From NCBI GenBank assembly GCA_964234715.1, contig OZ174280.1: a stretch of 64,000 bases of DNA; one strand, written 5' to 3'. A model generated the notes under the pieces. The model had not been told where the DNA came from. It saw only the letters and a program-made list of their open reading frames with translations, and made no database searches. This document shows, one piece after another, positions 1 through 64,000 of the stretch (position 1 is its first letter; each line of letters opens with the position of its first letter). The DNA comes from Podarcis melisellensis. Taxonomy: Eukaryota. The translations under genes and the position numbers were made by a program.

Positions 1-1696
1 TGTCCCCCAGCCCAGAAATAAGTCCAGTCCAGTTCAGTGGAATCTCTTCTTAGGTAAATGTGTATAGGAATACAGCCTTAGTTTCTCTTCTTTCACCAGC
101 TGAATGTGCTTCACGGTATTAGGCTGCTAACGTAGGGTGGATACGAAACTGCAGTGATGCCAATCTACATATTGCTTGGCTTCTAAGAAAACATTTTATT
201 TGTCTTTTCATCTACCATCTTAAAAGCATGCTTGGTTGTTCCAAGTTGACAAATTTACATGACTGAATGTTATTTCAGTAACTGTCAATGAACCAAAATA
301 ATTACTGAGTATGTCCGTCCTAGAAATAATCAAATTCAATGGAATGTGTGCGAATAAATGTACTCTTGAGATATTTGTAGAACGTGTAAAGCAACATCCC
401 CAACATCACAAAATTAAGCAGATTCCATTTCTGTGAAGTATTTAACCAATTAGGTTTAAAATAATTTCTGAAATGATGAAGAATAGCTTGGCTTTCTTTT
501 TTCATGTAATTAATTTAAAAATCTATTTTAGTTTTCCTTCAGTCTCTTCCAGCTCTGCTTGCTATTAATTATTTGTCAGTTGCTAATAACGTCCATTCCA
601 CCCATCAACGAAAATGGATGACTAAAAAATAAATAAATCTAAAGTTAGATTGTTTATTTTATCACCATGTTTTTGCCTCTGTTAAACAGACTTCTATTTT
701 AAAGCAACAGCAACAACAATACTTTTAACTTTAGAAATGATTTGACACTGGATTGATATAATTTGACAATGAATTACATAATGGCATTATTGTTTTATCT
801 TGCATAAAGTATGAAACATTAGAACCTTGCAGTCTGTTTTTCCTCTTTGGTACTTGCATTGAAACAGGATCTGGCAATCTCAGAGTGAAATGTAGGTTTC
901 AGAAGCTTGTCACTTGCTCTATTGTTTTGATATATTTAGCAGAACTATTTTGGTCTCCTCCCCCCCCCATCTCTTCCCCTCCCCTTCCCCTTCCCCATGT
1001 CTTGTTTTCCCCATAGCTATTAGGAGTTTTGGGGTTCACACCTATGCATAACATGCTGTTCATGTGAATTAGGATGGGAAATGTGTTGAAATAACACACA
1101 GAAATGTCCACCTGGCAGCAAATTCTGCCAACTGTAGTGAAAGGGACAAGAGAGCAGAGAAGCTTTTGCAAACTTGTAGATCAAATCCTTAAATATCCAA
1201 AGCACTGTTACGATGGTGATGATGATTAAATGAATTTGTGTCCTGCTTTCTAGAAACGTATCCCCCACAAAGTATCAAGCATAGTACACAGTTTTTAAAA
1301 TCCCAAAAAGCAAAACCAAAGCACAATGTACACCTACAAAAGAAATGCATGTTCATATTTCTGTAAATAGCCCTGAGTGTTTCAACATCACTGCCCCCTG
1401 CTACATCTCCCGCTTCCCAAAAGCTGCTCCTAAATTTGGGGGCTCTTCATATCCCAGCCCCTCTGGTGAGCAAGTACAGGGGCCTTCTTTGAATCAGAGC
1501 TCGGCTCCTTTGTGGGAAGTTTAAAATTATATCTGTGGTCATGCACATGTTTATATTAGTTAATTATCATACAACAGGAGAATGAAACCTTTTGTGGGCT
1601 TTCACACCAAATCCCACATCCCTGGTTCTGTTATGGGGTATGGCTTTCTCTCTTATAGCCATATCCTGCACATCACTTGTTAATACAGGGCTTTCA

Positions 1697-2085
1697 GGGA
1701 TGCGGGTGGCGCTTTGGTCTAGACCACTGAGCCTCTTGGGCTTGCCGATCAGAAGGTTGGTGATTAGAAACTGCACAATAGGGTGAGCTCCCATTGTTCT
1801 GTGCCAGCTCCTGATAACCTAGCTGTTCGAAAGCTTGCCAATGGAAGTAGATAAATAGGTACCTCTGTGGAGGGAAGGTAAATGGTGTTTCTGTGCGCTC
1901 TGGTTTCTGTCATGGTGTTCCGTTGCACCAGAAGTGGTTGAGTCATGCTGGCCACATGACCCGGAAAGCTGTCTGTGGACAAACGCCGGCTCTCTCGGCC
2001 TGAAAGCGAGATGAGCACCACAACCCCATAGTCTCCTTTGACTGGACTTAACCATCCAAGGGTCCTTTACCTTTTTTACTTTACC
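1697..2085 (+). mobile_element. Sauria SINE, older full-length copy
   Basis: tRNA-like head gggatgcgggtggcgc, body motifs agtagataaataggtacc and ggccacatgacccgg, ACCTTT-type tail. TSD taatacagggctt(t)ca at 1681-1696 and 2086-2100. Confidence 0.9.
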
Positions 2086-5000
2086 TAATACAGGGCTTCA
2101 CCAGCCAGGCTAGCCTGCTTCAGGTTTAGGTAAAAATTAGTCTGAGAAAGCATTCCCTTTTCAGATTCCCTGACCTGGTACCCTCCAGGTATCGTAGGCT
2201 AGAACTCCAGCCATCCACAACCACCATTGCCAATGGACAGGCATGATGAAAACTGTAGTACAAAATGCCTGTATGGTGCCAGTTTGGGGAACATTGCTTT
2301 AGAGACTGTGGCACACAGATCAAGCTGCTACCCCTTTTGTGTCTTCTCTTTTAATCACCCTTGGGAAGCACATGACACTCACACAACCCCAATTTGTTAA
2401 ATTTCTTCCCTCTGTCGCCTTCATGGCACCATTTGAGAAGCAAACATTTATATGCTGAGATATTTTGTTGAATCAGAACTTCCATTCATAAGAGATGGGG
2501 ACAGATATTTAGTGTTGCTTACCTGCACCCTAATTTGCTCCCATCTCAAGGTCCTATATCATTTTGGTTGACTCGTCCATAACAATGGGAATAAATTACA
2601 TGTCGCATGGATCCAAGTGGCATTCCTAGTTGTGCCTTTGAAAGTCAGACTTCAGCTTCTGCTATAGATACATTGTACAGATGGTTTTTTAATGTATAAA
2701 GCATTGTGCAGATGGTTTTGATGTATAATTCATGATTGCTCCTGAGTCTTCCCACTGCTAAGGGCACTCTATTGTTCATCCTTTCTTTTTTATGTTTTAG
2801 CTTATATGATTGTTATTGCCCCTCTGCCTTGCTTACAATCTTCTGTATTGCTCTACAAAAGTCATTTATTAAGACATGAGTTATGTCTACCAAAGTGCTG
2901 TGCTTTTCTATATCCCAGCTTGGCACGGCGACACATGTAATTTAGAAATGAGTGCTATGTAAGAAGCCCTTTTTACATATTGGATTTTAGAAGGAAGGCT
3001 GCAGCTTAGAAGGTATTAGCAGAGAGATTTATGATTGTGCAGTGCTATATTGTGGTGGAGATTTTAATTTGTGGAATAGGTCACTGAAGCTCAGAAAAGG
3101 CACCTGTAGCTATTTGTGTTAATTTAACAAAAGAATCCAGCAGGGTGTTAGTCCATAACTTAATTTCCTTGAGTATAATATTTAACCTGACATTACAGTT
3201 TGTGCCTGTATAGTGTAACCAGAAGCTGCTTCCATTCTGATTTTATGTAGTTTAAGTTCTGATCCCAGGACTGTGGAGAGCTGAAATTGACATCCTCTTA
3301 TATATATTGGCGTTCTTCCCATGCACAGAAGTCTGCAGGTTTCAGTTGATGCTGAATGCCACATGGATACTCCCATATAGTGATGGGAACAAGTCTAGCT
3401 GCCTTCTAGGCTCCCTTGCTCCCCACACCTCTCTTCCGGCAGGGCCATGCAGAAGAGTTTCACCTAAGTATTGTTCTTAATGACAGCTTGCCATGTCATT
3501 TGAACCCAATAAAGGGTGGGTAATCCTAAATATGTTTTTTTAAAAAACAAACAAACCCATGGTTTATGTAGTCAGCATTTCAACAAATGATACTTAAGAT
3601 TAACCACAGTTCAGGTTTAAAGGTAATACAGAGTTGTGGTTAATTAAAATAAGAAGCAAACCCTTCCAATCTCCTCTTTGTGGCTGCCTTAGAGGAGTAG
3701 AGGAATGGGAAAGCATGCAAGCTCAGGGAGAGGCTAGTCTCTTCCCCTGTCGTGGGAAACCATAGTTTATCATGATGCCCAAATACTGTCATTGTTTCTT
3801 AGCCACAATTTGAGGAGCTGATTTCAACCTAAACATCATAGCATCTTCTCTTCTATTTTCCATTGTGCTCTTCAAGCCTTAACTCGGAGCAACCTCTTAA
3901 GATCAAGATAGTTTGCATGGGAAAACAGGCGTTCCCATTGACTGTTCTGTTCACCTGGAGTATCAGATGCACAATGGAGCCTTTTTATTATGGCTGGTGT
4001 GATTTGGAGAAGTCTGTGTAAGCTGGTTGAGATTTTTAGATCATGCTTTCCTTGTTTTTAAATATAAAATCCTTTCACTCACCCCTTTCCTACTAGGACT
4101 GCAATGTCCCCTTGAGGCAGCAGCCTTTCTTTTGAACTTTCTGAAATGTGCCTGCTGCTGGAACTGTAGCAAGAGAGAAGTCACCATGAATAGTTCACTT
4201 AACTAGTATTCAGCAGATACAGTTCTCTCTCTGTTTAGCCAAAGGCTGCTTTGCATTTCCCTGAAACAGTTGTTTCATGTTATCTCTGTTCCTCCTCTGT
4301 AAAATGGCAATCGTCCTTACCATATTCTGTTTCTACCAAGCTGCTGTAAATACAAAAGCCTTTTACAGATCACATTGCTAAGCATTATAAAAATACTGAA
4401 ACAGGGAAGTACTTCACAGATAAACGGCAATGTGTTTTATTTATAAGACCCCTTTGTTTTAGAGCAAAAGCAGCTTCAGAACAGATTAGGCCACATCCCA
4501 ACATAGATTTAAGCACCTATTGATTTCAATAGAAAGTGCACCTTCTTTTGACTTGCTGCATTTCAGAGTCCCTCTGTTTTATTTGATGGTCCTAATGTAT
4601 TCATTCAAAATGGCACCCTGCCATTGCGTAATGGTTGGCTGCATGAATGCTACATAACAATCCAGGATGCTCTTTGCATAACCCTCTATGTAAAAGAGAG
4701 GAGACATGAAAATTACATTCATATAGTTCAATGGAAACAAGCTAGCCATTTCTCAGTGATGAATTAGAGGACCAGAAATAAACTGGAGGGCTAAGAACTC
4801 CACTTCCGACCAGTTAATTTCATGAGGCAGAAGACAAATAAGGCACAAATCTGCTGATGTTTCCAAAGTTTGTTGTTGTTGCCATGCTCTCAAGAGTGGG
4901 AGGGGTGCTAGTAAGTGCCGTACAAATAACACATTTATCCTGCTGCAGTTGCCAACTTTCTGAAGTGAATGTGAAAAGTGAAGATAACAGCAAAGTTGCA

Positions 5001-5339
5001 ATCACTTTAAGTTGCCAGAAAGAGGTTTCTGGAAATTATCAAACGCTCTTGTTAAAAACCAATAATTGATGAGATTGCTGTTTTCTTTGTAAGAAGTAGT
5101 TAATAGGCCACTGTTATCGCCTACAGTTTGTATATTTGGTATATTCAGGTGCAATATTTTGAACCTTTCCTTCATTTTAACAACACCATTTGAAACGAAG
5201 TGGTTATAGCAGGGTCCTTGTGATGCAATATATTTTTGCTCTTAGTCCTTGAAGTGTTTTGTTTTTCAGACAGCCTCACTTTCTTCATTTTGTGAGATGA
5301 TTTACAGTTCCTTCTGCTTGGCCTCTTCCTCAATGCCAT

Positions 5340-5560
5340 GCTTTCTTTCATTATAAATCTATCGAGTGGATGAAGCAGTATAAAACCCTTTCCAGAAATC
5401 CAGATAAATTATATCCACTCTTCTACCAGTGTGGAGATACACTCAAGAAATTCAGCAAATTTGTCATACATGATCTCCCTTTAAATAACCTCTTCTTACT
5501 GACCCTTAACTGTTCACTGAAACCAGAATGCTTTATCACTGCGATAACTGATGGGTGAAA
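5340..5560 (-). mobile_element. CR1 RT fragment
   Basis: Minus-strand FKGRSCMTNLLNF and VDIIYLDFWKGF resemble the CR1 RT motifs GRSCLTNLLEF and VDxxYLDFxKAF. Confidence 0.75.
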
Positions 5561-5639
5561 TTTTGCAATCAGAAATCCTTCTAGGAAAGAAACTTTGATC
5601 TGATTGTTTCTCAGATCCAAGGTTGCTAGAATGGATGGA

Positions 5640-5723
5640 AATGGATGGGGTTCAAAGCCATCTCTACAATATGCAGCTAATGGGTGGGGTTCAAAGCCAT
5701 CTCTACAATATGCAGCTAATGGG
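5640..5723. repeat. 39-bp tandem duplication (about 2.2 units)
   Basis: aatgg(a/g)tggggttcaaagccatctctacaatatgcagct at 5640 and 5679. Confidence 0.95.
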
Positions 5724-6834
5724 GCATGGCCTCTAGACATGCTGGGGCACCAGCATATTGTGAGAGTTCTGTTTTCTGCACTTGCCTCAGAAGTACCAAT
5801 GCAAGGCTTCTTCCTACCCTGGACAGCTCCATGCAGGGCTCTGAGTAGGGCTCAGCTGTTGCTCCAAGGGCAAACATACTCAGTCTGAACCTTCAATAAG
5901 CACCTCTTAACTCTCAGTTGCTAGTTCCTTTAGTGAGAAAAGTGTCTCTGTTTAAAAGGGCCCATTTTGCTTTAGCAGTCATTGACTCCAACAGAGCAGG
6001 AGCCACTAGGGCTTCTGAGCTCAAGTCCTCAGCGTCAGAAGAGGGCAGCACATCATCCTCTGCCTGCAAAGACACTGGCACAAAAGGCTTCTCTTGCTTT
6101 TGGCTGCTTATATGCCTCTTGAAATAGCCCTGACATCTGTTTCCTCTCTCACTCCAAATCACTAGCCTCTTGAGAGAGAGGTGTCTTGACACCAGGATCA
6201 TGGCAGTATAGTTTCATATTAGGAGGACGCATTGATACAACACTACGAGTGATGAACTTTAAAGATGGTGTAATTTGGTTTAGGTTAACTTCCTTCATAC
6301 CCTGTCTCCATTAGTGTTTCTTTGGGCCTAGAATAACGCTCCCCTCAAATCCCACTTTCTATGCAGCTATACTTGTTGCTACTCCACATTCTTTTGCTTT
6401 AGCTGGTCTTCATAATCAATACACTTTTGTAGCCACTTCTGTTCTCTTTGTGTTTGGCTTCTTTTCTGGGCTCTGCTAGTCGCAGCCTTTACACAGCAGC
6501 GGCAGCTGCCTCAGTTCTTGGCTGACCGGGCATTGTGCTTATTCCCAGTCTTCAATCTCCTTTCCACTTTCGGCACCACCTCTAGACTTCCTCCTTTTCC
6601 TCCTCTTCTCCCTGCTTTGCCTTTTCACTAACATACTGTGTTTTGGGGCTGGTTTATGCTTCTAATGCTTTCTTATCCTGTGGCAAGCTCACAATGCCCA
6701 TCTTTTGTAAGTTTTGGTTTGATTTTTATCTGCTTTTAATTTGTTGTGGGGGTTTATAGTTTTGATGTATAACCAACTATGTTTCTTAGTCACCATGGGG
6801 GAACACACATTATAAAGGATAGTATAGAATTCAA

Positions 6835-6895
6835 TACATACGTACGTACATACATACATACGTACGTATGTACATACATACATACATACATACAT
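6835..6895. repeat. (TACA/TACG)n tetranucleotide microsatellite
   Basis: Direct read. Confidence 0.9.
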
Positions 6896-9800
6896 AGTCT
6901 TTGCACCTAGCCTACTTGCTACTAAATTCTGAAATAGTGTAATCATTAAGGGAAACTATGGCTTACAATTCAAATGTTTCCTCCTCTTCCTCTTCCTCTT
7001 CCTCCTCCTCCCTTTCCTTCCTTCCACACTGTACACCAGCTCTGTACTTGCTAAGAAAGTGAAAAATGCACTCTGTCTTCTGCTTTTCAGATTGGGCCAC
7101 AGTAGGGATTCTCTTAGACCACAGGGCAGCTTGTATAAAAGAAACACTTTTCAGTACTGCTGACACTGTTAGAAAGCTTACTGAAGCAATTGAAGGCAGA
7201 ACCATTTCCCCAAGAATCCATGTATGAAGGTCAGTTACCACCTTGACTTTCTCACTGATTCAAAGAAACAGTGAGGGGGGGAGGGGATATGCTCTCTCGC
7301 TGAACCAGCTATGACATAAATCCCTCAGCATAATCATTCTATTTGTACAGGCAAGCACTTGTCTCCCTGTGTAGTTTGCTGCTTGATTCTTAAACTTAAA
7401 CCGGAACACAGGTAACTGTGAAGACACTCCAGCCCAATAATTGGTTGATCACTACATCGTGCTAATGAACTCCTCAGAGACCTCTGGCTGAACTGAATGG
7501 CCTTCTGACTTGATTTAGCAGGCCATGTCTTCTGTGGATATTGTTATTCCAGAAAAACTGTAGCCTTGTTCGGTTATTTCAAAATTGTATTTGTGGAGGG
7601 TCCTGCTTGTTCCACCTTGGCCTTCAGGAAGGTCTGGAGGAGGTTTGTAACTATGTGTGTGTAGCTCAACAAGGCTACAGTCCTCCTATAATCACAGGTT
7701 CCTGATCTCAGGGAGCACTGTAACTGCATTTAATCTCCCCTTTCAGACCTGTCTGCTCAGCTAGGGTAACTTGAGAATGTAGGGGGACAAGTTTTACACT
7801 CAGAGCCCACAACCCCTCCATGGATTCAATGCCTGAAAAGCGCATGCTGTTCAATCTGGCCTTTAATATCCCTTTATGTTTAAGAATCACTTTTAACGTT
7901 ATGAATTTCCTCTTCTAATTCCCACAGGGGGAGGGGAATATAAAAACTACCTATTCATAGTGTCACATCACAATAGGAGGATCAAGCTGAGAAGCTTTCT
8001 TCAGATGCAGTTTTTCTGTCTGAGAAATAGATTTATCTGTGCAGTCATGGTGCATGGCAACCCCTATGCCGTTTTGGACACTTCTTCCTACGTGGAAGTG
8101 TTACCGGAACTTCACAGCCTTTTGAAGCAGCTCTTAAGATTTTGAAGTGGATCTGACATCTTCACTGCCTTACTTTCAGGCGGGTCAGTGCCATTAATAT
8201 AAATGAATTCATTACATTGTAAGCTTGGGGGCAGACGGGTCCTTCTTTATCTTTCGTCTATCTATAGCGCCTAGTATAGTGTAGGTGCCTTATAAATACT
8301 AAATGATAGTGATAATTACTCCATTGGTGTAAGATGAATATATTCAGATTTATACTAGTGCTAGAAGTGATTTAGTTCACCTTCATTTATCTTCCTTTTT
8401 AAAAAAAATGATTGCATTAATAGACTGTTACAGAAGCACATATACTAGCTGGTCTATAGCTTGACATTTTTCATATGAGCAACCCTGCTGAAATTAATAA
8501 GGAAGATGAACAGGGTCTAGGCCCAAGGCCTATTAAATGTTATTATGCAGTAGATTTTTTAAAAGTAATAATTACATTTCTTTGTACTGATGTACTATTA
8601 CACTTCTTAAGTCTTTAAATGGTGTGTGTGCGCTCAGCATACACACACAAGCACACACAAAGATTCTCGCTTTTACAACACAAAAGGAAGAAGACATATG
8701 ACTGAGAAATATTGAAGAGGCTGATTGTGTTGAAAACAGAAATCTCCAGCACTGCTTAAATTCCTTTTACTTCCATGGAAGCTGTAATTTTGCAATTTTA
8801 TGAACAAGCCCCACCGAACTCAGTGTGGCTTAATTCTGAATAGACATGTATAGAACTGAGTAGACATGGATAGCAACAACCTGTAATGGAAGTGTTTGCT
8901 GATGCACTAGTTTGTCTGTTTTATAATGCAATTCTGCACCAAAGGTGTGCATTTCAATTTTAAAACATGCAAATGGGTGACTTGGACTGCCTTTGGGCAT
9001 ACCTATTAATGCAAAACTAGCTTATGAGTAAAACAATACCATAATAAACATTTGCTCTGACTAGCTCACATCTGTGCTGACAACTTTAGATTGAATGCTC
9101 ATTTCAAACTGAATGTGAGCAACTTACTGAGGCTATAGACTTTTCCAAGGCTAAATAAAGCATTAGGAAACATGCCAGATTTAGCTTCCTCTTTCAAGAA
9201 TGTGATGCCCTGAAGGAGACCTTTCAGTTGAATTTGCTAAGTATAAATCCTGTTATTTGATTAATTGTAACACGATGTTGAAAAAAATATATTATGCAGA
9301 TAGTCCTGTAGCAAGGTTCATCAAATCACATAAAGATTACGATAAAATACAAAGTCTTTGAAGATTTGCTAGTTTCTCTGGTTTGACTTCGACACCAGGT
9401 TGGCTGCCCCTGAATTAGAACTTAAAACATTTGTGGTACTTATTTATTCCCACTACTGGTGAGACTTGCTCCAAAGAGTCAGTTTCCTGCTTTTGGGGGG
9501 TTGGACTGGTGTAGATGTAGCAGAAAATGCCTGGTTAAATGCCAGGGTGTTTGCTTCAATAACTGGGGGAATCAGATGATAGACACAAACTAGTGCATTC
9601 ATGTACACTATTGAAGAGCTAACATCACATTCCAGTTCTTGATGTTCAGGCTGTATATTAATGGAAGCAGCTGAGCTACACAGATTTAGGTATCCCATGG
9701 TAAGTGCTGTCAGAGGTGGCATCTGACACATCAAAACCCATCGTTTCCTTCCTGGCCCTTGAGGAATTTTATGGAGTTAACTAGAAAAAGAATCTGAAAT

Positions 9801-11262
9801 AGGTAGAAAAAACAAGATGTGATTGATACACATAGTATTTATACGCATTGCTATTGCTTTCTAAAACACCCTCATAATTCCCTGTTCATGGTACACCTGA
9901 GCATTTGCACATCCCAGTTAATAACATCTTTATTTATTTCTCTGTGCAGCAATTTACTGGTTTTGCATATCAAATATCAACAGCCTGAAAGCAAACAATG
10001 TGCGAAATGCAAATGCTATATTTGATCTATGTTTTGTGGGTCAAGTGGCACAGCTACTTGATGATATTAAAAGTCTCAAAGCTGTGTAGTTGTTCATTAA
10101 CACTTTTGATATATTACCCACCAAATACCATTTCCTAATTGACAGGTACCTCTGCTGCCTGTCTTAGAAGGCAAACACATACTAATCATTTTAAGAAAAA
10201 CCTGCCTAGCAGATGAAGTGCACAGACTGACATTCACATCCAAAAATTTTGAGCAGTGACCTTTATGACTCTGTTTTCCGCAAGCAATTAATAGCACCGA
10301 ATTGGTTTTGCCACTACTATTTTCATGGTGTGAGTTATAGTAAAGATCTTTGTTATTACAAAGTAATGGAAGCAATATGTATGCACAGATACGGCTTTGA
10401 GCACAGAACCAAATGTTTATCGACACACTTTGCAAGAGCAGAATAACTGTTCCACATAGGTATGTCAATATGTATTTTTTTCTTACATACTTGCAGTTAG
10501 CTGTGATGTGACTGTGTGTAGCGAAACACCTACACTTTGACCGCTCAGGAAATTACTGCTACTACTATTAGTGTGCAGTACTAAAGCTGCTGTTAAGTAG
10601 TTCAGTGGCAGAGCACTTTCAGATGTAAGAATGAAGGTCAACCATCATACTCACGTTTGTTTCGTAATGCAGAAATGCTTTCCAGTTGAGATTGTTTGGG
10701 CCCTTGTGATTAGCTTTCTATAGGTTTTCCTCAGGTTCATCTCTGCTGATGCATTTGAGATTTGCTCTTGTATGATAATTTGTGCTCTCCTCAAGCTCTT
10801 TGATGTGGCTTTCGCCATTGTGCTAAGGAAATCGTTCCATCAATGCAAACTTTTCCGTTTGTCAAGCAGAATGATCTCCTCTTTCTTCCTGCCATGCACT
10901 GTTCCAGGGGTTCTCCGACCCTCCAGAGTGAATTTGAGAGAGGCAGGATCATGTAGGATGGGGGAAGCCCTATTGTGATAGCAAGGGTTCTTGTGCTGGC
11001 TTCCACTAACAGAACCAATAGGTCTACTGAGGGGGACATATGGGCTGTCCCTGCCCCACTGTCAGCATGTGCACTGGTCCTACCCACACCTCCTATCCCT
11101 GAGTTTGGCCAGGTTATACAAGGGCAAACCCTTCAGCAGTTAGGTTTCTCCTTTATGTGGAATAACTCAAGATACCAATGTGCATTGGTAGCTGCGTAGA
11201 GCCGCTTCACATACCAGCTGAATGTGCAGACAGTGATAAGCATGGGACAGGAGGTGGAGCTA

Positions 11263-11405
11263 GCCCAGTGTCCTTCAACCTTGGTTCCTCAAGTGTGATT
11301 AAACTACAACTCCTGTCGTACCTGGCCACTGGCTAAGCTGGCTAGGGGTAATGGCAGCTGCAGTCCAATAACATATAGGGACCCAGGTTTAGAGAACAGT
11401 GGGCT
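11263..11405. mobile_element. Degenerate copy of the same palindromic MITE group (similar remnants near 2150-2300, 21655-21760, 22886-22960, 49340-49480, 61685-61715)
   Basis: actacaactcc / ggccactggc..gctggctagggg..atgg..g.tg.agtcc cores. Confidence 0.6.
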
Positions 11406-12419
11406 AGCTTACATAGCTGCACAATGATGCTGAACCACGGCTGAAGGTTCATAGCTATTATGGGTGGTCGACTTTGAATCACCACCCTTTCTTTCTTCTG
11501 TGGCAGCATCACACATCCATCTTTGGATATACACCTCTTTGAGTTCTCTCCAGTGTTTTCTATTGTTGTGCTTGCTGCATCCACCTAAGGCTGACGTTAA
11601 TTTTAGATATTCCACCCCTTGGTCTTTTAAAATTGTAGGTTCTCCACACTAGCCGTGCTTTATTACTTCTATTTGTATATCATTCTCTTCTTTAAACATT
11701 AGTCTTAGCTAGAGCCATCTTCAGCCCACTGACCTCAGGTAAAATACTGTGTGCCAATATTAATTTCAGTTCCACATATTACATTGCCCATCACATAAGA
11801 CTTTGTTTACTTTTCCACCTACTTACTTTGGCCACTTTCCCATGGAATTATTCTCAAACTCCTGAAATGGTTAAGATAACCAACCATTACAGTTCTTCAT
11901 TTGGGATGTTATTTGTGAAGGGAACCCAGAAGAATTTTTTTCTCAAAGTTGTCCAAGGTAAGGAGAACAAAGCCACCGTCACAATTTCCTGTCTGTTTGA
12001 TTGATTTTTGCGAGTGACATACTAACTACTTTCTGTGAAAGTTAAAAGAGAACTTTTAAACAGCATTTCTTCATGTTTTATAACCTATTTATATCAGTCA
12101 AGAAGAGAGGGGCAGGGTGGAAGGAGGCAAGTCTTTCATTTTCAGTGTAGATTGAAGCTTCTAAGCTGCGATTGAAGTAAAAAAAGTTCAAATAAAGACA
12201 TTCATACACACACACTTACTGCTCTTAGTGTGAAGGATCTGAGGCATGGAACATCTGAGAGCTTAAAGGGTATTCACATGACTGCATTGTCTGCTACAGT
12301 CATTAGCACAAGGCACAATCCAACATGTTCTGAGAAATAGCGGATGATTAATGGCCTCAAAACAGGATTGCAGGAATCGCACAAAGGTCTTCTACCTCTT
12401 CATAATCCACACATACACA

Positions 12420-12450
12420 CAAACAAACAAACAAACAAACAAACAAACAA
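12420..12450. repeat. (AAAC)n microsatellite
   Basis: Direct read. Confidence 0.9.
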
Positions 12451-13469
12451 TTAAGACCCAGTTTCCCCCTAGATGACAGTATTGTTTTCTGAAACCCATG
12501 GCAGTTTAATTTATGATGGCATCTGAAATATTACTGAATTCAGAATGCAGTCCTATACCTACCTACCTGTGAATAAGTCTCATTGAATTCAATGGTACTT
12601 ACTCTTGAGTGGATATGTATAGGATTTTTTAGGGTGGGGGAGAAAGGAAGAAGAAGTCCCATTGTGAAAGCTGAACTTTGGCACTGGATCCAATCAATTT
12701 GATTTATATGGAGAGGTAGCTTAGTGATCAGAGCAGATGGAAGGACTAAATGCCACAGCAGGTTCTGGACCAGTGACTACTTGGTTGGAGATTCCACCAA
12801 CTCTGGCCAAAGAGAAAAGATCTCAGACAAGACAGAGGTTTACAGCATCCATTTGGCATCTCCTGACATCCAACACCCTTAACAGAGATTTTTTTTTTAA
12901 TTAAAAAAAATGAATACTATTTACTATTTGTTAGTTCAAACTGAACATTCCCATGGCAAAATATAAAATATATGTTTCAAAGCCCATAAAGAAGCAGTTA
13001 AACCAGATATCAAAAACCAGGAACATTAGAATAACAAAGAAATTAGAAGCAGTCCAGCAGTCAGGAAGCTCCCCTCAGCTGTGACCCTTCTCTCAACTTC
13101 GCCCGCCCCATATCCCTTTATCTTTTTCTTTTTTTCTGCATTTGACATCATTTCATCTCCTGCTTCACATCCTCAGATGCATTTAACTGTTGCCATGGCA
13201 CATTTTTATGCTTGCTTCCCTTGGATCCCAGGGCCTGTTGATTTTACTCAGTGTTACTTTTTTCTCTGCCTCTGTCACACAAACACCCTGCTGCTGCTGA
13301 CTCTGTATGAAGACACCTCCAATAACACATTTCAGAGACTCATCTTTCCTTGAACTATCTGTTTACAGATTTAAGCCATCACAAACTGATGTGTTTCTGG
13401 TTGCACCCTGATTTAGTCAAACTTCCTTAGGGAAGGTATTCCAGTCACCAAGGGATGAAAGAAAAGAAA

Positions 13470-14625
13470 ATCATAGAATTGTAGAGTTGTAGAGTTGGAA
13501 GGGACCCCGAGGAACATCTAGTCCAACCCCCTGCAATGCAAGAATGTCAACAAAAGTATCCACAACTGATGGCCATCCAAGCTCTGCTTAAAAACCTCTA
13601 ATGAAGGAGAGTCCACCCCACCCCCTGAAGGAGTCCATTCTACTGTTGAATAGCTCTTACCATCAGAAAGTTCTTCCTAATATTTAGTTGGAATCTCTTT
13701 TCTTGTAACTTGAAGACCCGTAATATCCTTTTCAAATGTACTGTTGGTAAGTCAGGTTTCCCTCATCTTATATTTTTGCAGCTGGTTCTTCCTGCCTAAG
13801 TGTAGAATCCTACATTTGCCCCATCAAAATTCTTCTTCTTCTTCTTCTTCTTCTTCTTCTTCTTCTTCTTCTTCTTCTTCTTCTTCTTCTTCTTCTTCTT
13901 CTTCGTTTTGGCCCAGTTCTCCAATCCGTTAAGGTCATCTTGATCCCAATTCTGTCTTCTGCAGTATTAGCTACCCATCCCAGTTTGGTGTCATCTGCAA
14001 ATCTGATTAGCAGCCCCTCAATACCTTCATCCAAATCTAAATGAAAGATGGTGAACAACAATAGGCGCTGAACACAACCCTGTGGCACCCCACTTGCCAC
14101 TTTTTCACAGGATGGTGAGGAACCATTAGTGAACACTCTTTGTGTTCAGTCAGTCAACCAGCTACATATCCACCTAACAGTAACCTTGCCCAGCCCACAT
14201 TCTACCAGCTTCTCCACAACAATAGTATGGAGGACCTCTGTCAAAAGCATTATTGAAATCAAGACATGCTATATCCACAACATTTCCCTGATCCACCAAG
14301 CTTGTAATCAGGTTTGCAATACTCTTAGCAAACACATTCTTGCCAGCTGCTGTGAGGCGCAACCCATCTCTCACCAGAAGTCCTCCCTCAAGGAAGCAGA
14401 GTCCATGGTCCAAGAAGCCAAACCCTTCCTGAAGACACCACCTATATAGCTAGTGGTTTACTTCCAGTATTTCCCCCTTTCTTCCTGATGAAAAGACCAC
14501 CTGTGCCCCATGGACCTTCAGCTGCTTACCCAGAGTCTCATAGTGCCTTGCTATATGTCAAAGGTTGTGTCTGGCAGTATTGTTTGTATGCACATGAATC
14601 AGAAGGAAGGAGTTGTGGTCAGTGG
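13470..14625 (-). mobile_element. CR1 LINE remnant with internal deletions (ORF1 esterase part, RT part, 3' end)
   Basis: Minus-strand peptides LLIHVHTNNTAR and DGLRLTAAGKNVFAKSIANLI (ORF1 SGNH esterase-like); VDIACLDFNNAFD, GVPQG..LF, FADDTKLG, KCRILHLGRKN (RT); 3' end ccttccaactctac...attctatgat. Confidence 0.9.
13830..13904. repeat. (TTC)25 microsatellite inside CR1 RT
   Basis: Direct read. Confidence 0.97.
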
Positions 14626-14639
14626 GCTTTATAAGATTT

Positions 14640-14992
14640 GAGGAGTTTGGTTTGATTCACATTTTAATGTGAACCTCCTTAATTTGCACTCCTCCAAGGC
14701 AATATGCAAACCAAAATACAGCTATGTTTCAAAACTATGTGAATATTGCATTTCACCAACCAAATAATGTGTGTGGGGGAGAGAGATATAAAAAATGCAT
14801 ACATTAAAAAAAATAATGCATTGTGCTAGAGAAATTTGCTTGGAAAATGTATATATTAGGAGAAATGTGCAATAAAAAAATTGACCGATTTTCACGAGGA
14901 CTACAAACTCTTATAGAAACGTGATGAATTGACTTGAAGGTTGGAAAGATGGGAAAATAAGAGAAACCGAAATTGACAGATTTGTCCATCTC
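14640..14992. mobile_element. Unclassified interspersed repeat, probably a DNA transposon remnant, abutting the CR1
   Basis: Ends gaaaccgaaattgacagatttgtccatctcta; resemblance to lizard repeats from recall only. Confidence 0.35.
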
Positions 14993-16345
14993 TACTTTCA
15001 AAGACACAGCAGTCTTTCCACTAGTGCCAGACATTTTAAACCTGTGTTACACACCACCCTGTAATCCATAAGGATGAAGGCTGGTTTAGAAAATTTTACA
15101 ATAAAATGAACAAAACTTCTTATAGCAACTGTTTCCCCACACCTCAGGACAATGGCTAGCAGTTTCTGTGACTCTCCCTGTACCCTTGCCCCCTAGAGAA
15201 AATTGTTTTCCATAAACAAAGTCAAGCAAGGCGTTTAAATTGTTTTGTTTCCGTAGTGAAAGTGATGCTAAATAATTAGGGCACTGATTATCTTTTTCAA
15301 ACATGGCATACTCTGTAGTAAACCTGCTGAAATACACTGGCGATTGTCACAGCTAATTACCTTTTAATTTGAAATATGCACAAGTGAGTGGGAATAGAAA
15401 AGCAACTGCGCTGAATAGTTGGTCACCATATCAGGCTTTCCCAAACAACATTTAATCCAATTCATGTCAAACAGGTACAAGTGAAAGGTATCGTGGGATT
15501 AACCAGGTCTGCCAAGATAAGAGCTCTGCTCTCTGCATTTAGCTTGGTAATGCATAGGTGAAGGAAGAGAGGCAAACCTTTGAGCGAACAGGTTGCTTAG
15601 AGCAGCTGCTGGGTGCTTTGCCCTTTTCAAATGCACTCTGAATAAAAATGAAAACCACACTACTTGTTTTTGGCCATTAGATAGCATTATCTGTATGGAA
15701 TGCCAATTCATATCTCCTCATGCTATGTGTAGTTCTCACATATGGGATTTTAATAACCTTCATGCTGTGCTATGAATTTGTGAGTGGGCCCAACAGAGGA
15801 AAAGCACCACAGGACTTCTATTTTTTCATTATTGCTCCTTGGGAGAGAGAGAGAGAAGAAAAGGGGTGGCTGTGGCATTTCTGCAATGATCGTGTGGCAG
15901 AATTCATATTATTTCTGCTGCCAGAGCACCCTCACTGCTAGTAAAGTTGGGATAAGCACAGTTTTATTTGCAATTTATTTTGCATCCTGGATAAATTATT
16001 TTTCACAATCTTACATACCAATCTTATGATGTCACAGTTGCAGCTTTCCTCTTCTGATTGCATTTTCTGTATATGGCTGTATCCCCACAATGTAATACAT
16101 GTCACATGCTGATCTCGTACTGAATACATCCTTTTAACCATGACTTCCTGTTTCCCAGTCTAGGTGCATGCCTTTATGACTGATGGCCGTAGGGTTGTTT
16201 TGTTGACTTTTGCTTTAATATAGACAGAACTCTTCATGCTAGCTATGCAATAACATACATTCTTGGTGGGAATTTGGTGTATGATTCAACAATGAGCATT
16301 GACTTTCCACATTTGCAAATAAGGAGTTGTTCCACAATGTTTCTT

Positions 16346-17128
16346 TGTGACTCAAGGCCCCGTTCCACGCTTGGTGATGAAATAAGGTACATGGACACAA
16401 GTATTTAGGTTAATGGGCTAAAAAAGGCCACAACTTTATTGGTGACAGAATGTGAGTGGTATTGGCTTAGGCATTGGATCTGAACAGACTAAACTTGACT
16501 CCTGCCTGCTCTGCTGGGAGTCACACAAGGGTTAACAACCTGTAGGGGGAGCTTGTGGATGCAAATCAACTGGAAGCTTTCCCCTAGAGCTACCAGAGGG
16601 TCATGTCATGGCCCTAGCCACCATCTGAGCATTGGACAGGAACCATGACCACCGGATTTCTTTAACAGAATACCCTTCAAGGGGAGGGATAGGTGATGGC
16701 CACAACACACAACACAATTTCCTCCCCTCCAACACACAACGCATTTTCCAATGCCTAACCTCCAAACCTTACAAAGTTGTAACAATTTGCTACGAGGTAG
16801 GCAAAAAACCAAGTGGCTGGTGCCAATCTGCCAAGTGGAAAAAAATCCTACCATGCCCCTTCGACAACCAAGGCAACCAACCAAAGTCCATAGCAAGGTC
16901 AGGAGCTGAAGCAAAACCTACAGGGAGGGCAGGAGGCTGATCCGTGGAAGCTGGAAAAGCAAGGGAGAGCTCACGAGCCCACGGCTGTTTAAATCTAGCT
17001 AAACCATGCCCGGCCCCTCAGTGAGCCGGATTGGCTGGCTGAGGGGCATGACGCGGGCCCAGGGCTCCAGTGACACAAGGAAGCCTAGCCACGCCCCCTG
17101 TGACCGCAGGAAGCGATTCCTGCTCACA
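16346..17128 (-). mobile_element. Possible solo LTR
   Basis: TGTGA...TCACA termini; on the minus strand CCAAT (~17030), TATA-like atttaaa (~16990) and AATAAA (~16435) in LTR order; locally CpG-rich. No TSD found. Confidence 0.45.
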
Positions 17129-18609
17129 ACCCCTCCCCTCTGGGAAGAGGAGAGGCTTACTCATTTGGGAAAAGCATTGCAATTACTTGCAGCCAAAATA
17201 CGTGATACTTTAAATGTGTGTTTGCATCTAATTGCTATTTTAATGTAGTTTTGTTGTGGAACAGCTAACCTGTCGTCCTTGTGATGTTGCGGACCTCTGG
17301 CTCCTATCAGCCCCAGAGAGCATGGTCAGGAAAAGCCAGCTTTGGGGGGGGGGGGCTGTCATTGCTGTTTACTGGATATATCAGGAGCACGGCAGAGGTG
17401 AGGTCAGAGTGACTCATGCACTGCACGGGAGTGCCAGGCAGTGCCCCAATGTCCCTTCACCTCACCCACTGCCAAGTCCCTTCCCAGTCAGTAATGAAAT
17501 GGAGTATCTTTGCAAGGTCTGACTATTTTAAGCTAGTCAAGTCCCAAAAATATCAGAAGCCCACCTCACAAATACTCCTGCTGAGATGTAACAAGTGACT
17601 CCTGTCTGTACTTTCCAGAAACAGTTGAAGACATATTTATTTTTGACAAGTTTTTCCAGTTGGATGAAAATATCCCCACCTCAGATATTCATTTTCTACT
17701 GTTTTAGACCCTATTTTCAGCTATTTTTTGTACTTTTTTGATCTGTTTTTATAATGCACTTTTAAATCATCTTGACACACATGTGGGTGTGTCACCCACC
17801 CACCCACCCACACTTTCTTTTCTGTAACATCGATAGCTCCAGTATGTATGGAAGCTCCACATTCAAGCTTGAATTTTTGTCAGAGATTTCTTATTTGTTT
17901 ATTATTATTATTTATTATTCTCAGGAGGGAGAAATTCATTGTGTTTTTCTCCCCTTAGAGTCCGCTGTTTTTTAGATAATGAGGATGTAAGATGAAACAT
18001 GGCTTACAAAAAAAGGAGAAGCCAGTAATAAAGCAGCAAAAGAATAATTTTTAAGGGCTTACTGGTTGTTTATACATTTTCCTTTCAAATCAACCTCCCA
18101 CAGATTCATTTTGGCGCTTTGCCTAACTTCAGGGTGAAATTGTTTTTGCTCCATTATTTACAGAGAATCAGCCATCATTTAGGACTTCACGGTTGTCACC
18201 CGTTTTGCACATTACAGCTACTCAGAGCTCTGTGGAGGCATTGTGGCATAACGCAGATCCTCCCATCCAAATGGGAGGCCAAAGGAGACTGGTTTGAAGG
18301 AGAGTCTGCTAACTTTTAGTAGCAAAGTCCAAGCAGAGACTATGAACCAAAACACTGTTCTTTATCAGGACATACTATATCTTCCCTCTGAATAACTGTA
18401 TCTCATTGCTTAATTTGCTATGGGCGTAGTGCAAATCTGTGACTAAGTATGAATACAGACGACCTCAGATAAGGTAACATTGCATAACATTGAATGTTAT
18501 TGTTATATGCTACCTTTTGGGACATCTTTTCATTAGAAAGGTAGGTGCTGGATAAATATTATCATAAATAAATCCAGTACATAGGAAGCTGGCAGCAGGT
18601 ATTTTTGAT

Positions 18610-18880
18610 AGTTATTATTATTATTTATTAAATTTGTATTCTGCCCTATACCCGTAGATTTCAGGGTAATTCACAACATAAAATCACAATACAAAAAACA
18701 AAAACAAAATACACAATAAAAACAAAGACAATCCAATAACTCCCCACTTTCATGACATATTTGAAAGAGGCATCGGATGTCAATCAGCCAAAGGCCTGGT
18801 TACAGAGGAATGTTTTCATCTGGCACCTAAAGGTGTATAATGAAGTCCCCAGTTTAACTTCCCTGAGGAGAGCATTTTCC
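18610..18880 (-). mobile_element. L2 LINE 3' end
   Basis: (tta)n tail at left, cagccaaaggcctgg..ggaatgttttcatctggcacctaaag complementary to the 39320-39375 L2 end. Confidence 0.65.
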
Positions 18881-19266
18881 AGTCATAGTGCCCAAGCTGT
18901 GTTGAGTATTGACCCTATGTTCTGCCTATAATTTTAATTACATATTTTTGCACATGTAAATGAACAGTCACATCTGGAATGTCTTGTATGAATTGACAAC
19001 AGTAGGCATACATCTTTCACTATCATTTCCTGAAAAATCATTCCAGTTAGACCATTTCCTACAAGTAATGGTGAGGTGTGATCCTACAAAATAGTTTACT
19101 TGGGGGGTAGGTGGATGTGAGGATCACAAGTTTCACTCCCACAGCCCTACCATATTTAATGCCTCTGAGGCTAAGTGTGGCTTGGCTCAGCATTTATAAA
19201 TGTGAATTTCCTCATGCATAACACTTTCAACTGTTAAGTAAAATACAATAGGGCAGATACATAGTA

Positions 19267-19494
19267 CAGTGGTACCTCAGGTTGCAGATGCTTCAGGTTA
19301 CAGACACTTTAGGTTACAGACTCCACTAACCCAGAAATAGAACATTGCCTCAGCATGAGAACAGAAATCGTGCTCCGGCGGCACAGCAGCAGTAGGAGGC
19401 CCTATTAGCTAAAGTGGTGCTTCAGGTTAAGAACAGTTTCAGGTTAAGAACGTACCTCTGGAACGAATTAAGTTCTTAACCTGAGGTACCACTG
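19267..19494. mobile_element. Tc1/mariner (Tigger/pogo-like) MITE
   Basis: TIRs cagtggtacctcaggtt / aacctgaggtaccactg, TA on both sides, internal repeated tcaggtta. Confidence 0.9.
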
Positions 19495-21807
19495 TACAGC
19501 TTTGTGTGCCATACTAGTAGCAATTTAAGCTTGCCTTTTCTAATGAGGAGTTACACTCAGCAGTATGTATTAATAATTTGTAGTGGATTAAAACATCGGA
19601 CACAATCCAGTAAAACAAGGGTGACCAACTCACAAGAGTCTGTGATCTACTTACAGAATTAAAAACTGTCAGTGATCTACCCCCTTTTTTGGGGTGCAGG
19701 TCTAAGTTGTTGAGCTTTTTTAGGCAGGAGGAAGGCCCATTTTTAGGGGTACAATGCAAAAAAGGGGAGCTTCTTTTGGGGGAGCCACTGATCTATCTGT
19801 TGGACGGGTCTGCAGTAAAACAAAGTCACAATACCAACAGATGAGGGGGTCGGGTTTCCCTTGTGTGCCTCTGTTCATGCAGCCTGGGGTAGGCTAAATG
19901 GGAGGTCTTTGTATCCTCCCTCATCCCCACCTGATCTTCTTTTCTACGCTGTTTGGTGCAAGTTATTTGAATCAATGTGAGAGGGACGACTAGGTGAGAT
20001 GCAGGAAGTGCACACACCAACGTCCCATCTGCAGGCTTACTCAAATGCAAGTAGGGTGAAAGGATGGGCTGGATGGTGCCAGAGGCAAAGGACAAGATGG
20101 TGTGCCCTCCTCAATCCTTGCACAGAAGCTGACCAGACTGGCAGATTCTTTCACCAAAAAGCAGCAGATTAGCTTAAGGGGTGCATGATAGTAGTTTGTA
20201 CAGCTTTGCCCTCCAGCATTTTGCCACTGTTTCCTACCCAGGACAGTCCCTGTCATTAGGCAAAGTGCAGGAGCTTTCTCAGCTGAAGATGTACATAGAA
20301 TGAGGAGCACCATGTTGTCCTTCACTCAAAGCATCAAAAATGGTTGGTCCTTAGGGTATGAATTATCTTTATCTGAATATCAATTGTAATTTTTATTTTA
20401 ATGAATACAAAACACATCTGCAATAAAGGTGCCCTCTACAATAAACATCACCTAGATGTTGAAACATTTAGACTTCAGGTGTGTGGGAGTTGGGGAAAGG
20501 AACCAATAGCCTGGGATCTTGGTTTTCGTTGGTAAGCTTTCATTTTAGACTTTTCCAAAACAATTTTAATTATTGGATCTAGACTATAAAAAGATATTTT
20601 GCAGCAAGTTCTTAAGTATCTGTGGAAAGCATGCTTTGCAAGCCTTGTTCAACCATTTAAATGCACTACAAACAGTCCCAGTATGACAGTAAGGGAAGCA
20701 GAAAGGTACATACATGGCCAGTGGTGTGCATGTGTTTTCTTAAAAGATAAAAATGCCTAGTAATTAAAAACATAGATCTTCAGCATCTTATTAAGGTTTG
20801 TTTGTGGGGTTGTTGTTTTTTGGACAAAATGCATTTTAAAAAACCACTGCAGGCATAATATTACTGTAATAATCCTTTTTGTTATTCTTGACATGGATTA
20901 ATTTCTATTCAGGAAAAAACGGATAATTAACATTTTAGCTTATCACTTTCTGTCCATGCATACAAAACAATCTGTTAGCTGGTCTTCCAAGAATAACTAA
21001 ATTAAATAATGAGTTTAGAAGGCTTGTTCCCAGTTCTTGGGGATCTGTATTTTCCACTTCCAGCTTCAATATCCAACTCTGCAGTTTAATTTATTTGCAA
21101 GGTTTGCTTCTTAATCTTACTTCCCTTTCTTAGATCAGATCACAAATAAATTGACCTGAAGCAAGAGGTAGAGCTCATTTTGGAAATATTCAAGTGATTT
21201 ATTCTTTGCTGGGGGAAATCCACTCACATTCTTGTAAGGAGATAAGATGGGCTTTGGTTAGGTAGAGGTCAATCTGATAAGTTCCTAGAGAGAGAGTGCT
21301 GAGCGGTATAGATATATGTGTGTGGCGGGGTGTGTGTGCACGCACACACACACATTCCCATGGACAGTATGGCACATGAGGATTTGCTGATGATCAGAGT
21401 CCACCCGACTGGTATGTTTGGAACTAGGTTGGAGTTTTTCTTTTACAGACATGAGTCAAGCTGATTTAATTAAACCTCCAAAAACTGCTTGTTCTGCTGG
21501 CACTGTTCAACCTTCCAAATAGTAATTGTCTACCCACCACACAGTAATGAAATCTATACTATTTACCAGTTTTGTCACTGAAATGCCATTATTGGAAATG
21601 GTGTAGGTAGGCTCTTGGGCTCTTACATTGCTTCCGGTCATGGAAAATGCCTAGCTTAGGAATGGGTAACTGCCATCCCTGGCCATTGGCCATGTTAAGT
21701 GAGACTGATGAGAGTCAAAATCTAATAATCTCTGGAGGGGTCCAAGTTCTGCATCCCTAGCCTAGCATGAACTCACAAGTACATCCTAATTGAGTGCAGT
21801 CTGCCAT

Positions 21808-21808
<1 letters not shown>

Positions 21809-21888
<80 letters not shown>
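21809..21888. repeat. Compound (CT)20(GT)20 microsatellite
   Basis: Direct read. Confidence 0.97.
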
Positions 21889-21890
<2 letters not shown>

Positions 21891-23252
21891 GAGAACAAGA
21901 GGGTCATGCCTTTCAGTACAGCTGCAATTATATGGCTTCATTGCCCTGTTCAACTCTGTGAAACCAGCAGCCATAGTGGAGGCACACCCAATCATGTCAG
22001 GGCCCCTCTGAGTTCCTTGCACTTTTGTTTGTGGGTTTGCTTTGTCTACCATTTGCCTTGTTTGTTTTGCACCTCAGTGGACTAAAAGGAGAAGGCAGGA
22101 TGCTTGACCTGTTTTGGGGACTAACAGTTGCTAAAAGCAGGGTGGGGAGGATAGCTTCCTTCTTGCTTCAGGAACCGTGGAGGTGGTTTGGGTTTCCTAG
22201 ACCATAGAATTTTGAGGTCCTTAGAATCTTCAGGCATGTGGCGAATGCTGTGATCAAAACATCCCCCTTTGCTTGTTTGACATCCCTCAGTGTGGATTAT
22301 GTATTTTATAACATTCATTCCCATGTTAGGGAATTGTGCATGTACACCCTTGACTCATCCAGATTAAAAGAACAGCCACCAACCCAGAATAATTTAAGAA
22401 ATTGTGTTCTCTATCTCTCTGATTCCTAACAGAACCATCCTTTCTCAGAAGTTATTTTCTCTCTAACTACCTCAGGAACTTTGAAGAGCAGAGTAAGCAC
22501 ATGGGGGCCCTCCTTTTCCTTTGATGTGCCTCCTCCTAAGCTGAGGTACAAAGTGAACACTAGCAGGTTGTGTAGCATATGGTTTATGTCCTTGGGGAGA
22601 CACATTGTTGCGTGTGGCTTTATGTGAATGGGAGTAACTACCCCCAGTTTCATTATTCTCAATAGCACTAATGAGATTGAGAATTCTCATTTCACCCGTG
22701 TGCTGGTAGGGAAAAGCTCTCTTTTAACTGCCCTAATTATAAGCATGACTGTGGTTCAAGTGTTGCAAGGCTGCACAGACCTTATGAGCTTGGTTAGGAA
22801 TACCCTTGGAGAGGTGAGGGGTATCATCATTTCTGAGAGACTTTCTTCTTTGTCAACTTGGTGCCCTCTGAGTGTTTCAGACTACAACTAGGTGGGACTG
22901 ATAGGAGTTGTAGTCCAAAAAATCCAGAGGACTCCAGGTAAGTGAAAGCTGGATGCATGCATAGAGAACCCTGCAGTTGAATCCCTAGTCACATGTACTA
23001 TATCTATTCTGATGCAGTATGCTCTGTTACAAGTTATGCTGAATGCATAAAAGAACAGGGGCAGGGTACACCATTCCATTCCCCCATCAAAACGAATACA
23101 ATAAATATAACTCTTCTGCACAGTTCTCATGTTAATAATGTGCACTAGGAAATCTTAATTTGCATTAGGAAGTCTTAAGGGTTCACTCTTAACAGAAAGG
23201 CAAGCTAAGCTCCTTTTCTACTTCATTTCAGGGGATTGGCCATCTCCTAGGG

Positions 23253-23390
23253 CAGGAGTGGGAATCTGTGCCCCTCTGGATGTTGTTTCGACTGTAACTC
23301 CCATAATCCCTGAATATTGGCCCTTGCTAACTGGGGCTGATGGGAGCTGGATTCCAACAACACCTGGTGCTACAGGTTTATTACCCCCTG
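23253..23390. mobile_element. Palindromic hAT-type MITE, older copy
   Basis: cagg...cctg ends, aactcccat/atgggagct core, TSD tcctaggg / ccctaggg. Confidence 0.8.
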
Positions 23391-26300
23391 CCCTAGGGAG
23401 TAAAAAAGACCCTATCTCAGCAATTTCCAGTCACTGAGATAAGAAAACACATTAAGGTCCATCTAGACAAGCATCCTATTCTCACAGGAGCCAACCAGAT
23501 CACTATGGAAAGACCTTAAGCAGGACCTAAGTGCAACATCACTCTTTCCACTTCTGGTTCCCAGTATGTGGTATTCAGAGGCATGCTGCAGATGCAGTTA
23601 CAATCTGCAATGCAACCTTGCTTATTAAAAGTGGGGGTTGTCAGCAGAGGGGGTGGTATCCAAAAGGTATTGTTTGTTATGTATGTAAAATATTTATAAC
23701 TTCCCTTCATCTGTACAGCCACCAGGGGAAGATACAAAATCTAAGTATATTTGCCGGGTTGCATTGCTCATGGAGATCAAGTGAGGGATGCAAAATGGAT
23801 TGCAGTTATTGGGAATTCTGAATAATTGATGTTTGTGCAATGGGGGTTCTGCTGTGTGTTTGCTGCAGATGGGAACATTGCATGCATTCTTTGCCCCATT
23901 GATACCTAGCTGGCTATTGTTCAGTGGAGGCAAGGCAAAGTCAGCCTGGCATTGGGTCTCCATTGTATAACACACTTTCTAAGAAAGGTTTACATGGTGT
24001 ATGATGGAAGCATATTGTGCTGCGCGGTGAGATACTAGAGGTGAGAAACTATTTTGGTCCTCTCCTGTTGAGAATCATTCGCAATTCAGACTATGTTCTA
24101 ACAGTATGTTCCTTCTCACCATGTACCCATCAGTCGTAACTGACATTTCGCCTCCTGGTGTTTTCTGCTGTATGTCAACCAAATATAACTGGCACTGGGA
24201 GGAGGGGTGGGAAAGCCTTTTCCCTTTCCTGATTTCTAAAGCGTATTTAATTATGTTACTAATGATCATGTGAAAAGCTCTTGCAATAGGACATTCATCC
24301 AATACTACCTACTACTAACTGGACCCAGCACGCTGTACCTAAGTAGCACTGAGTATTTTGGAGCAATATTCCTGCAAACAAATTAAAGAAAGTGGCTTAA
24401 AAAGCTTTAAGTAGGTGTTTTTGGGAAGTGGCGGCTGTCCCATATTCGAAGGCTGATTGCTCTTTGTTTAGCATACTTAGTACAATTTGATGGAACAGCT
24501 TCTTGCTCAAATGGCATATTATTGTTGGCTTTGCCTGAACAGCCGTGCAATGCTAATGAGGGGCAGGTGAGCAACATGGTGGCTTTTAAGATGAATGGCC
24601 TCTTGGCTTCCACATGCAACATTTGTTTGGACTGACTCCCAGTTCTCGAACTAATACTGTGCAGCCCAAGAATTATCCAAATGCTGTATGTGAGGGTTTT
24701 TGTGTTGGGGTGTGTGTTTTATATCAGTGACTCGGACAATCTCTTTACTTGTTTCCATCATGAGCCAAGGCATTCTGGCGAAATGAGAGATGTTCTAGAA
24801 AAGCAATTTATTAAATTTTGAGAGGCAAACAGGATGTGGGAATCTTTATTTTTTATTTTTAGGGGAAAGGGTTGTTTCCCAACTACATGCTTGTCCCAGC
24901 AGTCACAGGCAGGTAGTCTATAGAAATAGAAGTCACTCTTCAGATGATGAATAGAGGTTGTTTTGCTAAGGTTTGGTAGAAGTCAGCATAGATGGAAGTC
25001 CATGACAACTGGGAAAATCCATTCAGCATAGGACTAAACTAATGTAATCTAGATCCATTTCCAAATTTAGTAAGCCTGTGTGTGTGTGAATTGGGGGGTC
25101 TGGCAGGATAAGAAACCTCAAGTCTTTCTAGTCGGCTCTCAAAACTCACACACCCTCTCCCACGTTTGCCTCTGGTTCCATCCACTTCTGGCAGCCCCCA
25201 AAGTTTTCCCCATGAGAAAATGTGGCCCATGGACTAAAAGACAAGGTTCCCTTCTCCTGGGATAGGACATATGTAGGTACTCAGTGGTGCATGCAGCTGT
25301 GTGTGTAATCAATAGGACACACCATGTATATTGTACCCTGAATGCTGTGATTTCAGCAAGAGGTTAGAAGCCATGCCAGGCTTGACATTAAATGTGTCTT
25401 TGTATTTAGTGTGCTGGTGTTTAATGCAAATAGCAGTCAGGTATAGTGGGTGTGGGCAGCGCCTAATACAATTGAATTGCAGCAGGAGGGGAGGCTTAAA
25501 ATCACTTTTATGTGGATTTGGCTGGAAGCTCCCATTGGTTCCATAGTGGGAATCCCCCTCCCCCCACACAAACAGCATAGGGAGGTAGTAAGTGTCTGTC
25601 ATCAAGATGGCAGAAGGGGAGGGGAGGGGAGGGTTAGTCCTGGTCATTAGAAACCTCCCCTCCCTGCCCCCCAGCAGCTACAAACATACATTAATGTCAC
25701 ATCTAATTTGGCCCCAAACCACCTTTTAAAGTTATATATGTTGCACTGAGATTTTTAATAGCAGATATTGGTAGATGAATGGCAGTTTCCCAACGAGATA
25801 TCACCTTCATTTGGAAACATTTCCACTTGCATTGAAAGCACCAATTATTTAGCTAACGTTTTTCCAGCCATAATATTTCTAGTAGACAGATTTGTCAGGT
25901 AAGTGTGGACACATTTCCTGACACACCTAAGATAGCATCACATTAAATTTAGGAGTCTATGATGTCATTCCCTGGCATTCAGCATGGGCTGTGATAATTG
26001 AAACTGTTGCTCTAAAAGTAGCCAGATTGAAGTCTGAATATTCTGTAGATATGTGTATTTGTCACTTTACTTGTCAGACCTTTAAGACTGTACTAGAGGC
26101 TCTGCTCTCTGTCCTAATCCATGTATGATGTCACATGAGCCATATGTAATGTCACCTACAAGACACAGGAACATATTTGTAATGGTGGCTCCATGATGGT
26201 GGGACTCTCTCCCAGTACAGAATCACCAAGCACTCTGCCATCTGCTAAATGTCAGGAAGAGAGATTTTTTCTAAAAAATTCAGACTAGCTTTTAATAAAT

Positions 26301-29300
26301 GTCCTGCTGTTTTATGCTGTTTATGCAGAAGTTTTAATGCTGCTGCCTCGGTTTAATTGTTGCTCATTTTTTCTGCTTTAAATTTGACTTTTACTTTTTT
26401 GTGTTGAACTTTTTTTTTATTGCAAGCCACTATGGTTGCAATAGCGAGTATGAATCTGAACTTCAGTAAGATAAAACTTTATCTAACTTATGCTCAACTG
26501 AAGAGTCTGTTTCTGCTGCTTGATGATGTCAATTGCCTTTGCTTTCCTAGTAACAATGGATTTTCCTGATTGTTCAGTTTGCAGGAACTGCTTTGCAAAG
26601 GACCATCATGTTGCACTTGTTCTGGAAACTGAAACCCAGGCTGACAATTTGCTTATTGTTAAATAATTTCCAAGTGTTAAAAGTTTGATGATTCTGAACA
26701 TTAAATTTTATGAAGACAGGGATGCTTTCTGCAGCGTGAGGCCTGGAGCCAACTTGCTTGCTGTAGTAGGAGGAACAGGGGACTGAAACTCGCACATAAG
26801 TAATCAGATCCAGCTTGCGTCTCTGTGTGTATGTGCGTTCGTGTTGGTTATAGTTTGTGATTTATATATAGCACTCCTGAGAGCCACACTAAATTGGAAC
26901 GTCAGGTTTGTGAACATGCAAGCAAATGCAGCATTGTCTTGCCTTCTAAAATATGCTGAGCATTCTTGCCTACAAAGTCTTTGTCCCAGGTTGAGGTCTG
27001 TGGAAAGTAACTATGTGTGGATGGAAACAGCTTGGCTAATTATTCCTGAAACAGAAGAAAATTAAAATACTTTTTTTTTCTTTTGCTTATAAGACACAGG
27101 GAAGCAATAAAAGCAGTGCCAGACAGTTAATGGCTCTTTTGTATCTTTCATTTGAGAGACCTCAAAAGAACATCAGGAAGAATCAAGGCAAATGCTATTC
27201 CCACCTGGTATCATTAAACATGTTGCATTCTCCAAAATGGAAAACTCTGATGATATTCTGGAAGAGCTGAAGAATAAATAGCACTAAAATGAAGTATGCA
27301 TCTCTAGAGCTTTGGTACCTGCATTGTTAGAATCCATGCAAATTGGATAATTAGAAGAGAAGCTCAAATTAGAGGAGTAAATTAATGTGTGGTGTGACTT
27401 GTTAATAATTGCCCCTCTCAAACATTAAGAGGATTAATATTGCATTGTTTCTAAATTACAAAAAAAAACTTCCCATAATTAAGATAGCAACAGAAATGGT
27501 TTAATTTTGAATTTTCTGAATGTCCATGATAATTTAATCATAAGGCTCATTTTCTATGCAAAACACAGAATGTTGAAAGACAACTCTGCTACTGAGGAAA
27601 TGAGGATGGGGCAGATCCCTTTTAATCTTTTGGACCAAATTCATTGTTTATTCTTCTTTTCACAATGGGAATCATGTGTATTCACACCACTGTGTTCATT
27701 TGGTAACACACATCAGTAAATACGCAGCAGCTGTTAGAAAGTGCTAGTTAGTTTTGCCGATGACCTTTTCCGGTTTGGTTTCTTTCATTATTTAATAGTG
27801 TAACCTTTGATTTTGTGGAGCAGCTTCAATGCTAAATGCAAAGGTTTAATAATTGGAATTGCTTCATAAGTGACCTTTATTACACAGCTATCTCTTTGCA
27901 AGGGAAATCTCATTGTTTTTCAAGTTCTAATTCACCGTTTTAATTATGCTTTCTATTGACCACAAGCTCTAGTGGAAAATGGAAAGGTCAAACATTCCAT
28001 TGTTCCTTTACGGATTTAAATGTAAGTTCTCTGCAACTGATACATGTTGCATTAAAAAAATAATAATAGGGTGGGTCTTTTCTATACATATCCAGAGTGA
28101 ATCAGAGTTGCAGTAGTTCTGCTCAGCAGCATGGTTCTGCAGTCAAACAAGATGACAGGAAGACATTCAAAGACATCTCAGTATCTTAATGTTACATTTT
28201 GAACAGATACAATGATTCCTGGAGGATCAGAGTTTTTCAAGGGAGGGATTTAGCTCTTGAAAAGTTGGCTTGCTTTAGTGTTGGTATCAGGGAAAGCAGG
28301 AGCAATAACATGGGGTTCACAAGGAGAGGGGGCCAGGGCTGGGTGTGCTTGTTATTACATGCATGCAAGCCAAAATTCATTTCTGTAAGAGCGGTCCAAA
28401 CAAGCAAGTGTATGCAATAGCTGATTATTGTGCTATGGCTGGTCATATTTCTCAGAGTGGTTTTTAGGCATCATTTCATATGAGTAATACTTCCAGAAAT
28501 ATTTCCTTGGACTTTGCATTATGGACAATGGCTGCTTGAACATTTTATTGCCTCCCCTTTTTCACTAGAAGTCATTGTTCATTTCAGAAGCTGCAGGGGG
28601 GAATTATTATGATGCAACCAATTCCAGAATTTCAGTTTTATGTGATGTTACCATTGTGCTAATGAGAAGCTGGCATGTAGGGTGTCAGATGTGAGGCTGA
28701 TAAAGACATGCCTGCAAAGGAACAACTAGGAGCCTTAAAGTGCACTCAATTGTTCCATGGCTAGTATGGCTTGCATATGGGAAAAAATAAACTTGGTGTC
28801 AAATGCAAAGCCCACTGGGACATTGCTGCACTTGGGAGCTCCCTAGTGGCAATTCCCAAGTGCATCCGATGCCTGTCCAAAGTGGGGTTTGAATCAATTT
28901 CAGCTGCAAACTCTGCTGGGATTGACTGCACTCAGGAATTGCACAGTCAAATCTCACCAGGGTTTGCAGTAAGCACTAATCAGCTGCAAGCCCCTTTCAG
29001 CAGGAATTTTCCTTGGCGGGGGTGGGGAACCCTGGCAGCTTGTGTTTAAATGTGACTCCAAAGGAAGAAAGCAAAGAATTGGGAGTGCACTCTCAATTAT
29101 TTCCTTTGAAGTTGGGTGTCAAGTGATTGACAGCTGAATGGTCCTGCCCATCTATTAAGATGACAGATTCTTCCCCCATCTCTGCTATAACAGATAGGAA
29201 TTTTCCTCAAATAGTCATTTTGGCTTTGACCGCCAACTCATGGAAAATGTTATAGATGGTACCTCATTTAAGTCATAGTCAGGGTAAACTCACTAAAAAC

Positions 29301-32300
29301 AATGGACCATAAGTTAGTCACTGCCATTGATTTCAGTGGGTGTGCTCTGAATATGACTCAGTTAATTATCACCTTATGTGAATATAAATTTGTATATGGA
29401 TTCTCTACAATTGGGGCATAAAATTAATTCCTCCAGGGAGAATATATGTCCGTAGTATCCTAAGATACCATGCAAGAGTTAACTAGGAACACTTGCTCAA
29501 TTTTATGGAGATTTTCCTGCTTCTAGAAGCAATAGAAAGGTAGCCTTCAGAACATATTTCATTTAAGTTACTACTTTGCATCATTTAAGTGATGAGCATC
29601 AGTATGGCGGTCCCATTTGGCAGGTACAGCCTTTGGGTATATTAAAAAATAAAGTGCTTAATTTGATATCCTCAAGTATCTCATGACAGTCTTGCTTGTA
29701 TGAAGCTGCCAGTGTGTACTATCGATCACAGATGGTTCATGCAAGAAACATCAATATTGAGAAAAAGCTCTGAAAAAGCCATTGTAGATTGAGTCATGAT
29801 TATAAACAGATAAACGTAGTAAACTTATTAAAACATCAGTTTGTAAACAGGCCATATTAATCCACATTGTGCTCAAAATCCTCTGGCAGAATCACTATTC
29901 CACACCAGTCCCACTGACATTATTATTGCTCATCAGTTTTGTAGCAACAGATGGTGGTGATGACACAGCTGTGCAAATCCTGAAGTCAAGACACCAAACA
30001 AGCAAACCTAGAGAGGGTCAAATAATAAAGCCAACAGCAGATCCAGTTGGACGTGACAGATATTTAAGGTGGCAAAAGCTTTAATCTAGAAGGCTTCTAA
30101 AGCAATTGGATGGTCAGTAATAAAGACTTGAACTGAATTTATTTTGATGGCAATAGGTGCTCTTTAAAAATGGATTTCCTTTTATCCAGTTAGCATATAC
30201 AAACAACAATTCAATTTCTTGTATGTTTTGGCAGTGTGCGTGTAGATCACATGTGAGTACACATGAACCTTCTTCTTGGTGTTTGCAAACACAAGTTTGA
30301 CACCAGAAGAGGCAGTTGAACCAGACCAACCTTTCTACTTCACTACTCTCAGTTGCAGAAATCCCTTCTTAGACAGTACATGACTGCACAAATTGCTGAG
30401 CTAGATTTTACAAAATGATAACCACAAGACAATATAAAGGGGAAAGGCAATGTTCCAGTAGGTTGATTTGTTACATTCCATATGAACATTTTTTAAAAAG
30501 GAAAATGAACAGTGAACAACAACCAAGCAAGCATACAGAAACCCATTCTTCCATAAGGAGGCTTTTTTCCTTCAGTGTTTTTTATGTTGCTATTTCTTCT
30601 TAGCAATTGTTGTGGGAAGTGAGGGACAAGACAGGAAACTTCTGTGTGAATCCAACATACTGCTGATGCAATGGTTCCATCAGGACAAGTATTTCTGCTT
30701 TTGCAATGGAATGTTTTGCCATTCTGCTCCTTCTTCATGCCCCCTAAATCCATTTTCAGCATTTCTCCAACCTAACAGAGCAGATTTAGGGAGGACACCT
30801 GGGGAAGGGAAGAATGGGGGAAGCCCCGTTGTGCAAGTGGAAATCCTTGCACAGACAGTATGCATTAGTAGACAACCATCCTCCGTAGTTTTGCTGACAG
30901 GATAGTGCTCATTGGTACAACTTGTTGGTAGTTGAATCAGCTAAAACTCCAGCAGTCCATGGCCAGTCCAACCCTGCCCTCTTTCCACCCCTGATAGACT
31001 AGCTCCCACCTACAAGCAAACTTATTGTGGTAGCTTCCGCCTATCCACAGTTTAGTGGGACAGAGTCAGGTGCTTCACAGTGGAATGCTCTGCAATTTTC
31101 TTAGCCATTGTTTAATGGCTTAGCATTATGCACAAAAACAGCCAATAGCTAACAAGGTATGTTTTTCAAATGATTCATAATTACCATGTCATTATGAAAT
31201 ACTTAAATTCAGAGATAACACAGACACTACAATATTGACAAGATGTACCTGGGCAGCAGTATGATTAGATGACAAAAATGATTCCGGCAGTGGCAAATTA
31301 CTTTGCTCCATTTATTATTAAAGACCCTAATGACCGTAATAGATCTTTTCCTCACAGAGCTAATAATAAATAGCTTTTATATCTCTAGAATGTATTAACT
31401 CTGTACGCATATTCTTTTTGATCAATATTGTCAAGCCAGTACAGTTTCCGCAGAGACCACCTTGACCAAAAAGCAACTTTTCTACCAAAAACACATTACA
31501 TACCTTCATTTCTAGACCTTTAAAAAATGAGGAGGGGGGAAGCATCTTGTGCAGTGTAATGCAAACAATTATTATCTAGTTGACTTAAAATTGCAGAGGG
31601 CAGAGATTACATTTTATTCAATGTTCAGTGATAATGTAAGCAGGAGAAAGTCTCCCTGATGGCTTTGTTGTCATCCTGTTATTAAATAGCTTCACTTGCT
31701 TTGCCACGTGGGAGTTGACTCCTTTTCTCCTCGCTGCCACTGTGTTGTACTTTCCCTCTCTATTTTCTTTACAGCACTCTTCCAACCAGACACCATGAGT
31801 GCAAATGCATATTATCTAACAACAGCATGTAATCATGTTAGTCTTCTAATAATCATGTCTGCATTCTAATGGGCTAGGTAAAATTATTTGCCTCAAATCC
31901 TCCACAGGGTTCTAGCATTTATAATCCTCTCATTCTCTCTCTCTCTATGTATATACATGCTACAATTGCTGAACTTCCAAAGTTCTCACTTCCACCCTGC
32001 ACTTTTCTGGTTGCACAGATTTTAGCTGCATAACTAACATGCTCCAGCATGGAATCCCACAGAACCTCATTCCTGCCTTGGCTTTAATAGTTCCATGGGT
32101 ATTTTATTGACTATCTTTCTAAGTTTTAATCTCAGACTTTTCCCCCTGGCCTGTCTCAACTTCTTTTCCTCCCCTTTGACTAATTGGTACATGAGAATGG
32201 GCTTTTTCAATGATCGCTCCCCATCTGTGGAATGCTCTCCCCAGAGAAAGATGCCTGGTGCCATCATTGTCAGTTTTTAAGGGCCAGGCAATGACATTTG

Positions 32301-32503
32301 TAGTGTTGGTACTGATCCAGTGACAGAGAAGCTGATCATTGACAAATCAGTATCAGTGTTGGTCTTAGAATGCTCTGCCCTTGAACCACCTGAAATGTTG
32401 GTTGATTTGTTTCTGGTGCCATGCAGGCACTGGGTTGGGTAACATGCCTTGTCAAATGATGAAGCAGGAGCACAGATTTCTGGGAAGTGGCCTGTCCCAG
32501 AGA

Positions 32504-32545
32504 CTGACAGTTTATTTTTGTTCTCTTCTCTTCCTCCCTCACCAG
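32504..32545 (+). promoter_or_regulatory. 3' splice signal: candidate branch point CTGAC, polypyrimidine tract and CAG acceptor
   Basis: ctgac at 32504-32508, then tttatttttgttctcttctcttcctccctcaccag. Confidence 0.75.
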
Positions 32546-32955
32546 CCTCTACAACTGGACTGTGACCTGTGTGCCATCATTTCAAATTCAGGTCAGATGT
32601 CTGAACAGAAAGTAGGATTTGAAATTGACCAGTCCTCCTGTATCTGGAGGATGAACAATGCTCCTACCAAGGGCTATGAAGAAGATGTTGGGAAGCGGAC
32701 CACCGTGAGAGTCGTCTCCCACACCAGTGTTCCTCTTCTGCTTAAGAATCCTGAATATTTTTTCAAGGAAACCAACAGCACAGTTTATGTCATCTGGGGA
32801 CCTTTTCGAAACATGAGGAAGGATGGCAGTGGCATTGTGTACAACATGCTGAAGAAGACTGTGGACAGCTACCCTGGGGCAAAAATCTATGTGACCACAG
32901 AGCAGCGCATGAGTTACTGTGATGAAGTATTTAAGAAGGAAACTGGGAAAGACAG
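32546..32955 (+). CDS. ST6GALNAC3: Internal coding exon (410 bp, likely exon 3) of ST6 GalNAc alpha-2,6-sialyltransferase 3 (GT29); contains sialylmotif L
   Basis: Translates PLQLDCDLCAIISNSGQMSEQKVGFEIDQSSCIWRMNNAPTKGYEEDVGKRTTVRVVSHTSVPLLLKNPEYFFKETNSTVYVIWGPFRNMRKDGSGIVYNMLKK...FKKETGKDR, nearly identical to the ST6GALNAC3 sequence as I recall it. Preceded by a polypyrimidine tract and CAG (32543-32545), followed by GTAAGT (32956). Phase 0 start, phase 2 end. No other exons recognised in the window. Confidence 0.96.
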
Positions 32956-33492
32956 GTAAGTCCTGTCTGGCAGATTGAAAACTTATACCAATGTCAAAAA
33001 AGGATTTGCCATTGTTGAGTTGTTTACTGTACATGCCCACAAATAAGTAATTTGCTGAAAGCTATTGAAATGTGTCCATTGCAGGGACAGGACTCAAACT
33101 CATGATTTTTGGATCAAAGTCAGTGTTGTCCACTAGGCCATGTTGACTCTTTTGCCATGTTCCATATGTTATACTTTCAGCTCCTCACTCCATTGAGAGG
33201 CCTTGAATGTGACAGTGAAGTGTGTTCTGAATCTGAGCCACTGGGTAAGCTGTCAAAGAATAACTTAGCTCCATATGTGAGGGGAAATGGCTGTGTGTGC
33301 CTTGCCAAACCTTTAGACATTTGTTCACTCTATCAGTTTCAGACTCTCAATTTTTCTTACTTTTGTTACTTAAGCTAGATATTGTGGTTTCCTCAGAGAA
33401 ACAACAGCCCTCACTTCCGTTGTTGCTTTAAACAGTGCACTGATTTTGCTGCAAACCAAGTTACAGGGAAGCCAAATGCCACTCCTATAGTA

Positions 33493-33836
33493 AAGGTAAA
33501 GGTAAAGGGACCCCTGACCATTAGGTCCTGTCGCGGACGACTCTGGGGTTGCGGTGCTCATCTCGCTTTACTAGCTGAGTACAGCTTCCAGGTCATGTGG
33601 CCAGCATGACTAAGCCACTTCTGGCGAACCAGAGCAGCACACGGAAACGCCGTTTACCTTCCCGCCGGAGTGGTACCTGCTTATCTACTTGCACTTTGTG
33701 CTTTTGAACTGCTAGGTTGGCAGGAACAGGGACCGAGCAATGGGAGCTCACCCCATCATGTGGATTTGAACCACCAACCTTCTGATCAGCAAGCCCTAGG
33801 CTCTGTGGTTTAACCCACAGCGCCACTCGCATCCCT
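33493..33836 (-). mobile_element. Sauria SINE, full length
   Basis: (aaaggt)n tail at left, head ...cgccactcgcatccc at right. 13-bp TSD cactcctatagta at 33480-33492 and 33837-33849. Confidence 0.92.
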
Positions 33837-36800
33837 CACTCCTATAGTACACAAATGTAAAACTTTACTTGGAACCAGGGAAGTTTATTCCTAAAATATC
33901 AACTGTATACATGTTGTGCACCACCAGTGTATTGCTATAACATATTTCTAGCCTTACAAGCCTCTAATGACACTTAGATGTTAGTTGACCTTGAGAAACA
34001 AAGTATTTCTAGCACAAGATTATCTCAATTTTGAACTACCCGGTGGTGGGGAAAAGCGATCAGGAATGAGCTGCAAACAGGTCTGTGATGCAAATAACCA
34101 AAGCATTTAAAATCAGTAATTAATATTAGTTGGTAGAAGAGGCTAAAACCAAGCTCTATTAAGGAGCTAATGTCCACCAACCTGTCACATTCCAAAACAG
34201 ATTCCCTGTTTACCTAATCTGAACACAGAATAACTTCTGAAACAGGCTGTCAAAACCTGGCTATTGTTCTTGACACCATGATGGTGTGAACGTGAAGAAA
34301 AAAAATGTTCTTTTTTGCAGACCCTCATTAGGGAAATATTTATATGTTTAAGGCAGTATGAACTTTCCTTCTTTCTGAAAAATTGTTGTGCATAAATAAT
34401 GCCATTTCATTTTTATGATTGTGGAGGTGCTCAGAATCTGACAGCTTTTTCCAATACTTCATTAGCACTTTTCAAAGCTGCATTATGTATACAGAGTCAG
34501 ATGAAAGGAAGATTTAAACTATGTTTATAGGGATGCCAACCAGCAACCAAATGTGAAAAGGATTTCCCCCCTTTGTGACTGTTTACCTGAATTCCGGCAC
34601 ACTATTGAGTTGCCTTGAAGTTTAAAACCTAATAGAAAATCTTACAGCATCGTTTAATTAGTAAATAGCTGGGAAAGGAATCCTTGTAGATTCCATTAAA
34701 ACAAAAAAGAGTTCATTCTGGTCTGATAAAATGCACTGAGCAGCTCTAAATAGCATTTAATTAGCTGGCACCAAAGCTGCTCCACCCTCAGGGATGCGTA
34801 AAATTAATGAAGGTTAGAAGCAAAGAGATCAATGCTACCATACACCACAGCCTTACGTGGAGGTGATGTGGAGGAAGGGAGTGTCTTGGTGGCGAGGCTT
34901 CTTTTGGAAACCATTTGCCCTTAAAAAACAGAAAGTCACTTTCACAGAAGCAATGCTTAAAATGAGCATCAAACAACATTGCTGTGGGCTAGGCTGGTGT
35001 AATTTGAGCCAGCTTGCAACCCCTCTCACTGTTTATCCTGAACAGCCCAGATTAGCAGTGGTGCAGTGCCTTAAGCAAAAACTGTGTTGCAATCTGCTGT
35101 CAGGCCCAGTACCTTGACTAGTGTGCCTCTGTTTAATTATTACACCACCCGCAATACTGACTACCCAGTCGGTGACCAACACGTGGCGCTGGTTGGTAAT
35201 ACTGTGTTCAGAACCTTGTATTACGCAATCATACTGCTTAGTCAGATGTTGCCGAGATGTTTTGCTTTGCTTTGTTTTAAAAGATGGCTATAAACAACAT
35301 AGTTACAGTATAGGCCTTCTAAAATTCTTATAAATAATTTTACACTACTTTTTATGTTGTGAACTGCCCTAAGATTTATGGATGAAGCATGGTATACAAA
35401 TTTAATAATAATTAAAAGATACTTAACTGATCATCAGCATACCTCAGAGTTGGCATTCACATCAGCTTCTCAAATCAGATGGGGGACCCACCAGATTACA
35501 GGTAGCTCAAATGCAGCAGACCAGTTGCTCTGATGAGCTTCAGAGGTCAACCAAGCTGCAGTCTCTAACAGCTGTTCTCAGCTATATCCCCAAACTCATG
35601 GGCAAACAGTGGTTAAACAGGCTATGCTTTGGCCTAGAGCTGTAGACTCCTAAGGCACAACACATCTCTTTAGCAATTATTCAATATAAGGATTTGATGA
35701 ATGAATAGAGTTGGAAAGGTTGGTTGGTGGATGAGTTGATTCCTTAGTAAGGTCCAGGTTGCTTACTCAGGTGGAGTAAACCATTAGTTCAGGATGCAGA
35801 CCCAAGCATGGAATTGTCATACAGATGTTTGTGATCTTCTGCTCCTCATTCAGGGCTACTGTTTCCTTTAGGACATGCCTGTTCCCTTATGCCACCAATT
35901 CTGGGCTAGCGTCTTAAGTCACCACATATGATGGAAGTTTCTGAGACTAGCATTGTTCATGTATTATACTGATACTTATCTTTAAAAAAATAAATAATTT
36001 CTGGAGCCAAAGGGCTTCCAAGGTGGTTCACAGTATATATCATAATGCGATAAAAACCAGCATCAGAAGAGCAGAAGCGTTGTAGTCACCTATGTTATCC
36101 TCAGAGCAGACCCACTGAAGTGAACGGACCTAAGCTAGTCATGTCCATGAATTTCAGAGGGTCTACTCTGAGTAGATCTAGCATTGAATACTACACCTGG
36201 AGTTACTAAACTGTTAAAAACTTGTCAAAAGCTGGCAGAATAAAAATGTTTTGGCTGCCCACCAACTACCAAAAATGAAGCTATTTGAATTTCCCCTTGC
36301 AGAGAATCCCTTAGCAGTGGAACATACCACGTCACCATTTAGCCTCATCACTGTGGTCCCAATCCTCGTACAAGGGGTTCTGTAACCCTACTCTTGTTCT
36401 GTGCCTTCTATGTATTCATTTCCATTGTTCTCAGTTATGGTATGTTGCCATTACAAGGATATAAATAATATTTGCTGCTGCTTACTCCAGTATAACCCAA
36501 GATGCACCAAGATTTGCATGGGGGCAGAATTAGTATTCTGTGCAAGACATCAACTCTGGTCCACCTTTGGAAATAAGGAATGGACAAAATGAATCCAGTA
36601 AGCAAGTTGCATAATTTGAAAGGTAGTTAGTATTTTAGATAGATCCGAAGGCAACAAATTACTTTTGAGTTTCACACGGCGGAGTCCTTAGTCTCCTCAG
36701 TATGTGCACCAGATGGTCAACATATTAGGCTTTGAAAGTGATGTTTTATCATTTGAGGCAGAGAAATGCATCATGCTGCTCACTGACTTCTAAGTCAGGA

Positions 36801-37089
36801 TGCAAGGATATGGAATTGCTGAACCTGAGACTTTGATCAGTTTCCTTGATGCAGTTGGCTTGTTACCATGACAATACATGTAATCCATGTAATCTGTGCT
36901 ATAAAACTGCTTATTCCAAAGTAACTTCGTTGAGAGTCAATAACTTATGAGATCCTTTTACCATTGGTTGTGATTCTGTCTGCTTGCGAAGATGAGGCTG
37001 ACACAGATCAGTCACCTTCCTTCCATATCTCTTCATTTATTATATTTATAACTTCATTTACTAGATTTATAATGTTTCTGAGCACAATT

Positions 37090-37430
37090 CAATGTGTTTC
37101 TTCTGACCTTGGGCCAGTATATCTGAAGGAGCATCTCCACCCCCATCATTCAGCCTGGACACTAAAGTCCACCTCTGAGGGCCTTCTGGTGGTTCCCTCA
37201 CTGCAATAAGTGAAGTTACAGGGAACCAGACAGAAGGCCTTCTCAGCAGTGGCACCCTCCCTGTGGAATGCCCTCCCATCAGATGTCAAGGAGATGAACT
37301 ACTCAACTTTTAGAAGACATCTGAAGGCAGCCCTTATTGGGAAGTTTTTGATGTTTGGCGTTTTGTTATGTTTTTATATGTCCAGGAAGCTGCCCAGAGT
37401 GGGTGGAGAAACTCAACCAGAGTATAAATA
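37090..37430 (+). mobile_element. L2 LINE 3' fragment
   Basis: LGPVYLKEHL...TRQKAFSAVAPSLWNALPSDVK..FRRHLKA, typical of the L2 ORF2 C-terminus, followed by T-rich 3' UTR. Confidence 0.8.
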
Positions 37431-37951
37431 CTCATTCACTCATTCATGAAAGCATGCATAAGATTCTCAAGTGGTCACTTATTCAGTTGCTTATCTGACC
37501 TGGACCTCCATATTGTCACTATAAAGTTGCTGCATCAGGGATATTGCTAGGGAATGGGGTCCCAGGGCATGGGGAAAATCTTTATTCAGATTGCCCCAAG
37601 TATTTCCAGGGGGTATAAATTTAATTGGGGTGTGTGATTTTGATTACTGGGTGAATATTAATTTGGTGGGATAAAATACATTTAGGTGATTTTATCTAGA
37701 GATTGTTTGTGGGGGCCCCAGGAATGGGCTTAATGCCAATACTAAGATATGCTAAAATGGCTTATATACATGAGCTTCACAGTGTCTTAAACTTTGAAGC
37801 TCTTTGCATGAGGTCTTCTACAGTGCTAATGCAAATCAGCTCTCAGATCGGCTTCCCTAGGCAGCACGGACAAGGATCTGCTTTAGTTTGTTATCTGAAC
37901 CATACGAATGTACATTTCCATGCAAATTTAAACAGCTGCCCTGCAAATATT

Positions 37952-38237
37952 GTTGTTTAGTTTTCTTAGTCGTGTTCGACTCTCCGTGACCCCATGAACC
38001 AGAGCATGCCTTGGAAACTCTCACTTTCTTCTCAAAGCTTCTCCTTTTTTATTTACATGCAGTTTTCTTGGCAAAATACTGGAGTGGTTTGCCAGTTCCT
38101 TCTCCAGGTGGATCACATTTAGTCTAAACTCTCAGCTATGACCTGTCCATCTTGGGTGGCCCTGCACAGCATAACTCATAGCTTCTTGGAGTTATTCAAG
38201 CCCCTTCACCACGACAAGGCAGTGATCCATGAAGGGA
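37952..38237 (-). mobile_element. Short BovB (RTE) derivative: 5' UTR joined to 3' end
   Basis: Minus strand begins cccttcatggatcactgccttgtcgtggtgaaggggcttg...ggagaaggaactggcaaaccactccagtatt (BovB 5'-like) and ends gttcatggggtcacggagagtcgaacacgactaagaaaactaaacaac (BovB 3'-like). 11-bp TSD ctgcaaatatt at 37941-37951 and 38238-38248. Confidence 0.85.
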
Positions 38238-39159
38238 CTGCAAATATTAGTAGAATAATATAGCTTGTGAGTTGGCGTACTAGGGTACACCTAATAGGCA
38301 CATTTAAGCTCATGGAGTGGCAGAGATCCAACCAAGAGCAGGGAATTGTTAAAGTATCCTTTGTAGTGGTAAAAATCTTGAACTTTGGTTTGCTTTTATT
38401 CCCCCCCCCCATCTTCCTGTAGCAAGAGCAACAGTAAAATAGGTTTGTATGAACTGTACAAATAATTGTGAAAATAACTCATGGGTTATTTTAAAAACAG
38501 AATAGTATCACATATTATTTTTATGAAGTCAAAAAGTACTGTTGGGGTGGGGAGGGGTGAATCCATAAGCTAAATCTATCAGATTAAAAATTGTTTTCAG
38601 GCATGTGTGTGTGTGTGTGTGTGTGTGTGCATGTGCTCTGGTATACTGTGGTAAACTCATGGCTTTGTAACTTCGACAAGGGCCACTTTATAAATTGGGA
38701 GCACCCCCAAACTTTTACTGTGAGCATTCCCTGAACTATTCATTGCCCATCTCTGTTCTTTCTTTATTTTTTTTATAAAGCAATTCTTTCAGAAAAGGTT
38801 AATGGTTTTGTCCATCTTCATTCATGGAATGACTAATAGCTCCTTTGTCAGTTAAGAGTTCTTTATTGGCTGAAAAAACAAAGGGTATGAAGCACAAAAT
38901 GTTAATGAAATAAATAGATTTTTCATTATAAAACACTTAAAGCTCATCCTGTAACACTCCTGAATGCAAGAAACATTCCTGATAGCAAGTGTCTGGTGGA
39001 ATGGTAGGGGGTGGGAGCAGGGAGGGAGAAAGAGAATGGTATTTGTACTGCCTTCTAACAGTCCAGAATCAACTGATGAAGTACTAAGTCCAGAATTGGA
39101 CTAGATTTTATCCAGATGTTTTATTATTAAGTGCATTTAAGTGCACCTCAAGCGCTGCC

Positions 39160-39385
39160 TTTCCCCATATAACTGACCTTGTGATCATAATCTGAGACCC
39201 TTCTTCATGTGTCCCCCTCCACCAGAGGTCCAAAGGGTGGCAACACAAGAACAGGCCTTTTCTGCAGTGACTCCCAGCTTGTAGAATGCTCTCCCTACAG
39301 AGGCTTGCCTGGCGACTTCACTGCATATCTTTAGGCTCCAGGTGAAAACATTCCTCTTCTTCCAAGCCTTTGGCTAATTAAATAA
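39160..39385 (+). mobile_element. L2 LINE 3' fragment
   Basis: caggccttttctgcagtgactcccagcttgtagaatgctctccc (RAFSAVxPxLWNALP-like); tail resembles the reverse complement of 18770-18870. Confidence 0.7.
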
Positions 39386-42300
39386 TACATTTTTGTAGGG
39401 AAGCGATGGCTGCTTAAAGCGGTATTATATTGCTGTACATGTATAGTGCAGATGGGGCCTTGGTTAAAAAATGGATAATTTGGAAAGTTGTGTTACGCAC
39501 AGAGAAAAGGCCAGAGATGAATATGGCAGATGTGTGGTGCCTATTGAAAATGTTTGGAGCCCAAGAAAACATGTAGAACAGCCCTCCACAATGGGTGACT
39601 CAATGGGTCGCCATGTATCATGGCCAGCAAGGAGCTTGAAACCCCTACTCCTCAACTGTTCTGATAAAATCAGAAGCACAGTGCCCCCAGACACATATTT
39701 TTGGGTACCACAATCTCACCCCCAAAAAGCACTTGATGGAATGGTATCTATAGGAGGCCATCTGCTGTAGAGCATAGTGATTTGTTGGGCATATGATACT
39801 TTAGTTCTTGTTGGGAAAGTTCATATAAAGCTGTCTCAGGTTTGTATATTCTCATCCTCACCCACCAGCAACCTACAATTTCTGTTAGAATATTATATTA
39901 TAATAGTAATACTTACTTTCCGGGTGTTACAAACATTTACCCATTCTACAAAGTCTCCTCAGGATAAATGATCCCATCAAATTGGGTGACAATTAAATGA
40001 TTATATCTGCATAACTGATAAACACAGAGGTTACCATCAGCATTTTCCATCATTTTTATTATTATTATTTTTTTAAATCCTAGCTTTAACTTGGCCACAC
40101 TAAACCAGATCAGGCTCAAATTCATTATGTTACGAAGCACTTATAGATCAATCCTGTACATGTCACCTCAGCAATAAGTCTCATTGAGTTCAATGGAATT
40201 TACTTCTAGGTACATGTGCATTAGGACAACAGCTTCATCTGCCTAATCCAGTCTGTCTCGTTTCTGTTTATGTGCAGATCAGGTTTTCTCCATGTATAAA
40301 TACAGTCTTGCTTGTTAATTCATATCTCCTTCTCTGTCCATAGTATTGACAAATACACCATGACCCTAGTTTTAATACAGACCCATTAATAATTTGGCCT
40401 CTGTGGGTGGGCGGATTATTACAGGAGGCCTTAGAAATAATTGCCCACTAATGTGAAAAAGCAGAAATATGTACAGTATTATATTGCTCATAATGTAATC
40501 ATTAAAATAACAATTATGTGATAATGAAAGGATTCATTATGCTTAAGTTTATCTTTACATAATGTTAATAGCTAACGAAAACTGCAAAGATTATATCTAA
40601 TTAAATTGAACAACATTACCAAAGCCTTCTTTGTAGAAAGGCGATCTTTAGCACAGAATTTTACATTCACGCGGAGTGTAGTTCAAGTCCATTTTTCACG
40701 TATTCAGAAATGTGACCATTTTATAATCAACTGTAACTGATTCTTTTCCATTAAATGAATTGGAAATGCATTCACTCAGGACAAATCCATTAAATGTACT
40801 TGAAATTATGTTGATGTGAAGTCCCTGAATAAATGAGAAATAGAAAATTACACAATAATGTGGGCTATTATTATTATAATTATTATGGCCTGTCATTCTG
40901 GAATGGCTGCTGAGACCTGGTGTTGATTGCAAATAGTTCTTCAGAGGTCAGATGGCACCAACAAGAGGGCATTAACTGATGGAGCATTTCATTCATGCAG
41001 CCTGAGGTTCTCAAGTGTTGCTTGTACAGCAATCATCCAACAGCGAATTCTCAGACAAGACCCAAGTTTCCCTCTGAGATAAGGAACTACCCAGAGAATT
41101 CTAATATTCTTCAGGAAACCATTTATCTCTTACCACATGCTTCATACCTACCAGCTTGTAGTTAAATGCCTGCAGCCCTGAGACACTTTTCCAAGGCCTC
41201 TGATTTCCCCCAAGGTTTCCGTTTATTTCTCTTTTCTGGAAAATCTCAGAAAAACTTGTTCCTTCAGAGGGAGTTCAACTCCTCCCAGAACAGCTAACTC
41301 ACCTGTCTCTGTATAACTTTGTGAGCAGAAACTTGTTCCAATGCATGAATTCTTGTTCCTTGCATCAAGCAGAGCACCTTATAACATCTCCAGTGTGAAC
41401 AGCTAATGATTAGAACCCATCAGAATAACTCATGGAAACATTTCAATAAATAATAGGTTGTTAGGTAGGTATGTGCACTGTAGCTGATAGTGCTCTAATG
41501 ACCTCCCTGGTGATGGGAGGAACTGATTTCCCTGGGATGATTATGATTGTCGGAGACCATAACTACAGTTTACAACATTGATTCTTTTAAAAATTAATGT
41601 AGCATGAGTGAGTGGGCTTTGTAGCAACCAGATTTCTTTCTGTTATTTGGAGAGGGAAACAGTGGCTGCTTTTATTTTCTATCAAAGGAACAAAAAAAAA
41701 AAAAACAGTCCAGATTTTATTAAACAATTACACTACGGAGTTATCTGTAAGGCATTCTATGGGTTGCACCCAATATGCCATTTTAAAAATCAAGGATGTA
41801 TATACTCTGTATGAGATCCTATTTGGATAATTGAGTAAGTGGCCAGATTTCCAAAAGAGTTGCATAGACATGTATTATATTGGGGAAAACGAATCATACA
41901 TTATGTGGAGAACCTGGGAAAATAAAACTCTGATTTCTCTTTAAAAAAAATAATCCTGTCTGTATTGTATTGTATTGTTTGTTCTCGTATTTGTTAATGC
42001 TTCAAAGCTTTGCAATGCATTATTCTTGTCCTAAAATTCAAACAAAGAAAAATGTGAAAATATGCTAACGGAACTGGCTTCATGCCAATAGTCCCATTTT
42101 TACTGCTTCCCAGTGTTGCAAGTAATGAAGATTCCTAAAAGCTCAGCAACATTGTTTCTTATTTGCATGAGAGGTTGAGAGAAGCAGTGGCAGCAAGATG
42201 CCCCCACTTTACACTTCGCTTGCTTAGTTATACTTGATTTTCTATACAAAGAACTAAATTGATATTTTCTTGTCTTGACTTAATTATTAAAGAATCATTC

Positions 42301-42544
42301 CAGATGGAAATATTTAGAATTGTGATAATTCTTTCTGGGTAGGCTCAGACACAACTGTTCTCTTTCCAAGAGTATTTGTGGCTGAAGTGCAGGAAAACTT
42401 ATTACAGTTCAGTTACTGCATCAGAAATGTATCTAAAATAATAAGAGCTAGAAACTGTATTTGTCCCATTCATGGCCCATCTCATAGCCTCCAACATTTC
42501 TACAATGAAGATAGGGATGCCCCATTCCATAATATTAATAATAC

Positions 42545-42715
42545 TAATAGTAATAATAGTAATAATAATTTTACTGTTTATAATCCACCCATCTGACTGG
42601 GTTGCTCCAGCCACTTTGGGTGTCTTCCAACATATATAGAAACATAATACTGTAAAAAATTTAACAGGGCTGCCTTCAGGTATCTTCTAAAGGTTGTATA
42701 GTTACTTACCGGTAT
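42545..42715 (-). mobile_element. L2-type 3' end with (AAT)n tail
   Basis: ccacccatctgactgggttgctccagccactttggg..cttcc and agggctgccttcagg..tcttctaaa are reverse-complementary to 37310-37420. Confidence 0.65.
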
Positions 42716-43945
42716 CTCCTTGGTTTGGGGGTTGCATAACTCCATACCCTCCGACATTTCTCCGATGAAAATAGGGACATCCTAAGGAAAAGCAGGACAT
42801 TGCAGGATTAAATCAGAAACCGGGACAGCTTCTGTAAACCTGGGACTGTCCCTGGAAAATAGGAACAATTGGAGGATCTGCCATCTTGATGATGGTGTGT
42901 GCATTTGTGGTTGTGCATTCATGGGAAATTTCTTGGATCAGGTTGCATTGTTCCAGTGTTTAGTCTTGGGAAGGCTGGTGTGCAAAACCTAACCCCCAGC
43001 TGGTGAAGGTTGAGGTTCCTCTTATGTAGCTTTCATGAAAGATGAGGTTAACATTTCTGTGTGCACAGATATGAAAGGAAAACACTGCCAAGGTACACAG
43101 ATTGGCTGCTCTTCCCAACTTAATGAAGGGCATGTTCATCAGAAAAAGAGCTAAACATATTGCGAAATGCCAGGTACCCAATTACATGGAAGATGTTAAC
43201 TAAAATGCTTTTATTATCACAGTGAATTAAGTGGATGTCTGAGGCCCTAATCGCTACTGTAGATAATCAGAGAAATGTGCTGTACTTTCACCCTTTATTT
43301 ACAAATAGCGTATGCTGCATGTATCTTGCCACATGTTGACCATTTCTCGTGCTTCTAAATATTGGCATGGCTTTAGCTAATTGCACTGCCTGTGGGTGTG
43401 ATAGGGCTGTCATTTCTTTACTCTTTGTTACTTTCCCCACACTAGCTCTGAAATCTCAGGTGGAATCCATTGACATATGGTTTGCACACATAGTTAGAAT
43501 TGAAGGGTTAATCTCTGAGTCTTCCATGTTGAACAGTATCCGCAGTAAAACTATTAGTAATATTTTGAATGAATTATTCTCCAGTGTATCTGTGGCAATT
43601 AATACTTGATAACCAAAATAGGAAGAGGGGAAAAACACATGGTTTATAGGACCAGGACATAGATCCCATTTTTCCCTGATGTCCATATTAATTTCTTCAT
43701 GTTCCACAATACTTGCATATTATATCAGTTGGGAATTCTCTTGAAATAAGATAGCCACACAGTTACACAGATTACATCAGTCCATTGTTGCTGGTGGTTC
43801 ATTTTCAGAATTAGCCATTCCATGCCTAGGGTCTTTTCTACACACACACACCCCCCTTAGAAGTGGTCAGCACAATTGCTTTGTAATGTGAGCAAAACAT
43901 CCAGACACAAAAGCACATTCAAATATGGGGGGAAACCCAATGAAG

Positions 43946-43976
<31 letters not shown>

Positions 43977-44754
43977 GAATTGCTGTATTTTTGTAACAAT
44001 CAACTATGAATTTAGCAGCCATGTTGTTATGCTGAAGTGTGCAAACATCTATGTTCAGTACATCTAGAGCCCTGTAAGGAGGAGGAGTAGAGTGGCATGT
44101 AAATCAATGGGAATGATTTGTGGAAAATTCACTTATAATCCTGACAAATGCATACGTTAGTGCCAGTACAAGATTGTAGCCTAGTTCATAGCCTAGATGA
44201 GGTGGCTGAACTGTTCTTGGACTGCTCCACATCAAACTGCAGGTGGGAGGAGAGGTTGAATTACTCAACGCTCCCTTACTTGTTTCCTTTTTAAAATGCT
44301 TTCCACATATCTAAGTAATTGCAAGGGAGAAATGTTCAAGCTGTGCCTTCTTTCTAATGTGCTGGTTTTCTATGTGTAAGGCATTTATTTCAAGAGGGTG
44401 TAATGGTATAGCCCAGGCCACCAGCAACTTATGTGAACTAGGCCTAGGAGTGCATCTACATAGCTGCTCTAAGGAAGCAGTCCAGACTCATAGAGGCTTT
44501 AACGGATGCTGAGCCTCCTCTTTTCCAGATAAGTTCCATCAAGGTTCCACTCCACAATACCGACCTTGGTGCCAATTGAGGAGGTGTCCTAGGAAAAGAT
44601 CTGTTTCTCCAGAGTATCAGTTGCACTGTTAAAGTGCTGAACGAAGAGCTTGGGGAGTTTTCTCTAGCCTCTCCTAGATGTTATACTGAACCTGGAGTTA
44701 TAGGAGGGTTGCTTGAAAAAAATAGTTGGACTGTGTTTGTCCAGCAGCCTAGCG

Positions 44755-44893
44755 CAGGCATGGGTAATCTGTTGCCCTACAGATGTTATTGGACCCCAAC
44801 TTCCATCAACCTCTGCCAGCAATGCCAATGATCTGAGCTGATGGGAGTTGTAGTCCAGCAACATCTGAATTGCCACAGGGTTTCCCATCCCTG
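44755..44893. mobile_element. Palindromic hAT-type MITE, older copy
   Basis: caggcatgggtaa...ttcccatccctg; gatgggagttgtagtcc core; flanks gcctagcg / acctagaa. Confidence 0.8.
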
Positions 44894-46789
44894 ACCTAGA
44901 AGTTTCAAGGTCTACCTTTTTGGGTATCTCAACAATAAAGTCCCCATGTAACACATTTTAAGTCAACTCTCAACCTACAATAGAAATAAACGTGAGGACT
45001 TTTGCATAATAGAGGTGACACCATGCTTACTGTATCTGATTTGCTATCAGGAAGACTAATTGGATAGAAAATGTGTTTCAAAGCAAGGAAAGGCCCTGTC
45101 ATGTATCATAAACATAACCTACATACCCAGCTAGCAAGCCCTTAGAGTGATATGCCACTGAGAGATTGGTGCATTAATATCCAGAAAACAGGAATATTAG
45201 ATAGGAGGGATTGCCTCAAGGACCTTTATATCTGTATGCCTTGACCTCTGCTAAGGTTTTTCAAAAAGGTATTATCTATGGGATTCTAGCTCTGTGCTGT
45301 GGGTGCTCCTGCTTACCAGATTTGCAGAGAGGGCATCTCTTGCAAACCATCAGATTGCCATCCAGGGGTATTATTACAGACCTCAAATGTATCGGTCTTT
45401 CACATTCTGGCAAGAATTAAATAAACTAAAATAGTATATTTCTGTAGAAACAGCAGCTTACTAATGAACTATAGCCAGAGGTGGAGTGTTGAGGGGATTG
45501 TGTAACTTAAGTCAGTATGTGGCAGATTTTGAACTGGAAATGACAATCCTGTTTCCTTCCTAAGGAAAGGCTGATGCTCAGACTAAACTTTGCCATATCC
45601 TTATGATATGAATGAACCTTTGCTAAGGATTGATGAATTCCTCAAACAACAGTGCTTTATTTAATCTAAATTTGACCTTAATTCTCCCTTGGGAAGGGAC
45701 TCGCACCTGAAACCATTATAGTGCCAACTGTGGTTTCAAAATAAATCCTATCGAACATATAACCAAAATAGTTTTGAAACCCTGGTAATTTTCAAGAGGA
45801 AGGGCACCACAACATTCTCTCAATATGTGATCTGCCAAAGTACTGGGCTAGACCAAAGTGGCTGGGAAAGTCATCGATCCAGACATATTATACACCAGTG
45901 TGTGATATAAATATTTGAAAATCAGACTCAGAGTGTTATTTACATGTGGGGTTATGAAGATTAGAGTTGTATGTGAAGGAGAAGCCTTATTGGTTTCGAA
46001 AGACTCAGATGAAAGCAATAGCTGGAAGTATCCAATATGCAATCATTGATCTTCACAGTTCCGGGCGGGGGGGCGGTGTTGTTGTTCTTTCCAGTCCAAT
46101 CAAACTTAAAATGCTCTTCCAGCTTTACACTTTAGAAAGTCATCTCTCTCTATAACTGAAGGAGTCTTCTAGATTGCAGACTGGGGGGGGGGGATTAAAC
46201 TCTTGCATCCTCCCCACCCCCTGTTAAACTGGATGAGATACAAAATTGCCTGCCTTGCATTGCTCGAATCAAAGTTTCTCTTAATAATAAGCATACCATT
46301 CTTCTCTGTATTCCTCTTTTTCTCTCTGATTCCATTATGAAAACAGCACCAAAAAAAAAAAAGAGCGATAAATCATAATGACATGAATCTTTTGTATTCT
46401 GTGATGCTCTGGCAGTGGGTTCTCTGATGTGATTGCAAGGGGTGGGGGAGATCAGCAGCTATCTGATGGGAAATAAAGCAAGCTATTTTTCATCACAACT
46501 TAAGCAAACATTGGGGAGGAACAACCTAGAATTCTGCAGGGACCATTAGGTTTTATATCGTCACACAAAGTATTCTTATGATTCTTTGTATTAAGGATAA
46601 TACAGAAAATAAGTTTTAGATCTATTTTGCCCCCTCTTCGTTAAGCATTAAAGCGACACCAGCCTCGGATCAATCTTCTTTTAAAACTATGTTAATATTT
46701 ATATTTGGAGATGTGAAATGTGGTGCTTCTTTTGCTTATTGTTTAATACACCTGCAATAACTGAAGGAACTTTCTAGTCCCGCATATAT

Positions 46790-47060
46790 ACCAATGGCTG
46801 ATACAGATTGGTGGCCCTGCCTTGATTGTCCATCTCCCTCCAGGCAGCAAAGCTGCTGAACAACAGGATGGCTAGTGCACCAAAAGAATCCCACCTCTGA
46901 CTCTCTGACCCAATGCCAAATACAGACCCTCAAATCCAGCTCCCGAGAGGGCTGTCCTCCTGGTAAGGGATATGGAATCCCTGAGGGTGGTGGCTGCTAC
47001 TCCCCTATCACCCAGCCAATGAGCTCCATAACTGTAGAAGCGCAATGGAAAAGGTCCCAG
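46790..47060 (-). mobile_element. Degenerate L2-type apurinic endonuclease fragment
   Basis: Minus strand GDRGVAATTLRDSI and GFEGLYLALGQRVRGGILLVH*P resemble GRGGGVA and LGILLVYRPP. Confidence 0.55.
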
Positions 47061-48062
47061 TCAAATCTCTGCTGGAAGGGTTCACAGAGCAGCTCCTCAC
47101 CCAGTGATTGTGGAATAGGTTCATATAGGAGAAAGCCTAATTTGAGAATTTCCATGAAATGACAACTATCAAATCAACAGATAGTTAACACAGGAAGTAG
47201 CTGGTGTCATTCACACATCATTAGCTGCACAGATGTTCAGCCAACTTGTTTTCTTGTTCATTTATGTGTATTTCTTTCTCATCCTGTAATGTAAGGCAGT
47301 TGTAGATTTGAGTGCCCCACCTAGACAGCCATCAAGCCCAATCCCTCCTCCAAGCTGGCACCATCGACATATCATCAACAGAACATAATATGGATCATAA
47401 CTTGCCAAATACCCAGAGTGCAACCAAACACAAGTGCCAGTAGAGGAGGCAGCAAACATAATCTTTTTATTTAAAAAATGCATCCTTACACCCCACTTTT
47501 ACATTTCGAGTGAACTTTATCAGTGCAAGAATAGTGGGAACTGCTGTGTGTATTCTTGAAGAAACATGCAGCTTTAATTGTACACAAAATATATTCATCT
47601 TAAGTTCGCAGTGATATATGTGGAGAGGTCAGAACCTATCCCAGTGCACATGCTCATCCATGCTCTGTCTTCTAGTGAGAAAAGGTCACTGGATGCATTT
47701 TCCATAGGTTTGCCAGCAACAGGAGCTCCTTCGGTGGTATCATTTCAACAAGCACAGAAGAGCAGGTTTAGGTCAACAAACACCTGACTGGTTTGTGAGG
47801 TTCTGCAAGTAATGGGGATACAGATTTAAAACAGGAAAGCGGGTGTATTTGCATCAGATATCATAGCATTATTCTATAGAAAACCCTGCTGTGTTGTGTT
47901 ATAATGAATCTCACCAGCTCAAATGGCTTTCGTTTTTGTACCCAGAGAACAGTAGCACAAAATGCATAGGCCATTTTAATGTCATAGGTTACGAAACTCT
48001 GACACTGAGTATTAATGTAAAATGCATTAGCATTGCCCAAGGCAAGCCCTCAAAACCCAGAG

Positions 48063-48066
<4 letters not shown>

Positions 48067-48107
<41 letters not shown>
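48067..48107. repeat. (CT)n microsatellite
   Basis: Direct read. Confidence 0.95.
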
Positions 48108-48110
<3 letters not shown>

Positions 48111-48608
48111 TTGAATTAAGTGCAGTTAAGCAACTTGCATAGCATATGTATAATTCAGAATCTGTATAGATACATATGTGGAGTGCTTCATTTTTTAAAA
48201 AACAAACAACCCAGCCATAGCATTGAGAAGCAGTACAAATAGCACAATTCCAATTTTCCTGTAGACAGTCAGAGCAATGGTATGAACTGGTTGTGTTTTG
48301 CAAAATGTTAACCTGAAGGCATCATGATGTGACCGTACTATGCATCAGTGCCAGAGCTGGCCTGAGACATTTTCCTGCTTCACCCCAGAATCAATGAGGT
48401 GTCTCCCATTATCTCTTGAAATGCACATGGCTGTAAACACTCTCAAGAATTGTGATGTTGCAAGGATTCCATGCCTCTGGAATCACATGGGGGCTTCATT
48501 GACTCCTCTAGGAAAAATATACAACGTCAATAAATTGATTGGTTGATTGATAGCACGCTGCCCTTCACCGCAGGGCACATCACAACATAAAAATACAAAC
48601 ACTTAGAT

Positions 48609-48744
48609 CAGGCACCCCCAAACTGTGCCCTCCATTTGTTTTGGGACTACAATTCCCATCATCCCTGACCATTGGTCCTGTTAGCTAGGGATGATGGGAG
48701 TTGTAGTCCCAAAACAGCTGGAGGGCCAAGTTTGGGGATGCCTG
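48609..48744. mobile_element. Palindromic hAT-type MITE (136 bp)
   Basis: caggcacccccaaact...agtttggggatgcctg; perfect 8-bp TSD acttagat at 48601-48608 and 48745-48752. Confidence 0.92.
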
Positions 48745-50297
48745 ACTTAGATTGTTTCCATAGTTGGACCAACGTTAAACAGTGCTATTAAAGCAGCACA
48801 CATCTCCACTAGATTCAGAGTATGCATCTCATACAAAGGCAATAGGAGTCCTATATCAGCTTGGTTCAGTGAATCTGCTGTCATTCTGGACTACTGCAAG
48901 AAACGCGAATGAGATGCTGGTAGAAGGGGATCCTATTATCTGTATTCTGCTTAACAGCCTTTTTTCAAGACGCTTTCATATACAATAGAAACACGCTTCA
49001 GTGACCCAGCCAGTTTACATGGGGTTTCACTCTGCATATAGAGCAATTGGATGGCAGTGTGACATGTATTCTCTGCCATGTGATTGAACTTGATGTGCTC
49101 CTGCCTTGCCTGAGTTGCTTGCAGGTCATCCTAGTCTGCAGTCCTTCTCCATAAGAAGGGGAAATGTGGTGTGATCCTGATGTCCTGGAAATGCCATTCA
49201 TCAAAGCATCCCAGATATATCTATATATCTTATTTAGGACAAGAGCTGTGCAAGCTAGCTAAAATTCAGATAAAACTACACCAAACTTTTAACTCAATTA
49301 CATATCATATCCTGTAGTGGCAATTCAAAACCTAGGCTAGCTAGATTTCTCCAATCTGGTGTCTTCCAGATTGTTTGTTATACAACTTTTACAATCCTTG
49401 ACTATTGGTCATGCATACTGAAGCTGATAGTGCTTATAATCCCAAACATCTTGAGAACCCAAGCCGGGAAAGGCTGATCTAGATCATAATTTTTTTGTCA
49501 GCTTCTTCCAGAGAAAGGGAAGGGAAAATATCCCAGAGTCCAGCCATAAGTTGTTGGTGATTTGCAGCGGAAGGTCTGGAAACTCATAGATGAATGCATT
49601 TCTATGGCCAGCAGCTTAATTGTAAACTAAGAAGCAGATTCTAACAATAGAAATATGCAAAAGTTTATACATTGGTATTTTCCACTGAGACTATTCTAGC
49701 CCCATAGATGTGGTTTCCATTCAAGGAAATTAAATCCAATTGTATTTTATTTAAAGTAGTATATAGCACCCTGAATGCTGTTACTAGGTATTGGAAAAAA
49801 ATGCACTTGTTTGTCAATATAAATTAGATTCCTCCTGTTTCTTCACATATTGAATTTTCACATAGTAGGAGGAAAGGGAATATCCTTTAGCATCACTTTC
49901 ATTGATCTGGGGACTGCATGTCTTTTCAGAGGCTCTGGAAATGTGTTGGCATCTCAAAGTAATGTTATGCTTGCATTTATTGCAAGCAATGGATGCTTCT
50001 TGATTCCAAAATGTATTGCCTCCTCTGGTACAAAATTTCTGTTTTATTCTTGCAGAAGAGAGAGCAAGGGAAATAATCTACTGAGAAATCAAGTGCAAGT
50101 ACTTGGCACTTTTCCATGTATAGGTTTTAGTAACTGTGTTTCTTTCTAAATAAGTTCAAAATCAAATCGCTAGCATTTATACTTACATAGAAGTACTGGG
50201 TTGTTGTTTTATGAAATGTGAAAGTCAGCAATACTCAGCAATGGCACTCAGCAAGGAAAGCTCTTATCATAAAGGCAGAGATTAAGAGTAAATCTCC

Positions 50298-50654
50298 GGA
50301 CGCGGGTGGCGCTGTGGGTAAAAGCCTCAGCGCCTAGGGCTTGCCGATCGAAAGGTCGGCGGTTTGAATCCCCGCGGCGGGGTGCGCTCCCGTTGCTCGG
50401 TCCCAGCGCCTGCCAACCTAGCAGTTCGAAAGCACCCTTGGGTGCAAGTAGATAAATAGGGACCGCTTTCTAGCGGGAAGGTAAACGGCGTTTCCGTGTG
50501 CAGCTCTGGCTCGCCAGAGCAGCGATGTCACACTGGCCACGTGACCCGGAAGTGTCTTCGGACAGCGCTGGCCCCTGGCCTCTTGAGTGAGATGGGCGCA
50601 CAACCCCAGAGTCTGGCAAGACTGGCCCGTACGGGCAGGGGTACCTTTACCTTT
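50298..50654 (+). mobile_element. Sauria SINE, young CpG-rich copy with 107-bp flanking duplication
   Basis: Head ggacgcgggtggcgctgtggg (A box), ggtttgaatcc (B box variant), tail acctttaccttt. Direct repeat at 50187-50293 and 50655-50761. Confidence 0.93.
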
Positions 50655-50770
50655 ATAGAAGTACTGGGTTGTTGTTTTATGAAATGTGAAAGTCAGCAAT
50701 ACTCAGCAATGGCACTCAGCAAGGAAAGCTCTTATCATAAAGGCAGAGATTAGGAGTAAATATATGGGAC

Positions 50771-50939
50771 CAATATTCTTATGCAAAGGGAATTAACATA
50801 TCTAATGAGACAAAGAAAGTAAAAGACCTGGGGAACATGCTACAGTACAATCTAGCCTTCTCTGCTTTCATTTGTCCCCCAGGTCTTTTACTTTCTTTGT
50901 TTTGTTAGATATGTTAATGCCCTTTGCATAAGAATATTG
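50771..50939. repeat. Inverted repeat, 67-bp arms with a 35-bp spacer
   Basis: 50771-50837 is the reverse complement of 50873-50939 with 5 mismatches by manual comparison. Confidence 0.92.
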
Positions 50940-52541
50940 CTGAGTATGGCTACAGGTGACTTCCTCTCCATGTAGTTGTTGCTGCTATGACAGCTTCAAG
51001 TTTGCCATTCATCTCTTTCTATTCTCCAGAAACAACAGGTAGCTGCTTTCTACTGAATCCATTAATCCATTGATAGTGGCATAGAGTGAACAACACCTTA
51101 GCCATTTTGCTAGATTAGAGCACAAATGCAAGTCTTCATACTCATGTTAATTTTCACCAACAGAAGCTTTGTACCAGAGGTTCCTGTAGCATATCAGTAA
51201 AAATGCAATGAAAAAACACTCAGCATCCAGCACAGTATATTTCAAATGCTTAGTGGGGGGGGGGAATGGGGGTAAAAACTTAGTGGTCCACCAAAACCCT
51301 CAGCAATTTTCAAGAGGTCCATGGGGTAGGGGAAGTTTGGAAACCACTCCTTTAGATACTTCCTGCGGTGGGTAATATATTCAATTATTGTTAGGAAATT
51401 CATGAAACATTTGCCCCTGATAATATTCAAAAGAATACTAGATTGAGAAGTTAACATGGTTCAAGCCCCTAAAGCCTACTTTTTATATAAGGGAACTGGA
51501 CTAGGTTGCAAAGAATGTCCTTTTAAATAGGCTAACCTAAATAAATAAATAAGAAACATATATTTAGCAGTGGTATGGCTGAAAATTGAAGAGGCTGGAG
51601 CGGCTGCCACACTTAAGTTTCTGTTGATAAAAAGTGACATTTAAAATTAAAATGAAGAAAATAATCCCTAAAGCAAGGCTTTGTGATGCTGGCCATTTGT
51701 GCCACCAGTTTGTATTAAGCACTGAAGGGAGGTAGAAAGACCTGTGGAGATTTGTTTTTCATTAAGGCATGAATTAACATTCAGGCAGCTGAGCTAAAAT
51801 AGGTTTGCATAAAAGTTGGTGTTCTCAATTATTTGGAGTTCCATTCTATACAGTGAAATTAGAATTTTGAGTTATCATTTGAAAGTCTTTTCTTCCCCTC
51901 CTCCCGCCCCACTTGCAAAGCAAGATTATAATGGTTACTGGGGATTTCGATTAGGTGGCATTCTTATATATTGCTCACCTTATCTCATCACCAATTCTTT
52001 TCAAGTGACAAACTGAATTAATGTCATACATTAAATGCAAGAAGCTATGTAGATTCACCACTATGGCTGAGATTTTTTTTCCCCACCCTGACAATAAATA
52101 AAGATATTCAAAAGCTGTATGCAGTACAGTTCCTTCTCAAGCATATATGCAGTATTATTAACACTAATCCAATGTGTGTACAAAATGTGCAAACTGACCT
52201 GAAATCAGCAACTGTGGCATTTGAGGAAGGTGGGGGGGGGGGCTTCTCACTAATTGCCTCGCACTACACAGCTTGAATTTTCAGGATTTCACATCACCTT
52301 TGTTATGCATGAGAAATCTAGTCTATCCTGGTTGCATAATATACAGAATTAATCAAGTCCATTTCACACACACATTTCCCCATAGATGGATTCCATGGTG
52401 GTGGGAGTCTCTTTCGTGTGATGCATTCACACACTGCGGGGAACTGTTTTAGCGTTGTGTGATTCCAAAATGTATAACAATTCCATGAGAAGACCAAGCT
52501 GCAACACAGAACTTCACCACACTAAAGCAGTTCACATTCTA

Positions 52542-52544
<3 letters not shown>

Positions 52545-52580
<36 letters not shown>
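52545..52580. repeat. (GT)n microsatellite (others at ~38604-38629 and ~43946-43972)
   Basis: Direct read. Confidence 0.95.
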
Positions 52581-52584
<4 letters not shown>

Positions 52585-53040
52585 GGATACTTAGCTTATT
52601 GTGCATGGATTTAGTTTATAATTCATGGCTAGCTGACCCCTGGCGCAGATGCCCTAGGAAGCATTAATAGTTTGCATCACGCTTGAACAGGAACAACTAG
52701 GTCTATGCACCTAAGTATGGCAATTGTAAGGCTTCTGCTCCTTTTATTTTCCCTCTTCTACACTGCAAGAGTGTATTATGTACTGTAGCGTAAAGTGGTG
52801 CTGATGTTTTGGTCTTGACTTACAGCTCAATTGACGAAAAGGTTAGCTGAACGATTATAGTAGCTTGCCACCTCTCCTCCCTCTGTGTCTGCTGTGGGTT
52901 TTTGTGTGTGTGCAAAACAGATAAGCTTGCTTTTCCATTTAGTGAGCGGCTACAATCTCAGACGGGTCATGTTCTTCAGCAGCCTATTCTACACTTTTTA
53001 TTTCCATTTGAATTTAGTTCTTCGCATGCAACCAAATGGG

Positions 53041-53179
53041 CAGGACTGGGAAACTTGTGGTCCTTAAAATGGTGCTGGACTCCCAAAGCCAATCAGTCTC
53101 TCAAACGACATGCCCAATTCAGTGATGATGGGAACTGTAGGCCATTAACATGTGGAAGGCCCAGGGTTTCCCATCCCTG
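53041..53179. mobile_element. Palindromic hAT-type MITE, degenerate
   Basis: caggactgggaaac...gtttcccatccctg with gatgatgggaactgtag core. Confidence 0.7.
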
Positions 53180-53330
53180 AAACACAGAGTTCCAAAAACA
53201 GCAATCCTCTTGTTACATGGCACCTTTCAAAGGCACATCTAATGTTACATTTGTGTGTTGCTGTATTATATGCTCCCTCCATCTCTATGACTATGAATCC
53301 TACACCAATGTGCAGACACATTTAATCCTA

Positions 53331-53572
53331 CAGTGGTACCTCAGGTTACAGATGCTTCAGGTTACAGACACTTCAGGTTACAGACTCCGCTAACCCAGAA
53401 ATAGTACCTCAGGTTAAGATCTTTGCTTCAGGATGAGAACAGAAATCATGCGGTGGCAGCACGGCAGCAGTGGGAGGCCCTATTAGCTAAAGTGGTGCTT
53501 CAGGTTAAGAACAGTTTCAGGTTAAGAAAAAGCCTCCAGACCAAATTAAGTTCTTAACCAGAGGTACCACTG
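53331..53572. mobile_element. Tc1/mariner (Tigger/pogo-like) MITE, second copy of the 19267 family
   Basis: ta|cagtggtacctc ... gaggtaccactg|ta; co-linear with 19267-19494. Confidence 0.92.
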
Positions 53573-54384
53573 TATTCCTAACTTGTCCATCAGTAGGCTA
53601 CCGTCCTGTTGTACTGTGTATTGTCTAGTTCTGAATTCTGTGATGGTTCATGCCGACTGCTTGCCCTTTATGGTTGACATCCATGAACGTTCTTCGCAAT
53701 ACATCCTTTGCACAGGTGAGAAAAGCTTTGCTGAAAAGCTAATATAATAGTTTCAGTTCAGGAAATGGTGCCAGCATGCATGAAACTCTCTCAGCTTGTT
53801 ATGCTGATATACCAGAAGTTGATGCAGGCTGACCAAAACCCACAAGCTGAAACAGTCTTAAGTAAAGAAAACTACTTAAACGTAATCAGGCAAAAGTCCT
53901 TGTAGTGACTTTTCATAAACTTAGCAGTAACTCTCCAGCATTGCCTCCCCTTGACCCTGGAACTAAACTACCCTGGCATATCCTACAATGGCACTGCTGC
54001 TATGGAAGTGTATAGAACTATAAATTTTAGCAGAGCCCAGCCATCAGTACATTTGACTGCATTTATCAGCTCTGTTGCATTTAATAGCTTTATATTCACG
54101 GCGTGATTTAAGAGATGCTAGAGTCCCTGGGTAGAAATGTGAAGGCCTGGAGGGAGGGGGAAATGGTATAATTGGTGTTATCACAATCTTGCTGAGTTGT
54201 ATGATCTATTATTTCTGTTGTACTTATCTTGTACACATTTGATCTTTGCCTAGAAATTTCATAATCTGCTGGCCTTCTTGCAGTTCCATAGACTTTGGCC
54301 TTTCTGTTTATTTACACACTCTTTTTTCATGTGTACAATGTGTGTGTGTGTATGCACACACATACAAATATCTACCAATCAAAG

Positions 54385-54540
54385 ATGACACTTCGTGCAT
54401 CTGACAAAGTGGAATCTAGTCTGCAAAAACTTGTGCCACAAAACACCTGTGTTTAAGATCCCACACCATCCTTTGTTTGTTTGTTTGTTTTGGTTTGGTT
54501 TTATTTGCTGCATCAGACTAATACAGTTCTCCCTCTGGAA
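54385..54540 (+). mobile_element. Penelope-like terminal repeat remnant
   Basis: gcatctgacaaagtgg..caaaaacttgtgcc..tttaag..tttgctgcatcagactaatacag..ccctctggaa resembles reptile Penelope ends as recalled. Confidence 0.55.
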
Positions 54541-55790
54541 TTTGCCCAGTAAAGGTTTTTGATTAAGTTACTCCCTCACAAAAAAATTAATTAAATTATG
54601 ACCTTCCCCCAAGTTTGATTACCTACCGTGCTGCAGGAGGTTGATCGCCTAGCAGCAGCTTGATTGCCTAGCTACAGTTTGATTGCATGGCAGTAATTCA
54701 AATAAACAATGGCACCAGTCCCCCCGGCCAAAACACACCAAGGCCAGAATCTCCTGTAGGTGAGTAGTGAGGAGGAGGAGGAGGAGGAAGAAGGTAAAGA
54801 AAAATGACCAGGAGAGAGAGCAGGTTCAAAGCACCAACTCTTCTGCAACTCAGTGCCATGCTTACAAAACTGGTGTCTAAGCATGGCAAAATCTATCATG
54901 TCTGGAGGGCCAATGGTGTCTCTAGAAGCTCTGCTGTGGCTAGAGTGTCTTTGTTTCTCATTTTTTAAAGTGCTTTCCCTTGTAGCTCACCATTGCTGCT
55001 AAAGTGTTCAAATTTCCTCCTCCTTTTCCTTCTGTCTTGTAGCTGTAACCACTAGACCTTCATATAGCCCGGGCTGGTCATGCCATGAATCATGCTTAGC
55101 CACATGACTCAAGTATCTGATTGGGAAGGGTGGCAGATGCTTCCACTGCCATCTACTACCCTCAAATTTGTCCTCTGCCACAGTTAGTAGCCTGGTTGCT
55201 GCTGATACTTTGGTCATCGCTGCCCACATCTCCCCTCTTCCTAACCACCACAGCTGGCACTGCCACCCATGACACAATTGAAGCAAAGTGGCAGAAGTGT
55301 TTCCTGGAAGTCCCACATCATACCTTGCACTGAGGAAGGAGTTCTTCCTCAGAAGGAGTTCTTCCTCAGAGAGAAAAATCTGTACCACTGTTCCTTTGCA
55401 CCAAATACAATATAAAGTTACTCACAACGGTACCTGGTGGTGTAGGCACTCTTGGGGACAACCTCGCCCACAATGCCTAGCTCTGAGGAAGGACTCCATC
55501 AAGGAAGGACTCCATTGAGCTTGCCAGGACTGTTGGCACAAACAAAGCAGAACAAGAATGATGGTGCAGAGGAGATGGGAAAGGTGGAGGCAGAAATCTT
55601 CGGATGTCCCACTTAAAACAAGACACTTGGAGGGTATGTAGTCAAGTTGCAAGGAACTGCACCATCTTAACCTGTTCCTCTCTGTTTTTGCACACACACC
55701 CCATTAAAAACAAACTACATTGAGCATAAGAAAATATGCATATCACTTCTGTAGCACTGTAGTACTACTGTAATACCAGTATACAAAGCA

Positions 55791-56278
55791 CCGTATTTTT
55801 CGTCCCATAGGGCGCACTGGCCCATAGGTTGCACCTAGTTTTTTGGGGGGGAATAGAGGGGGGAAATTATTTACCCCCCAGGCGTGGGGCTGGGGCGGGG
55901 GAAGCCTGAGCTTCCCCCGACCCCAGCCCCCAGAACAGGCTGCTATCCGCAAGCCTTGGGAGCCTGGCGGGAACTCCCGCCGAGCTCCCCAGGCTTGCAG
56001 ATATCTGCCCGAAGCCCGGGGCACGCTGCTCAGCGCGCCCCAGGCTTCGGGGTGCAGGCTGCTATCCACAAGCCTAGGGAGCCCGGCGGGAACTCCTGCA
56101 GGCTCCCAAGGCTTGCGGATAGATCCTGAAGCCTGGAGAGTGAGAGGGGTCAGTGCACACCGATCCCTCTCGCTCTCCAGGCTTCAGCGAAAGCCTGCAT
56201 TCGCCCCATAGGACGCAAACACATTTCCCCTTCATTTTTGGAGGGGGAAAAGTGTGTCCTATAGGGCAAAAAATATGG
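55791..56278. mobile_element. Non-autonomous Tc2/pogo-like DNA transposon with GC-rich hairpin interior
   Basis: TIRs ccgtatttttcgtcccatagggcgcac / gtgtgtcctatagggcaaaaaatatgg; flanks ca / ta (decayed TA TSD). Confidence 0.82.
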
Positions 56279-57769
56279 TACTTTACAATTCTTAATTTTA
56301 AATCACACTAGAAGCACTTCAGCATCTCTTCAGTTAAAATAAGCATGGATGGATATGAACTGAACTTCATTATTTTGCAGGCTAAGTGAAATGTAAAAAA
56401 GGACTCTGTTAGATGCCTATAAATAGAACGCTTTTCTAGCAGAGAAATCTTCAGTTGCCCACTCTGGGCTTATCTTGCTAGCAGTATCCTTAGGGCTGGG
56501 GTGTCTTGGGGCAATTCTTCCTCTTATATGTAAGTGCAAATTAATATTTTGAAAGCCTTCACAATGGCACTAAGGTGTAATCATAAGCCTCTTTCCATCC
56601 CTCTTTGCTTTGAAAGCAGAAACTGTGCAGGAAACAAATGCCAGACATTTTCTGCAAGGTATGCAATGCAAAATCACCCTACTGAAACCTACCTGTGATG
56701 TTAAATTCCTCTGCCATGTGCATAACCAGATGGCAAGAGTAAAATGTCAACATGGGTGCCTATGGTAGGGAAAGCTTCCAAGGTCATTTATGAGAAAGTT
56801 TTCCATATTAATTTGGAGCCCTATTTGAGCAATGTAGCGCACAACCAACCTAGGCCATAAGATAACAACACTGGTTTGCACTTCAGGGTTCTTATACACT
56901 ACTCTAACTTCCCCTTTCCCAAAATTAATATAAAAGTAGACTCTATCTGCACTGGTGTTAGCAAAGTCATTTTTAAAAAGGTCAGTTTTTAAAAACCACT
57001 TATTTATGCTGCCTGAGCATAATCTATGAGTCTTTGCTGCTATGTTCCATTCTTCAGTTGACACGCCACAGCCAGATCACAGCTACACTAAAATCCCAGA
57101 TATCTGCTTTGTTTCTCTATGGAGCACCTATCAATTCTTTCCCAGAGAACACCAACAGAAAGAGTTTTAAATACAGATTAATAAGTTCACTTATTAATAA
57201 GTCCAGACAATGCTCTCATACTGAATCAGGCCCTTGGTCTACTTCAATATTATCCACTAGGGCTGTGCACATGCACCCCACGTTTGCTCTGTGGCCCTGA
57301 TCTGTGGTCCTTAAATCAGACCAGTCCACTCTGTGCCTCCTTCTGCTTCTGCTTCTCCTTTTCCTCGTGATGTTGCTCCTTCACAAGTGCTCCTTCGCTG
57401 CACAGAAGAATGCCACTTACAAAGGAGCAGCAACTGGGACCATGCAGGACTAAATATTCCACTTACTAATTGGTAAGCAGGAGATTTTGATCCTGTGTGG
57501 TGCTGCTTCACAGGACTGAGAAGAGGAGGCTTGTCATGATAAAGAAAAGGTGGAGTGGGAAAGGCATCCAGCCACCCCCACCCCCACCACCCCTAATTTG
57601 TTTCATGAAGATGCAGCTGCCACCTTTTCACAGGTTCTCCATCTGCCTTCCTGACTCAATGTTAACAACAGCCCTGGATCACTCTGTGTTGCCTAACCCA
57701 TGGTGATTGGGGGTTGTTTTAACATGACCCGACTGATGCCTAGATCCTCTTGAATCAACCCAGATTGGT

Positions 57770-57915
57770 TTGGGTCATGGTCATTTGGGGTGCCCAAGGG
57801 TTTTAGCCTTTTCTGTGCCTTTTAACATTTACATTAAGCCACAGGGAGAAGTCATCCAGAGATATGGGCTAAAGCATCAGCAGCAAGGGGACAGCACACA
57901 GCTCCACTTGTCCCA
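57770..57915 (+). mobile_element. Degenerate L2 RT fragment
   Basis: ggggtgcccaaggg (GVPQG) then FNIYIKPQGEVIQRYGLKHQQQGDSTQLHLS, matching FNIYMKPLGEVI..YADDTQLYLS. Confidence 0.7.
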
Positions 57916-60616
57916 TCTATTTGTTTCAGGAAGGCTGCACTTGAATTATAGTGCACACTGGCACAACACTGTCTTACACTATGGACCTGATTTGTGTCGT
58001 CGTTGTCATCATCATAGATAGCTACCACTGTTTTAAAGCTGGTGGAGAGATTAGGCTATGAAGTTCATGTATTCTGCCATGAACAGCTTTGCACAAATCT
58101 TGTTATAATATAGCTCCAAGGATGGGAACAGTGCAATTGCAACAGCAACAAAATCAAAATTCAATTTTCCACCTTCCCTTTTCTCTTGAATAAATTTAAA
58201 AACCAATTCATTGAGGAGAGCATTTGCAGTGAGTAGTCTCAACCTGTGCCTAACAAAACAAGGGCTGCAATTCAAGAAGTTTCCACCATCAGGGGCAGCC
58301 CCACTTATTAGCAAAGAGATGCTCCATTGAGAAAGAAAGGAGCTAAAACATTCATCTTGCCATTGAAATGCACATATGGTATTTCCCTCCACTTATAACA
58401 TCATACGTCATTCCTGAAGCTTAATTAATCCATTAAAATTAGTGTACTTTGCAATCAATTCCAAGTGAGATTGATGCATCCTGTATTAATTACATCATTC
58501 ACATGAGGCATGTCAAATGTCAGAGACTTTCCTTCCATACAGCTGCGCTTACACTGGGTCGTTCACACAAGTCCTTAATGGTAGGAATATGTTATCATTT
58601 CAATCAGGAAAATTATGCTGCACAATATGCTTTAAATCTTGCACGCCCTAGTTAGAAGATAAATGCTGTTTTTGATGTATCCCACTGCTCTTCCTCTTTG
58701 GTTCAATAAATGGTAAAGTAGCCCATTTTCAACGGTTTTCTGCTGCTGTAGTGCAAGAGGTATAATTAAATTGTGTCCCAGTAGTGAAGGTTTCTAAATG
58801 ATGATGAGCCAAAACTAATTGTATTGATTTGTTTATTACTGGCTTAGGAAGCTCATCAAACAAATGGACTGAAACTATTTCCATATTCTTATCTGTTTGC
58901 TAAATGAGAAACAAATAACGTTTCCATATGTCTGTTGCACAGCGCCACTGCACTAATACTAATACTGATGAGAGACTCGAACAGTAGAAGGAAGATTATT
59001 CACACAGTGTTGATGAGATTCTCGGGTGCACCAATTTTTCAGCAGGTTTGGAAGAGCACACGTGTGAAACCTTTAAGATTTTGGATTGTTTGAGCCGCGT
59101 TGCTGCCATACAGTACAATCCCTGGAGGGACAGGTCTCCAATCCTCCACTGATATCATTTGAATGAATGATGTACTCCTCTTTCCCACAACGTGGCATGA
59201 ACACAGATAAACCAGTAATGGAAGATCTGTAGACCAGTTAATCTATCTTGGGGTGTCAGGCACTGTTCACTCAAGCGTCTTCCAGCTCTAAGTTCAACTA
59301 TGCCTTTCCAGATGCTTCTGCACAGAGGTTTTGAAGGTACCCTGTCACCTTGTATGGCCATCATTTTCTTCCTCCTCCCATGTGAGCCTCACTTACCAAT
59401 GGGGCTCACTTCTGAGTAGACATACATAGCATTGTGCTGTTAATGCCAGATTAGCCATCCCACGTGCTATACACCTTGCTTTTGCTATAAAATATGCACT
59501 GAACTTTCTAATGTTAACCCAGAGCTAACATTTTGCATGCACCACGCACTACACATTTTGGCAACTTTGGCTCGGGAGAGCAGGTTTTGCTCCCGAGAGG
59601 CTTCTGTGAACCTGGAGGCTGAATTACTCTTGCATCCCTTGAGAAGCTGATCTTGCCAGCTTGGCTGTGCTCTGCTCCAGCTGCAGCCCTGCACATTACA
59701 CCGAAGGGCTGTGGATAAGTTAATAGCATACTGGAAGCAGATCTAAAGATAGAGGGAATTATATTCCACCGTTATTAATCTTTCACCTTCCGTGTGGCTT
59801 TAAAACCATAAAGCCCCCTTTAAAAAGGACGTTCCACAGGCGAGACAGAAACTGCTGAGGAGGAAGTGGCATTTTAGCACAATGCAAAGTTCAGGTGTCA
59901 GCTCTCATCTTCATAGTCTGTCTTCTAGCAGGCAGCGGAAAAGGAGCAGGGCCTGACCTCTTGGGTGTTAGCCTCTCGAATGTTTACCCACTGACTTAAG
60001 TGGAAAGAGAAAGAGGTTAAGAACTCCAATTTTCTCCACACCACTGCAGAAAGCCACATTTGGGAGGGCTCCCAAGCGGTGTGACAGAAATTGAAGGTTC
60101 TGCGTGAGAAGCAGCTCTCCGAGCTGAGTAGCCTCCAGGTGGTGGGGTGTGAAGTGGTCACCTCACAGCTTCTCAGACATTGAGTGCTGTGTTACAGAAT
60201 GTGCTTTTGAAGAAGCAGCCAAAGCACCTGAACCATGGCTCGCCTGTGCACTTGCAGCAGCAGTTTTACAGCTTGCAAAGACTGGTTTGACTTCATTTCG
60301 AGCTCCCAAGACATCAGAATTGAAAATCAGGCACCGGTTAAGGTGCTGCTGGCTCAAGTGCTTCAAATCAGGATTGGGCAATCTTGTTTCAGTCTGAGGG
60401 CCACATTCCCTCCCAGAGCCACCTGCCAGTGCTGGACAAGGACCTTTAAATTTTACCTTTGTACGATAGGCTAGTTTCTACAAACACATACCTCTGTCTG
60501 CCATCCAGCAAAGGGGAGGTGTCATCAGAGTTCAGGCACACTTCCCAGCCAGGAGAAAACACGCAAGGAGGGTGCAAAGCACAGTGCCAGATTAACCCCT
60601 GTGGAAGCCCCTAGGC

Positions 60617-60752
60617 CAGTGATGGCCAAACTTTGCCCTCCAGCTGTTTTGGGACTACAATCCCCATCATCCCTGACCACTGGTCCTGTTAGCTAGGGAT
60701 GATGGGAGTTGTAGTCCAAAAACAGCTAGAGGGCCAAGTTTGGTCACCACTG
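60617..60752. mobile_element. Palindromic hAT-type MITE (136 bp)
   Basis: cagtgatggccaaact...agtttggtcaccactg; TSD ccctaggc / ccttaggc; interior almost identical to the 48609 copy. Confidence 0.9.
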
Positions 60753-62365
60753 CCTTAGGCAGTCAAAATCTTGGGGGAGGGGGGCCGTCACAATGATGCA
60801 GGTTTCTGAGTCAATGGGGGTTTCTCTTTCAAATTCAAAATTCTTTCAAGATTAAATCAATATTATTTTGATCTGTAGTAGCCTACTCTACCTGAGATTC
60901 ATCACCCTTGCCTTAGATAATTTAGCCGCATGAATAGCTAGTCTTTATCCCAGCTTGTACGTTGCCAAGGTAGCGTAGTTGTTACACACATGCACACACA
61001 CACACACACAGAGGGAAGGGGAGAGAGAGAGAGAGATTTTCTCTGCATTTGTTTTATATCCTGCAACATATGTAAACTCTGATCATGTGATTAATCCTTT
61101 ACTTCCCAATACAAATTCTTGTGGTTGTGGGAAGTAACAACACAATCAGGGTGACCAGTGTGAATGCTGGTACAAGACTACAGAAAAACATTACCCCTGA
61201 GACTTGAGGTCTATTGATACCATCTGCTCACAGTGGCAACAGGAACACTTTTTGGGCTGGGGAGGCACCTCTGTTTCCCAACACCACCACTGAGAGGAGC
61301 AGAACAAGAAGCCACATGGTGCCCTTGTGTGATATGGACAAGAGCAGCTGGCCTTCAGGATCTATCAGTGTGAGGCCAATATGATCTGTCTATAAATCTG
61401 ATTGTTTCATTGGGTGATAATCAATTGAGTTTTACACAGAGTAGACCCACTGAAATTAATGTACTCATGTCTAATGGGTCTACTTTGAGCAAGGCTATGT
61501 TGAATACCACCAATTGTATACCGCTTCGAGACTCTACAATGGAAAAGTGATGGACTGAATAGTCGCCCCCCAAATTGCCAACCTATTCACAGGTGGGAAA
61601 TGGGGCACATCCATCTTGGTTCCATTTTAGGGACAGAGCTTTGACTCCCAGAGAGTTGTAGGGGAGAGAGAAGGTAGCATGTGTTGGCTAGGACTGATGG
61701 GAGTTGTAGTACATAAGCTGCAAGGTGCTTCTTGTTAATTCCCAAACACCTTCCTCTTATGGTTATAAAAAAGTAGAAGATTTACAACAGACTGCAAAAT
61801 TCTCTTTTCAAGGTGTAACCTAAACCCTGAATTATTGTGTAGTACATCCCAATTTCAGCAGCACATTGTTGCAAATCACTGGTGCATAACCATGCTTCAT
61901 AGAATCAGAAGGGAACAATTAAGATACTCAGTATTAAACTGGGGACATCATGTTATCTTGAGGCTTGGCCAACAGAGATTCATCTTGGCTCCCTGTTCTG
62001 GGAAAGAAGATAGTAGAGCTGCAGAGCTATGCTGCCGTTGCTGCAAAGCCTGTGACATTTACACACAAGAGGATGTGTATGTTTCTCTCACACGCAAAAC
62101 TGCCATTTAAGTCATCTCTTCTTTTCCAAAATGGCTCAAGGATGTTTGTACCACTCCTCCCCTTCTCATTTTGGAGTTGGTTCAAGTGAAGTCATCTTCC
62201 CTAACCCCACCCCCTGCCATAGTGGATGAATTTCAAAATTCCGGGCCAAACAAACAAACAAACAAATACGGTATTCTTATGCCTTGTGAAGGGAAGTCTT
62301 AAGTAGTTTATATAAATGCATAAATAACACTGATGTCTTTCTGTTGTAGCAGTGGAAGATTCATA

Positions 62366-62447
62366 GCATAATTCCATATATGTCTTACTCAGAAATAAGT
62401 CCCACTGAGTTCAGTGGGCTTACTTCTAGCAGGTAAGCGTTGCAGCC
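62366..62447. repeat. Short (~80 bp) palindromic repeat family; related copies near 1-78, 8805-8860, 12546-12628, 29285-29365, 36095-36195, 40148-40235, 59390-59440, 61412-61510
   Basis: Shared hairpin core such as aagtcccactgagttcagtgggctt, aagtctcattgaattcaatggtactt, agacccactgaa..gggtctact. Confidence 0.75.
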
Positions 62448-62534
62448 TCGGAGTACTGTTTATCAGGGGGAAAGAACACTCCAACTTAGACATTGGTTCT
62501 CATGTGCTAGTAATATTAGAAGAAGATCCACAGC

Positions 62535-62716
62535 TCTGGGGCACAGAGCATCTGCTTTGGGTGCAGAGTGTTCCAGGTTCAATCGCCAGGATCTCCAGGT
62601 AGGACCAGGAAAAGGTTCCCTGCCTAAAATCCGGGAGAGCAGCTGCCAATCAGTGTACACTGAGATGCACTGAGCTATATGAACCAATGGTCTGACTCAG
62701 TATAGGGTAACTTATT
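62535..62716 (+). mobile_element. tRNA-headed squamate SINE (Squam3-like)
   Basis: gagcatctgcttt..caggttcaatc (B box) head; gagagcagctgccaatcagtgta..ctgagcta.atgaaccaatggtctgactcagtata tail. Confidence 0.7.
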
Positions 62717-64000
62717 TTGCTGTTCTTGGCATGGACTCCATTAAAGCAAGAAGCATCTTACCACCTGCAGTTTATAAGACACTGGCCTTTCACAGAAACC
62801 ATAGTGATCTGTCATCTAGCAGCCTCTAAAATGCCCATATGATTTTCTTTTAAGGGACTTCTTTCCTTTGTTCTTTAGCGGAGAGCAAATTCCAGTAGAT
62901 GTGATAACAGCATTACATTCAGCACATAAAGATCATTGGATATAAGCATAGAACAGAATATATTTCTGTTTCACAGACAATTGCATTTAGAGAGCCTGTT
63001 GCTCCGCTTCTGTTGTAATAGCACTTCAGCCCCAGAGGTTTCTTTTCAACATAAATATATTGGTGTTTCACACAAAGGATTTCAAGGACATCTATTATTT
63101 CCTGATAGCTAAAAGATGCTAAAGGACACATAAGGAGGATGAGTTGAACTGTTCAGGAAAAAAAATTAATTTAGGAAAATTAATTGGCTTCTTGAAGAGA
63201 ATTAGTTCATTACAAGGATGGACCACAAACAAAGACCCATACAGGAAAGTGCTCAGACCAAATACAGAGAGATAATATTATTTTATTTCCATTATGGATG
63301 CTCCTACAGCTTGTAGTGATGATTCCAATAAGCATTCTGTAACCGCAATATGACTTTTTCATTTTGGAGGAAGTATCCATGTGAATCTTAGGAACTCTTT
63401 AGATGCAATTCCCACCCCCATCCCCAGGTGGGACTGTAAACGGGCCAGAGAGAGATTTAAGCCGTATTCAAGGCTCGTGGGGGCTCGCTTCATGACACAG
63501 AACCTGGAAAAATCAGGGTTTTACATTGCACAGGGTAGCCAATGTAAAACAGGCTCCCTGCTTCAGATAGTCACCCTCCAACTTGCGACCAACAACAGGG
63601 ACTGGAAGCAGTGTTAGCATGCTCATTCTCATGCTGCTCTGACATATTATATTTCTGAATTTCCAGAAGCAGCTGGGGTGGTCCCATAGCACTGCCCCAC
63701 TGACAGCAGTATTACTGCCACTTACCAGGACAGTGCAACATACTTTTCAAGTGCCCCAATTAGAGCAGAGCATCCTGTTTTGGGGCAACATGCTCTCAGC
63801 AACAGCGTGCAAAATCTTTGCTTCTTGCCATTTGAGCATCCTTCTTGCAGAGAATGTAGTTGAATACATGATTCAGAGCAGTTTCTTTAGCCCAATCGAT
63901 GGGAAAGGCCATTGAAAAACTTCATTCTCACTTTTCAGTTCTCTGGAACTATACGAGAATATGAATGGCCTCATTGTGATTCATAGGCTATGTTGCATCT

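Follow-up and report, generated by a model that had tools for sequence, protein, structure and literature searches.

A young Sauria-type SINE between 107-bp direct copies of its target: a probable retrotransposition with a 106- to 107-bp stagger

Where the second DNA strand is broken is the least understood step in the integration of LINEs and SINEs. The window analysed here (the whole stretch of 64,000 nucleotides, in which all positions are given) raises this question at one locus: it carries a Sauria-type SINE between two direct copies of a 107-bp sequence, and we ask whether these copies are a target-site duplication (TSD) left by a single integration whose two cuts lay about 10 times farther apart than is normal. 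Long duplications may occur with Rte-1 of C. elegans. The presumed partner of Sauria SINEs is the Bov-B LINE, of the RTE clade (PMC13295347). TSDs of RTE-clade LINEs are reported to measure 7 to 15 bp, with 10 to 12 bp the commonest lengths, and for RTE-related SINEs of animals most lengths given do not exceed 13 bp (PMC6007223). Both published surveys of Sauria and Bov-B elements look only for 10 to 49 perfectly matched bases (PMC13295347, PMC6007223), so they would miss a repeat of 107 bp that contains one mismatch. The sequence-only reading stated that RTE-clade elements can make long TSDs; the literature that we searched yielded no report of a long (>100 bp) duplication for Sauria SINEs, Bov-B, or RTE-clade elements. 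Our reading, to which we assign a probability of roughly 0.85, is that a Sauria SINE was inserted here by target-primed reverse transcription (TPRT), presumably via the Bov-B enzyme, with a stagger of 106 to 107 bp.

The two copies differ at a single position, offset 99 of the 107-mer, where the left copy has A and the right copy has G, and their identity ends at both edges (Table 1). Between them lie four bases, ctcc, and then a 357-nt SINE; the edges of the repeat fall at the two ends of a complete retroelement, whose tail adjoins the downstream copy, and the window contains no N or gap at this locus. The sequence-only reading had reported 107-bp direct copies with one A/G mismatch, as well as four extra bases between the left copy and the SINE head; alignment within the window confirms both, and ctcc is not found in the other two SINEs of the window. 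We detected no further occurrence of the 107-mer anywhere in the 64 kb, and the pair is the only dispersed repeat of such kind there: the longest exact direct repeat within 1 kb is 98 nt at this locus, versus at most 17 nt in 20 shuffles of the window. Elsewhere, an exact 39-bp unit stands in tandem at 5646-5723; apart from it and the 107-mer pair, the window has no exact direct repeat of at least 30 nt within 3 kb.

Table 1. Features of the filled locus and its immediate surroundings (window positions; a dot marks features given without strand)
Feature	Position	Strand	Remarks
TTT stretch, "Tn" part of the Tn-TA first-nick signature	50176-50178	+	9-10 nt upstream of the duplication start
Left copy of the 107-bp target-site duplication	50187-50293	.	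Carries the derived A at 50285
Filler ctcc at the 5' junction	50294-50297	+	Seen neither in the two older SINEs nor in the empty allele
Full-length young Sauria-type tRNA-derived SINE	50298-50654	+	Full-length alignment to two older window copies
Pol III box A-like motif (TGGCGCTGTGG)	50307-50317	+	3 window matches versus ~3.6 expected; alone no rarer than chance
Pol III box B-like motif (GGTTTGAATCC)	50361-50371	+	Sole window match; 20 of 100 shuffles also matched
(ACCTTT)2 microsatellite-like 3' tail	50643-50654	+	ACCTTTACCTTT; hallmark of Sauria SINEs
Right copy of the 107-bp duplication	50655-50761	.	Ancestral G at 50753; right edge T/A (50761/50762) marks the second-strand nick
Palindrome, 67-nt arms (93% complementary), 35-nt loop	50771-50939	.	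9 bp beyond the second nick; context, outside the insertion

The box B-like motif of the SINE starts 43 nt after the box A-like motif, and neither is significant on its own. ARAGORN called no tRNA, which is expected for a degenerate tRNA-derived head. The 3' tail agrees with that of the Podarcis muralis family, (ACCTTT)1-2 (PMC13295347 Table 4). Within the window, the focal sequence matches only three SINE copies, the others being those at 33498-33834 (minus strand) and 1698-2034 (plus strand), to which it aligns over its full length at about 75%; no Bov-B 3' end was matched there, and a 3' region in common with the Bov-B LINE is described for Sauria SINEs in the literature (PMC13295347). All three copies share the opening GGA(T/C)GCGGGTGGCGCTGTGG and the ending CCTTTACCTTT; ctcc is not common to them. 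TSDs of 13 to 16 bp had been claimed for the two older copies, and this was close: the plus-strand copy has direct repeats of about 16 nt if one indel is allowed, and the repeats of the copy at 33498-33834 come to 10 to 13 nt.

The focal copy is young, being still CpG-rich and nearly identical to the bulk of its family. It contains 30 CpG dinucleotides, with an observed/expected ratio of 0.87, as against 0.48 to 0.55 in the older copies and 0.19 in the whole window. Some 2,500 to 3,400 short contigs in each of the sequencing runs described below match it at ≥99%, and 50438 is the only SINE position at which it differs from the majority of the family contigs aligned to it. An Rfam scan of 49500-51500 returned nothing on the SINE or the 107-mer. 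Pfam families above the cut-off were absent from the 7 ORFs scanned (of 12 that are ≥90 amino acids long at 40 to 60 kb), and the locus thus looks non-coding.

An empty allele with a single 107-bp copy, which the sequence-only reading had named as the check on a TSD, was found in two samples. We aligned contigs of four public sequencing runs (X1, X2, X3, and X19), built as de Bruijn contigs with k = 31, to positions 49400-51600. X1 bears the same coded organism label as the best-matching runs and comes from a different study; X3 is another organism, related and about 2.6% diverged (36 substitutions in about 1,368 nt). A 1,828-nt contig of X1, with 9 substitutions in 1,458 nt (~0.6%) relative to the window, runs from 49400-50186 (record positions 373-1159) straight into 50655-51325 (record positions 1160-1828) with no extra letter. 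A 1,364-nt contig of X3 is contiguous likewise, covering 49490-50186 (record positions 666-1364) and 50655-51325 (record positions 1-665). Both contigs represent the empty site, that is, flank, single 107-mer, and flank, with no SINE and no ctcc, and relative to it the filled allele is 468 bp longer; because a de Bruijn graph of the filled allele also contains the empty path, a contig could in principle traverse a filled locus in this way.

Since X1 and X3 both carry the empty allele, the insertion is supported as recent and, going by the run labels, polymorphic. A recent and possibly polymorphic insertion was what had been surmised from the sequence, and the empty allele of X1, under the same species label, together with the CpG richness of the SINE, bears this out. 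The X1 contig also gives the direction of the single difference between the copies. All three differences in its right-hand piece lie at 51001, 51263, and 51264, so its one copy of the 107-mer has G at offset 99; G in the empty allele makes the A at 50285 the derived base, which arose either after the insertion or during fill-in synthesis.

The X19 contigs show 0 differences from the window over 1,449 nt. X19 is probably the source sample of the window, and for that reason it does not count as independent support for the filled structure. Its contigs, made by the same pipeline, do not traverse the locus: one breaks off at 50245, and the following one opens at 50723, exactly where the earliest 31-mer to include the mismatch base 50753 begins. 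A restart at that point means that the A and G continuations are both present in the reads of this sample. The end at 50245 lies ~29 nt beyond the break that a simple filled graph would give (about 50216), which suggests an extra heterozygous variant in the X19 animal near 50246/50714, at about offset 60 of the 107-mer. When contig depth is summed over 50214-50287, X19 reaches ~2.6 times the value of its flanks, and X1 and X3 reach 0.7 to 0.9 times; depth of this sort cannot be read as copy number, and the raised value in X19 lends slight weight to the filled structure. All read evidence here comes from the k = 31 contigs, and none of them spans the left copy, the SINE, and the right copy, or any SINE junction, because the SINE, with thousands of copies, is too repetitive.

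The contigs of X2, from related organism B, break off at offset 57 of the 107-mer and resume at its offset 30, giving a 28-nt overlap (50216-50243/50684-50711). This pattern fits neither a plain empty allele nor the same filled allele, and may reflect a heterozygous insertion or a 28-bp duplication, perhaps a separate variant at the same place. Farther downstream, at 51250-51323, contig depth is ~100-fold above the flanks in all four runs, and the contigs of every run break there; this stretch is apparently a ~70-bp element of moderate copy number.

A Tn-TA signature of the first nick has been reported for Sauria SINEs, whose TSDs start with T and then A (PMC13295347). The context of the tail junction, GCATTTATACTTACA/TAGAAG, has a TTT ~10 nt upstream of a TA (50188-50189), and it matches Tn-TA only in the +1 register, in which the A at 50655 is assigned to the SINE tail: the strict repeat starts with A rather than the canonical T, and the canonical register makes the duplication 106 rather than 107 bp. 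The duplications of the two older window SINEs also start with TA. At the far side, the right repeat edge GTAAAT/ATATGG is a T/A step (50761/50762). With TA steps accounting for 8% of the sequence around, and with eight others inside the 107-mer left unused for the second nick, the step at the far edge argues only faintly for the element's endonuclease as the source of the second cut. Second-strand cleavage 107 bp from the first nick, as had been proposed from the sequence, is supported by the single-copy empty allele, with a stagger of 106 to 107 bp.

Four things were observed: how the locus is built, that an empty allele exists, that the copy is young, and that its first-nick context agrees with the published signature. 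The enzyme, the sequence of steps, and the cause of the second break we infer as follows. The RNA of a Sauria-family SINE would have been inserted via TPRT, presumably by the enzyme of a Bov-B (RTE-clade) LINE. The bottom strand would have been nicked at the left edge of the 107-mer, in the typical TTT-N9-TA context, and cDNA synthesis would have been primed from its 3' end, with the (ACCUUU)n tail as template. A break in the top strand would have come 106 to 107 bp rightward, at the T/A step, and not at the usual 10 to 15 bp; this break could have come from the element endonuclease at a distant TA, from a host nick, or from a structure-related break. Four untemplated bases (ctcc) would have been added at the cDNA end, and fill-in of the two 107-nt single-stranded 3' overhangs would then have duplicated the 107-bp target.

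Three other histories could in principle yield the same picture. The filled structure might be an assembly artefact, the source having been heterozygous for an ordinary SINE insertion and pieces of its two haplotypes having been joined so as to double 107 bp falsely. That contigs fail to span the whole structure would be consistent with this, as would the extra X19 break at 50245, which hints at heterozygosity in the segment, and the single A/G difference, which could be a heterozygous SNP. However, neither SINE end offers an alternative, short duplication: the tail runs straight into the start of the 107-mer, and the head is preceded by the last bases of the 107-mer and then by ctcc, a sequence absent from both flanks. 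Moreover, the left-copy depth of X19 departs from the onefold value expected of such an artefact and from that of the empty samples, its contigs break where the A/G mismatch predicts, and the window is uninterrupted here. We consider such a misjoin highly improbable.

An event at the DNA level would have to be either a template switch, for example at a palindrome, that copied a SINE from another place and recopied the 107 bp, or an insertion followed by a separate local duplication. The latter, a two-step history, needs two events with identical breakpoints. As for the former, the strongly folding palindrome just downstream of the insertion could stall forks, and four junction bases of unexplained origin are also typical of template-switch repair, but the insert is exactly one complete SINE, from its head to its (ACCTTT)2 tail, which is natural for retrotransposition and not for template switching. 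With both duplication edges at the SINE ends and the published endonuclease signature at the tail junction, we give an origin of this type very little credence. The empty allele of X1 could instead be secondary, if the insertion was once fixed and later lost by recombination between the 107-bp copies; this has been proposed for L1 insertions with long TSDs (PMC5223499), and a crossover anywhere in offsets 1 to 98 would leave the G seen in X1. Such a loss has only a slim chance of being correct, given that X3, another species, is empty too, that the SINE (by its CpG ratio and its one difference from the family majority) is too young to predate a species split of ~2.5%, and that two events are needed where a presence/absence polymorphism needs one.

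If the locus does record one TPRT event with a long stagger, the neighbouring palindrome (Table 1) is a candidate for having placed the second break. Its folding energy as single-stranded DNA is −60.5 kcal/mol (z = −12.9), and no second copy occurs in the window. The empty-allele contigs of X1 and X3 both contain it, so it predates the insertion. Rfam gave only sub-threshold miRNA-hairpin matches on it (the best, MIR8562, at 56 bits versus a gathering score of 211), and it shows no obvious terminal repeats or transposon-type duplication. Separately, a 16-nt stretch of the 107-mer (AGCAATACTCAGCAAT; 50695-50710, also 50227-50242) is the near-perfect reverse complement of 50936-50951, the bases directly after the right arm; to judge from the letters alone, the palindrome may formerly have extended ~60 bases farther on the left. 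Four-way junctions prompt the R2 protein to cut the second strand in vitro (PMC6895275), and a cruciform is a junction of this type. By this analogy the palindrome might have positioned the distant break, although from a single case we regard this as unlikely. Were it true, long Bov-B-driven SINE duplications would be a hidden class missed by 49-bp scans, and their far ends would cluster by DNA structures.

As a natural insertion with filled and empty alleles and a stagger of ~10 times the normal, the locus is a useful single case for a step that is otherwise poorly understood, and one of a sort to which the published surveys of Sauria and Bov-B TSDs are blind. It indicates that the presumed Bov-B/RTE machinery of lizards can also yield a duplication of >100 bp, and it supplies a 468-bp presence/absence marker for this lizard group. 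The focal insertion leaves the known mechanism unchanged: it is a rare outcome of that mechanism, in a LINE clade for which we found no such report.

Compared with the Sauria family (Piskurek et al. 2006; Sauria_POM of Podarcis muralis, PMC13295347), the focal element is alike in its tRNA-like head with A and B boxes, its size class (about 330 to 360 nt), its (ACCTTT)1-2 tail, its very high copy number, and the TTT ~10 nt upstream of TA; it differs in its duplication of 106 to 107 bp and in the four filler bases at its head. Its architecture is that of the long TSDs of human L1 in cultured cells (Gilbert 2002/2005 and Symer 2002, cited in PMC5223499), in which a complete TPRT product is likewise bounded by a duplication of at least 100 bases and which are explained by a distant second-strand break. 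Such L1 TSDs of >100 bp account for under 10% of events in HeLa cells and are frequent in excision-repair-deficient cells (PMC5223499). The L1 cases, however, belong to the L1 clade, have a poly(A) tail and a TTTT/A nick, and were experimental insertions, whereas the focal case arose naturally in the germline and concerns a non-autonomous SINE, whose partner is presumed to be Bov-B/RTE. The site-specific element R9, with its regular 126-bp stagger (cited in PMC6895275), shares with the focal SINE a distance of ~100 bp between first- and second-strand cleavage and the long TSD that results. A long, sequence-specific stagger is what R9 regularly makes, with a restriction-like endonuclease in an rDNA target; in the focal SINE, it is the exception in a family with a normal stagger of 10 to 15 bp.
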